Positions 1 through 64,000 of a DNA stretch of 64,000 nt are shown in pieces; positions within the stretch are counted from its first letter, which is position 1; each line of letters begins with the position of its first letter. The position numbers and the translations under genes are program-made. The notes under the pieces were generated by a model. The model searched no databases. It worked only from the letters and a program-made list of their open reading frames with translations, and had not been told where the DNA came from. Source of the DNA: an uncultured Gemmatimonadales bacterium (GTDB taxonomy: Bacteria; Gemmatimonadota; Gemmatimonadetes; Gemmatimonadales; GWC2-71-9); assembly GCA_963842945.1 (NCBI GenBank), contig CAWJIM010000019.1:192001-256000 (forward strand), given 5' to 3'.

Positions 1-902
1 TGGATGCCTCCGCCGCCATCTATGTCGATGTGCACAACACCCTGGTGAACAACGCCCTTATCCGCTGGGCCAACAGTGAACAACAGGCGCGCTACTTTCC
101 CCGGCTCACCACCGAGCTCCTGGGAGCATTCGCGCTGTCCGAACCGGGCAGCGGCAGCGATGCCTTTGCCCTGGCCACCCGAGCGGAGAAGAAAGGGAGC
201 GACTGGTCGCTGACCGGCCGAAAGTTCTGGATCACCAACGGCGCGGAAGCCGGGCTCTTCATCGTGTTCGCCAATGCAGACCCGTCCAAGGGATACAAGG
301 GAATCACGGGGTTCCTGGTCGAGCGAGGCTTCCCCGGATTCTCCATCGGGAAGAAGGAAAACAAGCTGGGGATTCGGGCCTCCAGCACCACCGAGCTGAT
401 TCTGGAGGAGTGCCAGGTTCCCGGTGAGAACGTGCTTGGCCCCGTTGGGCAGGGCTACAAGATCTCGATCGAGACTCTCAACGAGGGCCGGATCGGCATA
501 GGCGCCCAGATGATCGGGGTGGCCCGCGGCGCGCTCGAGGCGGCAACCGGCTACGTCAAGGAGCGGCGTCAGTTCGGCAAGGCGATAGCGGAATTTCAGG
601 CGGTGCAGTTCCAGCTGGCCCAGATGGCAACCGACCTGGAAGCGGCCCGACTGATGGTCTACAACGCGGCCCGGCTCAAGGATGCCCGCTTGCCGTTTGC
701 CCAGCAGGCCGCGATGGCAAAGTTGTTCAGCTCCCAGGTGGCCGACCGGATCACCTCCGCCTGCCTGGAGCTCTTCGGCGGATACGGCTACTCGAAGGAA
801 TATCCCGCAGAGAAGTACTACCGCGACGCCAAGATCGGAACGATCTACGAAGGCACCAGCAACATGCAGCTGCAGACGATCGCCAAGGCGTTGCTGAAGT
901 AG
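1..902 (+). CDS. Acyl-CoA dehydrogenase (5'-truncated by window edge)
   Basis: Motifs FALSEPGSGSDA, GRKFWITNG, KLGIRAS, RRQFGKAI, GGYGY, IYEGTSNMQ. Confidence 0.95.
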   Translation, partial: DASAAIYVDVHNTLVNNALIRWANSEQQARYFPRLTTELLGAFALSEPGSGSDAFALATRAEKKGSDWSLTGRKFWITNGAEAGLFIVFANADPSKGYKGITGFLVERGFPGFSIGKKENKLGIRASSTTELILEECQVPGENVLGPVGQGYKISIETLNEGRIGIGAQMIGVARGALEAATGYVKERRQFGKAIAEFQAVQFQLAQMATDLEAARLMVYNAARLKDARLPFAQQAAMAKLFSSQVADRITSACLELFGGYGYSKEYPAEKYYRDAKIGTIYEGTSNMQLQTIAKALLK

Positions 903-906
903 GCAT

Positions 907-942
907 AAAAAAAGTTCGGGGGCCGCTGGTGCGCCCCCGAAC
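907..942 (-). terminator. Intrinsic terminator for the minus-strand lipoprotein gene
   Basis: Stem GTTCGGGGGC (914-923) / GCCCCCGAAC (933-942); A7 run at 907-913 gives a U-tail on the minus strand. Confidence 0.75.
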
Positions 943-979
943 CGAGACCCGCTTCCTTCGACTTCTCTACAACGATCCG

Positions 980-1477
980 TTACCGGTTGGTCGAGTCCCG
1001 CGACTGCTGTGATGGGTTGTAACCGGTCGTATCACCGGTCTGCGACGTCCCGGTTGAATCGAGCTGCGAACCGGAGTTCGGGTTGGAGCTCTGGTTCATG
1101 CTGGAGGTATCGGCACCGACCGCGCCCGAGGTATCCTGGCCGGTCACGCCGGTCGTGTCGGTCTGATTCTGCTGATTGGCCTGGCCGGTGGTATCCCGCT
1201 CGATCCCGGAATAGCCCGCGGTATCCTGCGGGGTGCCCTGACCCTGATTCTCGAGGAACGTATCAGATGGGGTCTGGCCGGTTGGGGCCTGCGTGGTATC
1301 GCGCTCCATGCCCGAATATCCCGGCGGGGTCTCGTTCTGCCCGTTGAGGGTATCGCGGCCAGTAGTCGTAGTGGTGTCCTTGGCGGCGGCCGACTGATCC
1401 GCCTTGTTGCCTGCGCACGCCAGGCCGGCAATCAATGCCGCGAGCGTCGCGTAGCGCGTGGGAGCATTCATTTTCAT
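980..1477 (-). CDS. Low-complexity T/Q/D/G/S-rich lipoprotein
   Basis: ATG 1477 with AGGAGGT RBS (1481-1487); signal peptide with lipobox AGLAC; internal repeat GYSG(M/I)ERDTT. Confidence 0.8.
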   Translation of the reverse strand: MKMNAPTRYATLAALIAGLACAGNKADQSAAAKDTTTTTGRDTLNGQNETPPGYSGMERDTTQAPTGQTPSDTFLENQGQGTPQDTAGYSGIERDTTGQANQQNQTDTTGVTGQDTSGAVGADTSSMNQSSNPNSGSQLDSTGTSQTGDTTGYNPSQQSRDSTNR

Positions 1478-1972
1478 TCGACCTCCTAGAGATCGCTTGC
1501 GTGAAGTCATTCGTGGGTCCCGCCATGCACTCTGCCCCACCTATTCGCCACCAGTGGGAAATCCGGACCCGAAAGGGGCGCAGTTCGCCCCAATTCTTGA
1601 GTTCCCGCTGGACAACCTTCAAGTTTTCGCGCCCGGTATCATATCCGGCCTAGGGGAGGGGGGCTGTGACCGAGGTCACGGGTAGGCTCCCCTGCGGAGG
1701 GCCACTACAGTGTTGTTACCGCACAACTGTTCTGAGGCTCCGGGGACAGTTTCTGCTGCTCCCTGGGGCCGGAAAGGCACCTTCCAGCGGGCGCAGGATT
1801 TGCCGCATACCGGCCCTGGTACGCTGCGCTGTCGCCAGGGTGGTTCTGTAACAGCCTTTGCCTCAAGCAGTTGAACTTGACTCCTAGGTGGGACCTCAGG
1901 ATAGATTCCCCCCCTTTCTGGGTCAGTTACGCACGTGCGGTGTCCTCTTTTGCCTCCTCTTCGGTGAGTTGA

Positions 1973-3540
1973 ATGGCAGGTTTGCGCGGTTCACGTCATT
2001 TCCGGTTGACACTGGTTCTAGCAGGTCTGGTCGGCTGGGCAACCGCCCTTTCGGCGCAGACCGATGCCCGCTGGCTGGGTTCGCGGATGAACGACTGGTA
2101 CGCCGAGGCGTCTCGCAGCGCTCCAGGCGACTGGGGAATTGCGGTGGCAGACCAAGGCAGGGCAGATGCTCTGGAGCTTCAATGCCGACGCGTCGCTGAT
2201 GCCCGCTTCGGCGGTGAAGCTGTTCACTACCGGGTACGCCAGAAGCGTGTTGGGGGGAAACGCTCGACGCGCAACTCGCCTGATTGGCTCCGGGGTGGTC
2301 GACCCCAAGACCGGCGAATGGCTGGGCGATTGGGCGCTCGAGGTGAATGGAGATCCCTCCCTGGAACGGGCCCAGGGCTCGGGGCCAACGCTGTTTGACC
2401 TGGCCACCCAGCTGGCGGATGCTGGTGTCCGGCGGCTCAGCGGTCCACTGCAGCTTCAGAGCGCCGATGGACCCGCGACCGCGATCTATCCCGCCGTCTG
2501 GTCCCGCCGCCACATGGGACGCCTGTTTGCTCCCCTGGTGGGACCGCTGATGGTGCACGAAAACATCGTCTGGTTCACCGTTCGGCCGGGGCGGCGCGTA
2601 GGTGAGCGGGTCAGACTGATCGAGACGGCTCCTGCGGGCATCAGCTCACTGGTGACGGTGACTGCCACCACCCGGAGCGGGCGCCGCTCCCGCCTGCGTC
2701 TGGTGCCGAGAAGGGGTGGCGGTTGGGTGGTCAGCGGCACTTTGGGCGTGCGGGCCGCGCCGCGCCGGCTCACGACCGTATCGAGCGATCCCAAGGCCGT
2801 CCTGTCCGCGGCCTGGAGCTCGGCGCTGAAGCGCGCGGGCATCACCTGGAACCGGACCAAAAGGCCAAAATCGTCGTTCGACGCGTCGCCCAGAGTGCTG
2901 GCCGAGGTGGCCTCCCCTCCGCTCGACTCGCTGGCCAGTGAGATCAACCGGCGGAGCCTCAACGCCGGGGCGGAGCTGCTGCTCCAGTGGGCTGGAGGAC
3001 GGGAAGATGGGCCTGCCCACCTGGTGGACCACGTCCAGACTATCACCGGGCAGAATCAGGGCGTCTATCTGGTGGATGGCAGTGGACTGTCCTATGAAGA
3101 CCGGGTCACCGCATCCACGTTCGTCTCCTACCTGGCAAAGTTCCCCACCACGCAGGCGGGCCGGAACTTTCCTCAGCTCCTGCCATCCAATGGCACCGGT
3201 ACCCTGCGCCAACTGAATACCGGATTCCCCGGCCTCGGGCGTGGTTCGGGCCAAGACAGGGACGCTGGGTCAGGTGTCGACCGTGGTCGGCTACCTCGGG
3301 CGGCCGGAGGGCACCCTGCTGGTGTCACTGATGTACAACGGCGGGCGTCCCGGCGCGGCTCGGCAGGAGCAGTGGAAGCTGTTCCGCCTGCTCGGCGCCG
3401 ATGGGGTGGTGATTCCGGCGGACACCAGCTCGGGCGAGCCGGTACAGCTGGGTGGGGAGCAGACGGCCCCGCCGGATTGGTGGCCGGGGTCCTCCGCCGA
3501 CTCGAGCGATAGTGGAGCCGACACGCTCGAGACCGAATAG
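1973..3540 (+). CDS. dacB: D-alanyl-D-alanine carboxypeptidase/endopeptidase (PBP4, peptidase S13); frameshifts near 2150 and 3240
   Basis: Signal peptide in ORF 1973; SxxK (PASAVK), SxN (SLN), DGSGLS in ORF 2139; KTG (AKTGTL) in ORF 3241. Confidence 0.9.
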
Positions 3541-3550
3541 CGCTAGATCC

Positions 3551-4138
3551 CGACCTGTCACTTTCAAACTCCGACCCAGCACCTTCAGACTCCGACCGGT
3601 TCAGCCTAGGCGTCGAAGCGATGAGCTTCGGACGCGACCTGTTCGATCCCAAGCGCGATCCTATCATTCCAGACTGCGTCGCTCTCAACGCCGGATGCGA
3701 AGCAAACACTTTCGACGCGATAGCAGCCACTCCAGAGCGCGACCCGTTCATTTCCGTCTGCGACCGGTGCAGCGCTGATCACGACCTGCGCGGTTCCGAC
3801 CCCGATCCGGTCAACTCGTGCGGCGAACCGGTCGCTTTCATGTGCGACCCGTCCAATTCCGGACGCAACACGTTCGATCTCAAGCGCGATCCTGCCAATT
3901 TAGGCTGCGGTTGGTTCATCAGCAGACGCGAAGCAGTCACTTACGACTCGGAACCGGCCACTCCGAAGCGCGACCTGCGCAATCCTGATCGCGACCCGAT
4001 CCTTTGTCATTGCGAGTCGGTCGACTGCCTTCTCGACCGTGACGGCTTCGAGGTCAACCCAGTCATCCTCCCACCCGAGTCTCGCCAGTTCGACCTCTAG
4101 TCGTTCACTTGCAACGTCGAAGCAACTATCTCTGGGAT
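3551..4138. repeat. Degenerate tandem array with 21-nt period, about 28 units
   Basis: CGACC at 3551, 3572, 3593, 3635, 3740, 3761, 3782, 3845, 3971, 3992, 4034, all in one 21-nt register; CGATC/CGAAG/CGAGT variants at most other register positions. Confidence 0.85.
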
Positions 4139-4249
4139 TGTTCCGGACGATCACAATGTCTTCCCTGACGGGATCGCAGTCGCATCGGGTTCCGGGAATT
4201 CCGAGCCTGTCGCTGAGATTCAAGCTTTGCTCAACTCGATCGTTGGTGT

Positions 4250-4278
4250 AAACAAAAGGGCCGCCAAAAGGCGGCCCC
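4250..4278 (-). terminator. Intrinsic terminator downstream of the S8 peptidase
   Basis: GGGCCGCC-AAAA-GGCGGCCC hairpin (4258-4277) followed on the minus strand by TTTTGTTT. Confidence 0.8.
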
Positions 4279-4308
4279 TCGCTCAAGCAATTTGCTTCGA
4301 CTGTCGGC

Positions 4309-5748
4309 CTACAGACCAGCGAGAGCTTCGTCTGCCGTGGCCAGACCCGCACCGGTGGCGTCAGACCCCCAACAGATCTTGTCATCCTTTGCCGTATTGG
4401 GATTGAGCACGTCCCGGCAGCCCGCCTCTAGCGGTATCGCCGTTGTCTTGAGGACGGTTTCGGCCTCGGCCTGGTCCAGGCTGTTCTTCTGCTGGGCCAT
4501 GAGGGCCACAATGCCGGCCACATGCGGGCTGGCCATCGAGGTGCCGCCCAGGAAGAACCAGGAGAGCTGGCCCTGCTGCTCCTGGAACGGACCGACCACC
4601 CAGCTGCCCGGCGCCGCCACATCTAGCTGCTGGTCCTTGAGCTCACGGCTGGAGAAGTCGGTGATGTAGTAGTTAGCCGGGTCGGTCGGATCGGGAACGT
4701 TGCAGGCATTCCACCAGGAGCCGAAGACCACTGGTGTCGCGGCAATGCAGTTCCGCCACTCGCCGACCCAGCCCGATGCCGCCACGCTGATGACCGGCGG
4801 GTAGGCGCCGGGGTAGCCCATGCCGTCCTCACCCTGGTTGCCGGCGGATGCAACAATCATTACGCCTTGGCCGATAGCATAGTCGATCGCAGCCTTCTCC
4901 ATGGCGTCCAGCTCCGGGCCGCCCAGACTCATATTGATAACAACCGGCGAACCGTGGAGCTGGCCTTTCTTCAGGTCGCCGATGTAGGTGATGCCTTCCG
5001 CAATGACCGAGGAAAAGCCGCTGCCGGTCTGACCCAGGACCTTGACCGGGATGACCGTTGCCTTGGGAGCTACGCCATTGAGCGGCACACCCTGCAGGGT
5101 GTAACCGAGAATGGTGCTGGTGACGTGGGTGCCGTGCGAATGGACGTCTTGCTCCCACTTGTTCGGCTGTTCCGACACATTGCCCAGATCGTTGCCGCCG
5201 CCGCCGAACGACTTGGCCAAACCGGTAGCAATCCGGTCGGCCGGGAAGTAGTAGCGCCAGGTCGGGAGCAGGCCGGTGTCGAGGACCGCAACGTAGACGC
5301 CGTTGCCATCCTTCCCGATGACTCGGTCATTGTTTGCGCCGGACACGCGGTCAGTGACGTTCACCGCATCCAAGTCCCAGGTGTTCAATCCGGCGGTCGC
5401 GAAGTCATTGATCGGGAGCGTCACATCGGGCGGAATGTTCCGCTTCACGTCGAAGTTCGCCGCCGCCACATATGGCAGCGCCCGGATCGAGGAAAGCACC
5501 GACTCCTTGCCCACCAGAGTCACCGCGTTGATCTCGACAATCTGCTTCTTGATGGTGCCGAAAGTGCCGAGTTGCGTCAGCTGAGCGGGCGTAGCCGGAC
5601 CCTTGAGCACTACGTTGATGCCCTTGCTAGCCGATGAGGTTGCGGCTTCGGCGCCCGGATTCTGAGGTCCGGTGTTGGGCTCCTGTTGGTCGTTACAGGC
5701 CCCGATCGCGAGGACCGCGGCGACCCCGAGCATGATACGGCGATTCAT
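4309..5748 (-). CDS. Subtilisin-like S8 serine peptidase, lipoprotein
   Basis: Triad motifs VLDTG, HGTHV, GTSMASPHVAG; SAGN; lipobox IGAC after MNRRIML start at 5748. Confidence 0.95.
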   Translation of the reverse strand: MNRRIMLGVAAVLAIGACNDQQEPNTGPQNPGAEAATSSASKGINVVLKGPATPAQLTQLGTFGTIKKQIVEINAVTLVGKESVLSSIRALPYVAAANFDVKRNIPPDVTLPINDFATAGLNTWDLDAVNVTDRVSGANNDRVIGKDGNGVYVAVLDTGLLPTWRYYFPADRIATGLAKSFGGGGNDLGNVSEQPNKWEQDVHSHGTHVTSTILGYTLQGVPLNGVAPKATVIPVKVLGQTGSGFSSVIAEGITYIGDLKKGQLHGSPVVINMSLGGPELDAMEKAAIDYAIGQGVMIVASAGNQGEDGMGYPGAYPPVISVAASGWVGEWRNCIAATPVVFGSWWNACNVPDPTDPANYYITDFSSRELKDQQLDVAAPGSWVVGPFQEQQGQLSWFFLGGTSMASPHVAGIVALMAQQKNSLDQAEAETVLKTTAIPLEAGCRDVLNPNTAKDDKICWGSDATGAGLATADEALAGL

Positions 5749-6190
5749 AGACGAGCTTCCCCGTGTTGGAGGTAAGGATGCAGAGTAGGTATTGAAAGGG
5801 GATGGTACGGCAGGCGGGAAGACGGACGAGTTGGGCAGCCGAGGCCGCTCGGACGGGTGAGCAGACACCACCCATTCCCGCGCATATGCGCTTGGACCGA
5901 AGAACAAACTTGGGGCTTCACGCGCAATTCTATAGCCTCGGAGCCAGGAGCTCCGCTCGAAGACACGCCGTTGTGAATTTGAAGTTCCCGCAGAATCCCG
6001 ACGAAGAAACCTACTGTCGGAACTCGGCGCCAGCTATACTACCCCCCCGTACCCCATACATGCAAGTCCGCAATTTTTCCAACCAGCATTCGGGGGGCTC
6101 AACTGGACGGCGCCGCCGGCCACCCTACTTTGGACCTTCTCTGCAAGTCCAGTGTTTACTTAGCCGTTCCCCATCGCTCCAAGGCATTCC

Positions 6191-8386
6191 ATGGCGACCC
6201 AGACCCGCCCTGTCGCTCCCAAGCCCGAGCCACCTGCGTTCAAATCCTATGTCCCTGCATCTCAGGAGCCCGCCGAGCTTACCGTCCGAGCGGTCATCCT
6301 GGGAGCCATCCTGGGCATCGTGTTCGCGGCCTCCAGCGTCTATCTCGCGCTCAAGATCGGGCTCACGGTCTCGGCCTCGATCCCGATCGCGGTGTTGGCC
6401 GTGGCCTTCTTCCGCACCCTCGGCAAGTCGACCATCCTCGAGAACAACATCGTGCAGACCACCGGCTCGGCCGGTGAGTCCATCGCGGCCGGGGTCGTTT
6501 TCACGCTCCCGGCCATTTTGTTGATGGGCTATGACCTGACCGTGAGCAAGGTGGCGGTGATCGCGGTCATCGGCGGGCTGCTCGGGGTGCTCATGATGAT
6601 CCCGCTCCGGCGCGCTCTGATCGTGAAGGAGCACGGCAATCTGCCCTACCCCGAAGGGACCGCCTGCGCCGAGGTACTCATCGCGGGAGACAAGGGCGGG
6701 CTGCAGGCCCGACTGCTCTTTCAGGCCTTCGGCCTCGCGTTCGCCTACAAGTTCCTGATGGCGGGACTGAAGTTGTGGAAGGAGTATCCCGGGCGGGTCT
6801 CCACCTTTTATAAGGGCGCCTCCATATCAGCCGAGGTCTCGCCCGAGCTGCTGGGTGTCGGCTACATCATCGGGCCCCGGATCGCCGGGTATCTGTTTGC
6901 CGGCGGCTCCCTGGCGTACCTGGTACTGATTCCGGCCATCAAGCTGTTCGGCTCCGGCCTCAATCAGCCCATCTTCGCCGAGACCAAGCTGATCCGCGAC
7001 ATGAGCCCGGGCGAAGTCAGGGCCGAGTTCGTGTTCTACATCGGCGCCGGCGCCGTGGCATCCGCCGGGATCATCGCCCTGCTGCGCGCCCTGCCCACGA
7101 TTGTCTCCGCCTTCCGTTCCGGCTTTCAGGATCTCCGGAGCAGCGTTGGCGAGATCAGCTCCCGGGTGCGGACCGACATCGACCTCCCCATCTGGGTCAC
7201 TATCGCCGGCTCGGTGGCCCTGGCGCTCCTCCTGACGATTCTGCCTCAGGTCGGCGTCAACCTGCTGGGCGCCATTCTCATCATCATCTTCGGGTTCTTC
7301 TTTGTGGTGGTCTCCTCCCGGATCACGGGCGAGATTGGCGTCAGCGCCAACCCCATCTCCGGGATGACCATTGCGGCGCTGATCGGGACTACCACCATCT
7401 TCCTCCTGATCGGATGGACTGGAGTGGACCACAGGGTGGCGGCGCTGTCTATCGCCGGCGTCATCGCCGTGGCGGCGGGCAATGCGGGCGCCACCAGCCA
7501 GGATCTCAAGACCGGCTTCCTGGTTGGCGCCACGCCCAAGCGGCAGCAGATCGCCATCATGGTTGGCGCCATCACCTCCGCCCTCGCCATCGGCTGGACT
7601 ATCACCCTCCTGAACAACACCTACACCAACGTGGTCCCCGAGCAGCACGCGGGGGTCACGCTGCAGGCGTCGCCCCCGGGAGCGGCCGACCGCTCGGTGA
7701 CCGGAATCGGCGAGCGGATGCGGCACCAGGGCAAGGAGTGGGAGGTAGTGCGGGTGAACATCCCCACCCAGGGAGTTCAGCCCGGGAAGTATCTGATCGA
7801 CCCTCAGACTCACCAGGTCGCTTATCTGGTCGATCCGGGGATCGGCGGCAGGGTCCGCGAGATCGAAGGCAAGCCGATCACCAAGCTCGACTCGCCCAAA
7901 GCCACCATCATGGCCCTGGTGACCGACGGCATCCTGACCCAGCGGCTTCCGTGGGGATTGGTGCTCATCGGGGTGTTCCTGACCTTTGCCATCGAGCTGA
8001 TGGGACTCCAGTCCTTGCCCATCGCGGTCGGCGTCTATCTCCCGATCTCGACCTCCTGCCCGATGTTCATCGGCGGGGCGGTGCGCTGGCTGGTGGAGCG
8101 GAGATCGCGCGGAGCCCAGCGCTCGCTGATGGAGGTGGAATCGGGACCGGGGGTGTTGTTCTCCAGTGGGCTCATCGCTGGCGGCGCCATCGCCGGAGTC
8201 ACCATCGCCGGCATCGCCGCACTTCTGGTGTCCCGGGCCGAAGCTGCCCAGGTCCCGGCGGCCGACTACCTGGCCCACGTGGTGGGTCTGCAACGGCTAC
8301 TGGGTGGCTTCGCTACCAGCGACCTCGCGGCGGTTCTGGTGTTCGCCGCCCTTGGCGCGGTGCTTTATCGGGTGGCTCGCCGCTAG
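6191..8386 (+). CDS. OPT family oligopeptide transporter
   Basis: YLALKIGLTVSASIP, ENNIVQTTGSAGE, LPYPEGTACAEVL, NPISGMTIA, QDLKTGFLVGATP; many TM helices. Confidence 0.95.
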   Translation: MATQTRPVAPKPEPPAFKSYVPASQEPAELTVRAVILGAILGIVFAASSVYLALKIGLTVSASIPIAVLAVAFFRTLGKSTILENNIVQTTGSAGESIAAGVVFTLPAILLMGYDLTVSKVAVIAVIGGLLGVLMMIPLRRALIVKEHGNLPYPEGTACAEVLIAGDKGGLQARLLFQAFGLAFAYKFLMAGLKLWKEYPGRVSTFYKGASISAEVSPELLGVGYIIGPRIAGYLFAGGSLAYLVLIPAIKLFGSGLNQPIFAETKLIRDMSPGEVRAEFVFYIGAGAVASAGIIALLRALPTIVSAFRSGFQDLRSSVGEISSRVRTDIDLPIWVTIAGSVALALLLTILPQVGVNLLGAILIIIFGFFFVVVSSRITGEIGVSANPISGMTIAALIGTTTIFLLIGWTGVDHRVAALSIAGVIAVAAGNAGATSQDLKTGFLVGATPKRQQIAIMVGAITSALAIGWTITLLNNTYTNVVPEQHAGVTLQASPPGAADRSVTGIGERMRHQGKEWEVVRVNIPTQGVQPGKYLIDPQTHQVAYLVDPGIGGRVREIEGKPITKLDSPKATIMALVTDGILTQRLPWGLVLIGVFLTFAIELMGLQSLPIAVGVYLPISTSCPMFIGGAVRWLVERRSRGAQRSLMEVESGPGVLFSSGLIAGGAIAGVTIAGIAALLVSRAEAAQVPAADYLAHVVGLQRLLGGFATSDLAAVLVFAALGAVLYRVARR

Positions 8387-8812
8387 ATGCCGCCCGGAGC
8401 CCCCGTCTCCCCCGCAATCAGCGCCCGGATAATTCATGCTGCGTTGATGCTCGGTGTGATGTTGTTCTTTGGGGTTGCCTGGTACGTGGGCTCGATGGCG
8501 TCCATGCCGATCTCGGCGGTACCCGACCGGCGCGTGCTCTATCTGGGCCTCTTCTTCATCAGCGCGGTGCTCTTCGGTGCCGCCGTGTACTCTGCCGGAC
8601 GGCTCACCAGCTCCAGCGCAGGCCTGTCGCAGGACGAATGGTGGCGGGCCAACCTGGGCCGGGCCGTTGTGATCTGGGCCTTGACCGAAACACCCACGCT
8701 CCTGGGAACGGTGGCGTATCTGCTGACCCACGATTTTCGCACCCTCATCGCCACCTTCACCGGCCTCCTTCTATTCGTGAACTACCGACCCAGCCGGCTG
8801 GCAGAGGCGTGA
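8387..8812 (+). CDS. Hypothetical membrane protein (about 4 TM)
   Basis: Abuts both neighbours; hydrophobic segments. Confidence 0.7.
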   Translation: MPPGAPVSPAISARIIHAALMLGVMLFFGVAWYVGSMASMPISAVPDRRVLYLGLFFISAVLFGAAVYSAGRLTSSSAGLSQDEWWRANLGRAVVIWALTETPTLLGTVAYLLTHDFRTLIATFTGLLLFVNYRPSRLAEA

Positions 8813-9706
8813 GTGCGAGTCGTTAGCCTGTTGCCGGCGGCCACCGAGATTGTGGCCGCCCTGGGAGATCGGAGCCTGCTGGTCGGGATCTCCCACGAGT
8901 GTGATTACCCGGCCTCGGTCCTCCACCTTCCCCGAGTTACCACCACCCCGATCGATATCGACGCCCCCGGGGCCGCCATCGACGCGGAGGTCCGGCGGCT
9001 GAGCCAGGACGGACAGCCGGTCATCGCCGTTGACGAGCGGGCGCTCCGGCGGCTGGCTCCCGATCTGATCATCACTCAGGATCTCTGTCAGATCTGCGCG
9101 GTCAGCGACGGCCAGGTTCACCGCCTCGCGGCCAGCTTACAGCCCGAACCGCAGGTGCTGTCCCTCAGCGCACAGAATCTGGCAGGCGTGTGGCAGGACA
9201 TCCGGGCCATCGGAGCAGCCCTGCAGCTGAGTGACGAGGCGGAGGAGCTGGTTCTCGGGCTCCAAAACCGGCTCCGCAGGCTGGCCGCGGAACGTTCGGC
9301 CCATTCTCCCCGGGTGCTCTGCATCGAGTGGCTCGATCCCCTTTATCTGGCGGGACACTGGGTCCCCGAGCTGGTTGCGATCGCTGGAGGATTGGATGTC
9401 GGCGCAGCTCCGGGCAACCGTTCGGTCCGAGCCGCGTGGCCCGACGTGAGTGCGCTGGAGCCGGATTGCCTCCTGATCATGCTCTGTGGCTTCGACCTCG
9501 AACGGAGTCGGGCGGAGCTGGAGCAGCTGAATCAGCCGGAGGCGTTGGAGTTGTTCTCCCGGGTCCCGACCTGGATCATGGACGGCAACGCCCACACCTC
9601 GCGACCCGGTCCAAGGTTGGTGGATGGCGCCAGAAGGATGCGGTCGGCCTTCGACGGCCGGACCATGGCAAGTCTCGAGCGGTGGGCCACAGCCGGAGCA
9701 TGCTGA
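8813..9706 (+). CDS. BtuF/Fe-siderophore-type substrate-binding family protein
   Basis: MRVVSLLPAATEI, GISHECDYP, PDLIITQDLC, EWLDP, SRPGPRLVDG. Confidence 0.85.
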   Translation: MRVVSLLPAATEIVAALGDRSLLVGISHECDYPASVLHLPRVTTTPIDIDAPGAAIDAEVRRLSQDGQPVIAVDERALRRLAPDLIITQDLCQICAVSDGQVHRLAASLQPEPQVLSLSAQNLAGVWQDIRAIGAALQLSDEAEELVLGLQNRLRRLAAERSAHSPRVLCIEWLDPLYLAGHWVPELVAIAGGLDVGAAPGNRSVRAAWPDVSALEPDCLLIMLCGFDLERSRAELEQLNQPEALELFSRVPTWIMDGNAHTSRPGPRLVDGARRMRSAFDGRTMASLERWATAGAC

Positions 9707-10185
9707 CCATTGCCCAGGCCCATGGTGCCGCCGACATTCTTCTGGCCCGCGATCTGTTTGAGGAATATGCCGGCTCGCTCGACGTGGACCTGTGCTTTCA
9801 GGATTTCGCATCGGAGCTGGCGGGATTGCCGGGCCAGTACGCCCCTCCTCGCGGAGAGCTCCTGCTTGCGTCCTGGGATCATAGGCCGGCGGGTTGCGTC
9901 GCATTGCGGCCGCTCGACGAGGCTGCCTGTGAGATGAAGCGGCTGTACGTTCGGCCCGAGTTCCGGGCACACGGGATTGGCCGAGCCTTGATTCAACGCA
10001 TTATCGAAGTTGCCCGCAAAGCGGATTACCGGTACATGCGTCTGGACAGTCTTCCTTCAATGAAGAGCGCTCTCACTCTCTACCGGCAGCTCGGCTTCCA
10101 CGAGATTCCGCCCTACCGGAACAATCCAGTAGCCGGAACCGTCTACCTGGAACTGCCCCTCAACGGTCGGTCACGTGAATCCTGA
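9700..10185 (+). CDS. GNAT family N-acetyltransferase
   Basis: ATG 9700; LCFQDFASELAGLPGQY, CEMKRLYVRPEFRAHGIG, LYRQLGF. Confidence 0.9.
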   Translation: MLTIAQAHGAADILLARDLFEEYAGSLDVDLCFQDFASELAGLPGQYAPPRGELLLASWDHRPAGCVALRPLDEAACEMKRLYVRPEFRAHGIGRALIQRIIEVARKADYRYMRLDSLPSMKSALTLYRQLGFHEIPPYRNNPVAGTVYLELPLNGRSRES

Positions 10186-11242
10186 TTCTCTCGCCTTCCT
10201 CAAGCGCCTGCTCGACACTCCAGGCCCCTCTTCGTTCGAAGCTGCGCCCGCCCGGTCCTGGAGAGCCGAAGCGGAGAAGTTCGCCGATACGGTGGAAGCC
10301 GATGTTTCCGGAAACTCTTTTGCCCGGCTGGACGGGTCAGGCGGGCCGCAGGTGATGTTCGCCGGCCACATCGACGAGATCGGGGTGATGGTCACCCACG
10401 TGGACGATGAGGGCTATCTCAGCTTCGATACCATCGGCGGCTGGGATCACCAGGTGTTCGTGGGGCAACGCGTCATCCTGCTCGGTCGGTCCGGCCAGGT
10501 AACCGGAGTGGTAGGGAAGAAGGCCATCCACCTGATGGAGCGGGAGGAGCGGGAAAAAGTCTCCAAGGTCGAAGACCTCTGGATCGACATCGGAGCCGCC
10601 AGTCGAGCCGAGGCGGAAGCCCGGATCCGGATCGGCGATCCCGGCGTGCTCTCGGCCGGGGTTCTCGAGTTTCCCAACGGGCGGCTGGTGAGCCGCTGCA
10701 TCGACAACCGGATAGGAGCATTTGTTGTTCTCGAGGCGCTCCGGCTCCTGGCTGGAGACCGTCCGGCGGCAACCGTCACCGCTGTGGCCACGACCAGAGA
10801 AGAGATCGCGGCCACAGGCGGTGGCGCCCGGTCGTCGGCCAGCCGGCTGGAGCCCGACGTGGCAATTGTGATCGACGTGACGCACGCAACCGACTACCCC
10901 GGCATCGACAAGCGGCGCCACGGCGACTACCGGCTCGGCGGCGGCCCAGCGATCTCGCGGGGAGCCTCGGTGAGTGAGATCGTATTCGAGCTGCTGGTAG
11001 AAACAGCCGAGGCGGAGCAGATCCCCTACAAGATCGAAGCGGCTTCTCGCGACACTCACACCGATGCGGAAGCCATTTTCAACGCTCACCGTGGGGTGGC
11101 CACTGGACTGGTTTCGGTGCCCAACCGTTATATGCACAGCCCCAATGAGATGGTGGCGCTCGAAGACCTCGACCGTACGTCTCGCCTGCTGGCGGCCTTT
11201 GCCCGGCGGCTTCGGCCCGACACGAGCTTCGTGCCGCAGTAA
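10175..11242 (+). CDS. M42 family aminopeptidase
   Basis: GPSSFE, AGHIDEIG, DNRIG, TTREEI, IDVTHA, RYMHSPNE. Confidence 0.93.
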   Translation: MNPDSLAFLKRLLDTPGPSSFEAAPARSWRAEAEKFADTVEADVSGNSFARLDGSGGPQVMFAGHIDEIGVMVTHVDDEGYLSFDTIGGWDHQVFVGQRVILLGRSGQVTGVVGKKAIHLMEREEREKVSKVEDLWIDIGAASRAEAEARIRIGDPGVLSAGVLEFPNGRLVSRCIDNRIGAFVVLEALRLLAGDRPAATVTAVATTREEIAATGGGARSSASRLEPDVAIVIDVTHATDYPGIDKRRHGDYRLGGGPAISRGASVSEIVFELLVETAEAEQIPYKIEAASRDTHTDAEAIFNAHRGVATGLVSVPNRYMHSPNEMVALEDLDRTSRLLAAFARRLRPDTSFVPQ

Positions 11243-11265
11243 GTAGCCCCTTCTATTATTCCCGG

Positions 11266-12534
11266 ATGCGTAACGCGTTCGCAGCTGTGGGGCTGGCGCT
11301 CACGGCGGTGGTCCAGTCGTTGGCGGCTCAGAAGCTGGTCGAGCCGCCCCGCCTTCTGGACGACATCAAGTTTCTCACTGACGATCGGCTCCAGGGCCGG
11401 GCCACCGGCTCCCCCGGGGCCGACTCCGCTGCCACTTACCTTGCCCGCCGGTTTTCCGAGGTGGGACTTCAGCCCGCCGCGGGAGGCTGGTTTCAGTCGT
11501 TCAACGTAGGCCGGGATGCTCCCTCGGCTCGGGGCAGGGTGGTGTTGGTGGGAAAGAATGTGATCGGCATTCTGCCCGGCAGAGATCCGGTCCTGAGAAA
11601 CCAGACCGTCATTCTCGGCGCCCACTACGATCATCTGGGGCTGGGTGGGTTCGGCAGCCTCGATCCCGACAGCACCGGCCGGGTTCACAATGGCGCGGAC
11701 GATAACGCCTCGGGCATTGCCGCGCTCATCCAGGTAGCAGCCCGGCTGGCCGCATCACCGCCGGCGCGGACCGTGGTGTTCATCGCCTTCAGCGGCGAAG
11801 AGCTGGGGTTGCTGGGCTCGGCTCATTATGTGAAGGAGCCGATCTATCCTCTCGCCGGCACCCTCGCCATGATCAATCTCGACATGGTAGGTCGCCTCCG
11901 CGCCGGGCGGCTCATCGTGTACGGCGCCAAGACCGCCAAGGAATTCCCTCCACTGCTCGACTCGCTCAACTGGTATGCGGGATTGGACCTCAAGGCTCAG
12001 GGCGACGGCTACGGGCCGAGCGATCAGTCCTCGTTCTACGCTGCCAAGCGCCCGGTGCTCCATCTGTTCACCGATCTGCATGAGGACTACCACCGCACTA
12101 CCGATGACTGGGACAAGATCAACGTCGACGGGCTGAAGCGCGTTGCCGACTTTGCCCTCGGACTGGTAACCGCACTGGCGAATCGCCGAGCTCCTCTCGC
12201 TTATATGGATGTGCCGGCGTCGGTCCCGGTACAGACCTCCACCACGGCCGCGACTTCGACTGGCTACGGAGCCTACCTCGGGACCGTGCCTGACATGACG
12301 GGGGCGCCCGGAGGGGTTCGGCTGGTCGGAGTGCGAGCGGGGAGTCCGGCCGAGAAAGCCGGGCTCCGGGGCGATGACATCATCACCAGAATAGGCGCGA
12401 CCGAAACGCCCGATCTGCAGGCCATGACCGAGGCGCTTCGAAGCTACCGTCCGGGAGAGACGGTGGACATCGTGGTCCGCCGCGGCTCGGCAATAACAAC
12501 CCTCCGCGCCACTCTGGGAATCCGGGGGGGCTGA
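11266..12534 (+). CDS. M28 family peptidase with C-terminal PDZ domain
   Basis: Signal peptide; GAHYDHLG, NGADDNASG, FSGEELGLLGS, SDQ, DYH; YLGTVPD...GSPAEKAGL PDZ. Confidence 0.93.
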   Translation: MRNAFAAVGLALTAVVQSLAAQKLVEPPRLLDDIKFLTDDRLQGRATGSPGADSAATYLARRFSEVGLQPAAGGWFQSFNVGRDAPSARGRVVLVGKNVIGILPGRDPVLRNQTVILGAHYDHLGLGGFGSLDPDSTGRVHNGADDNASGIAALIQVAARLAASPPARTVVFIAFSGEELGLLGSAHYVKEPIYPLAGTLAMINLDMVGRLRAGRLIVYGAKTAKEFPPLLDSLNWYAGLDLKAQGDGYGPSDQSSFYAAKRPVLHLFTDLHEDYHRTTDDWDKINVDGLKRVADFALGLVTALANRRAPLAYMDVPASVPVQTSTTAATSTGYGAYLGTVPDMTGAPGGVRLVGVRAGSPAEKAGLRGDDIITRIGATETPDLQAMTEALRSYRPGETVDIVVRRGSAITTLRATLGIRGG

Positions 12535-12535
12535 G

Positions 12536-12991
12536 GTGGCAGTGCTCGATAGCGAACGGATCATCGCCGCCCTCAGAGGGGCATTCGTCCGGGAAGAAGG
12601 CAGAGAGGCACTGCTTCGCCTGACGGCGGAAAAGATCCGGGCGGCCGGCCCGCCGTACACTTCGGTGTATCTCTACATGGTCCACGGCGAGGAGCTGGTG
12701 CTGGAGGCGTACTCCGGCCGAGAAACCGACCACACCCGAATCCCGGTGGGAGTCGGTGTCTGCGGCACCGCCGTCGCCACCAAGCAGGATCAGAATGTTC
12801 CGGACGTCCGGGCCGTGGAGAATTATCTGGCTTGCAATGCGTGGACCCGCTCCGAGCTGGTGGTGCTCATCCGGCGGGGGCCTCTCATCCTGGGGCAAAT
12901 CGATATCGACAGCGACGTACCCGACCCGTTTACTCCCGACGAAGAAGCGGCGGTGAGGCGGGTGGCCGACGCGCTGGCCATCCTGCTGTAA
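12536..12991 (+). CDS. GAF domain protein (free Met-R-sulfoxide reductase-like)
   Basis: RIPVGVGVCGTA, VPDV, YLAC, SELVV, GQIDIDSD. Confidence 0.85.
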   Translation: MAVLDSERIIAALRGAFVREEGREALLRLTAEKIRAAGPPYTSVYLYMVHGEELVLEAYSGRETDHTRIPVGVGVCGTAVATKQDQNVPDVRAVENYLACNAWTRSELVVLIRRGPLILGQIDIDSDVPDPFTPDEEAAVRRVADALAILL

Positions 12992-13002
12992 AGCCGGTCC
13001 AC

Positions 13003-13869
13003 ATGCCCATCGCCGAGGCACAGTCCGGAAGTCGACACGTCCGTGGCGTCAGCATTTTCGAGCGTCGCATCGGACAGGGGCCACCCGCCGTGGTGCTCCA
13101 CGGTGGCCCCGGCGCCCATCACGACTACCTCCTCCCCGGATTCGACGACCTCGCCAGTGGTCGCGAGCTCATCTACTACGATCAGCGGGGCGGCGGCCAA
13201 TCTCCTGTCACCCGGGAGACCCCGGTTGGCTGGCGCGAGCACGTGGCCGATCTGGAAGAGCTCCGAAAGCAATGGTCACTCGAGCAGCTGACCCTGGTTG
13301 GCTACTCCTGGGGAGGCCTGTTGGCGCTGCTCTACTCCACCGAGTACCCGAGCCGAGTCAGCCGGCTGGCCCTGGTCTCGCCGGCTCCCGCCTGGCGTGA
13401 AGCCCGGCAGGAGTTCGAGCGACGCTTTCAGGAGCGGAACCTGGACCCGGCTCTGCAGCAGCAGCGAGCCGATCTCCGAGCCAGCGGCCTCCGCGCAGAG
13501 TGACCCGGCTGCCTATGCCCAGCGGGCCTTCGAGCTTTCCGTTGCCGCTTATTTCTTCGATCCTGCCCGGGCTCGTGACCTCACGCCTTTCCGGGTAACC
13601 GGCCGGACTCAGCAGGAGGTCTGGTCCAGTCTGGGCGATTACGATCTCCGCCCGCGGCTTTCCGGGCATCCGGATCCCGGCCATCCTGCTTCAGGGCGAA
13701 GCCGACGTCATTCCCCTGGAAGCCTCCCGCACCGTCGCCCAGCTGCTTCAGGTGGACGCTGGCGGTACTTTCCCGCTGCGGCCATGTGCCGTACGTCGAA
13801 GCCCATCAAGAATTTGTGCGTTTGCTCCACGGGTTCCTGCCGCGCGCCGAGCCGGGGACGACCCGCTAG
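13003..13869 (+). CDS. Alpha/beta hydrolase (proline iminopeptidase-like), several frameshifts between ~13495 and ~13770
   Basis: LHGGPG, YDQRGGG, GYSWGG nucleophile elbow; C-terminal CGHVPYVE found in another frame ending TAG 13869. Confidence 0.8.
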
Positions 13870-13878
13870 ATTTCATTC

Positions 13879-14607
13879 ATGCAGCGCTTGCGTCCTACCC
13901 CGTTCGACCTGGTGTTCGAGACCACCGCCCAGACCACCTTCCCGGCCATCCGAACCGCTCTTGACGAGGCTGGCCACGACGCCCGTAATCGAGACGGCTT
14001 CCTCATGCTGCGGGAGGTGGTGTCGCTGCTGCGGGACCTCCGGCCGGAAGACGGATTGGGCGAGGGCATCGATCAACTGGCTGCGCTCGTGCATCACGGG
14101 TACCTCTTCTGGGCCGGCGGCAGCCTCACCGTGAAGCTGAGCTCGGATCAGCTTTCGGACTTCCTCCGTAGCGCGGCGCCGCGGGCAGCTCCCCAACCCG
14201 ATGGGCGAGCGTTCTACACCCAGCTACCGGAGCGGCGAGTCTGGGCTCAGGTCATTCCCGGAGATCCGCACGAGCCACTGGACGGCTGGTTCCAATACTA
14301 TGAGCCGGACGCCGGACTGCTGCGGGTTCTGGGGGTCTTCGGAATTCATCCCGATCGTCCAGGCTTCAGCGTGGTCGAGGTAGGCGGGCAGCAGCCGATC
14401 GGGTTGACCAGACCGGACGGCACGTCGGTGTTCAGCCCCACCCTTTCCGGGGGCGCGGCCGCGGGACTCTTCTCCCTTGCCGGTGAGGAGGAGCTGCTCG
14501 AGCTCGGCTGGCGGGTCATTGAGCTGGAAGCTGGGAGCGGGGAGCTGGGAGCAAACCGCTCCGAGCAGCCCGATCCGAGCTCCCGACTCCCGGCCCCCAG
14601 CTCCTAG
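13879..14607 (+). CDS. Hypothetical protein
   Basis: Clean ORF packed between operon genes; C-terminus encoded by a repeat element. Confidence 0.7.
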   Translation: MQRLRPTPFDLVFETTAQTTFPAIRTALDEAGHDARNRDGFLMLREVVSLLRDLRPEDGLGEGIDQLAALVHHGYLFWAGGSLTVKLSSDQLSDFLRSAAPRAAPQPDGRAFYTQLPERRVWAQVIPGDPHEPLDGWFQYYEPDAGLLRVLGVFGIHPDRPGFSVVEVGGQQPIGLTRPDGTSVFSPTLSGGAAAGLFSLAGEEELLELGWRVIELEAGSGELGANRSEQPDPSSRLPAPSS

Positions 14608-14609
14608 CT
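14521..14609. repeat. Palindromic element built from 7-nt GGGAGCT-type tandem units
   Basis: Left arm GAGCTGGAAGCTGGGAGCGGGGAGCTGGGAGC, right arm GCTCCCGACTCCCGGCCCCCAGCTCCTAGCT. Confidence 0.7.
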
Positions 14610-14613
14610 ATCT

Positions 14614-16353
14614 ATGGAGAGCGTCAAGGATTACATGGACAAGAAGGCGGTGGCTCAGGTGCTGGAGCAGATCGCCGCCTTCCTGGAGCTGAAGAGCGAG
14701 AACCCGTTTCGAATCAGGGCATTCAGGACGGCGGCCCGGGCCATCACCGGCTTTCCCGGCGACCTGCGGCAGTCTCTGGAAGATGGAGCGCTCGCATCGG
14801 CCAAGGGCATCGGGCCGGCAACACTCAACATCGTGTCCGAGCTGGTGAACACCGGGCGGGCGAGCATGCTGGAGGAGCTCCGCGAGCAGATTCCGCCCGG
14901 ATTGGTGGAGATGCTCGAGATTTCCGGCTTGGGGGTCGCCAAGATCCGCCAGATCCACGAGGTGCTGGGGATCGATTCCCTTCCCGAGCTGGAGGCGGCC
15001 GCCCATGACGGCCGTCTGGCCAAGCTGCCTCGGTTCGGCCAGCGCACGTCGGAGAACATCCTCAAGGGCATCGCCTTCCTGCGGCACACCAGCGCGTATC
15101 GCCTGTCCCATCACGCGGCCGACGAAGCCGAGGGTCTTCGGGCTGCGCTGGAGAGGCTGCCCGGCGTCACCAGCGCGATCACAGCGGGTGATGTGCGCCG
15201 CCGGTCCGAGATCGTCCGGGACCTCATCTTCGTGCTGGTGGCCGAGTGCTCGCCCGCCGACCTGTTTCGGCGGCTGAGTCAGCTCCCCGGGGTCCATGAG
15301 TTTGCGGGACAGGATGAGCGGCGGCTGACCCTGCGGTTTCCCGGGGGTGCCAGCGCACAGATCGTGGCGACCACTCCGGTAAACGCCGGAACCGTGCTGG
15401 TTCAGGCGACCGGCAGCGACGCTCACCTGAGTGCGCTCGGCGCCCGCGCGCGCGAAAAGGGCTACACCTTGGCTGGCGCGGCGCTGTGGCGGGGAAGTCA
15501 GTTCGTGGCTACACCGGACGAGCAGACCTTCTATCAGGCGCTCGGTCTGGAGTTCATACCTCCCGAGCTGCGGGAAGGCACCGACGAGGTAGAGACCGCG
15601 GCAAAGAGCGCGATGCCCGCGCTGGTGACTCAGCAGGATCTCAAAGGCTTTCTCCACTGCCACACGAGCTACTCGGATGGTTCGAACACCGTCGAGGAGC
15701 TGGCCATCGCTTGCAAGAATGCCGGCTACGAATACCTCGGCGTCACCGACCACAGCCAGGCGGCCGCCTATGCCGGCGGACTGCGGCCGGAGGATCTCGC
15801 TCGACAGGCCGACGAGATCGATGAGGTAAACAGCCGGCTCAGCGGCTTCCGGGTGCTGAAAGGGATCGAGGCCGACATCCTGCAGGATGGGCGAGTGGAT
15901 TACGAGGAACGGATCCTCGAGCGACTCGACTTCGTAATCGCATCGGTGCACAGCCGCTTCAACATGGGCGAAAAGGAGATGACCGCTCGCATGCTGGCGG
16001 CGATGGACAACCCCTATCTGACCATCATCGGCCATCCCACCGGCCGGCTGCTGCTCTCCCGGGATCCCTACCCGGTTGATTTGGACGCGGTCATCGGCAA
16101 GGCCGCCGAAACCGGTGTAGCCCTGGAGATCAACGCGGATCCTCACCGCCTGGACCTCGACTGGCGAGTGGTTCGGCAGGCGCGCGACCGAGGAGTCGTC
16201 ATTTCCATCGGTGCCGACGCGCACAGCGTCTCCGGTTTGAGCTACGTGGAGTTCGGAATGAACATGGCCCGGAAGGGCTGGTTGAGCTCGAGCAACATCT
16301 TGAACACTCGGTCGGTGGGCGACTTCGTCGCGTATGCCAGGAGGCGGAGGTGA
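14614..16353 (+). CDS. polX: DNA polymerase X / PHP exonuclease
   Basis: ENPFRIRAF 8-kDa domain, HhH GIG/GLG, IPPELRE, PHP motifs [23 protein letters not shown]. Confidence 0.93.
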
Positions 16354-16489
16354 GGGTCGACGGACGGGCGGAGACGGCGGAACGGGCGGAAGACGCGCGA
16401 GGACTGCAGTTGCGAAAGGGCGGAAGAAGCAGGTCGCTCAAGAAATCGGTCCGGAGGAAGCTGTCCAGGTTCTGGCGTAGGGCGGTACC

Positions 16490-17126
16490 GTGGCACCGTC
16501 CGTCCGGCCGCCGGGAGAAGTACTCTCCCGACTCAAGGCAGCTTTACCCGGACGCAAAGTGCGCGCTGGACTACCGGAATGCCTTCGAGCTGCTCTCCGC
16601 CACCATTCTCTCGGCTCAGTGTACCGACGCTCGGGTCAACATGGTCACCCCGGTCCTCTTCGCCCGCTACCCTACAGCCTTCGAGCTGGCTCAAGCCGAC
16701 CCAGCCGAGGTCGAAGAGATCATCAAGTCCACCGGATTCTTCCGCAACAAGACCAGGAGTCTCGTCGGCATGGCGCAGGCCTTGGTGGCGGACTACGGCG
16801 GCGAGGTGCCCAGGACCATGGAGGAGTTGAGGAAACTGCCCGGTGTCGGCCGGAAGACCGCCAATGTAGTCCTGGGAAACGCGTTCAACCTGAACGAAGG
16901 AGTCACGGTCGACACCCACGTGGGACGGCTGTCCCGACTGCTGGGTCTGAGCGCGGAGGAGGACCCAGTGAAGGTAGAGCAGGAGCTGATGCGTCTCTTT
17001 CCCCAGGAGGAGTGGGCCCTTCTCTCCCATCTTCTCATCTTCCATGGCCGCCAGGTGTGCATAGCCCGGCGGCCTAAATGCAGCGATTGCGTGCTATCCC
17101 GAGTCTGTCCTTCGTCTCTCGTCTGA
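16490..17126 (+). CDS. nth: Endonuclease III (frameshift near 16540; start uncertain)
   Basis: [17 protein letters not shown]hH, VDTHV, C-x6-C-x2-C-x5-C [4Fe-4S] motif. Confidence 0.93.
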
Positions 17127-17146
17127 CCACCTCCAGGATCGAATCC

Positions 17147-18793
17147 ATGCCCCGTAACCTCGTGCTGTTGTGCCTGCTCAGTTGCCTGCCCCTGGCGGCC
17201 CAAAGTCAGACCTCGAGCTCACCTTCCGCTGCTGAAAAAGTTGCCGGTGCAGTGGATCAGCGAGTGCTCCGGGCCCATCTCGAGTTCCTGGCGGACGATG
17301 CCCTTGAGGGCCGGCGACCGGGCACTCGCGGTGGTGAGCTCGCGGCCAAGTACATCGCGGCCCAGTTCGAGCGCCTGGGCCTGCAGCCCGCTGGTGACAG
17401 CGGCACCTACTATCAGCACGTCCCCATCATCACCCTCACTCCGAGCCCCACCGTCCGCATCGCGGCGCCGGCGCCCGGCGATCTGGCGTATCGGAAGGAC
17501 TACGTGCTGTGGTCGATGCGGAACGATTCGCTGGTTTCACTCAAGGGCGATCTGGTGTTCGTGGGCTATGGCATCGTTGCGCCGGAGTATCAGTGGGACG
17601 ACTACCGAGGTCTCGATGTCAAGAACAAGATCGTGGTGGCCCTGGTCAACGACCCCGGACTGAGAGACTCCACGATCTTTCGCGGCCCCATTCTGACCTA
17701 CTATGGCCGGTGGACTTACAAGATCGAGGAGGCACAGCGGCAGGGAGCGGCCGGCATCCTGCTGGTCCACACGCCGGAGAGTGCCACCTATCCCTGGTCC
17801 ACAGTACAGTCGAGCTGGACCGGGCCCCAAGTTCGAATCGAGGAGCCACCAAAGTCACTCCTGATTGCCGGGTGGCTCACCAGCGATGCCGCGGGAAGAC
17901 TCTTTCAGCTGGGCGGAAAAGACCTGACGGCGTTGATGGACCAGGCTGCACGTCATGGATTCGAGCCGGTGCCACTGGGCGTCCAACTCGATGCCACAGT
18001 CCGGAGCTCCATTCAACGCTCCGGTACCAGCAATGTCCTGGGGAAGCTTCCCGGCCGGGGGCCCCTGGCATCAGAAGCAGTTTTGATCGGCGGCCACTAC
18101 GATCACTTCGGGATCGGCGCCCCGGTGAACGGCGATTCCATCTACAACGGAGCCGAAGACAATGCCTCGGGCACCGCGGCAGTTCTTACCGCGGCTGAGG
18201 CCTTCGCCCGAAGCGGAGTGCGCACCGGGCGCTCTCTCGTATTCGTGGGATTCACCGCCGAGGAGTCCGGGCTGCTGGGCTCCCAGGCCATGGTCGGCCG
18301 ATCTGCAATTCCGCTGAGCCGAATTGCCGCGATCCTGAACCTCGACGTCATGAACCTGTACGGCCGCACGAAAGATGTAGCGGCAGTGGGGCTCGATCAG
18401 TCGAATCTGAGCAAGACGTTCGGGCAGGCTGCCGCTGCAGAAGGCCTTCAGGTCACCGAGAGCCGGGAGGCTCTCCTTCACGGGGCCTTCTTCCGATCCG
18501 ATCACTTTCCGCTGGCTCGCGCAGGTGTACCCGGACTCTCGATCGAGGATGGGCAGCACTATGTGGGTCAGCCCGCCGACTACGGGAAGAAGAAACAGGA
18601 GGAATACACCGAGAAGCGGTACCATCAGCCCAGCGACGAGGTCCTCCCCTCATTCAATTATGATGGTGCACGGCAGCAGCTTCGTGTCATCGTCCGGACA
18701 GCTGTGGCAGTGGCCGATGCTTCGGCCCAGCCTGCCTGGAATTCAGGCTCCGAGTTCCGCAAAGCGGGGGAGGAGCGGGTGAAACAGCAGTGA
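17147..18793 (+). CDS. M28 family peptidase with PA domain
   Basis: Signal peptide; TYYGRWTYK, GHYDHFG, NGAEDNASG, TAEESGLLGS, RSDHF, YHQPSD. Confidence 0.93.
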   Translation: MPRNLVLLCLLSCLPLAAQSQTSSSPSAAEKVAGAVDQRVLRAHLEFLADDALEGRRPGTRGGELAAKYIAAQFERLGLQPAGDSGTYYQHVPIITLTPSPTVRIAAPAPGDLAYRKDYVLWSMRNDSLVSLKGDLVFVGYGIVAPEYQWDDYRGLDVKNKIVVALVNDPGLRDSTIFRGPILTYYGRWTYKIEEAQRQGAAGILLVHTPESATYPWSTVQSSWTGPQVRIEEPPKSLLIAGWLTSDAAGRLFQLGGKDLTALMDQAARHGFEPVPLGVQLDATVRSSIQRSGTSNVLGKLPGRGPLASEAVLIGGHYDHFGIGAPVNGDSIYNGAEDNASGTAAVLTAAEAFARSGVRTGRSLVFVGFTAEESGLLGSQAMVGRSAIPLSRIAAILNLDVMNLYGRTKDVAAVGLDQSNLSKTFGQAAAAEGLQVTESREALLHGAFFRSDHFPLARAGVPGLSIEDGQHYVGQPADYGKKKQEEYTEKRYHQPSDEVLPSFNYDGARQQLRVIVRTAVAVADASAQPAWNSGSEFRKAGEERVKQQ

Positions 18794-19974
18794 GCCTACC
18801 GCCTCTGCGGCTTGAGCGCATATCTTCTCCGCCGCCTGACCCCGCCAACCGAACCCCGGAGCGATCCTGGACCTGCCCACTGAGCACCGGATTCCGCTCA
18901 CCTGGCTGCTGGAAAACGCCGGGGCTTCGATCCGGTATCGCACGTATCGTGAGCTGGCCCCCCAAGGTTACGCCCCGCCCGAGGTAATCGAAGCGGCCCA
19001 GCTCGCCATTCTCGATTCCAAAACCGCCTTGGCAGTAGTTAAGAAGCAGAAGGACAGCGGGATATGGGGTGGAAACCTGCTCGGCCTGGCGACGTCCGCC
19101 GCACAGGGAGTAAAGGATGTAGGCACCATCCCCCAGTACCGGCGTCTGCTGCAGCTGGAGTGGCCACGCTCGAGCCGCCCGTTCAAGCTTGCCGATCAGG
19201 GTTCTCTTTCGCCTGCTCTCCCGGGACGAAGATCCCTCTCTCATGTTCGAGTTTCAGAAGGCGGTCAAGTCGGATCCGGAAGCCGAGTCGTGGGCTCGGG
19301 GGATCATGCGAGAAGCCGCGTCGGCTTCACTGGCCGAGGCGGGCTACGGGGATGACCCCCGTTTGCGGGGCGCAGGGCATAAGATCGCCAGCGCCATCTC
19401 TCAGTTTCTGCGGGGTCCGCTCGCCGAAAAGCCCTTCATCAAGTCCGGCAAACAGATGGTCCTCCATCCTGAGGCTCACCCACCGAGTTGGTATTCTGTC
19501 GCGATGCTGGCGTCAATGCCGAACCTGCAGCGGGAGCGGGCAGGATTCACCGAGCGGTTGGGCCACTACCTGGCCCAGCCCGAGCCGAAGAAGGCGTTCG
19601 TGATCCAGGTGGGGAAGAAGACGGTGCGGCCCCAGCACCTGATCTTGGGCGACCCGATCGAGGCCGACAGCAAGGGCGTGCCCAAAGATCTTCCCCTGGC
19701 CCTGCACTATATCGAGCTGCTCGCGCGTATGGGTGCCTTGGAGTGGGCTCCCGTGGCCACCAAGGTCTTGGGCCGGCTGCTGCAGGATTGCGATGAATTG
19801 GGCGTATGGCGCCCGAAAAACCTCAGATCGCAGCCAAAAACGGGAAATAAGATCACTTATCACTACTATCCACTTCACCTGGATCCCAAGACCACCGAGG
19901 GTCGGGAAGTGGACGTGACATTCAGGCTCGCCCTCATTGCCCAGGCCCTTGGCTGGAACCTGAGTTACACCTGA
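18790..19974 (+). CDS. Hypothetical protein, frameshifted near 18890 and 19195
   Basis: Protein-like segments continue across frames (WLLENAGASIRYR...KKQKDSGIWGGN...RVLFRLLSRDED...DVTFRLALI). Confidence 0.65.
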
Positions 19975-19990
19975 CCCTTGTGGCTTCAAC

Positions 19991-20012
19991 GGTAGTATAT
20001 GAAACTACTACC
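19991..20012. promoter_or_regulatory. Palindromic operator GGTAGTA-N8-TACTACC
   Basis: Perfect 7-bp inverted repeat 2 nt before the ATG of the TrmB-family gene; core recurs at 32054-32073. Confidence 0.7.
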
Positions 20013-20014
20013 TT

Positions 20015-20698
20015 ATGGGCCTAGATCTCACGAGCTTCGGCTTCACCCCGACGGAAAGCCTGGTTTATGAGGTCCTTCTCAAGCATGGTCCAGGCACTGG
20101 GTACGCTATTGCCAGAGCCGCCGGTCTGGCCCGGGCCAACGCCTACAGCGCACTCGAGGGGCTGGTGAGCAAGGGCGCTGCCCGGGTTGAAGCCGGACGC
20201 CCCCGCCGCTACCGACCCGAAGGGCCGGCGGGTCTCATCGCTCGAATCTCCAGCAACCACGGAACGGCCCTCGAGCAGCTCAGCATCGAGCTGGAGAGGC
20301 TGCCGGCTGAATCCGGTCCAACACTGGTCGAGATCGACTCCGGGCGCGGAGCCCTTCAACTGCTGACGCAGGGAGTCACCCGAGCCGCCCGGTCGGTGGA
20401 CCTCCTGGCGCCACCCGATGCGTATCCTCTGCTGAGTCCGGCGCTACGACGCCCATTCGCCGCCGGGGTCGCCTTGAGCCTTTGGTCGACGGGGCCTGTG
20501 GATCTCGGATTCTCGGAGGTCAGGGTCTTGCCGGAGCAGCATGATTGGCCGGGAATGCCGGTCCTCGCGGTATTCGACGATCACAGCGCAATCATTGCTT
20601 CTCGCAGAAACGACGTGGTGCAGGGTCACTGGAGCACCGCCCCTTCGTTCGTGGCCGCTGCCCGCCTCTCGCTCGAGCGATTCACGGAACCGACATGA
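20015..20698 (+). CDS. TrmB family transcriptional regulator
   Basis: N-terminal wHTH FGFTPTESLVYEVLL...TGYAIA...RANAYSALEGLVSKG. Confidence 0.85.
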   Translation: MGLDLTSFGFTPTESLVYEVLLKHGPGTGYAIARAAGLARANAYSALEGLVSKGAARVEAGRPRRYRPEGPAGLIARISSNHGTALEQLSIELERLPAESGPTLVEIDSGRGALQLLTQGVTRAARSVDLLAPPDAYPLLSPALRRPFAAGVALSLWSTGPVDLGFSEVRVLPEQHDWPGMPVLAVFDDHSAIIASRRNDVVQGHWSTAPSFVAAARLSLERFTEPT

Positions 20699-22279
20699 CC
20701 TACCCGGTCGATGCCGCTCTGCTTCAGCTCCAGCGTGAATACCTGGGGTCCATGCCGCAGAAGCTCGACGAACTGAGATCCGACATCGCCGCGCTCGGCA
20801 GCGGTGCCGAGGCAGAACATACGCTGCGAGACCGGCTTCACCGCCTCGCCGGCTCGGGAGGCTCATTTGGCTTCTCCGAGTTGAGCGGTATTGCGCGGGA
20901 GGGGGAACGGTGGCTCGCCGCCAACCCGGGCTCGACCGACACCGCAAGTCTGTCTTCCCTGGTCGAGCGGCTCGGGGCCGCCGTCCGCAGAGCCGAGGCC
21001 CAGCTCGCCGGAGTGGCCGCGGGAGAGAAGTCTTCGCTGACTCCACGGGCCCTAGCTGGTCATGCGGGCCACTCCGCAGCGGGAGCGGATTGCCCAGGAG
21101 TTACGGCGGGCGGGATACGAGGTTCGATTCGGCGAACGGCGGGAGGATCCTGGCTCGATCCCCACAGAGGAGCTGCCCCACTTGGTGATCATCGGGGGTG
21201 AGGCGGGCGACGGCGACCTGTCAGCCGTCGCCTCCAGCTGGACCAGCAGTGCCGATAGACGTCCTGGTGCAGTCGTGCTGGTGGAGACGCTGCGGCCGGT
21301 CGACCGGCTTCGGGCCATAGCGGCAGGAGTGGATGCGGTGTTTCCCGCGGAGCAGGTGGAGCAGAAGCTGCCGCGCTACGCCCGGACCTTTGCCCGCATT
21401 GGTCCGCCTCCGTCGAACGTTGTGCTGGTCGAGCCCGATCCGGACCGGGCCGGCCGAATCTCAACCGCTCTCGACGGAGCGCATATACGGGTGACCTGCA
21501 ACGCACCCTCTCAATCCGTCACCGAAGCGCTGGACCGCGAGTCGCCAGATCTGCTCCTGCTGAGCACTCGTCTCAAAGATTCCGATGCCTTCGCCCTGGC
21601 CCGGATGATACGCCAGGACGCCCGCTACCATCTCTTGCCAATCGTCTTTGTGGGTGAGGACACAACGGCGGAGCGGGTCGCGGCACTCCGGGCCGGCGCC
21701 GACGATTTCGTGTCCGCCAACTCCGATTCTGCCTTGCTGGTCCAGACCGTGATCGCCCGCGCGGCCCGGGGCCGTAGAATCCGTGAGATGGTGCACCGGG
21801 ACGGGCTGACCGGTCTGCTCAATCACGCCACCCTTATGACGGAGCTGGAAGGCGCAGTGGATTTCAGCCGCCGTTACGGCGAGCCATTGGCCTTCGTGAT
21901 CTTCGAGCTGGCAGGATTCAAACATTTGGGCGAGCGTCTCGGGCCGCGAGCGGGGGATGAAGTGCTCCTCCATGCAGCCGGAGTGTTTCGCTCCAATGTG
22001 CGAGCCAGTGATGTGATCGGCCGCTACGGGGTGGAAGCGTTCGGAATGCTGCTCCGGGGAGCCAATGCCGGTGGCGCCAGCGTTCTGGCCCAGAACCTCC
22101 ACCGGGCGCTGAGTGAACAACCGGCCCGAACCTCCGGCGGCGAGCTGGTACCTATCGAAGTGAACGCGGGAGCCGCCGTCTTCCCCCGTGACGGGACTAC
22201 GCCGGCGGAGCTAGCCCAGGCCGCGGAGATGGGGGTGAGAAAGGCGGGGCAGCGGGGCGGAAGGGCAGCGGGGCAGTAA
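20695..22279 (+). CDS. Hpt-REC-REC-GGDEF signalling protein (degenerate), frameshift near 21055
   Basis: ATGA overlap with upstream gene; Hpt LHRLAGSGGSFG; receiver tails AGVDA/AGADDF; DGLTGLLNH, GDEVL, RYGVEAF. Confidence 0.85.
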
Positions 22280-22283
22280 GTAC

Positions 22284-22320
22284 AAAAACCCTCCCAGACG
22301 TATGTCCGGGAGGGTCTTTG
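22284..22320. terminator. Bidirectional intrinsic terminator between convergent genes
   Basis: ACCCTCCC...GGGAGGGT stem with AAAAA on the left and CTTT on the right. Confidence 0.75.
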
Positions 22321-22345
22321 TGCTGTCAGCCCGCTGCCCCGCTTG

Positions 22346-24919
22346 TTAGTGCCTGAACCCAACCGCCGAAAGCGGGAGCACGTCACGCGGGTTTTTCTCG
22401 TCGCCGAAGAGCAGGCGTCCCTCGCGGAACGTGGCGCCGCGGAGCGTGAAGGCAAGAACTTCGCCCAGCTCCTGAACCAGGAATACTTCGATCTTGTCGC
22501 GAACCTCGCGCGGCAGATCCTCCAGGTCCGGCTCGTTCTCCTTGGGCAGAATGATCTTGTTGATTCCTGCCCGCACCGCGCCAAGTACCTTCTCCTTGAC
22601 GCCTCCGATGGGAAGCACCCGGCCCCGAAGGGTGATCTCTCCGGTCATGGCAATGTCATGTCGCACAGGCCTGCCCGAGAGGGTAGACACCACCGCAGAT
22701 GCCATGGTGACACCGGCGGAGGGCCCATCCTTCGGAATCGCTCCTGCCGGCACGTGGATGTGAATGTCCCGATCGAACATGTCATCCGCAATCTGCAGTG
22801 CCGCTGCGTGGGACCGGGCGTAGGTCCAGGCGGCGCGGGCAGACTCCTTCATGACATCGCCCAGCTGACCGGTGAGGACCAGCTCGCCCTTACCCCGCAT
22901 GGTTGACGCCTCGACGAACATGATGTCGCCGCCCGTGGGCGTGTAGTACATGCCGGTAGCCACGCCGACTTCGTCTTCCCGCGCCATCTTCTCCGGGTGC
23001 ACCTTGGGCCGGCCCAGCAGATCGTCCACCTGCTCGCGGTCGATGGTTATTTGCTCCACTTCGCGCGTGGCGATCTTTCGAGCCACCTTCCTGGCCAGCC
23101 GTCCGATCTCCCGCTCCAGCTGCCGTACGCCGGACTCCCGGGTGTAGCTGGTGATTACCTCCGAGAGCGCCTCATCGGTAATCGTGAGTTGCTCCGGGCT
23201 CACCCCATTCTCCGTGAACTGCCGGGGGATGAGGTATTTCCGCGCGATCTCGCGCTTCTCCCGCTCGGTGTAGCCGGCAAACTCGACCACTTCCATCCGG
23301 TCCAGGAGGGGCCCCGGGATGTTCTGAATGAAGTTTGCCGTAGCAATGAAGAGCACCTCACTCAGGTTGAAGGGCACGCCGAGGTAGTGATCCACGAACG
23401 TATCGTTCTGCGCCGGGTCCAGAACTTCCAGCAGCGCACTCGCCGGATCGCCCTGGAAGGAGATGCCGAGCTTATCTACCTCGTCCAGCAGGAACACAGG
23501 ATTCTTTGTGCCGGCCTGCTTCATCCCCTGGATGATCCGGCCAGGCATCGCTCCGACGTAGGTGCGGCGGTGGCCGCGCACGTCGGCTTCATCCCGGGCG
23601 CCGCCCAGCGAGATTCGGACGTACTTCCGGCCCATGGCCCGGGCGATGGACTTGGCAACCGAGGTCTTGCCCACACCCGGAGGTCCCACGAACAGCAGGA
23701 TCGGACCCTTGGCAATGCGGTCATCCTCGTTGCCCTTGGGCGGTGTGTTGGGCGGTGGAACGGTGGCGGTGGCCTGCGGCGCATCGGTCGACTCACCGGC
23801 GGCAACCTCCTCCGCTTTGTGCTCGGCTTTTGCCTCTTCGAGTGAGCCGGTGCCATCCGCCATTCCATCGTTCCGCCGCTCCGCCTCTTCCTGCTGCTCC
23901 CGAAGCTGGCGGACCGCCAGGAACTCGAGCACCCGGTCTTTCACGTCGCCCAGGGCGTAGTGGTCCTCGTCCAGGATGCGCTGAGCTTCCGGAAGGTCGA
24001 GGTGTTCCTTGCTCCGCTCGTTCCAGGGGAGCTCGGCAATGTTCTCCAGGAAGGTGCGGATGACCTGGGACTCCATGGACTCCCGCCCGATGCGGGTCAG
24101 CCGGCTGAACTCCCGGTCCACTTCCTTGCGAGCCTCGGCCGGCAATTCGAGCGCCTCCAGCTTCTCCTTCAGCTCCTGGAGATCGTCCCGCTCATCGCCT
24201 TCACCCAGCTCCCGCTGAATGGTCTTGAGCTGCTCCCGAAGGAACATCTCCCGCTGCCGCTCGCCCAGCTCTTCCTGGACCTGGGATTTGATGTCTTCCT
24301 GGGCATCCAGCACACCGATTTGCCGCTGCATGTGGACCAGCACCCGGCGGAGCCGCTCCTCCACGCTCAGCGTTTCCAACAGCATCTGCCGCTGGGCCGG
24401 CGTGATGTCGATGTAGCCCGCCACCAGGTCCGCGAATTTGCCGGCCTCGTTGACTCCGGCCAGTACCTGCTGCACCACCTCATCCGGCAAGCCGGACTTC
24501 TGGCCCAGTTCGGCCGCACGGGCCCGAGCCTCGCGATGCAGCGCGACGAACGCAGGATCCTGAGGATTGAGCGGCTGCATCTCTTCGGCCTCACGCACGA
24601 TGGCCTGGAGGTAGCCGTCCCGCTCGGTGTAGTGGATGGCGATGCCCCGCTGCTCTCCATTGAGCAGCAGCTGCATGCCCGATAGCCCGCGCTGCAACTG
24701 GCCAATGCGGGCGATGGTTCCGATGGTATAGAGCGCCTCGGAGGTCACGCTTTCCACGTTCTGCCGCTGCGACACCGCAAAGACCAGCCGATCGCCCGCA
24801 AGGGCGGCTTCGATGGCGCGCAGTGTTGCCGGACGGCCGGCACCGATGGGTGCCGTGACCCCGGGGAAGAGAACGACTTCTCTCAGGGGAAGAACGGGCA
24901 GTGTCAATCGTTCGGCCAT
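22346..24919 (-). CDS. lon: ATP-dependent Lon protease
   Basis: [11 protein letters not shown]-domain, [43 protein letters not shown]. Confidence 0.98.
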
Positions 24920-24990
24920 TTAAGGCCCTCCTTACATAGCCCCAATCTGGGGCAAGAATGACAGACTCACAAACAGATCGGCCAGGCAAG

Positions 24991-25006
24991 TGCACCGACC
25001 GTGCCA
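24991..25006 (-). promoter_or_regulatory. Putative sigma54 (-24/-12) promoter of lon
   Basis: Minus strand TGGCACGGTCGGTGCA (GG-N10-GC), about 70 nt upstream of the lon ATG. Confidence 0.65.
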
Positions 25007-25282
25007 GCCCATCTCTGTCCTATCATGGGTTTGAGCACTCGTTTAAAAGGATTTAGCAGGTCTATAAGTTCCCGTCCGACGTTCTGGCGGGTGCCTCCAG
25101 CCCTTACGGCTCAAGTGAGTTGGAATGCTGCCAGAATGGCCCAGCAGCGCCCAGTCCCCGGTTCCTCAGACCCGAGCCAAACCGTAGGAACTGCCACCAC
25201 TCTCGACTCCCGACTCCCTTGGGTACAGATTGTTTGCCATGCTGGGAAATCTCGCCTTCCATCCTTCCCCAGCGCCGACCGC

Positions 25283-27175
25283 ATGACGGCGCCGCACGAT
25301 AGACCCCTCGCGGCTCGTTTGGCCGAGGCTTTGGGAGACGCCTATACCATCGAGGGTGAGGTCGGGCGTGGCGGAATGGGCGTGGTGTATCGCGCCCGTG
25401 ACGAGCGGCTCCAACGGCGGGTCGCCATCAAGGTGCTTCCCCCCGAGCTGGCCTTTCAGCAGGACATCCGGCAGCGATTTACCCGGGAGGCTCAGACTGC
25501 GGCGCGGCTGTCTCACCCGCACATCGTCCCGATCCACTCGGTCGGTGAAGCCCAGGGTCTGGTCTACTTCGTCATGGGCTATGTGGACGGCGAATCGCTC
25601 GCCGCCCGGGTCCGCCGGCGGGGACCGCTGCCGGTCGAAGAGGTCCGCCGGATCATGAAGGAAACCGCCGACGCGCTCAGCGCCGCCCACGCGCTCTCAG
25701 TCATCCACCGCGACATCAAGGCCGACAACATCCTGCTCGAGGGAACTCGGGGCCGGGTCATGGTCACCGACTTCGGGATCGCGAAGGCGCTCTCGGCGTC
25801 CTCGGGTGCCACGCTTACCGGCGTTGGCGTGGCCATAGGCACTCCCGCCTTCATGAGCCCGGAACAGGCCGCCGGTGAGCGCAACATCGACGGGCGCTCC
25901 GATCTATACAGCCTCGGCGTGGTCACCTACCAGATGCTGACCGGCAAGCTCCCCTTCAATGCCCCGTCCGTGGCCGGCATCCTGATGAAGCAGATCACCG
26001 AGCCGGCGCCCGACATCCGGCTACTTCGGCCGGATATACCGGAGGACCTGGCGCTCGCGGTGGCCCGCTGCCTGGAGAAGGATCCGGAGAGCCGCTGGCC
26101 AACGGCGGATGCGCTCCGCCGTGCACTGGAGACCCGGAATGTGGGGGACTACCAGCCGACTGGTGCGCGGCGAGCCGGCACGGCGGGACAGCGGGGCAGC
26201 GGGGCAGAGTTCGGGCGGGGTAGCTCCCGGGTTCCGGATTCCAGGACCGGCCGCGGAAATCGCCCCCCCCATCCGGGCGGCGGCCCGGTCGCGCGGTTGC
26301 CCGACAGTGCGCTGTCCCGATCCCAACGTCGGGCGGCCCGGCGAGATCGGCAGGGCTTGGAGATTCCTGACACCGGCGAGCCCAAGATCATCCAGAAAGT
26401 CCGGGGTCAGTTCGCCAGTTGGGCGGCAGTCAGCGCCGGGTGCATGGGGATCAACGTCGCCACTGGGCTGGAACACCCCTGGTTCCTCTTCCCGATGTTC
26501 GGAATGGGCATTGGGCTGATGCGGAACTATGCCACCCTGTGGTCGGCTGGTTATAGCTGGCGGGACGTGTTGAAGCGTCCGCCGGCCCCCGATGCCGTCG
26601 AGACGACGATGATCGGAGGCAAGGCTCCCCGGCAGCTGCCGGTTCCCGATATCGAGGAGTACGGGTCCCAGCTCCCGGCAGTGCTGCAGGTGCACGGCGA
26701 CCGGCAGGCCATTCTCAAGCTGTTGTCCAAGCTGCCGGCATCCGAGCGCAAGATGCTGCCTGAAGTCCAGCAAACCGTCGATGCCCTGTACTCCAGGGCC
26801 ACCGACCTGGCCAAGACCCTGCACGCCATGGACAGCAACCTGGACACCGACGGTCTGGCAGCCATCGACGAGCGGATCGCCGGCCTCTCCCGGGAGCCGG
26901 ACGACCCGGAGCGAGCCCGCCGCCTCAATCTGCTCGAGCGGCAGAAGCAGACCATCTCGGATCTGCGAGGCCGCCGGGGCCAGGTCGCCGGCCATCTCGA
27001 GTCCTGCGTGCTGGCAATGCAGAATGTGCGCTTCGATTTGTTGCGGCTACGCTCGGCGGGAGTGGCGGCGGTGCTGGGCGATCTCACTCAGGCGACTCAG
27101 CAGGCGAGGTCTCTCTCCCGCGACGTGGACAACGTGATCGCCGCCGCCGGCGAGATTCGAGAAGTCATGAAATAG
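25283..27175 (+). CDS. Ser/Thr protein kinase with 2-TM segment and helical C-terminal domain
   Basis: GRGGMG, VAIK, HRDIKADN, DFG, GTPAFMSPEQ, DLYSLG; TM pair around HPWFLFP. Confidence 0.93.
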   Translation: MTAPHDRPLAARLAEALGDAYTIEGEVGRGGMGVVYRARDERLQRRVAIKVLPPELAFQQDIRQRFTREAQTAARLSHPHIVPIHSVGEAQGLVYFVMGYVDGESLAARVRRRGPLPVEEVRRIMKETADALSAAHALSVIHRDIKADNILLEGTRGRVMVTDFGIAKALSASSGATLTGVGVAIGTPAFMSPEQAAGERNIDGRSDLYSLGVVTYQMLTGKLPFNAPSVAGILMKQITEPAPDIRLLRPDIPEDLALAVARCLEKDPESRWPTADALRRALETRNVGDYQPTGARRAGTAGQRGSGAEFGRGSSRVPDSRTGRGNRPPHPGGGPVARLPDSALSRSQRRAARRDRQGLEIPDTGEPKIIQKVRGQFASWAAVSAGCMGINVATGLEHPWFLFPMFGMGIGLMRNYATLWSAGYSWRDVLKRPPAPDAVETTMIGGKAPRQLPVPDIEEYGSQLPAVLQVHGDRQAILKLLSKLPASERKMLPEVQQTVDALYSRATDLAKTLHAMDSNLDTDGLAAIDERIAGLSREPDDPERARRLNLLERQKQTISDLRGRRGQVAGHLESCVLAMQNVRFDLLRLRSAGVAAVLGDLTQATQQARSLSRDVDNVIAAAGEIREVMK

Positions 27176-27399
27176 CGCTATTGACTGGCGAGTGTCTCCA
27201 CCATACTCATGTAGGGCACTCCGTCAGAAGGGAGGGGCAGCGGCACTCACCCAGCGCAGGGTACCCCACAAAGTGCGTGCCGGCATATGAACCGACTCAC
27301 CCACAATCACACGTAGCATCGAACAAGCAGACCGTAGGTCAGTGTGGACTGAGCAAACGTCCACACGCACAGCGGCATAATCGTCGCTAGCCGATTGGC

Positions 27400-27437
27400 A
27401 ACGGGGCCCGGACAAGATCCGGGCCCCGATTCGTTTT
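27400..27437. terminator. Terminator hairpin between convergent transcription units
   Basis: CGGGGCCCGGA...TCCGGGCCCCG stem followed by ATTCGTTTT. Confidence 0.7.
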
Positions 27438-27466
27438 CAGCGGAGTGTCGAGGGGAAATCCGGCTG

Positions 27467-29593
27467 CTAAAAGGCCAGGATCTCCTCCATCGCCTTCTTG
27501 AGACTCTCCACCTGCGGCAGAATCACATCCTCCAGCTCCGGCGCATAGGCAACGAAGGTATCGGTGGCCGCAACCCGCCTGACCGGCGCATCCAGGAACG
27601 CGAAAGTCTCGTCGGCAATCCGGGCGGCGATCTCCGCTCCGTAGCCCCAGCTCAAGGAGTCCTCATAGGCCACAATCACCCGGCTGGTCTTCCGAATCGA
27701 CTCATAGATCGTGTCCCAGTCCACCGGTGAGAGCGAACGCAGGTCGATCACCTCGACGCTCAGGCCCTGCTGATCCTCCAGGGCCTTGGCGGCCATCAAG
27801 GTCCGCTGAACCACGGCGCCGTAGGTGACCACCGTCAGATCGCTGCCGGTCCGCACCACCTTGGCCTTCCCGAAGGGAATCATGAAATTCGGGCCGGGGT
27901 TCGGAGCCTTGTTGTAGGTCTGGCGGTAGAGGTGTTTGTGCTCCAGGAACATCACGGGGTCGTCGCAACGAATGGCGGTACGGAGCAGCCCGTTGGCGTC
28001 GAGCGAAGTGGAGGGACAGATGACCCGGAGACCGGGAACGCCGGTAAAGACCGCGGCGCCGGTTTGAGAGTGGTAGACCGACCCGCCTTTGAGGTACCCG
28101 CCGTAGGTCACTCGCACCACCAAGGGAGCGGCAAAGGCGTTGTTCGAGCGCCAGCGCATCAGGGCGAGCTCATTGCGGAGCTGCATATACGCGGGCCAGA
28201 TGTAGTCGAAGAACTGAATCTCCACCACCGGCTTCAATCCCCGGGTGGCCAATCCAATCGCCCGCCCGATGATGTTGGCCTCGGCCAGCGGTGAGTTGTA
28301 GACCCGTTCACTGCCGAAGGCGCGTTGCAGTCCCCAGGTCACCTTGAACACCCCACCCTTCCCTTTGACGTCTCCGAGATGCTCTTCCCGGCTGCAGTCC
28401 GCCACGTCCTCGCCGAAGATCACGATCCGGGGGTCGCGGGACATCTCGTCCCGCAGGCAGATGTTGAGCAGGTCCACCATGGTGGTGGGATCGCCGGTGA
28501 ACTTGGGATCGTCTTCGGTATCGAACTGCTCGGAGGTCGGATCGACGTCAGGCGAGTAGACGTACTGGTAGATCGTTTCGGGCCCCGGTTGAGGCGAGGC
28601 CAGCGCTGCATCTGTCGCCCGCTGCACCTCTTCATCCACCTGCCGGGCCACGGCGTCCAGCTCATCCTGGGTGACCAGCCCCTGAGCCAGGAGGTACTTG
28701 GGGAATCGGGTGACGGGGTCGCGCTCCGCGTCGGCCTGCCGCTCGGCCGACGGGCGATAATGGACTTCGTCGTCCGACAGGGAATGGCTATAGGGACGGA
28801 TCACGTGCGCGTGGACCAGGGCGGGACCCTTCCGGGCGCGAGCGTACTCGGCAGCCTTGGTCAGGACCTCCAGCGAGGCCATCACGTCACAGCCGTCCAC
28901 CTCCTGGATGAACAGGCCGGGGAAGCCGGTAAGCAGCTTGGAAATGGAGCCGCCCGGGGTGTTCACCTCGACCGGGACTGAGATGGCGTAGCCGTTGTCT
29001 TCCACCAGGAACACGACCGGAAGCTTGAGGTTGGTGGCGCTGCTCAGCGCCTCCCAGAACTCGCCCTCGCTGGTGGTGCCATCACCGGTGGTGCAAAGCA
29101 CGACTTCGTCGCCCCGGATCAGCTGCTGCTTGTCCTCAATACCCTCGATCCGCGAATACCTGAGCCACGCCTCGGCGCATCCGACCGCCTGGAGAAACTG
29201 GGTGCCGGTAGGGCTGGAGGCGCTGACGATGTTCAGGTCCTTGTGCCCCCAGTGGGAGGGCATCTGCCGGCCACCCGAGTTGGGATCGGCGGCGGCACCT
29301 ACGGCGGAGAGCAGCTGCTCGGTTGGGGTCATTCCCAGGCCGAGGCAGAGGGCTCGATCTCTATAGTAGGTGTAAAACCAGTCGTAGGCGGGACGAAACA
29401 CTCGGGAGGCGGCGGCGAGCACGGCTTCGTGGCCGGCCCCGGATATCTGAAAGAAGATCTTGTTCTGACGCTTGAGCTGGATCTCCTTGTCGTCGATCCG
29501 CCGGGCCAGCAGCATAAGCCGGTGGATGTCGAGGAGATCGGATTTTTCGAGTTTGAGGGGGCCTTTGGTGCGGCCCGATGTGCGTGTGGCCAT
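27467..29593 (-). CDS. 2-oxoacid (branched-chain type) dehydrogenase E1, fused alpha/beta
   Basis: [28 protein letters not shown]...EDN TPP motif, [30 protein letters not shown]. Confidence 0.95.
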
Positions 29594-29673
29594 GGAACCC
29601 GGGGTTCGAAAGTCTAGGTCACGCTGCGAACTCCGAAAGATAGCTGGCGGCCGGACGCTCGGGCCAGCGGCTC

Positions 29674-32048
29674 TCAGTTGCTCCAGTCGACCATCTTGAC
29701 CTCGGCGAGCACCCCATCCAGATCGTTGAATTTGAGCGCCTTGGGCTCCGCCGGCATCAGCGGCAGATCGATCTCCGACTTGGGTCCCCGCACCTTTACC
29801 CGAAGCCGCGCTACCCGGTCATTTCCCAGATCGAGGGTCACCGGCACGTACATCTGGAAGTCTTCGGGCACATGTGCCTGCGCAACCTGGAGCTTCACCC
29901 GGTACTGCCCGTTATCTGCCGGGACCGTGCGGTAAGCCACCCGGTAGGTGGGCACATCGCTCCCATAGATCCACTGGTCGAAGAACCAGCCGAGGTCGGT
30001 GCCCAACTGCTTCTCGGCCACCTTACGGAAGTCCTCGGTGGACGCGCGCTTCCCCTTATAGGTCTGATAAAAGTCTCGCATGGTCGCGGTAAAACGATCC
30101 TCGTTCATAGTTTTGAGGTCCAGCATCATGATCCGCAGCATGTGCAGAGCCCAGGCACCCTTGCGATAGACGATCACGCTGTAGCCTGCCTCGTCCATGC
30201 CACTGCTGTTCCGCCATCCCAGCCACACTGGGGCGGGATCATTCCGGCGGTTCATGATGTCTGCTCGCCAGCGTTCCAGCATGTCGTAGTACTTGTGATT
30301 GTCCTTGCGAAAGCGTTGGAGATACCAGAGCCCGGCGAAGCTGGCGAAACCTTCGCTCAGCCATTGCTCATGGTAGGTCGTGTAATCCACACCGAGTCCC
30401 CACCACTGGTGAGCAACTTCGTGGGCCCGGAAAAACTCGTCGAAGCCGTCCTCCTGGGTATTCCGGAATGTCGTCCACGACAGATGAACCAGGCCTGGAA
30501 ATGCCACACCATGGAAGTAAGGCACTTCAGTGGCATAGAAGTGGCCGGCGGGCGCGGTGCCAAACACGCTCTGGAAAAACTTCATGCTGTTCAGGACGTC
30601 CGATCCGACGACTTCCTTCATCTTCCGCTGCGGTCCCGGCCCAGCCTCACCGCCTCTGAGGAGTGCGCGGGTGTACGCCTTGTGGGCGTCGTCCGAAGCC
30701 AACACCGTGATGGGCGGTGCTCCCTCCTGGCGGATCTGATATTCCTTGAATCGGCCGACGTTGAACGCCGCGAACGATACCGGCGTCTTCGTGACCCACC
30801 GAGTAATGATCGTCCGGTTCTCGGCCGTGGAGTCCTTCCGCTCTCCCACACTAGCCAAGACCAGAGAGGACGGCACCCGATAGGTAAGGTCGAAGGTGGC
30901 GAGACTCCTGCCATCGAGCGGAATCGGATACCAGGCCGCCGATGATTTGATGAAGAACCAGTCTCCGAAGCGATCGATGAGATCGCCCCGGTAGAAGAGC
31001 GTCAGCGTCTTGGTCTCTCCAGGGCTCAAGCGACGCTCCAGGTTGACCCAGAGAATCGGGCTCTTCTTCGGCTTCGCGAAGCCCGCGGGGGTTCCCCCTT
31101 CCCATCGAGCAGAGTCAACGTCGAGCTCGTCGAAGAGCCGCAAGGGGACCCACGGTCCAACCGAAGCCTCAGCCGCTACGACAATTCGAGTGGCGGCGCT
31201 GAACCGCACATCACCCATGGCCGTATGCTCGAGATGAGTATCGATGGTGTAGTGGGAAATCCCGACTCGCGGCCGGCGCTCGTAGGTGGAAGCGCGGACC
31301 GTGTCCCCCTGTCTCGGAAATTGACTGATGACCTCCGTCTGTTTCCCAATCCACCGCTTCCTGCGTGCCCGGGTCGCCAACTGAACCGCCTCGTTAAGCC
31401 GGGAGTTCACAGTGAACATCAGGGGGTCTTTCTTCGGGCGTTGGATATGGGCGTAGAAGAGATCCGTAGAGTCCTGGTTCAGAAACGCTTCCATCAGATC
31501 GGGATCGAAGCTGGGGCTGTCATCATCCCGCAGGTATTCGAGAGCGTCCTTGATGGCTCTCGCCGCATCGGGCGACACCGGGCCGTCTCGAAAGCTGAGA
31601 CTCCGCTGCAGCTGAACGGCCGTGGTGTCGGCAAAGAGGAGCACCACCGCATTCAGGGGCGCCACGAGATCCTGGGTTTTCTCAAAGAACGCCAGGCGCT
31701 CGCGCTCCATGCAGTGGGAGGTGCGAAGGAGAAGGTTCCTCTGCCCACGAATACCGCCCCAACCACCCTGCCGCCTACCGGCTTCAGTAGATAGAAATTG
31801 CCGCGCTCGAAGGTGAAGCGACCCACGTCGCGTCTCAGAACCAACTCGCTTACCGCCGCTACCGCCTGCGGCTGCGGTCGCAACGAGACGAGCTCCTCGT
31901 ACAGCCGATCATAGGAGGAGGCTTCCGCCCCCGGAGACACTCCTAGTCCCGAGCCCGCTTGGGCAAACCCTGCTGACAACCAGCCCCACTGCATCAGAAG
32001 AGTAGTTGCAACAAGTTGCCAATACCGGGGGCGATCCTGAGCTGCCAT
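29674..32048 (-). CDS. M1 family metallopeptidase, secreted; frameshift near 31715
   Basis: [10 protein letters not shown] + WLSEGFA (HEXXH-x18-E), [13 protein letters not shown]-terminal part in ORF 31653..32063. Confidence 0.9.
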
Positions 32049-32053
32049 GGGCT

Positions 32054-32073
32054 GTAGTATCAAGAAGTACTAC
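32054..32073. promoter_or_regulatory. Palindromic operator GTAGTA-N8-TACTAC
   Basis: 5 nt upstream of the M1 peptidase ATG (32048); same arms and spacing as 19992-20011. Confidence 0.65.
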
Positions 32074-32079
32074 GTCGTA

Positions 32080-33760
32080 TTACTTGTGTGAATACACCAC
32101 CTTACCGCCAACCAGCGTCATCATAACCCGGGCCTTTTCCAGCGCTTCGGGTTTCACTTTGGTCAGATCCTGATCCAGGATGACAATATCGGCCAGGTAG
32201 CCCGGGGCCAGCTTGCCGCGCTTCTGCTCGGCAAATACGCTATAGGCGTCGCCCGCCGTGTACGCTCTCAGGGCTTCTTCGACCGTGATCTTCTGTTCCG
32301 GCACCCACCCCGCCGGATTCTTCCCATCCAGGGTCCGCCGGGTGACCGCGGCATAGATCCCCAGCAGCGGATCGAGCGGGGCCACGGTCCAGTCCGAGCC
32401 GAAGGCCAGCCGCGCACCGGCGTCAAGCAAGGAGCGGAATGCGTAGGTGGTCTTGATCCGCTCCGGTCCGATGCGCTTCTCGGCCCAGCGCCCATCGTCG
32501 ATGGCGTGGTAGGGCTGCATGGACGCGATCACGCCCAGCCGGGCGATGCGGCCGATGTCCTGCCGCCGAAGGTGTTGCGCGTGCTCGATCCGAAAGCGGC
32601 GGTCTCGGGGGCCATGGGCCCGACCAACGCTGTCGTAGATGTCGAGCACCAACCCGTTAGCGCGCTGGCCTATCGCGTGTACCGCCACCTGCAGGCCGGC
32701 TGAATCGGCGCTCCCGATCCAGGACCGGAGCGAGTCCTCGGGCGTTACCAGGAGGCCGCTGGTCTGCGGCGCATCATTATAAGGCTCATAAAACAGGGCG
32801 GTGGTGGAGCCGAGCGACCCGTCCACATACCCCTTCACCCCGGCCACCCGCAGCCAGTCGTCTCCGACGCCATTGGCCCGCACGGTGTCGGCCATCTTGT
32901 GCCAATCCTCCAGCGGTACGAACACCGCGACCCGGGTCTTGAGCGTCCCCCGGGCGCGAGCTCGTTTCAGGGCGGCGACCTCGAACCAGGGCACCGAGAC
33001 GTCAGCTACGGCGGTGACTCCCTTGGAAGCGGCCCAGCGCACCGCCCGCTCGATGGCCGCGTCGCTTTGCTGTGGGGACGGGGTCGGTTGGACGGCATAG
33101 ACCAGGTTCTGGGCCGCATCCTTCACCACTCCGGTCGGCTCCCCATCCGAACGCCGAACGATGGTCCCACCGGCGACGTCTTTCGTGGACCGATCGATGT
33201 GGGCCAGCTTCAGCGCCAGACTGTTGGCGAGCGACATATGGCCGTCCAGCCGGTCGACGAACACCGGATTGTTCGGCGTCACCGAATCGATCCAGCTCCG
33301 ATCCGGAAGCGGCGTGCCCGGCCAGCGCTCGTGATCCCAGCTTCCCCCCAGGATCCATTCGCCAGGCTTGGCCTTGGCCGCGTAGTTCTTGATACGCCGC
33401 GCGAATTCTTCGGGGGTGTCGGCGTCGCGCAGATCTACCTGGGTGAGCTGAAAACCCCCGTAGATGAAGTGAGTGTGTCCGTCCATGAATCCGGGAACGA
33501 CCATCGCCCGCATCGCGGATCACCCGGGTGCCCTCCCCACCAGCTTCGCGACTGCAGCGCTGTCGCCCACCGCCGCGATCTTCTCGCCCGACACCGCGAT
33601 GGCCTGAGCCCAGGGCTGGAGCGAGTCTCCGGTCCAGATCCGGCCGTAGATCACCAGCTCGGCCGGAGGTGCGGCGGCGGAGATTGGCCGGCTGAAGGCG
33701 TAGCCGGCGATGCCGGCCAGACCGGCGAGCAGCACTGACAGGGAAGACAGCCGATGACAT
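32080..33760 (-). CDS. YtcJ-like amidohydrolase, secreted; frameshift near 33515, start uncertain
   Basis: PGFMDGHTH, DGSLGSTTA, HAIG, RIEHAQ, FGSDW, GYLADIVIL; signal peptide in ORF 33520..33735. Confidence 0.9.
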
Positions 33761-33774
33761 GAGGAATGGGCCTT

Positions 33775-34017
33775 TCAGGGCAGCTTGGTGAGTCGGCGCA
33801 GGGCCTCGAGACGCTCCAGCGCACTTCCGCCGGAGGCCGCGGGAGCGACGGAGAACAGATCTCTGATGTCCAGCAGGATCTCCAGCATCAGCTGGTCGCG
33901 CATGTATGCGCTGTCCAGGTCGATCATCCGCCCTTGATCGGCCGCCTGCTTGGCACGGTCGTAGGATTCGCGGTAGATGCTCTCGAGGTTGGCCAGAATC
34001 CGTTCACGAGTTCGCAT
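33775..34017 (-). CDS. Small hypothetical protein
   Basis: 80-aa helical ORF with typical codon usage, 14 nt upstream of the amidohydrolase. Confidence 0.7.
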   Translation of the reverse strand: MRTRERILANLESIYRESYDRAKQAADQGRMIDLDSAYMRDQLMLEILLDIRDLFSVAPAASGGSALERLEALRRLTKLP

Positions 34018-34224
34018 GGAGCCTTAGAGCTGTAGGTGTACGGAAATTCGGCGTTCGGCGATGTAACACAAGTAGCCGCGATCAAATCCGACAAAAATGG
34101 CCGAGTGCAGTCCCCGGCAGGTTTTCTCTGCAAACGCTGGTTTGGGGCGAAAACTATTTCACCAGGAGCGGCGGATTGCAGCCGGCTAACTCGCCGCGCT
34201 GACTGGAGATGCTAGAAAAGGCCA

Positions 34225-34241
34225 GGCGGCACCCTTCGTGC
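34225..34241 (+). promoter_or_regulatory. Putative sigma54 promoter of pilin cassette 1
   Basis: GGCGGCACCCTTCGTGC (GG-N10-GC); identical to 38571-38587. Confidence 0.7.
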
Positions 34242-34331
34242 ATTCAGGCAGGCGAGCGAAACACCTGCCACCGCATTCGATGGACCCTTTTCTCGAGTCC
34301 GACACTGGTCGCCGCATATATGGGAGGCCCC

Positions 34332-34919
34332 ATGCTGCTTCATACTCCGCGGGCGCGCACGGCACCGGGTGGATTCACCCTGGTTGAGCTGCTGCTGGTG
34401 ATCGTGATCATGGGCATTCTCAGCGCGATCGCCTTGCCGAAAATCGACGTGGCCCAGTTCCAGGTGAACTCGGCGGTACAGGCGGTGAGCACCACCATGG
34501 TGGCGGCTCAGCGCGAGGCGATCACCAAACAGCACGACATCATTCTCACCTTCGATGCGGGCAACCGCCAGGTGCGGCTGGTGTGGGACGCCAACAGCGA
34601 CGGAGTGATCGGCGCCGATGAGCGGAGCCGGGTCTTCACCCTGGACGATCGCGTGGTATTCGGCCGCGGCCTGGCCCCGGCACGGGCCTTCGGCGATCAG
34701 CCGATCGACTTTGACGACGTGATCAACGGCCTGCCGGCCCTCACCTTCCATCGTAACGGCAGCGCGAGCGGCGTGGGTGGATTCTATCTCACCTCCCGGG
34801 GCGCTGCGGCAGGCGATGTCAGCCTGAAGAAGCACACCCGCGCGGTCGAGATCATTCGCGCTACCGGCCGGACCGAGTGGTGGCGCTACAACGGCTCCGA
34901 ATGGCTGCGAGGCTTCTGA
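34332..34919 (+). CDS. Type IV minor pilin, FimT/FimU/GspH-like
   Basis: GGAGG RBS; class III signal G|FTLVELLLV; AQREAI; LTFHRNGSA. Confidence 0.88.
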   Translation: MLLHTPRARTAPGGFTLVELLLVIVIMGILSAIALPKIDVAQFQVNSAVQAVSTTMVAAQREAITKQHDIILTFDAGNRQVRLVWDANSDGVIGADERSRVFTLDDRVVFGRGLAPARAFGDQPIDFDDVINGLPALTFHRNGSASGVGGFYLTSRGAAAGDVSLKKHTRAVEIIRATGRTEWWRYNGSEWLRGF

Positions 34920-35306
34920 TGAAAACGCGCGCCAAGTCTTCCGCTGGATTTACCCTGGTCGAGGTGCTGATCGCCCTGGCCATGCTGGGCGTGGTCCTGC
35001 TCGCCGCGGCGGCGAGCACCACCAAGTACCTGGGCGTGATCACCCGCAACCGGATGCGGATCCAGGCCGCCGCGCTGGCCGATGCCCAGATAGCCAAGGT
35101 ACGGGTGTCGCCCGGCGTACGACTCGCTCACGGTCCGGTTCGACAGCACCCGCAGCGGAGTTCCCTTTCCGGGCTACACCCGCTCGACCCGGGTCATCCG
35201 TACCGGGGCGGGAACCACCACCGATGTGACCAAGATCAGGGTCACCGTATCGGGCCCTCAGCTCAGCACCCCGGTGGTGCGCTACGCCACCATCGCTGCT
35301 CCGTGA
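34919..35306 (+). CDS. Type IV minor pilin, PilV/GspI-like; frameshift near 35110
   Basis: TGATG overlap; G|FTLVEVLIAL; C-terminal part ...KIRVTVSGP...YATIAAP* in another frame. Confidence 0.82.
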
Positions 35307-35319
35307 ACAGCGAACTTCC

Positions 35320-36489
35320 ATGAGGTCACGCTCCGGCTTTACCCTGATCGAGATGCTCATCGCCATGGTGGTGTTCATGGGCGTGCTGGGCGGAGCCTTG
35401 AGCTTTCTTCGGGCGCAATCGGGCGGGTTCCGGAAGGGCGACGAGGAAATGTCCACCCTGCTCAACCTGAGCTACGGCGCCGACCATCTGCACGCCCAGC
35501 TCCGGACCACCGGGGCCAGGACGCTGGACCGGCAGCCGCCGATCGTCTACGCCGGCGCCAACAGCTACTCATTCAACGCGGACTACGTCTCGAACGACGT
35601 GTCCGATATCTCGGCGGTGTATGTGGATCCCGATGCGCCGGCGGAGGAAACCGTCGGCCTCCGCCTGGCCGACCAGATCGCCATTCCGGGCTCGACGCCG
35701 GCGTTTACCTACCCCGCGCAGGACTATCTCGATGAGCTGGGCAACAACACGCTGGCCGAGACCATCACGCTGTTCTTTCGGCCGGACGTGGAAACGCCGC
35801 GGGCTGATGACTTCGTTCTCCTGCGCCAGGTGAACGGCCAGCCGCCGGAGCGGCTGGTGCGCAACGTTCTCCCGGATTCGACCAACCTCCCGTTCTTCCG
35901 CTATTACAAGCTGCGGATGCCCGGCGCCGGACTGGCGCCGGTCTCCACTCTGGTGACCCAGGCCGAGCTGCCGATGCGGCACAACATCCCCGGGCACGGG
36001 AGCACGGCCGATGCGGGGAGCCCCATCGACAGCCTTCGGGCCGTGCTGGTGAGCTACATCATCACCAACGGCCAGACCGGAGCCAAGGAGCGGTGGCAGC
36101 GGATCAGCACCACCATTCCTCTGCCCAACATGGGCCTGAGGGAGCTCAAGATCTGCGGCTCTGCCCCGGTGCTGGGCCAGCCGTTGAACGCGGCGTACGA
36201 CAACTCCACCGGAGTCCATCGGGTGCTGCTGAGCTGGAACCGGGCCTTCGACGAGAACCTGGGCGAGCGGGACGTGGTGCGCTACGTCCTCTGGCGCCGG
36301 GACGTGACCGATCCGGACTGGTCCGACCCGTTGACCTCGATTCCGGCCGCCGACCTGGCGACCTACTCCTACGCCGACCAGGACCTGGTGCCCGGCACCA
36401 GCTACGTGTACCGCCTCTCGGCGCAGGACTGCACGCCCCGGCTCTCGGCGTCGGCGCAGTCCATACCCATCGCGATACCCGGCCCTTGA
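35320..36489 (+). CDS. Type IV minor pilin, PilW/GspJ-like, with C-terminal FN3-like domain
   Basis: G|FTLIEMLIAM; VLLSW...YVLWRR...YADQDLVPGTSYVYRLSA. Confidence 0.85.
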   Translation: MRSRSGFTLIEMLIAMVVFMGVLGGALSFLRAQSGGFRKGDEEMSTLLNLSYGADHLHAQLRTTGARTLDRQPPIVYAGANSYSFNADYVSNDVSDISAVYVDPDAPAEETVGLRLADQIAIPGSTPAFTYPAQDYLDELGNNTLAETITLFFRPDVETPRADDFVLLRQVNGQPPERLVRNVLPDSTNLPFFRYYKLRMPGAGLAPVSTLVTQAELPMRHNIPGHGSTADAGSPIDSLRAVLVSYIITNGQTGAKERWQRISTTIPLPNMGLRELKICGSAPVLGQPLNAAYDNSTGVHRVLLSWNRAFDENLGERDVVRYVLWRRDVTDPDWSDPLTSIPAADLATYSYADQDLVPGTSYVYRLSAQDCTPRLSASAQSIPIAIPGP

Positions 36490-36536
36490 GGATCTAACCA
36501 CAATGACCCACGACTGGCGACTGAACGCGAGGCTAT

Positions 36537-38408
36537 ATGAGCCGCTCCAGGAAGGTCAGGAACGAACGAGGCATCGCCCTGATTACCGTGTTGCTGGTGG
36601 CCCTCGCGGTCAGCAGCATCGCGCTCGCGGCCGCCATGTGGACCCTCAACGCCGCGCTGATCACCAAGAGCGGAGACCGTACCGCGACGCTGAATGACAT
36701 CGCGCTGGCCGGCCTGGAAGAGGGCCGGAGCCAGCTGAACGCCAACCCGGCCGTGTACCCCAGCACCGGGTACGCCACGCTGGCCACGGCCGCGCCGGTG
36801 ACGGACGTGCTGGGCAACACGGTGCCCAACGTCCGCCGCTCCATTTACGTGGGGCCCGACGGAATCACCGGCGGGCAGTACGGGGTTTACGGAACGATCA
36901 TCAGCACGGTGCGCGACACCTTCGGCAACCAGGTGGTCCGCCGGCTCCAGATCAATCAGGAGAGCTTTGCCAAGTTCTCCTACTTCACCAACACCGAAGG
37001 CTCGATCGTCTTCGCCAACAACGACCAGATCCGGGGGCCGGTGCACTCCAACGACCAGATCAAGATCAATGCATCCGGCGCCACGTTCTTCGATCAGGTG
37101 ACCACCGCGGCTTCATCGATTCAGGGGGAGAACAGCGCGACTTTCATGGGACCGGCGCCAAAGAAAAACGTCGCGCCCATTGCGATGCCCACCACGGCGG
37201 CGTTTCCGGCGCTCCAGGGCCGAGCTGCGGCCGCGAGCATGTCCTTTGCCAGCAACCTCAACGGCAACAGTCCGGGCGAGTCCTCGCTCCGGATCGAGTT
37301 CGTGGCCCTCGACCTGAACGGCGATGGCGACTCGACCGACGTCAACGAGGGCTTCATCCGGATCTATCAGGACAATCTGCGGCCCTGGTACGTGACCGCG
37401 ACGCTGAGCGGCAATCCCGGGCCCGCTGGAGACATCCGCCGCTCACCCAACTGCGGAGCCGCCATTCCCGGCGGCGCGGGGGGCACCAACGGCCGATTCC
37501 GAACGGCGGCGGATACCAACTTTGCGGGTGCCCCGAGCCCTCCGACTGCGGCGGCGCGAGTTACCGCCGCCACCAACCTGCTCTCGAGCGGCAACCGGAA
37601 GTGTTATCTGGGCGGAGACCCGCGGCTCACCGCCGTCAATTGGCCCAACGTTTCCGCGGCTGACTGGGCCGCTGTGGTGGGCGACTGGCCCGGCACCGGT
37701 CGGGGCTGGATCCCTCGTCCGGTGGCCATCGGCGCGCCTACCGCCAATGCGCTCTTTACCGCGCGGCCGGACAACGCCTATCTCTGGCCGATCAACCGGG
37801 AGTACAACCCGGCCTGGCAAGGCGTCATCTACGTGCAGGGCAAGGTGGCGCTGAGCGGCGTGGTCAACGGCAGGGTGACGGTTGCTTCGCCCAACACGAT
37901 CGTCATTGCCGACGATTTCCGTTCCGCGGTTGACCCAGGCTCCGCCGCCGCGGCTGACTGCGCCGTCATCGCGGGATTCTTTGCCGGCGCCGACGTTCTG
38001 GTGGCGAACAACACGATCAACGCTCCCCAGCAGATTGGTGGGGTGAACCCTTATCGCACGTACGACGAGACCACTCAGGAAGACATACACGCCGTACTGC
38101 TGGCGTTGAATATCTTCGGCGCCGAGAGCTATGACACCGGGCCGGCGTCTGGTGAGGCCTGCGGCGCGGTCAACAACGGCCGTGGCTGCCTCAATCTGAA
38201 TGGGGGAGTAATCCAGAACACCCGCGGCGCGGTCGGTCTGGTGGGCGGCCAGGGGTACGTCAAGCGGTACAGCTACAATGCCTGCGCGGCCACCGATCCG
38301 CCGCCGTACTTCCCCACCACCGGCCGCTTCGTGCGCAACCGGATTTACGAGCTGGACCCCAAGGGGTTCACGGTGGCCGGCTGGTTTGCCGCGAACCAGA
38401 ACAATTAA
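36537..38408 (+). CDS. Large PilX/GspK-like pilin
   Basis: ERG|IALITVLL lacking Glu5; GPVHSND; GYVKRYSY...PPYFP C-terminus. Confidence 0.82.
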   Translation: MSRSRKVRNERGIALITVLLVALAVSSIALAAAMWTLNAALITKSGDRTATLNDIALAGLEEGRSQLNANPAVYPSTGYATLATAAPVTDVLGNTVPNVRRSIYVGPDGITGGQYGVYGTIISTVRDTFGNQVVRRLQINQESFAKFSYFTNTEGSIVFANNDQIRGPVHSNDQIKINASGATFFDQVTTAASSIQGENSATFMGPAPKKNVAPIAMPTTAAFPALQGRAAAASMSFASNLNGNSPGESSLRIEFVALDLNGDGDSTDVNEGFIRIYQDNLRPWYVTATLSGNPGPAGDIRRSPNCGAAIPGGAGGTNGRFRTAADTNFAGAPSPPTAAARVTAATNLLSSGNRKCYLGGDPRLTAVNWPNVSAADWAAVVGDWPGTGRGWIPRPVAIGAPTANALFTARPDNAYLWPINREYNPAWQGVIYVQGKVALSGVVNGRVTVASPNTIVIADDFRSAVDPGSAAAADCAVIAGFFAGADVLVANNTINAPQQIGGVNPYRTYDETTQEDIHAVLLALNIFGAESYDTGPASGEACGAVNNGRGCLNLNGGVIQNTRGAVGLVGGQGYVKRYSYNACAATDPPPYFPTTGRFVRNRIYELDPKGFTVAGWFAANQNN

Positions 38409-38570
38409 GCAAGGCCGGTAACGTCCGCGTAACGGACGCTCGGGCAACACTATAGCCGCGCAATTTTCGGCGGCTCTACGCCTTTCACTTTGCGGTAGTT
38501 GGGCTCTGCTCATGCCCAGGCACGAAACCGCCAAGTGTCGGCTTTCCAAATGGTTGCCCGGACACCCCCC

Positions 38571-38587
38571 GGCGGCACCCTTCGTGC
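38571..38587 (+). promoter_or_regulatory. Putative sigma54 promoter of pilin cassette 2
   Basis: GGCGGCACCCTTCGTGC, identical to 34225-34241. Confidence 0.7.
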
Positions 38588-38602
38588 TCGTAACGGAAGC
38601 CT

Positions 38603-39069
38603 ATGCCCAAGCCCTCCTCCCTGCCCGGAAACCGGTCCGGCTTCACCATGATCGAGCTGGCGCTGGCCCTTACGGTCATCGCGATCATGACGGCCATGAT
38701 GATCCCCCGTTTGGGGCGGGTCATGAACTCGACCCGCGTGAACCGGACGGCGACGATTGTGGCCAGCGACCTGGAGCAGGCTTTCACCCTGGCCGGTCGA
38801 TTCCGCAAGCCGATGCGGATCACCTGTGACTGCCCCAACTCCATCTATACCATAGCAGACCGGTCGGACGGCACGCTCCGCCTGACCCGCCGGCTGCAGG
38901 GATGCCGACCTGGGCAACATGACCCTGGTGAGGGAAGTCCCGGGTGGCGCTGTGGACGTCTTTCCGTCGGGAGTTTCCACCGCTCTGCTGCGATTCAGAA
39001 TTACCGCCGGCAACAGTACTCGCGCAGTGACCCTCTCGACGGCAGGGCATAGTGAGGATCATCCCATGA
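38603..39069 (+). CDS. Type IV minor pilin, FimT/FimU-like; frameshifts near 38900 and 39047
   Basis: G|FTMIELALAL; continues as ...VFPSGVS...RAVTLSTAG-IVRIIP* with ATGA overlap into the next gene. Confidence 0.78.
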
Positions 39070-39965
39070 GGAAGCGTCGCGGGTTTACCCTGGTCGAACT
39101 GCTGCTGTCGCTCATCGTTACCGCGGTCGTCGGCGCCGCCCTGGTCCGCATGGTCACAGGGCAAGCTCGCTTTATGGATCAGCAGGAGGCATGGCGCGGC
39201 GCCCGAGCCGTGGCCCGCGGCGGTGTCAACCGCCTACTCTCGGATCTCCGGATGGTGGAGGCCACCAACGGGATGGCCGCCGCCGTGGCCGGCGGTCAGG
39301 ACTTCACGTTGCGGGTGCCCTACGCGTTCGGAGTGATTTGCAGCTTACCCAATGCGAGCTCGGCAATCATTACCATGCTGCCGGTGGACTCTTCGATGTA
39401 CAGCGCCCCCGGTCACTCCGGCTTTGCCGTCCGTCGGGATGACGGCACGTACGACTATTACACGGCCCAGGCGCCCAACACTCTGCCGGCCAACGCCGGT
39501 CTGGGCACCTGTAACGCCCCGGCGGCACCCAATGCAGCCTATCCGATGCAGGTGAACCTCACGATCAACGGTTCGCCTCAGGGTCCAACAGTGCAGGTGA
39601 CCGCCAACGCGGCCTTGAATCCGGTGCCCAAGTACGGGCACATCGTCTTCCTCTATCGCCGGATCCGTTACCAGTTCAAGAACTCCGTCGCACTTCCCGG
39701 ACGGACCGGCCTCTTCCGTGCGCCGGTGGACGGTAACGCTGCCGATGAAGAGGAGATAGCCACCCCATTTGCGGCGACGGCCCGGGTGAATTTCTACGTG
39801 CTCAACAACCCGGCGGCCCAGGCCGCCGTGCCGGTCCCAATCGGCAACACCAGGGGGCTGGAGCTGGTGCTGGACGGAATGAGTGAGCGCACGCCCCAAG
39901 GGAGTGCCGCGCCCAAGACCGCGACCGTGCGGACCGCGGTCTTTTTCGAGAATCGGCCCGACTGA
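39066..39965 (+). CDS. Type IV minor pilin, PilW-like
   Basis: MRKRRG|FTLVELLLSL; LLSDLRM; terminal VFFEN. Confidence 0.85.
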   Translation: MRKRRGFTLVELLLSLIVTAVVGAALVRMVTGQARFMDQQEAWRGARAVARGGVNRLLSDLRMVEATNGMAAAVAGGQDFTLRVPYAFGVICSLPNASSAIITMLPVDSSMYSAPGHSGFAVRRDDGTYDYYTAQAPNTLPANAGLGTCNAPAAPNAAYPMQVNLTINGSPQGPTVQVTANAALNPVPKYGHIVFLYRRIRYQFKNSVALPGRTGLFRAPVDGNAADEEEIATPFAATARVNFYVLNNPAAQAAVPVPIGNTRGLELVLDGMSERTPQGSAAPKTATVRTAVFFENRPD

Positions 39966-39982
39966 TACCGGAGGACGGACAC

Positions 39983-40405
39983 ATGGTCGAGCTATATAAG
40001 CCGAGTCACGGACGGGATACGGACTGTGGCTTCACCCTGGTCGAGGTCCTGCTTTCCATGACCATCCTGGCGGTGGGCATTCTGACCCTGGGTGGTCTCC
40101 TGACCCGCTCCGCCCGGACAGCAGACGCGACGGGGCGGCTGGGCTACCAGAGCGGAATGATGTCCACGGAGGCAGCCCGATATGACGCGCTGCCCTTCGA
40201 CCAGCTCGCGGCCGGCACGACGTGCAGCACCACCACTACCGCACCGCTGCCTCACACTTTGTGCACCACGATCACTGTGCTCTCGGCCAAGGTGAAGCAG
40301 GTCAAGGTCAAGTTCACGCCAACCTCGAACTATCTCGTGCCGGCTGATTCCGTGATGTTCGAGCGCAGCGTCTCGGGTAACGGCAGTCCGTTGAATACTC
40401 CTTAA
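39983..40405 (+). CDS. Type IV minor pilin, PilV-like
   Basis: GGAGG RBS; G|FTLVEVLLSMTILAVG; ALPFDQL. Confidence 0.85.
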   Translation: MVELYKPSHGRDTDCGFTLVEVLLSMTILAVGILTLGGLLTRSARTADATGRLGYQSGMMSTEAARYDALPFDQLAAGTTCSTTTTAPLPHTLCTTITVLSAKVKQVKVKFTPTSNYLVPADSVMFERSVSGNGSPLNTP

Positions 40406-40434
40406 CGGGATTGACACCCAGCAGAGAGGCCCCC

Positions 40435-41563
40435 ATGCGGTCGATTTCGTTTCGGCTGAACCGGCGAGGAGCCGTGCTTCCCCTCACCATCATCGTCCTG
40501 GCTCTGATGGCGGTGGCGGTGGCGATCACCTACGGCCGGATCTCGGCCGAGCGGGCGATTACCAGCGACACCAAGGCGCAGCAGGGCGCCTTTGCGGTGG
40601 CCCAGTCCGGACTGAACCGCTTCCTGGCCAACCTCAACGGCAAGCCGGTTGCTCCGGTGACTTGGCCGGCAAATCCGATAATCCAGACGGTCAACTACAA
40701 CGACCTGCCCGATGGCACCGCCCGGGTGGACATGGCGCAGCTGCGGGATTCGACCACGTCGCTTCTGCCCGCCGTCTACGTCATCACCTCGCGCGGCCGG
40801 TATACCGCGGCCAAGCGCTGGAATTCCAGGGCGCCTTCGGCCGAGCGGACTGTCGCCACCTATGCCCTCTGGACGCCTGCCCCATTCGACCTGAATGGCG
40901 CATTTACCAGCCTCGGTTCGGTGGCTTACAACGGTAACTCGGCCATTGTAAGCGGAGTCGATCGTTGCGGGGTGAATGGGACAATTCCAGGTCTTTCGGT
41001 GCCCAATGGCGATGTCATCTGGGTTTAACCACCCTGAGATCATCGATGGAGTCCCCGACGACGCGGCCTCGAATCTGGGCACCCCCGGACCTGCCGGTTC
41101 GGCCGCGGCCAATGTGCAGATCGACTGGGCCGCGGTCCTGGCGGGCACGGCTTTCCCCGCCGACCGGGTTTACCCGGCACAGACGTGGCTGCCCATGACT
41201 GGAACGCCGTCGATGGCCAATTGGCCGGTGACCCGGGTCAATGGGGACCTCACCCTGCCCGGAAGCGGCAACGGCATTCTGATCGTCACCGGCAACCTGA
41301 CCTGGAACGGAACTCCGCTGAAGACCTGGCAGGGAGTGATTCTGGTGGGCGGGTCGATCACCATGAATGGTAACGGCAACATCTATGGGGCCATGATCAC
41401 GAACCTGAACGTCAAGATCGGGAACGTACCGACAGTCAACGACCTCGGTAACGGTACCAAGATCCTGCAGTACGACTCCTGCTCGATCAGCCGGGCCATG
41501 GGTCACATCGGCTCCGTTCAGCGGGTGCGGAACGGTTGGACCGACACCTGGTCCAGCTATTGA
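40435..41563 (+). CDS. PilX-like pilin; frameshift near 41025
   Basis: NRRG|AVLPLTII lacking Glu5; AFAVAQSGL, YVITSRG; GNGILIVTGNL...WQGVILVGG...IYGAM beta-rich C-terminus. Confidence 0.8.
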
Positions 41564-41585
41564 GCTGATCGCAGTCCATCACGAG

Positions 41586-41623
41586 CAAATCGGCGGTCAC
41601 CTGGGTGGCCGCCGATTTGTTTT
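41586..41623 (+). terminator. Intrinsic terminator closing the pilin cluster
   Basis: CAAATCGGCGGTCACC...GGTGGCCGCCGATTTG followed by TTTT. Confidence 0.8.
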
Positions 41624-41676
41624 CACGACCTCCCTGGCTTTTACTTCTTTCTCCTGACCTTCACGGCAGAGTACTC

Positions 41677-42291
41677 ATGAGTCTCGACGGCAAGATCGTT
41701 CTGTTCTTTGCGGGTCCGCTCTATGAGGACCTGGAGCTGTGGTACCCCAAGATCCGGCTGGAGGAGGAAGGCGCCCGCACGGTCGTGGCCGGCACCGGAG
41801 AGAAGACCTATCAGGGAAAGCGGGGATACCCGCTCACCGTCGATACCAGCGTGGACGAGATCCGCGCCGCCGACTTCGACGGCCTGGTGATACCCGGCGG
41901 CTACGCCCCCGACATCATGCGGCGGTCGCAGAAGCTGCTCCAGCTCACCCGGGAGATCTACCAGGCCGGAAAGCCGGTGGCCTTCATCTGCCACGCCGGA
42001 TGGGTGCCCATCTCGGCCGGAATCGTGAAAGGCAAACGGGGCACCAGCGTCGGCGCCATCAAGGACGACCTGGTCAACGCAGGTCTGCTCTGGGAGGACA
42101 GCCCGGTGGTGGTGGACGGAAACCTGATCTCGTCCCGAACGCCGGCGGATTTGCCGCAGTTCTGCAAGGCGTTGATTGCGGCGTTAGAAAAGCAGTCGGG
42201 AGCTGGGAGTCGGGAGCTGGGAGCCAAAGCAGGCAAAAAGCCTGAGCCCGCCTCGGCGAAGACCACTGTTTCATCAGTTCACCGAAGGTAG
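41677..42291 (+). CDS. DJ-1/PfpI family protein
   Basis: YEDLEL, DGLVIPGG, AFICHAG, VVVDGNLISSRTPADL. Confidence 0.93.
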   Translation: MSLDGKIVLFFAGPLYEDLELWYPKIRLEEEGARTVVAGTGEKTYQGKRGYPLTVDTSVDEIRAADFDGLVIPGGYAPDIMRRSQKLLQLTREIYQAGKPVAFICHAGWVPISAGIVKGKRGTSVGAIKDDLVNAGLLWEDSPVVVDGNLISSRTPADLPQFCKALIAALEKQSGAGSRELGAKAGKKPEPASAKTTVSSVHRR

Positions 42292-42336
42292 ATCGTTGCG
42301 GACTTCTCCTAGCTCCGAGCTACCAGCTCCCAGCTC
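42194..42336. repeat. Palindromic element of 7-nt GGGAGCT-type units across the pfpI/mazG junction
   Basis: AGTCGGGAGCTGGGAGTCGGGAGCTGGGAGC ... CTCCTAGCTCCGAGCTACCAGCTCCCAGCTC. Confidence 0.7.
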
Positions 42337-42679
42337 TCTGCGAGACGCTCAAGCCCGCGTTCACGCCTGGATCCGCCAATACGAAGAAGGCTACTTCGAT
42401 CCGCTCACCAACCTGGCCCGGCTGGCGGAGGAGGTGGGCGAGCTGGCCCGGGAGATCAACCACCGCTTCGGCCAGAAGACCAAGAAGCCGGAGGAGCCCG
42501 AGGGCGACCTCGGCATGGAGATGGCCGACATTCTGTTCGTGCTCATCTGCATGGCCAACCGCGAGGGGATCGATCTGCAGGACGCGTTTGATCGGATGAT
42601 GGGGAAAGTCGAAGCCCGTGACCAGGATCGGTGGACGAAGAAGAGCGTGAGCGGGGACAGCAGAAAGCGTGAGCGGTGA
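42296..42679 (+). CDS. MazG-like nucleotide pyrophosphohydrolase (YpjD type)
   Basis: GYFDPLTNLARLAEEVGELAREINH, EMADILFVLICMAN. Confidence 0.9.
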   Translation: MRTSPSSELPAPSSLRDAQARVHAWIRQYEEGYFDPLTNLARLAEEVGELAREINHRFGQKTKKPEEPEGDLGMEMADILFVLICMANREGIDLQDAFDRMMGKVEARDQDRWTKKSVSGDSRKRER

Positions 42680-42755
42680 GCGGGCCACGTTCATGGTAGT
42701 TCAGCCGCTTCGCTCGCTCCAGTCCGCTGCTCCCGCTTTTGCCGCTTCCCCCGCT

Positions 42756-43688
42756 TCACTCCCATTCCGCCGGCGCGCTCTCCAGCTCCTCCAGCAATAT
42801 CCGGTAGCTCTCCAGCCGGTCGGCCTGGACCCTGCCCTCCTCCACTGCGGCCCGGATCCGGCAGCCCGGCTCGCTGATGTGGCGGCAATCGCCGTAGCGG
42901 CACTCGCCGATGAAGGGCCGCATCTCGGGAAAGCAGCTGGCCAGCTCCCGAGGCTCGATGCCCCAGAGTCCCACCTCGCTGAATCCCGGCGTGTCCACCA
43001 GGAAGCCTCCCGCGTCGAGCGGCAACATCACCGCGGAGACGGTGGTGTTCTTGCCCCGGCGCACCCGGGCGCTGATCTCGCCGATTCGGAGCTTGAGCCC
43101 CGGCTGCACGGCATTGAGCAGGCTGGATTTTCCCGCACCCGATGGCCCGGTCACCACCGAGACGCGTCCCTTCAACGCTTCGGCGAACTGGTCGATGCCC
43201 TGCCTGGTCTTGACGCTGGTAGGATAGACGACGTAGCCGGCGGCGCGGCAGCGCTCGATGAGCTCGGTGCCCGGCTCGAGCTCCACCTTGTTCACCACCA
43301 CGGCGGCAGGAATCGAATTGGCTTCGGCTACCACGAGGAGCCGGTCGATCAGCTGGGGAATGGGGGCGGGATCCACCGTCGCGGTGACCACGAAGACTTC
43401 GTCGATGTTGGCCGCCACCGGGCGGGTGCCGCGGCCCTCGGGCACCCGGCGCTCCAGGAGAGTAGTGCGGGGCTCGACGCCGACTATCCCGAAGACCTCT
43501 CCCTCGGCCTCGGGCTCCAGCCGGACCCGATCGCCCACCACGACCCGGGGAGTCTCTCGCTTTGCCTTGCCCCGGAGGATGGCCCGAATCTCCCGGCCGG
43601 GAGCCGCCACCCGGTATACCGATCCATCCCGTTCCAGGATGGTTCCTACCAGGTGCTCACCGCTCACGCTGCTGCTGTTCCCGCTCAC
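42756..43688 (-). CDS. rsgA: Ribosome small subunit-dependent GTPase A
   Basis: Circularly permuted G motifs NKVE, GPSGAGKSS, GKNTT, DTPG; Zn site CRYGDCRHISEPGC. Confidence 0.95.
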   Translation of the reverse strand: MSGNSSSVSGEHLVGTILERDGSVYRVAAPGREIRAILRGKAKRETPRVVVGDRVRLEPEAEGEVFGIVGVEPRTTLLERRVPEGRGTRPVAANIDEVFVVTATVDPAPIPQLIDRLLVVAEANSIPAAVVVNKVELEPGTELIERCRAAGYVVYPTSVKTRQGIDQFAEALKGRVSVVTGPSGAGKSSLLNAVQPGLKLRIGEISARVRRGKNTTVSAVMLPLDAGGFLVDTPGFSEVGLWGIEPRELASCFPEMRPFIGECRYGDCRHISEPGCRIRAAVEEGRVQADRLESYRILLEELESAPAEWE

Positions 43689-43721
43689 CGCTCACGCTTT
43701 GCGGTGCCCGCTCACGGCTTT

Positions 43722-44036
43722 TCACCAGCTTTCCGGCGCTTGGGATATGGCTTCGTCCAGCGCGGCTTTGACATCGTACAACGAGAGATTCTCCAGCCGA
43801 GCCTCCGCTTCCTCAGGTGTCCGGCCCCAGGCCAGGGTGTCGGTTTCAAGGTGCCCAACCGGCCGGTCTCCACCGGGCGACCAGCGCACGAACAGGAGGG
43901 CCGCGCCATACATCCCTCTGACATCGGGCTCTTCGTCCACGTAGATGGCCACGGAATAGGACTGGCCGTCGCTGCCGCCGAAGGCGGCCGCCCGGTCGTG
44001 CTTTCGCATGTAACCACCCAGCGTGAACTCGCTCAC
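43722..44036 (-). CDS. Hypothetical protein
   Basis: GTG start overlapping the ProDH stop (GTGA); TLGGYMRKHDRAAAFGGSDG. Confidence 0.7.
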   Translation of the reverse strand: MSEFTLGGYMRKHDRAAAFGGSDGQSYSVAIYVDEEPDVRGMYGAALLFVRWSPGGDRPVGHLETDTLAWGRTPEEAEARLENLSLYDVKAALDEAISQAPESW

Positions 44037-44962
44037 CGGCCCGGCGCTGACTCCCGTACGAGGTTCCCCAGAATAAAGGCGATATTGGCGGGCCGTTCCG
44101 CCAGCCGCCGCATGAGATAAGGATACCATTGGGTCCCGAAGGGGATATAGACCCGCATGTTGTACCCGGCCTGCTTGAGGCGCGCCTGGAGGTCACGCCG
44201 AACGCCGTACAGCATCTGAAACTCGTACCGCTCGGGTTTGATCTGCTCTCGCCGGGTAAACTGCCGCGCATGCTCGATGATTTTCTCGTCGTGGGTGGCG
44301 ATGCCGGGGTAGTTCCCCTCCCGCAGCAGCTGCTCCATCAGCCGAACGTAGTTCCGGTCCACGTCTTTCTTGTCGGGGAACGCGACCGTCGGGGGCTCGA
44401 GGTAGGCACCCTTGCAGAGCCTCACCCGGGCCTTGAGCCGAATCAGATCGCCGATGTCGGCCTCGGAGCGGCGGAGAGCCGATTGGATCACCACCCCGCA
44501 GTTCTCTCGATGGCTGTCGAACAGCCGCGTGGTAAAGAAGTCCAGCGTCTTCTGAGTGTATTCCGAGCTTTCCATATCCAGGCGAACGAAGCCCCTCAGG
44601 GCTCTGGCCTTGTCCAGGATCCGGATCATGTTCGCCTGGCAGAGATTCTCATCGATGTCGATCCCCATCTGGGTCAGCTTGACCGACACGTTGACCTCTT
44701 GGCCGGCCTGGGCCAGCCGGTCGAGCATCTGCAGGTACTGATCGCGGGCCGCGATCGCCTCCGCCTCTACGGTGACGCTTTCGCCCAGGAGATCGAGGGA
44801 GGCGGTGATGCCGCGCTGGGCCAGCTCTCCCGCAGCCACAACGGCTTGATCGATGGTTTCTCCTGCAACGAAACGGGAGGCGAACTTCCGGGCGAGCCGA
44901 TTGCGTCGGACGAAATCGAAGACTCTGCGCTGCTCCGATAACCAGAGCAGACTCTGTCGCAT
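44033..44962 (-). CDS. Monofunctional proline dehydrogenase
   Basis: RFVAGE, SVKLTQMG, LDMES, VRLCKGAY, IATHD, EFQMLYG, YLMRRLAERP. Confidence 0.95.
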   Translation of the reverse strand: MRQSLLWLSEQRRVFDFVRRNRLARKFASRFVAGETIDQAVVAAGELAQRGITASLDLLGESVTVEAEAIAARDQYLQMLDRLAQAGQEVNVSVKLTQMGIDIDENLCQANMIRILDKARALRGFVRLDMESSEYTQKTLDFFTTRLFDSHRENCGVVIQSALRRSEADIGDLIRLKARVRLCKGAYLEPPTVAFPDKKDVDRNYVRLMEQLLREGNYPGIATHDEKIIEHARQFTRREQIKPERYEFQMLYGVRRDLQARLKQAGYNMRVYIPFGTQWYPYLMRRLAERPANIAFILGNLVRESAPGR

Positions 44963-45058
44963 GATCAGATAGGTACCCCGCCGCTACGTTGAATGCATGA
45001 CAGAAATCGCACCCGAAGCTAGCCAACCCGGGAAAAATTCACCACAACTCCAAAGGAA

Positions 45059-45257
45059 CTCACCACGGAGACACGGAGGGCACGGAGGCTGCACGGACTG
45101 CTGATCAGACATCACGCACAAGACTTTTGGTCAGAAGCACACCAGTCTGGTTCAATTCAGGGGGATACAATGGTGTGCTGTTAACTAAAGAGTTCTGTGC
45201 GCAATGTGTGATAACCGGTCCGTGCTGCCTCCGTGTTTTCCGTGCTTCCGTGGTGAG
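45059..45257. repeat. MITE-like element: 40-bp imperfect inverted repeats of CACGGA units around a 119-nt core
   Basis: 45059-45098 vs reverse complement of 45218-45257: 34/40 identical by manual alignment. Confidence 0.8.
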
Positions 45258-45349
45258 GCTGTCTCCATGTGATACCCGTCACGGGTTTGCCGTCGGATTC
45301 TGATATTGTGAATTGGATTCTCACCTCGGGTTTCTCTTCAGGCGGAACA

Positions 45350-46519
45350 ATGGCAACTCGGCACCGGTCAGGGCAGACACGGCAGCGGCGGTGGAGGCGG
45401 GTGGAGAAGAAGGTGATCAAGCGGATGCGTAAGGTCGCCACTCCCCCGCCTGAGGTCGTGAGCGATCCGGTCGAGTCCGCTCAGGCTGCCGGCCTCCGCT
45501 ATGTGAGCGACACCCAGCCGGGGATCCGCCGGAAGCGGGCCGGCAAAGGATTCGTGTACGTGGGGGCGGACGGCAGGACGATTCGTGACGCCAAGGAGCT
45601 GACCCGGATTCGCTCGCTCGCCATTCCGCCGGCGTACACCGACGTGTGGATCTGCCCCAGCCCCAACGGACACATCCAGGCCACCGGCCGGGACGCGCGC
45701 GGGCGGAAACAGTACCGCTATCACCCCAAGTGGCGCGAGGTCCGGGACGAGACCAAGTTCGGCCGCATGCTGGCCTTCAGCCAGACGCTGCCGAAGATCC
45801 GGGCCCGGCTCGAGCGCGACCTCAGCCTGCCGGGGCTCCCCCGCGAAAAGGTCCTGGCTACTGTGGTCCGGCTGCTCGAGTGCACGTGCATCCGGGTGGG
45901 CAACGATGAGTACGCCAAGTCCAACCGCTCCTTCGGACTCACCACTCTCCAGGACCGCCACGTCGAGATCTCCGGGTCCAATCTCCGGTTCGAGTTCCGC
46001 GGCAAGAGCGGCAAGATGCACAAGGTCGACCTCAATGATCGCCGCCTCGCCCGGATTGTGGAGCGCTGCCAGGATCTGCCGGGCGAAGATCTGTTTCAGT
46101 TCCTGGATGATGACGAGGTGCGGCAGACCATTGGATCGGGCGACGTCAATGAGTACATCCGGGAGATCTCCGGCCAGGAGTTCACCGCCAAGGACTTCAG
46201 GACCTGGGCCGGCACTCTGCTCGCGATCGAAGCGCTGACCAAGATCGGCTCCTTCTCGACGCAGCGAAACGCAAAGTCCAACGTCCTCAAGGCCATCGAC
46301 CAGGTGGCCGAGCAGCTGAACAACACCCGCTCAGTCTGCCGGAAGTACTATGTGCACCCCGCCGTGTTGGAGTCCTACATGGATGGCAACCTGCTGGAGC
46401 ATCTGGGCAACGGCAGCAAGCAGAGCGCCAAGAACGAACTGGCGGCCAACGAGGCGGCAGCGGTCCGCCTGCTCCAACGGCATATCGGGAACGCCGCTAA
46501 CGGAAATGGGAAGAAGTGA
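45350..46519 (+). CDS. Bacterial DNA topoisomerase IB (poxvirus-like)
   Basis: IPPAYTDVWI, GRDARGRKQYRYH, IRVGN, FRGKSG, KDFRTW, NTRSVCRKYY. Confidence 0.95.
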   Translation: MATRHRSGQTRQRRWRRVEKKVIKRMRKVATPPPEVVSDPVESAQAAGLRYVSDTQPGIRRKRAGKGFVYVGADGRTIRDAKELTRIRSLAIPPAYTDVWICPSPNGHIQATGRDARGRKQYRYHPKWREVRDETKFGRMLAFSQTLPKIRARLERDLSLPGLPREKVLATVVRLLECTCIRVGNDEYAKSNRSFGLTTLQDRHVEISGSNLRFEFRGKSGKMHKVDLNDRRLARIVERCQDLPGEDLFQFLDDDEVRQTIGSGDVNEYIREISGQEFTAKDFRTWAGTLLAIEALTKIGSFSTQRNAKSNVLKAIDQVAEQLNNTRSVCRKYYVHPAVLESYMDGNLLEHLGNGSKQSAKNELAANEAAAVRLLQRHIGNAANGNGKK

Positions 46520-47069
46520 GGAACGTGAGGAACGACGGAACGACGGAACGACGGAAGACTTTCCTTACGGTTCCGTCACGTTCCTCACGTTCATCGCTTG
46601 TTCCCCTTCAGGCGACAAGACCGCTGTGAAGGCCGACTGGAGCCGGGTTCCGGTCGCGGTCGAGTTGCGATTGGCCCAGGGTGCTTCCGGCCCTGACATG
46701 GTCCGCCAAGAGGTGTTCGGTCAGGGTCAGACGGTATATCTCAGTCCTCGAGCTCAGATCTCCAACGCGGACATTGCCCGAGTAGAGGCGGTGAAGACCA
46801 GGATCGGAAAGGGGCTGATCCTGCAGGTTTGGTATACCAAGTCCGGAGCCAAGCGGATTGCGGAGTTGACCAGGCAGCATATCGGCGACAGTCTCGCCGT
46901 ACTGATTAATTCAGTCGTCGTGGCAATCCCCGTCATTCAAGAGCCTATCAACCCCGGCACGCAGACCTCGAGCGACATCGGAGTTCCCCTGGAACCCAAA
47001 GAGGCCAACCAGCTGGCCGCTGCGGTGTCGAAGACCTGGCCGGCGGGCGGTAAGGCGGTAAAGCGGTAA
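46506..47069 (+). CDS. Putative lipoprotein with SecDF P1-head-like domain (start uncertain)
   Basis: FIAC lipobox; GAKRIAELTRQHIGDSLAVLINSVVVAIPVIQEPI. Confidence 0.6.
   Translation: MGRSEEREERRNDGTTEDFPYGSVTFLTFIACSPSGDKTAVKADWSRVPVAVELRLAQGASGPDMVRQEVFGQGQTVYLSPRAQISNADIARVEAVKTRIGKGLILQVWYTKSGAKRIAELTRQHIGDSLAVLINSVVVAIPVIQEPINPGTQTSSDIGVPLEPKEANQLAAAVSKTWPAGGKAVKR
46516..46592. repeat. 8-9-nt GGAACG-core tandem repeat palindrome
   Basis: GTGAGGAACGTGAGGAACGACGGAACGACGGAACGACGGAA ... TTCCGTCACGTTCCTCACGTTC; related units at 47076-47118, 56291-56331, 59417-59488. Confidence 0.75.
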
Positions 47070-47295
47070 GGCGGTCGTTCCCCACGTTCCAGTCGTTCCC
47101 CACGTTCCTCACGTTCCGCCCTGTGTGACCCTCGCGCTCCTCCGGCGTCTCCCTCCTGAGATCCTGACTGGCGCGGCCCCTCCTCGATCCTTCCCCAAGT
47201 CGTTCGTTCCCCGCCAGCGGGATCTCACACCGCGGGACATGTCGTTCATGCCCGAAACGTTCGTGGAACCAGTGCCGTTGTTTAAGGTAGGTCCT

Positions 47296-48420
47296 ATGGC
47301 GATTCCGCTGATCCCCGGTCGCCAACGGCTGGCGTGGACCCTGGTGCTGGCCGGGTGGACTCTGGTCGGCCTGGGATATTTCGCATCGCTCAGATACGGC
47401 ATGGCACCGGCGCAGACTGGGACGGAGATCCAGCTCCTCGTGTATGCGGTCGGGACGTCCTGGATCTGGGCCGCTCTGACTGCTCCCGTGCTGCAGGTAA
47501 CCGGCAATACCGGTTTCACCGCAGATCGTGCCGCCCACAGCAGCGGCATCTACGGCCTGGCGGCAGCCGGATTTTTTCTGATCTCCGGCTCCCTCGAGTG
47601 GGCGCTCGGCCGGTCAACCGGGATGATCGCGCCGGGCCAGTTCTGGACTACCCTCTTTACCGAATGTCTAGGAACTCGCCTGCTCGCCTTTCTCTCGATC
47701 GTCACCCTCGGCTGGGCCGCCCGATACTTTGCGCTCTACCGTACCCGTCATCTCGACGCATCGGAGCTGGAGGCGCGGCTGGTCCGAACTCACCTGCAGG
47801 TGCTCAAGATGCAGCTGCAGCCCCATTTCCTCTTCAACACCCTGAACACCATCGCCGAGCTGGTGCACACCGATCCGGAAGCGGCGGACCAGATGATCAC
47901 CCGGCTGGGACGGCTGCTCCGCCTTTCGCTGGATCATGCGAGCCATCAGGTGGTGCCACTGCGCCAGGAAGTGGACTTCCTCCGGGTGTACGCCGAGATC
48001 GAACAGGTCCGATTTCAGGACCGTCTGCAGATGGTATGGGATGTGGCACCGGAAACTCTCGAGGGCGCGGTCCCCACGCTGCTGCTGCAGCCGGTCCTGG
48101 AGAACGCCATTCGGCACGGGGTGACGCCCATGGCCGGACGCGGGCGCATCGTGATCGCGTCGCGGTGCGAGGGTGAGGACCTGGTGCTGGAGATAGGCGA
48201 CAACGGACAGGGCCTTCCGCCCGGCGGAGTACCCCGCGAAGGCGTGGGACTGCGGAACGTGCGGGAGCGAGTAGCGCAGCTGTACGGACGGCGGGCTCAC
48301 TTCAGCCTGACGCCGGCGCTGGGCGGCGGAACCATAGCCCGGATGCGGCTGCCGTTCATTCACTGCGACGTGCCGCATACCCCGGTACCGCTCAGCACTC
48401 TGGAGGAACTGGTACGATGA
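47296..48420 (+). CDS. LytS/YehU-type sensor histidine kinase
   Basis: TM N-terminus; LKMQLQPHFLFNTLN, LQPVLENAIRHG, DNGQG, GVGLRNV. Confidence 0.93.
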   Translation: MAIPLIPGRQRLAWTLVLAGWTLVGLGYFASLRYGMAPAQTGTEIQLLVYAVGTSWIWAALTAPVLQVTGNTGFTADRAAHSSGIYGLAAAGFFLISGSLEWALGRSTGMIAPGQFWTTLFTECLGTRLLAFLSIVTLGWAARYFALYRTRHLDASELEARLVRTHLQVLKMQLQPHFLFNTLNTIAELVHTDPEAADQMITRLGRLLRLSLDHASHQVVPLRQEVDFLRVYAEIEQVRFQDRLQMVWDVAPETLEGAVPTLLLQPVLENAIRHGVTPMAGRGRIVIASRCEGEDLVLEIGDNGQGLPPGGVPREGVGLRNVRERVAQLYGRRAHFSLTPALGGGTIARMRLPFIHCDVPHTPVPLSTLEELVR

Positions 48421-49190
48421 CTCTTCGAGTGGTAGTAGCCGACGACGAACCGATCGGCCGGCAGCGCCTGGTCCGCTTGCTGCAGGCTGAGCCGGAGACG
48501 GAGATCCTGGCGGCCTGCGCGGATGGTGAGGAGGCGGTGGAGGCCATCCGGGAGTACGCCCCCGATGTGGTCCTGCTCGACATCCAGATGCCCAATCTGG
48601 ATGGCTTCGAGGTGGTGGCGGCGCTGGGAGAGGCCCAGCAGCCGGCGGTCATCTTCGTTACCGCGCACGATCAGTACGCCCTCCGGGCCTTCGAGGTCCA
48701 CGCCTTCGATTACCTGCTGAAGCCGGTAGATCAGGAACGGTTGCGCGACGCGTTGGAACGGGCCCTGTCGCCGGGAAACCGGGCGCCCCAGGTCAGCACG
48801 ACCCGGCGAATTCTCACGCTGTTGGAGGAGCTGAACGCCAGGGAACGGGGACGTGGCCGCGAGCGGCTGGTGGTGCGCACGCCGGAACGCGCGTTCTTCC
48901 TTCGAACCGACACGGTGGACTGGGTTGAGGCCGCGGGAAAGTTCGTCCACCTGCACGTCGGCCGCACGGTTCACGCGCTCCGGGAGAGCATGGCGGAGCT
49001 GGAGCAGGAGCTGGATGCCGTGCGTTTCCTGCGAATCAGCCGATCCGCCATCGTCAATGTCGATCGGATCCAGGAGATCCAGCCCTGGTTTCAGGGGGAC
49101 TACGTGTTGATCCTGACCGATGGCACCCGCCTCACCTCCACCCGCGGGTACCGCGACAACATGCGGAAGCTCCTGGGAAGGTCGGCGTGA
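48417..49190 (+). CDS. LytTR family response regulator
   Basis: VADDE, LLDIQMP, FVTAH, DYLLKP; FLRISRSAIVN LytTR. Confidence 0.95.
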   Translation: MTLRVVVADDEPIGRQRLVRLLQAEPETEILAACADGEEAVEAIREYAPDVVLLDIQMPNLDGFEVVAALGEAQQPAVIFVTAHDQYALRAFEVHAFDYLLKPVDQERLRDALERALSPGNRAPQVSTTRRILTLLEELNARERGRGRERLVVRTPERAFFLRTDTVDWVEAAGKFVHLHVGRTVHALRESMAELEQELDAVRFLRISRSAIVNVDRIQEIQPWFQGDYVLILTDGTRLTSTRGYRDNMRKLLGRSA

Positions 49191-49596
49191 GGACAGCGGG
49201 ACAGGTTGGCAGCGGGGCAGGGGGCGGCGGGTTTCGGGCTTGTTGCTCGTCCTGGCCCTCGCGTGTGCGGGGCCGAGGCAGAACGTTGATCCCGCTCCGG
49301 AGGATGAGCCCAAGGGGTTCCTCCTGCTATTGACCAACCGTTATCTGCTCGACGTGAACGTCTTTCTCCAGCATGACGGGCAGGCCGACCGTATTGCCAT
49401 GGTCAATTCCGCATCTTCCCGCACGCTCGAGCTCCCACTGCACATGCTGGGACAAGGGGGAGCCATCCGCCTGATCGCGGAGCCCATAGGAGATGACAAC
49501 CGCTATACCACGGACATCCTGACGGTGCAGCCGGGACAGATGGTGGAGTTGAACGTGGAGAATCCGATCGCGCGATCCAACTACAGCATCCAGTGA
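49187..49596 (+). CDS. Hypothetical lipoprotein (start uncertain)
   Basis: LLLVLALAC lipobox followed by a beta-rich domain. Confidence 0.6.
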
Positions 49597-49597
49597 G

Positions 49598-50032
49598 TTA
49601 GCGTGATTGCCCGCCGGGCTGGCCGTTGGTTCCTTCCGAGCTTCCCGGCCCGCTCAACAACTGGTAGGCCAGCACCAGACCTGCGGTCACTGCTCCCGCC
49701 AGCAGCCCCGTTCCACCGATCGAGAGTCGGCGCTCCTGCATGCCGGCCAGCGCCTCCCGGGGAAGCCGCACGTGTTCCCCGTGCCAGCCCGACCGGAACC
49801 CTCGGTAGGTCTCGACCTCGTGCACTTCCAGCTCCATGCCGGCGGAGTCCGCGCTGAGCACGCTCCCCTCCAGGTGGAGCACTTCGGGGCCGATCTGACC
49901 CGTGAGATCACGGGAGCCTTCGGTGGTGAGTTGAGCCGAAACGCGATCGCCCGGTGACGGCACTGGATCGGAAACCGGCCGGTAGGTGTAGCAGGACGTC
50001 AGCAGGACGAAGCCGCCAATCAGTGTACGCAT
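49598..50032 (-). CDS. Hypothetical lipoprotein
   Basis: LLTSC lipobox + YTYRP; C-terminal TM. Confidence 0.7.
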   Translation of the reverse strand: MRTLIGGFVLLTSCYTYRPVSDPVPSPGDRVSAQLTTEGSRDLTGQIGPEVLHLEGSVLSADSAGMELEVHEVETYRGFRSGWHGEHVRLPREALAGMQERRLSIGGTGLLAGAVTAGLVLAYQLLSGPGSSEGTNGQPGGQSR

Positions 50033-50038
50033 AGTCAA

Positions 50039-50102
50039 GAGTCTGGAGTCCAGGGTCTGGGGTTAAGTCTGTCCTTTGACCCCAGACCCTGGACGCCCGG
50101 AC
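50039..50102. repeat. Palindromic element of 7-nt GGGTCT/CCAGAC-type units
   Basis: GTCCAGGGTCTGGGGT ... ACCCCAGACCCTGGAC, a 16-bp perfect stem. Confidence 0.7.
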
Positions 50103-50108
50103 ATCCTC

Positions 50109-51728
50109 TCAATTCCCCAACGGTACCGAGCTCACGTAATTCAGCACCGGACAGGGATTCGGATCGTTGGCATTCCGGCCGGTCGACGACACGCCCGGTG
50201 TATTGGGATTGGCGTTGATCTCCGTGATGCCGTAGGGTAGCCGACCCGGTACCGGAACGTTCCCCGGCACCGTACTGGTCGTAGCGGCCGGCGCCGGCGC
50301 CAGCGCCGGGAGGCAGGTCCGCTTGTAGTCGTTCCACGCTTCGATGTTGAGGAAGAGGGTGACGTACTTCTCTTCCATGATGTTCTCCAGCGTAGCCGGG
50401 GCGGATCCGAGCGGGGTCAGGAGGTTGGGTACCGTTCCTCTTGCCCCGTACGACGGCTGAGCCCGGGCCGCATCGAGATAGGGCTGGGCCGCGCCTTGCC
50501 CTCCGGTCTGAAACGCAGCTTCCGCTCCGATCAGCTGGGTTTCGGCGTAGGTGATGACCGGCATCCGCATGTCGCCCGGATCGGTATTGACGTCAATGAA
50601 GTTGAAGTTGGAGAAGTTGGAACCGGCGTCAGTGGGCCCTCCTGCTCCGGCGGGCGATCCGCTGCCGTTATAGATCCCCGGTGCCGTCTGCATGCCGCGG
50701 ATTCCGCCCGGGCGGCGCCCGAAGAATCCCACGGCCACTTCGTCACCGGTGACTTCCGGGTCGGGATCGAACGCTGCCTGCTGGAAATACAGGTTTAACC
50801 GCTCGTCGGTGTCGACCCCGGCCGCAATCCGCCGCTTCAGGATCTCGACCAGGGCACCCCCCGGTGCGATGTCGCCGCGGGCCCCCATGAACTGCCACCA
50901 CACGTTCTGACCGGTGGGCGACTGATCGTGGAACCAGTTCATGTCATTGGCGGGGGTGTTGATGCCCAGCGGCACCTCGGCCAGGGCCAGGGCATAGTGG
51001 GCTGGATCCACTTCGGCCAGGTGCATGTGGTACCGGGCCTTGAGGGAGTGTGCCACCTGGGTGTACACCGCTGCCAGCGCGGCCGCATCGCCTCCCCGGT
51101 CGACGTAGACCAGCTCCGCGTTGTCGGCCGGTGGTCCGGCATTGGGAGGACCCTGCGCCGCCGCCAGGAAGAAAATGGCGGAGTCGAGCTGGGCCAGCAC
51201 GTCGGAATAGACCTGGAGCTGGGGATCGAAGGCCGGTGTTTGATTGGTGGAGTCCGCCGCCTCCCGGTAAGGAATGTCCCCCCAGATCGACGCGGCCATG
51301 CCGATGACCAGCGCCTCGTATACCTTGCCGATTCCGATGTAGATGGAATCGTTCACCGCCCGGGCCAGCTGCTGCATCTTGTGGATGTCGAGCAGCCCTC
51401 CCCCGCCCTGAATGGTGATCGAGGAGCCGTACACCGAGTAGAAGTACCCGTCGACATCAGACGGGCCCAGGCCGTAGAGGTCATAGCCGATCTGCTGCCG
51501 GGAGTGGCCGGCAATCTGCTGCACGTACTCGGCGGCATTTCGGGCCAGCTGGCCTTCGAACTGGACCGACTGCAACGCCTGGATTCCGATGTAGAGCGGC
51601 CCTGGCCGGGTCAGGTTGGTGATGTTGTTGGGGTCCTCGTCCACACCGGGCCCCGAGAGAAAGTCGCCGCAACCGATGGTGCTTCCCGCGAGGGCAGCAC
51701 TCAGCAGCAACAGGAATGTGTGTCGCAT
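50109..51728 (-). CDS. susD: SusD/RagB family lipoprotein
   Basis: TIGC lipobox; DPN; WGDIPY; EEKYVTLF..EAWNDYKRT; RLPY...E..AN; directly downstream of SusC. Confidence 0.9.
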   Translation of the reverse strand: MRHTFLLLLSAALAGSTIGCGDFLSGPGVDEDPNNITNLTRPGPLYIGIQALQSVQFEGQLARNAAEYVQQIAGHSRQQIGYDLYGLGPSDVDGYFYSVYGSSITIQGGGGLLDIHKMQQLARAVNDSIYIGIGKVYEALVIGMAASIWGDIPYREAADSTNQTPAFDPQLQVYSDVLAQLDSAIFFLAAAQGPPNAGPPADNAELVYVDRGGDAAALAAVYTQVAHSLKARYHMHLAEVDPAHYALALAEVPLGINTPANDMNWFHDQSPTGQNVWWQFMGARGDIAPGGALVEILKRRIAAGVDTDERLNLYFQQAAFDPDPEVTGDEVAVGFFGRRPGGIRGMQTAPGIYNGSGSPAGAGGPTDAGSNFSNFNFIDVNTDPGDMRMPVITYAETQLIGAEAAFQTGGQGAAQPYLDAARAQPSYGARGTVPNLLTPLGSAPATLENIMEEKYVTLFLNIEAWNDYKRTCLPALAPAPAATTSTVPGNVPVPGRLPYGITEINANPNTPGVSSTGRNANDPNPCPVLNYVSSVPLGN

Positions 51729-51745
51729 GGCTGGTCTCCCGCTCG

Positions 51746-54700
51746 CTAGCGGTTGAGGGTGAGGGAGAAGACGTACGAGCGGCTCTGGGGGTTGTTGAAG
51801 TAGTCGAAGCCGCGCGCCGGACTGGCCGACCCCAGCAGTGACGTCTCGGGATCAACGCCGGTGTAATCGGTCCAGGTCTGGAGATTCCGCCCCGCAACGC
51901 GCAGCTCCATGCTGCTGAAGCCGAGCACTTTGTTGACCCAGGGCGAGTCGAACAAGTAACCCACCGAGACCTCGCGCAGCTTGACGAAGCTGGCGCTCTC
52001 GTTGAACTGCGACTTCGGGCCGTTGAAGATGCCGCCGCTCCCGGTGAACCAGGCCTGGCCGATCGGAACCGCCATGCCGGCGCCGGGACCCGCCACCGGC
52101 TCGTCGTTGAAGTAGGTGTCACCGAAGACGAAGTTCCCTCCGTCCCGCATGACCTGAGACTCCTTGGAAGTGCCAAAGTGGTTCAGCGCCCCCTTGGTCT
52201 GGTTGCTGGCCACGCCGCCCTGGCGGATGTCCACCAGCCCGCCGATGGAAAACTTCTGGATCCGGAACGAGGTGCGGACCGACCCGGTCCAGTCCGGGTT
52301 CGGATCGCCGATGACGTAGTTGCCGGCGTTATCGGCTTGGGGGTAACCGGTCGAGTCGATGTACAGCGCGCCCGCCGGCGCGCCCTGGCACTGCCCTGCC
52401 GTATTGTCGATATCGATTCCGGCGTAGGTGAGGCCCCGGCCACAGCGAACGAAGTCGGTGCCGTAGTACACGCCGAGAGGCTGGTCCTTCATGGCTACGG
52501 CCTGGATCCCGGTCAGGCCGTTGTTACCTCCGCTGATCGGGAAGGGAACAAACTGTACGCCGGCCAGATCGAGCACCCGGCTCCGGTTGGTGGCAAACTG
52601 GAGCCCGAGATCCCAGGAGAAGGTCCGGGTGGTGACCGGCCGGAGGTTCAGCGCAACCTCCACCCCCGACGTTTCTCAGCTCCGCCGCATTGGACGGCTT
52701 CTGGGTGTAGCCGCTGCTGCCGGCGACGGGCAGGTTCAGGATGACGTCGCTGGAGACGGCTCGATACCAGGTAACGCCGAGGTCGGCCTTGTCCTGCCAC
52801 AGACCGAGGTCGAATCCGGTCTCGAATTCCTTCACCCGCTCGGGACCGAGATCGCTGGTGGGAAGGTTGTAGCTGGAGATGAGACCGCCTGCCCCGTTCT
52901 GCTGGGTCGAGACCGCCGGTCCCCAGCCTCCATCGGTTCCGTTCCAGCCGCCGAACATGACGCTGGAGAGCAGGTACGGCGCCGGCTGGGTCCCGCTCTG
53001 GCCGTAGGCCGCCCGCAGCTTGCCGTAGGTCAGGAAGCGGTCGGTGCCCTCGGCGCTCCGGAAGAACGTCCAGGCCGCGCTGCCCTTGGGGTACCAGTTG
53101 TGCCGCGTGGTCTCACCGAAGGTGGACGCCCCGTCGTTCCTGACGGCGGCGGTGAGGAACAGCTGATCCCACAGGTCGGCGGAGACCTGGGCGAAGTACG
53201 ACTCCAGCCGGATCGTCTGCTGGTAGTCGTAGGGCGGCAGCTGGGCCGAAGTGTTGCCCAGGTTGAACGGCTGAGGGGCGATGAGTCCGGTGCCCAGCGT
53301 CTGCCGCGTTTGATAGTCGTTGGAGTTGAGGTTCTGGCCCACCGTCACCGCCCCGCTCCAGTCGGGACTCAGCTTGTAGCGAGCCGTGGCAGTGAGGTTG
53401 TGGTCGATCTGGAAGGTCTTGATGTAGCCGGCGTTGACCCCTCCCACTCCATTGACGCCTACCACGGTCGTGTTCGAGGTGCTCCAGGGCCACGCCTGGG
53501 TGCGCTCGTCGTTGGCGTAGTCGGCGCCGAGGGTGTAGTTGAACGACAGCCACGAGGTGGCGGCGAACTCGGCGTTGATCCCGCCGTAAGTACGCCCTAC
53601 CTCCGACTTGTTGAACGACTCATTGGCGACGAAGAACGGGTTGTCGTAGCTCCGCGACCGTTGCTCCGAGCCGGCCGCCGGGTTGGGGAACCGGTATGAG
53701 CGGTGCAGGCCGGTGACCGGATCGAGATAGGGCTGGTTGTTGAAGTCGGGGGGCGTGCGCCAGGCGCCCAGCAGGAGCCCGTCGGTGCTGTTGCGGCTGG
53801 TGATGAAGCCGCCGTTGCCGTCGGCGTAGGCGATGTTCGCCCCGACCTTCAGATTGTCGAAGACCCGGTGGGACCCGTTGAAGCGAAACGAGAATCGGTC
53901 GAACTTGTCGTTGTTGCCGGTAATAATGCCGCGCTGATTGGTAGCACCAGCCGACAGGAAGAAGGTGGTCCGGTCATTCCCGCCGGAAACCGTCAGCGCG
54001 TTGTCAAAGGTGTGGCCCTCCTGAAACATCTCGTCAGAGTGACCGAAGCTCGGGGCGCCACTGGCAATCGCCGGGCCCCAGCTTCCCGCCTCATCGAAGC
54101 CGACGCCGCAGTTCGGCGTGCTGCCCGATACGCAGACCGGGGCCACTCCGCTCAGCCCGAGGCCATACGTCCGCTGCAGCTCGGGCACCCTGGCCACCTG
54201 ATCGAACGAGGCCTGGCTCCTGAGGGAATACTTGGTGGGGCCGGGGCGTCCCTTCTTGGTGGTAATCAGGATGACGCCCTGACCCGCCCGCGACCCGTAG
54301 ATGGCGCCCGATGCGGCTCCTTTCAGCACCTCCACGTTCTCGATGTCATTGGGGTTGATGTCGGCCGCGCGATTCGAGGGGGCCGCGCTCGAGTTGAGTG
54401 AAGCGACGTTGGGGTTGTTGTAGCTGATCGAGTTGTCGACCGGTACCCCATCCACGATGATCAGCGGCTGAGCATCCGCGCCGCTGACGCCGCTGCCGGC
54501 GCTGATGGTGGTCTGTCCCCGGATCAGGATGCTGGACGAGGCTCCAGGATCGCCCGAGCTGGAGACCACCGTGACATTCGGGGCCTTTGCCGCCAGCGCG
54601 TTGATCACATTGGGCTCCGCGCTCCGTACGATCGAGAGCGAATCCACGCTGCTTCGCCCGGTGCCGAGCTTCTCCACCTCGCTGACGGTGCCGGCGCCGG

Positions 54701-55082
54701 TAACGACCAGCTCGCCCAGCTGCAGCGGATTGTCGGCCAGGCTGAAGTCCTGCACCGCAGAGCCGCGGGTGAGATCGACCTGGGCCGAACGCGGCTTGTA
54801 GCCGACGAGACGGACCGTCACGACCACCGGAGCCGACGGAACCCGCGCGCCCGGGATGAGGATGGTATAGCTCCCGTCCGGACGGGTGGATGCTCCGGCA
54901 CCCAGTTGCTCGATGGTGACGCCGGCTGAGGGAAGGGGCTGTCCGGCGTCGGTGGTCACCCGGCCAGTCAGGGTAACCGGCTGCTGAGCCGGCAGCGCGC
55001 CCGGGAGTAGAGCCAGCCCCAGAAGTGCCAGCCCGGCGAGCCGCAGCCGATCGCGCAAATGATCAAACGATGAACGTGCCAT
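51746..55082 (-). CDS. susC: SusC/RagA TonB-dependent transporter; frameshift near 52670
   Basis: [66 protein letters not shown]. Confidence 0.93.
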
Positions 55083-55122
55083 GTGTCCTCCGTGTAGCGA
55101 AGCAAGACTCTGACGAGGTGAA

Positions 55123-55780
55123 TCAGGGACGAAAGCGGTAGCCCCAGGCCAGTGCGGTCAGGATGTGACGAGGATTGGCGGGATCTTCCTCCAGCTTGCG
55201 ACGAAGCCGCGCGATGTGTGTGTCGACCGCACGACGGCTCACCGCGGTACCGGACCCCCAGACCTCCCCCAGCAGCTCCATCCGCGAGGCAATGGCGCCC
55301 CGGCGCCGCATCAGGGCGAGCAGCAGCCGAAATTCGGTGTGAGTGACCCGCACCGGTTGCCCGTCGCGAAGAACCGTCTGGGTGGCCGGTTCTACCATCA
55401 CGGTGCCAAAGCGAATGGTGCCGCTCCAGGCGGCGGACGCGGCGGCGGGAAGCCGACGAGTCCGCTGCAACAGCTCCTGGACCCGGGCGATCAGCTCACG
55501 CACCACCGTGACGTCAGCCGAACCGGCCTCTTCCGGCTGGGGCGCGGTGCCGACCGTATCCACCAGAATCGGCGCCGGAGTGGCGACCTGATACTCGTGG
55601 ACGACCGGCCGGGCTTCTCCGTGCGATGGAGAATCGGCCGGTGGCCCGAGGCCGTTGAGATCCATCCCTTCCATCCCCGAAGTGCCGTTGGGGGTTGGGG
55701 CCGGCGATGACTGCGGCCGGGGATCGTCGTCGATGATGAGAATTCGCGTAGCGCCTCCGAGGCACCGCGATGGCGGTCAT
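55123..55780 (-). CDS. OmpR/PhoB winged-helix regulator with vestigial receiver; frameshift near 55755
   Basis: THTEFRLL, ELLGEVWG, VDTHIARLRRKLE, TALAWGYRF; N-terminal RILIIDDD. Confidence 0.8.
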
Positions 55781-55935
55781 GACACCCCGGTGACGTTCGG
55801 GGCGACGCTACGATAGGATTGGCGGGCTAGGTGAAGAACAGGATGGGAGCGGAATGCTACTGGAGAGACATGAACCGCTGGTTCGCCGGCACGAAAACGG
55901 AACAACGGTTCAAGTTCCGACACACGTCCGACGTT

Positions 55936-56283
55936 TCAGATCGAGCGCTCACCGCCTTCCTTGAGGGCGTCCAGCTGGCGGGCCATCGTGTCGGCCCGCA
56001 GATCGAAATGAGAGCCGTGCCAGGCCGGAACGCCGGCTCTGAGAATGATCGCCTGGGGGGACGCATGCACGATGCCGAGCCGCTCGGCGATGTAGCGGGA
56101 GAGCGGGCGGGAATGGATCACATCGACGAGGTACACCGGCACATCCTGCTGCAGCCGCCGCAGCGAGCGAATCTCCTCCAAGGCAATTCCGCTCGTGGGA
56201 CAGATGGGGCTGTGCTTATAGACTACGGCGAGTGGTTCCGCCAGTGCGGTAGCCACATCAGCTTCGGTATCGAGTTTCTGCAT
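55936..56283 (-). CDS. ytxJ: YtxJ-like thioredoxin-fold (monothiol) protein
   Basis: YKHSPICPTS, RPLSRYIAERLGIVHASPQ, WHGSH. Confidence 0.85.
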   Translation of the reverse strand: MQKLDTEADVATALAEPLAVVYKHSPICPTSGIALEEIRSLRRLQQDVPVYLVDVIHSRPLSRYIAERLGIVHASPQAIILRAGVPAWHGSHFDLRADTMARQLDALKEGGERSI

Positions 56284-56325
56284 CTCTCATCTCACGTTCC
56301 GTCGTTCCCCACGTTCCGGCGTTCC

Positions 56326-58575
56326 TCACGTCAGCCGCATGCGCTCGAGCAGCCGGTGGAAACGGGCATCGTCCCGAATGCCGTCGAGCATCGGCTCGAT
56401 CTTCAGATACGCCAGCCAGCCACGCCGGTCCTGATACGCCTTGTCCAGCCACTCGAACGCCAGGTCTCGCTGGTCGAGCGTAACATACAACTGGGCCTGC
56501 GCCACCGGTGACACGTAGCGTAGTTTGGCCCTCGCCTCCAGCTCACCCAGGACGGCCCGCGCCTCGTCCACTCGCCCCCGGCGGGCGGCCACGTGCCCCA
56601 GGCCCCCCAGCGCCAGCGCATCGTTCGGCGAATTGGCGAGTGCCTCCTTGAAGGCAGCCGCCGCTTCGTCCAGCGACCCCTGTTGCAGGTAGACCAGCCC
56701 AAGCAGGCGGTGGGTTTCCTCTGCCGTCGGATCCATGGCAAGGCCGCGCCTCAGATTGTCCAGGGCCGCATCGTGCTGCCGGGCGTAATACTGCAGCCAG
56801 CCCATGCTCCGCCGGATCGAGACCGAGGCGGGGTCGAGCTCGATGGCCATTCGCCCGTGCTCCAGCGACTCCTCGAATCGCCCCATCGCGGCGAGAAACC
56901 AGGAGTACCACTGGTGAGCGGTCGAGTAGCGAGGGTTGAGCTCCACCGCACGGCGGAACTGCCGCTCGGCACCGGCCCAATCCCAGTCATAGATAAAGGT
57001 CACCCAACCCAACGAGGTGTGAGCCTCGGCCAGGGTTTCGTCCAGCGCGATTGCCTTGCGAGCCTCCGCTTTGGCCCGCTCCATCCCCTCGAACACGGGC
57101 GCGCCCTTGTAGTCGAGGTCCAGGGCGTAGGAATCGGCCAGCCCGCTGTAGGCCAGGGCGTAACCGGGATCTTCGGCGATGGCCTGCTCGAAATACCGAA
57201 TGCCCTCCCTGATTCCCTCCTGGGTGCGGCGGTTCCAGCAGAAGCGTCCTTTCAGGTACAGGCTATAGGCCTTCACATTGGCGGTGTAGCGGACCGGCGT
57301 CGGATCCCCCAGGTCGCCCAGCAGCGTTGCTCTAAGGGTCCGCACGATAGTACCCGCGATCTCATCCTGAATCGCAAAGACGTCGGACATTTCGCGGTCG
57401 TAGCGCTCCGACCAGAGCAGGCGCCCGTCACTCACCCGGCTGAGCTGGATTGTGATGCGGATCCGGTTGCCCGATGTCCGCACCGTGCCGTCGAGCACGG
57501 TGGTGACGTTGAGCCGGCTGCCCAGGGTCCGCACGTCTTCCCGCAGGCTCTTGAGCGCGAACACCGACGTGCGGGAGGCGACCTGCAAACCCTCGACCTT
57601 GCTCAGCGCGGTGATCAGCTCGTCGGTCATGCCGTCGCTGAAATACTCGTTCTCCGGATCGGCGCTCGAGTTGACGAAGGGCAGCACGGCGATGCTACGC
57701 TGGTCGAGGGGACCCGTCATCGGTATGGCGGTCGGCGCCGGAGCAACCAGCGCGTCGCAAAACTCCGCCATCGTGGCAAACCGTTCCGACGGGGACTTGG
57801 CGAGCGCCCGCTGCAGCGCAAGCTCGACCGCCAGCGGAACGGTCGGCCGAAGCGAGCGGATGGGGACCGGAGGCTCGATGGCATGACGGGCCATTGTCGC
57901 CCGAGCGCCCGAGCCGGCAAAGGGAGGCTGGCCCGCCAACATCTCGTACAGCACACAGGCCAGGCTGTAGAGATCGCTTCGGCCATCCAGGTCGCGCTCG
58001 GCGCTGGCCTGTTCCGGGCTCATGTATGTAGGCGTGCCCACCGCAAAGCCGCGATCGGTGATGTAGATGTTGTCTCCGCCTGCGGCCGACATGGCCGTGG
58101 CCACCCCGAAGTCGGCCACCACCGGCTCCCCTTCCTGGAGCAGGATATTCTCCGGCTTGATGTCGCGATGGATGACGTGATGCCGGTGGGCATACCCGAG
58201 CGCCGTGCCCACGGCCCGGGTGATCCGGAGTGCCGCATCGATCGGCAGCTGGCCCTCGCGGTGCAACCGGTCCCGCAGACTCTCGCAGCCGGCATAGGGC
58301 ATCACGAAATACAGCAGCCCGTCGCATTCCCCGGAGTCATGGACCGGAAGGATCTGGGGATGAGAAAGCCGGGCTGCAATCCGGATCTCGCGAAGGAAGC
58401 GCTGGGGCTCGTACGAATGGCCGGGGGCGGGCAGCATGACCTTGATGGCGACCTTGCGACCGTGCTTCAGGTCCTCAGCCAGGTACACCGAAGCCATTCC
58501 TCCGTGACCGATCTCTTCTTCGATTCGGTAGCGATCGGCCACGGCGGCTCGCAGCTGTTCTGGCACGGCGGGCAT
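56326..58575 (-). CDS. Ser/Thr kinase with TolB-like domain and TPRs
   Basis: GHGGMA, HRDIKPEN, DFG, SPEQ; SIAVLPFVN...YFSDGMTDELI; TPR repeats. Confidence 0.95.
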   Translation of the reverse strand: MPAVPEQLRAAVADRYRIEEEIGHGGMASVYLAEDLKHGRKVAIKVMLPAPGHSYEPQRFLREIRIAARLSHPQILPVHDSGECDGLLYFVMPYAGCESLRDRLHREGQLPIDAALRITRAVGTALGYAHRHHVIHRDIKPENILLQEGEPVVADFGVATAMSAAGGDNIYITDRGFAVGTPTYMSPEQASAERDLDGRSDLYSLACVLYEMLAGQPPFAGSGARATMARHAIEPPVPIRSLRPTVPLAVELALQRALAKSPSERFATMAEFCDALVAPAPTAIPMTGPLDQRSIAVLPFVNSSADPENEYFSDGMTDELITALSKVEGLQVASRTSVFALKSLREDVRTLGSRLNVTTVLDGTVRTSGNRIRITIQLSRVSDGRLLWSERYDREMSDVFAIQDEIAGTIVRTLRATLLGDLGDPTPVRYTANVKAYSLYLKGRFCWNRRTQEGIREGIRYFEQAIAEDPGYALAYSGLADSYALDLDYKGAPVFEGMERAKAEARKAIALDETLAEAHTSLGWVTFIYDWDWAGAERQFRRAVELNPRYSTAHQWYSWFLAAMGRFEESLEHGRMAIELDPASVSIRRSMGWLQYYARQHDAALDNLRRGLAMDPTAEETHRLLGLVYLQQGSLDEAAAAFKEALANSPNDALALGGLGHVAARRGRVDEARAVLGELEARAKLRYVSPVAQAQLYVTLDQRDLAFEWLDKAYQDRRGWLAYLKIEPMLDGIRDDARFHRLLERMRLT

Positions 58576-58590
58576 GCAATGGAAGATACC

Positions 58591-59412
58591 CTATAGACCC
58601 TCCACAAATTGACGAATGCTGCCGAAGTACGTAGCGGAGTCGAGCTCGAACGCATCGCCGTGGCCGCCGTTGAGCTCGACGAATGTCTTCGGCGGCGAAG
58701 CGGTCTCGAACAGCCGGCGGCCGTGTGCCAGGGGAACCACGTCATCAGCCCGGGCGTGGAGGAAAAGCTTGGGGATGTTGACCCGTGAGATCTTGTCTAT
58801 GGAGGAAAACCGGCTGCGTCCGATCCATCGGACCGGGATATAAGGATAGAGCTCGGCGCCCCGCTCGATCACCGACGTGAGCGCGCCCTCCAGAATCAGC
58901 GCCGCCGCGGGAACCCGGCTGGCCAGGTCGACCGCAACGGTCGAGCCCAGCGAGTGGCCGAACACGATGATCCGCTCCGGCGGAACCCGCAATTCACCCC
59001 GCAGGTACTGATAGGCCGCACCGGCGTCCTGGTAGAGCCCGGCTTCGGAAGGCGCACCTTCGCTCTCGCCATATCCTCTATAGTCAAATGCGAGCAGACT
59101 CAGGCCCAGGGCGTGGAGACCGGCGTAATGGGCCGGTCTGCCGAACTCCGACAGATTGCCCGCGTTCCCGTGGCAGATGAGCACCCAGTAGCCGGTCGAA
59201 TCCGCTCCAGCCGGGATGACCCAGCTTCCCAGGGTGAGGCCATCTTCGGTCCGAATGGCAGCGCGCCGCACCGGCAGCTGCAGCTCAGCCGGTGGATCAA
59301 TGAGCCGGCGTACAGATCCTGGGAAATAGATGAGCCGGGATTCGTTCAGCCGGAGCAGAAGCAGCAGTCCGAGGTAGGCGATCGCCACCAGGAGGATGAG
59401 GTTCCAGGCCAT
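58591..59412 (-). CDS. Alpha/beta hydrolase (ABHD13/YfhR-like)
   Basis: N-terminal TM; HGNAGN, DYRGYG, GHSLG, DDVVP, GGH. Confidence 0.9.
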   Translation of the reverse strand: MAWNLILLVAIAYLGLLLLLRLNESRLIYFPGSVRRLIDPPAELQLPVRRAAIRTEDGLTLGSWVIPAGADSTGYWVLICHGNAGNLSEFGRPAHYAGLHALGLSLLAFDYRGYGESEGAPSEAGLYQDAGAAYQYLRGELRVPPERIIVFGHSLGSTVAVDLASRVPAAALILEGALTSVIERGAELYPYIPVRWIGRSRFSSIDKISRVNIPKLFLHARADDVVPLAHGRRLFETASPPKTFVELNGGHGDAFELDSATYFGSIRQFVEGL

Positions 59413-59416
59413 GCGT

Positions 59417-59488
59417 CGTGAGGAACGTGGGGTACCGGAGGAACGTGGGGACGTTCCGTCGTTCCTCACGTTCCGTCGTTCCTCACGT
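59417..59488. repeat. GGAACG-core tandem repeat palindrome
   Basis: CGTGAGGAACGTGGGG...GGAACGTGGGG / CGTTCCGTCGTTCCTCACGTTCCGTCGTTCCTCACG. Confidence 0.75.
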
Positions 59489-61614
59489 CAAGCTGGATAG
59501 TAGTGGCCCGAGCGGCGAGACATCTCGAGGAGCGCGGGGGCGGGACGGAACCGCTCCCCAAATTGTTCCTGCAGCTGGTACAGGGTCTCGACCACGCGCC
59601 CTGCGCCGAGGTCATCGATCATCCGAAGGGGTCCGCCTCGAAAGGCGGGGAATCCAATCCCGAATATCGCGCCGATATCGGCATCGCGCGGAGACCGCAC
59701 CACCTTCTCGGCGCAGGCCAGAGCAGCTTCGTTCAGCATGGCATACACCAGCCGGCGCTGCACCAGATCGGAGTGAGCCTCCGCCGGCTTCACGCCGAGT
59801 AGGGGATACACACTGCTGTCGACGCCCGCCTTGTGCCCCTCGCGATACTTGTAGAAGCCGCGGCCGTTTTTTCGCCCGAGGCGGGTGGCGCCCAGCATCC
59901 GGCTCAGCGCGCCCGCGGGCTTCATCCGCTCGCCGAATGCCTCGTGCATCACGCTCCCCGCCTTGTCGGCGACGTCCAGCCCAACCTCATCCAGCAACGC
60001 GACAGGACCTACCGGAAAACCGAACGCGGTCATGGCTTGATCGATGACCGGGATGGGTACCCCATCCTGCAGCAGATGTCCCGCCTCATTGAGGTAGGGT
60101 GACAGGATCCGGTTAACCCAGAAGCCGGGCTTGTCGGCCACCACGATTACCGTTTTCCCCATTCGCCGGCCGAACCTGACTGCGGTAACCAGCGTGTCGC
60201 CGGAGGTGGCTTCTGTCGGAATAACCTCGACCAGCGGCATCCGCTCCACCGGCGAGAAGAAGTGCATCCCCAGCACCCGTTCCGGCCGGCGGGCGTTCTC
60301 GGCGATGCGGCCGATGGGAATAGTGGAAGTGTTGGTGGCAAAAATGGCGTCCGGCCGCACCACCGCCTCGACTTCCGCGAGCACCTTGCGCTTGACCTCG
60401 AGATCCTCGAAGACGGCTTCGATTACCAGATCGGCCCGCTGAAATCCGCTGTAGTCGGCCGAGCCGGAGAGCAAGGCGCTGAGCCGCTCGTACTGGGGAC
60501 GGGTCAGCCTTCGCTTTTGCAGCCGGTCGCTCAGCAGGCGGTTGGCCGCCTTCAGTCCCTTCCCCACCCGCGTCAGGTCGGAATCCTTGAGCCGGGTGTC
60601 GACCTCGACGTTCAGCACGGCGGTGCCGGCGATACCGGATCCCATGAACCCGGAGCCGATGATGCCAAGTCGCCGGATCTGTCTCGGCGTGGCGGAGCCG
60701 GGAGTGACACCGTCGTCCTTCTTGAGCGCAGTCGTCGCAAAGAAGATCTGCACCAGCTTGCGCGATACATCGCCCACAGCGAGCTCGCCGAAGGCGCGAT
60801 GCTCCTCGGCCAGGCCCGCGGTGACTCCCTGCTCCAGGCCCACCCGAACCACCTCGAGTGCAGCGAGCGGCGCGGGGTAATGTCCGCCGGTGCGCTTCAG
60901 GACCTGTTTTCGGGCGCCCCGATACACCAGGCGCCGTCCCAGCCCCGTCCGGTCGAGCAGCAACCCTGCAGCTCCGCCCTTGGGCCGACGCTGGGGCAGT
61001 CCCTCGCGGGCCAGGCGATCCGCGGCCGAGACCGCCACCCGCCGCAGAATGCTGGGCGAGACCAGCTCATCCACCAGACCGAGCCGCAGCGCCTTGGCGG
61101 CGCGCTCGCTCCTGCCGGTGAGAATCATGTCGAGTGCTGCCCGCACTCCGATGAGACGGGGAAGCCGCTGGCATCCGCCGGCCCCGGGAATGAGGCCGAG
61201 CTGCACCTCCGGGAGTCCGAGCTGGGTCTTGGGATGATCGGTGGCAATCCGGTAGTGGCAGGCCAGCGCAACCTCGAGTCCGCCGCCGAGGCAGGCACCA
61301 TGGATGGCGGCGACAATCGGCTTATGGAAGGTCTCGACCCGGCTTACCGTCTCCTGGCCTTCGAAGCTCAACCGCTCGGCCGCATCCTGGCTGGTGAGGG
61401 CGGTGAACTCTTCGATATCGGCCCCGGCGATGAAGTTGTCGGGCTTTCCCGAGATGAGAACGACGCCACGGGTGCTGGCGTCGTCGCGCAGGCGAATCAG
61501 CAGTGCCTCGATCTCGACCCTCACCGCGGCGGTGAGCTTGTTGACCGGCTCGCCCGGCAAGTCGAAGGTGATCACGGCAATGCCGTTTTCGTTCTGGGTG
61601 GTGAAGGCGCTCAC
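59488..61614 (-). CDS. fadJ: Fatty acid oxidation complex alpha subunit
   Basis: FIAGADI, GACLGGGLE, LGLPEVQLGLIPGAGG, GSGFMG, EAVFE, TNTST, HFFSPV, GRKNGRGFY; GTG overlaps fadI stop. Confidence 0.92.
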   Translation of the reverse strand: MSAFTTQNENGIAVITFDLPGEPVNKLTAAVRVEIEALLIRLRDDASTRGVVLISGKPDNFIAGADIEEFTALTSQDAAERLSFEGQETVSRVETFHKPIVAAIHGACLGGGLEVALACHYRIATDHPKTQLGLPEVQLGLIPGAGGCQRLPRLIGVRAALDMILTGRSERAAKALRLGLVDELVSPSILRRVAVSAADRLAREGLPQRRPKGGAAGLLLDRTGLGRRLVYRGARKQVLKRTGGHYPAPLAALEVVRVGLEQGVTAGLAEEHRAFGELAVGDVSRKLVQIFFATTALKKDDGVTPGSATPRQIRRLGIIGSGFMGSGIAGTAVLNVEVDTRLKDSDLTRVGKGLKAANRLLSDRLQKRRLTRPQYERLSALLSGSADYSGFQRADLVIEAVFEDLEVKRKVLAEVEAVVRPDAIFATNTSTIPIGRIAENARRPERVLGMHFFSPVERMPLVEVIPTEATSGDTLVTAVRFGRRMGKTVIVVADKPGFWVNRILSPYLNEAGHLLQDGVPIPVIDQAMTAFGFPVGPVALLDEVGLDVADKAGSVMHEAFGERMKPAGALSRMLGATRLGRKNGRGFYKYREGHKAGVDSSVYPLLGVKPAEAHSDLVQRRLVYAMLNEAALACAEKVVRSPRDADIGAIFGIGFPAFRGGPLRMIDDLGAGRVVETLYQLQEQFGERFRPAPALLEMSRRSGHYYPA

Positions 61615-62907
61615 ACCCTCTCCAGCACCATGGCGTACCCCATCCCGCCCTGGGCGCAGATCGAGAGGAGCCCGAACTGCACATCGCGCCGGCGCATCTC
61701 GTTGGCCAGCGTGGTGACCAGCCGGGCACCGGTTGCGCCGAAGGGATGCCCGATTGCAATGGAGCCGCCGGAGACGTTGGTCCGTTCCCAATCCACCTCA
61801 CCCACGGGCCCGGGGAGCCCCAGCCGATCGGCCCAGGCCTGCGAGCCCCAGGCCTGCACATTGGAGAGGACCTGGGCGGCAAAGGCCTCGTGAATCTCGA
61901 CCAGCCCGAGATCCTTCCAGCTGAGCCCGGCCCGCTCCAGCGCCTTGGGCACGGCGTAGACCGGGCCCATGAGCAGCTGCCAGCCGGGATCCACCGCCGC
62001 AACCGCGTAGCTTCGGATGTACGCCAGCGGCTCGTGTCCCAAGCGCTCGAGCCGTGTCCTCGCCCATCAGGAGGACGGCCGCGGCACCGTCGGTCAGCGG
62101 CGATGAGTTGCCCGCGGTCACGCTGCCGTATTTCCGGTCGAAGACCGGCTTGAGCTTGGCCAGGGCCTCGAGCGAGGTGTCCGCGCGGATGCCGTTGTCC
62201 TCTCGAACGACCTGATCCATGTCCTTTCCGGAAAACCAGGGCGCGATCTCCGCGGGCAGGCGGCCATCGGCGGTGGCCGCGCTCGCCCGTTGGTGGCTCA
62301 TATAGGCGATCCGATCCTGCTCCTCGCGGCTGATCCCGTTTTCCTTGGCCATCTTCTCCGCCGACTGGCCCATGGTTTCGCCGGTGGAAGGCTCCGCGAT
62401 GGCGGGTGTGACCGGGATCAGGTCACGTGGCCGCACCTGTCCCATGGAGGCCAACCGACCGCCCAGGCTCTTGGCCTTGCTCGCCTCGACCAGGACCCGG
62501 CTGAACCGGCGGGAATGAAGGATCGGCAAGTCCGAGAGTGATTCCACGCCGCCCGCCAGCACCACGTCAGCGTGTCCCAAGCTGATCTGGTCGGCCGCGT
62601 TGTTGATGGCCTGAGCCGCAGAGGCACACGCCCGATTTATGGTATAGGCCGGGATGCTGGGCGGAAGCTGGGGCAGGAGACTGACCTCACGAGCCACGTT
62701 GGGCGTGAGGACCGAGGGCACGACCTGGCTGAACACGACCTCATCGACCTCACGGCCGTCCACCTCGCTGCGATAGAGCAGCTCCCGCGCGGCGTGGCGC
62801 GCCAGGGCGACCGCGCTCACGTCCCGGAACAGGGTGCCGCTCTTGGCGAATGGAGTCCGGATGCCGGCGACAACCGCGACGCGCCGGCCGCCGTTGGTTT
62901 CAGCCAT
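61611..62907 (-). CDS. fadI: Acetyl-CoA C-acyltransferase (thiolase); frameshift near 62040
   Basis: RTPFAK, INRACAS, TAGNSSPLTDGA, HEAFAAQ, GHPFGATG, CAQGGMG. Confidence 0.92.
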
Positions 62908-62916
62908 GTTGTCCCT

Positions 62917-63435
62917 TTACTTTTTCACTGCGACCACGCTCGCTACCGCGCGCCAATGCTCGGAATCCACGGTTTCCAGGGCTTCGCGCCCGTGCAGGAC
63001 CGTTAATGGAGCAACCAAGCGGGCAAGCTCACCGCGCACAGCAGATGCGCGCTCGAGGTCGGGCCCCAGCCCGCCTCACGCTGCGCCTCGAGAAATGTTT
63101 CCATGATGAGCAGGCCGCTGGGCGCGACCAGCTGGAGAATTCGCGGCATGTTGGCCCGGTCAAGATAATTGAATACCAGAACTGCATCAAAAACCCCGAG
63201 CGCCGGCCATTCGCCCTCGAGATCCAGCTCCAGCCATCGCACCGATAACCCGGCTGCGGCGGGCTGGCGTCGCGCCACGGCCAGCGCACCAGGGTCCCGA
63301 TCGATCCCCACCACCTGGCAACCCAGCTCCGTGGCCGCAATACTGTGCCGCCCCTCTCCACAGGCAAGATCAATCACGCGGCTTCCGCGAGAGTATGCGA
63401 TGAGCATGCCAGACAAACCAGGTACTTGGTCGCAT
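62917..63435 (-). CDS. Class I SAM-dependent methyltransferase; frameshifts near 63390 and 63035
   Basis: MRPSTW...; IDLACGEGRH; VFNYLDR; PSGLLIMETF; GELARL...VVAVKK*. Confidence 0.75.
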
Positions 63436-63447
63436 TCGCGGCGATCC

Positions 63448-64000
63448 GTGGAGCGCGCCTCGCTGGAGCAGTTGTCGGCTCAACCGGCGGATCTCCTGGT
63501 TATAGGGGGTGGCATTAACGGGGCGGGGATAGCTCGAGACTCGGCGATGCGAGGACTGCGGACCATACTGGTCGAGCAGAACGATCTCGCATCGGGAACC
63601 AGCTCACGCTCGAGCCGCCTGATTCATGGTGGATTGCGCTATCTGGAACAGGGTGAATTCGGGTTGGTGCTGGAGGCAAACCGGGAGCGCCGGATCCTCC
63701 GGCGCATAGCACCGCATCTGGTTTGGCCTCTGCCCTTTGTGTTTCCGGTCCACGAGGGCGACCGGATTTCCCGTTGGCAGCTCGCGGCCGGTATGCTGCT
63801 CTATGATATCCTGGCACTGTTTCGGAATGTGAGGCCGCATCGGTTGCTGGGCAAGCGTGGCATGCTGGAGGCCGAGCCGATGCTGCGCGACCGGGGCTTG
63901 CTGGGCGGCGCCCGCTACTACGATGCCCAGTGCGACGATGCCAGGTTGGTGATCGCCACGGCCCGCTCGGCCATTCACCACGGGGCGCTGGTCGCCAACT
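63448..64000 (+). CDS. glpD: FAD-dependent glycerol-3-phosphate dehydrogenase/oxidase (3'-truncated)
   Basis: Translated manually: DLLVIGGGINGAGIARD, DLASGTSSRSSRLIHGGLRYLE, APHLV, YYDAQCDDARL. Confidence 0.92.
   Translation, partial: MERASLEQLSAQPADLLVIGGGINGAGIARDSAMRGLRTILVEQNDLASGTSSRSSRLIHGGLRYLEQGEFGLVLEANRERRILRRIAPHLVWPLPFVFPVHEGDRISRWQLAAGMLLYDILALFRNVRPHRLLGKRGMLEAEPMLRDRGLLGGARYYDAQCDDARLVIATARSAIHHGALVAN

Follow-up and report, generated by a model that had tools for sequence, protein, structure and literature searches.

A degenerate 21-bp array beside a dacB-like gene belongs to a Gemmatimonadales minisatellite family that is normally linked to a sigma-54-type promoter and a multicopy gene

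Between two convergent peptidase genes of an uncultured Gemmatimonadales bacterium lies a stretch of about 590 bp that keeps a strict 21-nt period while the letters within the period vary, which raises the question of whether it is a gene, the remains of a gene or a periodic element without a protein product. In the window that we analysed (the whole stretch of DNA, 64,000 nucleotides) the left neighbour, recognised from ORFs and Pfam, is a dacB-like S13 peptidase gene (1973..3540, plus strand) that is split over three frames in the assembly, and the right neighbour, recognised in the same way, is an S8 (subtilase) peptidase gene (4309..5748, minus strand). A GC hairpin followed by a T-run (4254..4279, minus strand), which was read directly from the sequence and is absent from the output of the terminator/promoter-type scan, is the likely S8 terminator and marks the right boundary. 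No terminator hairpin follows the dacB stop at this locus, where 13/19 relatives have a strong one (judged from folds). The break in the dacB frame near 3231-3233 is likely an assembly error, because relatives' contigs are one base shorter there.

The sequence-only reading of this stretch had described about 28 units of 21 nt in a single register, beginning 10 nt past the dacB stop and with CGACC exact in 11 of them, and all of this was reproduced: the core array consists of 28 degenerate units (3550..4137, delimited by register and family-model score, with the core GCGACC on the plus strand), the first CGACC lies 10 nt after the stop at 3540, and CGACC recurs in register 11 times (3551-4034). 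The 21-nt peak, for which a comparison with shuffled DNA had been proposed, is clear, with a lag-21 match of 0.470 against 0.264 +/- 0.019 (1000 base shuffles, maximum 0.326; codon shuffles at most 0.353) and a self-match of 0.453 and 0.432 at lags 42 and 63, respectively. The units are about 47% alike, with their variation distributed across all 21 columns. Tandem Repeats Finder missed the array, even at a score of 30, and in a genome-wide scan for period 21 the single higher scorer was a coding heptad repeat. The 22-mer noted at 3641 and 3872 is indeed spaced by 231 nt (11 x 21), and the pair sits within an internal duplication of 137 nt with 71% identity, found by self-comparison (first copy 3629..3765, second copy 3860..3996, both on the plus strand, offset by 11 units or 231 bp; also detected as 117 nt at 75%). 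Beyond 4137 the register persists weakly, to about 4242 (4138..4242, where 2/5 units exceed the 95th percentile of random 21-mers). No second copy was found in the same genome with a profile of the units, blastn of the array against 103 genus genomes gave, outside its own genome, short chance-level matches alone (best E 0.004), and a sigma-70 scan of the array region returned nothing.

Short-read contigs from 8/8 runs (four soil studies) cover most of the array and are near-identical to it, with 0-3 differing letters per piece of 150-280 nt. Contigs cross the junctions of the array with dacB and with the terminator, no single piece spanning the whole stretch, and the array is therefore not an assembly artefact. 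Neither a change in unit number nor a new joint was seen at the locus in the 8 runs, of which the contigs are short and of low depth. In one contig (run X4), 4 nt are missing right where the array begins (window 3550).

A sequence-only model built from seven window stretches recovered other period-21 arrays in the genus, one of which lies upstream of a 236-aa hypothetical gene, hereafter the partner gene. This gene was found in 75/103 genus genomes (up to 14 matches each), in 48/113 family genomes and in 0/137 other genomes of the phylum that were searched; an unpublished genome (G047) is among the 103 genus genomes that were tallied, and no claim depends on it alone. We examined 88 partner-gene loci, of which 79 contain the gene start and 61 are distinct. 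A period-21 excess (threshold 0.06, passed by 1.3% of random genome windows) was found upstream of the partner gene in 42/58 loci and downstream in 2/53, the denominators being the loci with enough flank. The array in the window is a member of this family of 21-bp minisatellites, which occurs in one Gemmatimonadales family.

The gene-linked arrays normally consist of 20-35 degenerate 21-bp units, occupy 450-750 bp upstream of a sigma-54-type promoter, and give a period-21 signal that extends from about 50 to 700 bp upstream of the promoter motif. The motif, TGGCA-N8-GC, which we take to be the sigma-54 -24/-12 consensus, is found 100-140 nt before the partner-gene start in 47/61 loci. The resulting module has a usual layout, in which a palindrome at one end of the array is followed by the -24/-12-type motif, which precedes the start codon by about 117-136 nt, and by the gene. 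In the genome that carries the window, a single sigma-54 gene and 14 activator-domain matches were identified, and of its other sigma-54-type sites 1/35 has a period-21 score above 0.06. Its own two partner-gene copies have weak arrays (0.038 and 0.026); one of these two near-full copies (G000:C19:415472-416148) is frameshifted. In three loci (L092, L093 and L096) the far end of the array, at about 700-800 nt from the partner gene on its upstream side, carries another sigma-54-type motif, which points outwards and precedes a divergent gene, so that the array lies between two divergent promoters.

The palindrome measures 20 bp (GTGTCC-N8-GGACAC) and was found upstream of the partner gene in 38/51 loci (leave-one-out) and downstream in 0/46. 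It is often paired, with a second copy 21 bp off, at the array end, which is the far end in most genus members and otherwise the end nearer the promoter. In roughly a quarter to a third of the modules it lies beside the promoter with the array outside. The array units are not decayed copies of the palindrome (p 0.54 for the array in the window; 0/16 arrays significant). Sigma-54 promoters consist of two elements, and PMC3162934 regards such sites as likely genuine when no more than about 300 nt separate them from a start. Promoters of this kind with enhancers, as presented in PMC4987338 and PMC3162934, resemble the intact module in the -24/-12-type motif, the upstream palindrome and the presence of sigma-54 and activators in the host. 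Since sigma-54 enhancers usually lie 80-150 bp upstream in that description (PMC4987338), we read the palindrome of the intact module as a putative activator (enhancer) site, although it lies 120-760 bp from the promoter and beside 20-35 units. The idea that the array serves as a spacer is weakened, because the palindrome-promoter distance shows no helical phasing at 10.5 bp (Rayleigh p 0.84, 29 intact modules) and because in part of the modules the palindrome is beside the promoter.

The partner protein (~230 aa, multicopy, uncharacterised) is predicted by AlphaFold to form a long all-helical bundle (mean pLDDT 87.8, pTM 0.73). There was no Foldseek hit at E 0.001, and the best structural match (Z 9.8, rmsd 3.6, 175 aligned) is of a generic kind that is common for helical bundles. 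The query matched no Pfam family, no PDB sequence below E 0.87 and nothing in viral contigs or in plasmid and phage collections. The first 90 residues carry a net charge of -1 to +13. A weak match to the NCBIfam PQLLE family (NF052641) was obtained for 50/75 members of the partner family (best E 5e-7), but the query itself scored 15 bits against a cut-off of 80 and the host genome contains no match; no function of the PQLLE family was found in the literature searched.

That the array in the window belongs to the family follows from a cyclic 21-state model that was trained on 58 gene-linked arrays with this array excluded. It scored 68.9 on the minus strand and 32.5 on the plus strand, where 40 shuffles gave -24 +/- 3.5 and none of 60 genome windows exceeded 3.2, and it beat 40/40 column-permuted models (16 +/- 12, maximum 51). 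An unrelated coding heptad repeat of the same genome failed this permutation test (p 0.34). The other parts of the module were not detected here: there is no sigma-54-type motif near the array, no promoter-leader in or near it (profile search), no DNA-profile hit for the partner gene (weak hits elsewhere in the window are at chance level), and no palindrome beside it (best score 1.0, threshold 11). In this the copy in the window differs from a sigma-54 enhancer region, having neither promoter nor palindrome. A candidate remnant of a -24 box on the minus strand, at 3545, was discarded with a rank of 97 among 2044. A candidate promoter-leader remnant at 4132-4260 (plus strand) was likewise rejected, with a score of 32 against at least 51 in true leaders and no profile hit (full-shuffle p 0.19, tail-shuffle p 0.01). 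The evidence on orientation points both ways: to the minus strand according to the cyclic model and the most similar individual arrays, and to the plus strand according to a 4-mer classifier and the position that best resembles a junction (4132).

Comparison of orthologous modules shows how such arrays change. Among 11 pairs (two with frameshifted genes, and without a usable codon rate), arrays differ by 0.10-0.36 per site and four-fold sites by 0.13-0.38, and the promoter-leaders differ by 0.02-0.03 in the three closest pairs. The array letters thus drift near-neutrally, about as fast as silent sites, and hypermutation of the arrays is not supported. Relative to the model, the 58 gene-linked arrays contain 120 one-base deletions and 16 insertions, part of which may be error as some genomes are long-read assemblies; their register shifts average about 2.3 per 480 nt against 0 over the 28 units of the array in the window. 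Unit number changes by whole units in relatives, for instance in orthologous gene-less arrays that differ by gaps summing to 21, and in the present copy by the 231-bp duplication alone. In several arrays the centre is homogeneous and the edges are degenerate. Slippage or unequal recombination would copy whole units, and with such copying the 21-bp period would renew itself while the sequence of each array drifts, without selection on the letters. In the intact module the array could then be control-region DNA that is kept for its presence and length and not for its letters. The copy in the window would have no control role left, being at most read through from dacB, and is probably inert.

Another finding was that the array is not alone in lacking a gene. 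A classification of 32 loci gave seven strong arrays, namely six without a gene (including the array in the window and L178) and one gene-linked, the remaining loci having weak or no periodicity and being left uncounted. L178 (1251-1642) is a near-perfect 21-bp minisatellite with another consensus; it was excluded from the family (column-permutation p 0.15), and its flanks carry what are presumably Uma2-like and DUF1640-like genes and an IS256-like transposase. The gene-less arrays of the family are the present one and five in other genomes (L180, L182, L183, L184 and L188), with L183 and L188 being orthologues; L180, L183 and L184 also beat 40/40 column-permuted models, and L182 is marginal (p 0.049). 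No leader or partner-gene hit was found in the 8-64 kb around each of the six (8-17 kb for the five in other genomes), and they lie just past gene ends. Their lag-21 match is 0.47-0.66, compared with a median of 0.39 and a 90th percentile of 0.47 for gene-linked arrays, in searches that favour homogeneous arrays. The census is biased, since these searches were seeded with gene-less arrays. L184 (1118-2108) is a young gene-less array in the family sense, upstream of an unrelated lipoprotein gene and followed by a short 8-nt repeat. In L183 (990-1020) and L188 (980-1010), at the terminator end, the best match to an array-promoter junction ends right after TGG, possibly a truncated promoter.

We consider it most probable, at roughly 60%, that the array in the window is a relic of an array-promoter-gene module from which promoter, palindrome and gene were deleted. 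Modules do break up, as is evident from a 3' fragment of the partner gene in the host genome (G000:C4:119615-119751) that has neither array nor promoter and lies directly before a small coiled-coil gene, which we take to be DUF1640-like. The deletion itself is presumed: in relatives, the dacB locus contained an array in 0/19 cases, and none with an intact module between dacB and S8 was found. The greater homogeneity of the gene-less arrays is odd for relics, and the absence of register shifts from the array in the window also speaks against this reading, as do the conflicting signs of its orientation and the weakness of the arrays at the two partner-gene copies of its own genome. Gene-less copies offer a natural test between relic and mobile origin.

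That homogeneity, though obtained with searches that favour it, makes mobility the main rival: the gene-less arrays would be non-autonomous elements that are seeded or amplified at new sites by the helical protein, either by itself or together with an enzyme of the host, and the copy in the window would have arrived geneless. The positions just past gene ends, the six arrays without leader or gene nearby and the many modules per genome with varied neighbours are all consistent with such an origin, which we nevertheless regard as unlikely. The residues that are invariant in a diverse alignment of the partner (G, A, L and W) do not look like a catalytic set, and the protein is predicted to fold as a plain long bundle with generic matches. 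The consensus differs from array to array, the present array occurs once in its genome, neither terminal repeats nor a target duplication were found, and the census carries the bias of its seeds. More speculatively, and with about as little confidence, the helical protein and the 21-bp arrays might form a new selfish or regulatory DNA system, in which the protein would coat DNA or act on it by a ruler of two helical turns, renewing and seeding arrays of free letters and fixed period under a sigma-54 switch, with the gene-less arrays as non-autonomous progeny or decoys.

The array is likely non-coding. The non-coding periodic element that the sequence-only reading had offered as one possibility fits, with no frame showing a synonymous excess and neither translation having homologs; its other proposal, a decaying or hypervariable coiled-coil gene, did not hold in view of the same lack of synonymous excess, the 1-nt shifts in related arrays and the absence of homologs. 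For its suggestion that the units might be phased protein sites, two related tests came out negative, since the units do not derive from the palindrome and the distance from palindrome to promoter shows no helical phasing. The open heptad frame that it had noted on the plus strand is real (3621..4100, 159 aa), and homology, codon and chance tests make it likely a by-product of the repeat and not a gene. If it were a real or emerging heptad-repeat protein, made by read-through from dacB and with the register as a coding constraint, one would understand why the frame is open over 26 units, why L180, L183 and L188 are likewise open in the corresponding frame, why these three arrays and the present one have no 1-nt register shift, and why in L078 (the same locus as L180) the start of the open frame overlaps the upstream stop codon. 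However, an open frame is within what chance would give (P 0.28 with column shuffles and 0.085 in a neutral simulation), codon differences in this frame of the duplicated block are 1 synonymous against 20 non-synonymous, differences between nearest units are synonymous in 9/50 cases where 13.7 are expected, the codon score is 0.08 per codon compared with 0.17-0.31 in neighbouring genes, and L182 and L184 contain units that break the frame. The search among 5.8 billion proteins returned no homolog other than the ORF itself, that among 1.8 billion representative proteins returned two unrelated repeat proteins and no homolog, and metagenome contigs contained no relative. Neither array frame has a Pfam match, and in the ESM Atlas both gave low-score unnamed clusters alone. 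A synonymous excess was seen in no frame of this array or of six related arrays, at the low power of 31-50 differences. Because three further gene-less arrays keep the corresponding frame open, we leave the plus-strand protein a slim chance.

A decaying remnant of a minus-strand coiled-coil gene with D-R-V heptads is largely refuted and very improbable: its in-register frame does form an amphipathic heptad and has its first codon positions least changed in the duplicated block (4 vs 13 and 14), but it is broken, as had been noted, by stops (TGA, TAG and TAA) that are no fewer than in column shuffles, its nearest-unit differences are synonymous in 13/50 cases against 13.0 expected, a homology search in 103 genomes gave nothing better than E 0.003, and related arrays share the period without the peptide and carry many one-base indels.

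Bacterial minisatellites or VNTRs consist of head-to-tail units that are gained and lost as a whole, with homogeneous centres, degenerate edges and near-neutral drift. The 21-bp arrays resemble them in their tandem units and whole-unit changes in number, and differ in that the period of 21 is common to dozens of arrays of unlike consensus that are tied to one gene family and one promoter type, and in that the copy in the window is too degenerate for Tandem Repeats Finder. Iterons of plasmids and phages are near-identical direct repeats beside the replication initiator on the replicon. Like them, the arrays have direct repeats with a spacing of about two helical turns next to a gene, but the present array is chromosomal, its units are only about half alike and its neighbours are peptidases, and the partner is absent from the plasmid and phage collections. 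That the array is not CRISPR-like, as had been stated before, is borne out by the spread of variation over all columns and the absence of an Rfam match. It is not the variable repeat of a diversity-generating retroelement either, as change is not adenine-specific (all four bases at 0.37-0.42) and the genome has no second copy.

RAYT proteins are thought to spread REPINs, and the system as described in PMC3337134 resembles the present one in having intergenic repeats with a dedicated gene and gene-less copies near gene ends. The array differs from that description in lacking a hairpin doublet, in having direct repeats and in being a single copy without multicopy identical repeats, and the partner gene differs in being multicopy and probably not a tyrosine transposase. 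Compared with HUH tyrosine transposases, the partner has no Pfam family, no conserved tyrosine and a helical-bundle model, with the reservation that fold lists cannot exclude that family.

What this analysis adds is the gene-less class of arrays, which explains how such stretches come to carry the annotation of hypothetical proteins with heptad repeats. A promoter design in which a 21-bp period is fixed, the letters are free, and the array goes with one type of promoter and a multicopy orphan gene was not found in print, and no publication on the array-promoter-helical gene module was found in a search that had most subscription papers and bioRxiv supplements outside its coverage. The module gives an unannotated protein family of an abundant soil lineage a testable context, consisting of a promoter, a palindrome that is a candidate enhancer, and an array of variable length. 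Elsewhere in the window, the minus strand at 980-1477 carries a low-complexity, lipoprotein-like ORF with many DTTG motifs and no convincing Pfam match, and clusters of 7-, 8- and 9-nt tandem repeats are found at 14521-14604, 42194-42757, 43655-43719, 45064-47117, 56293-56331 and 59451-59488.
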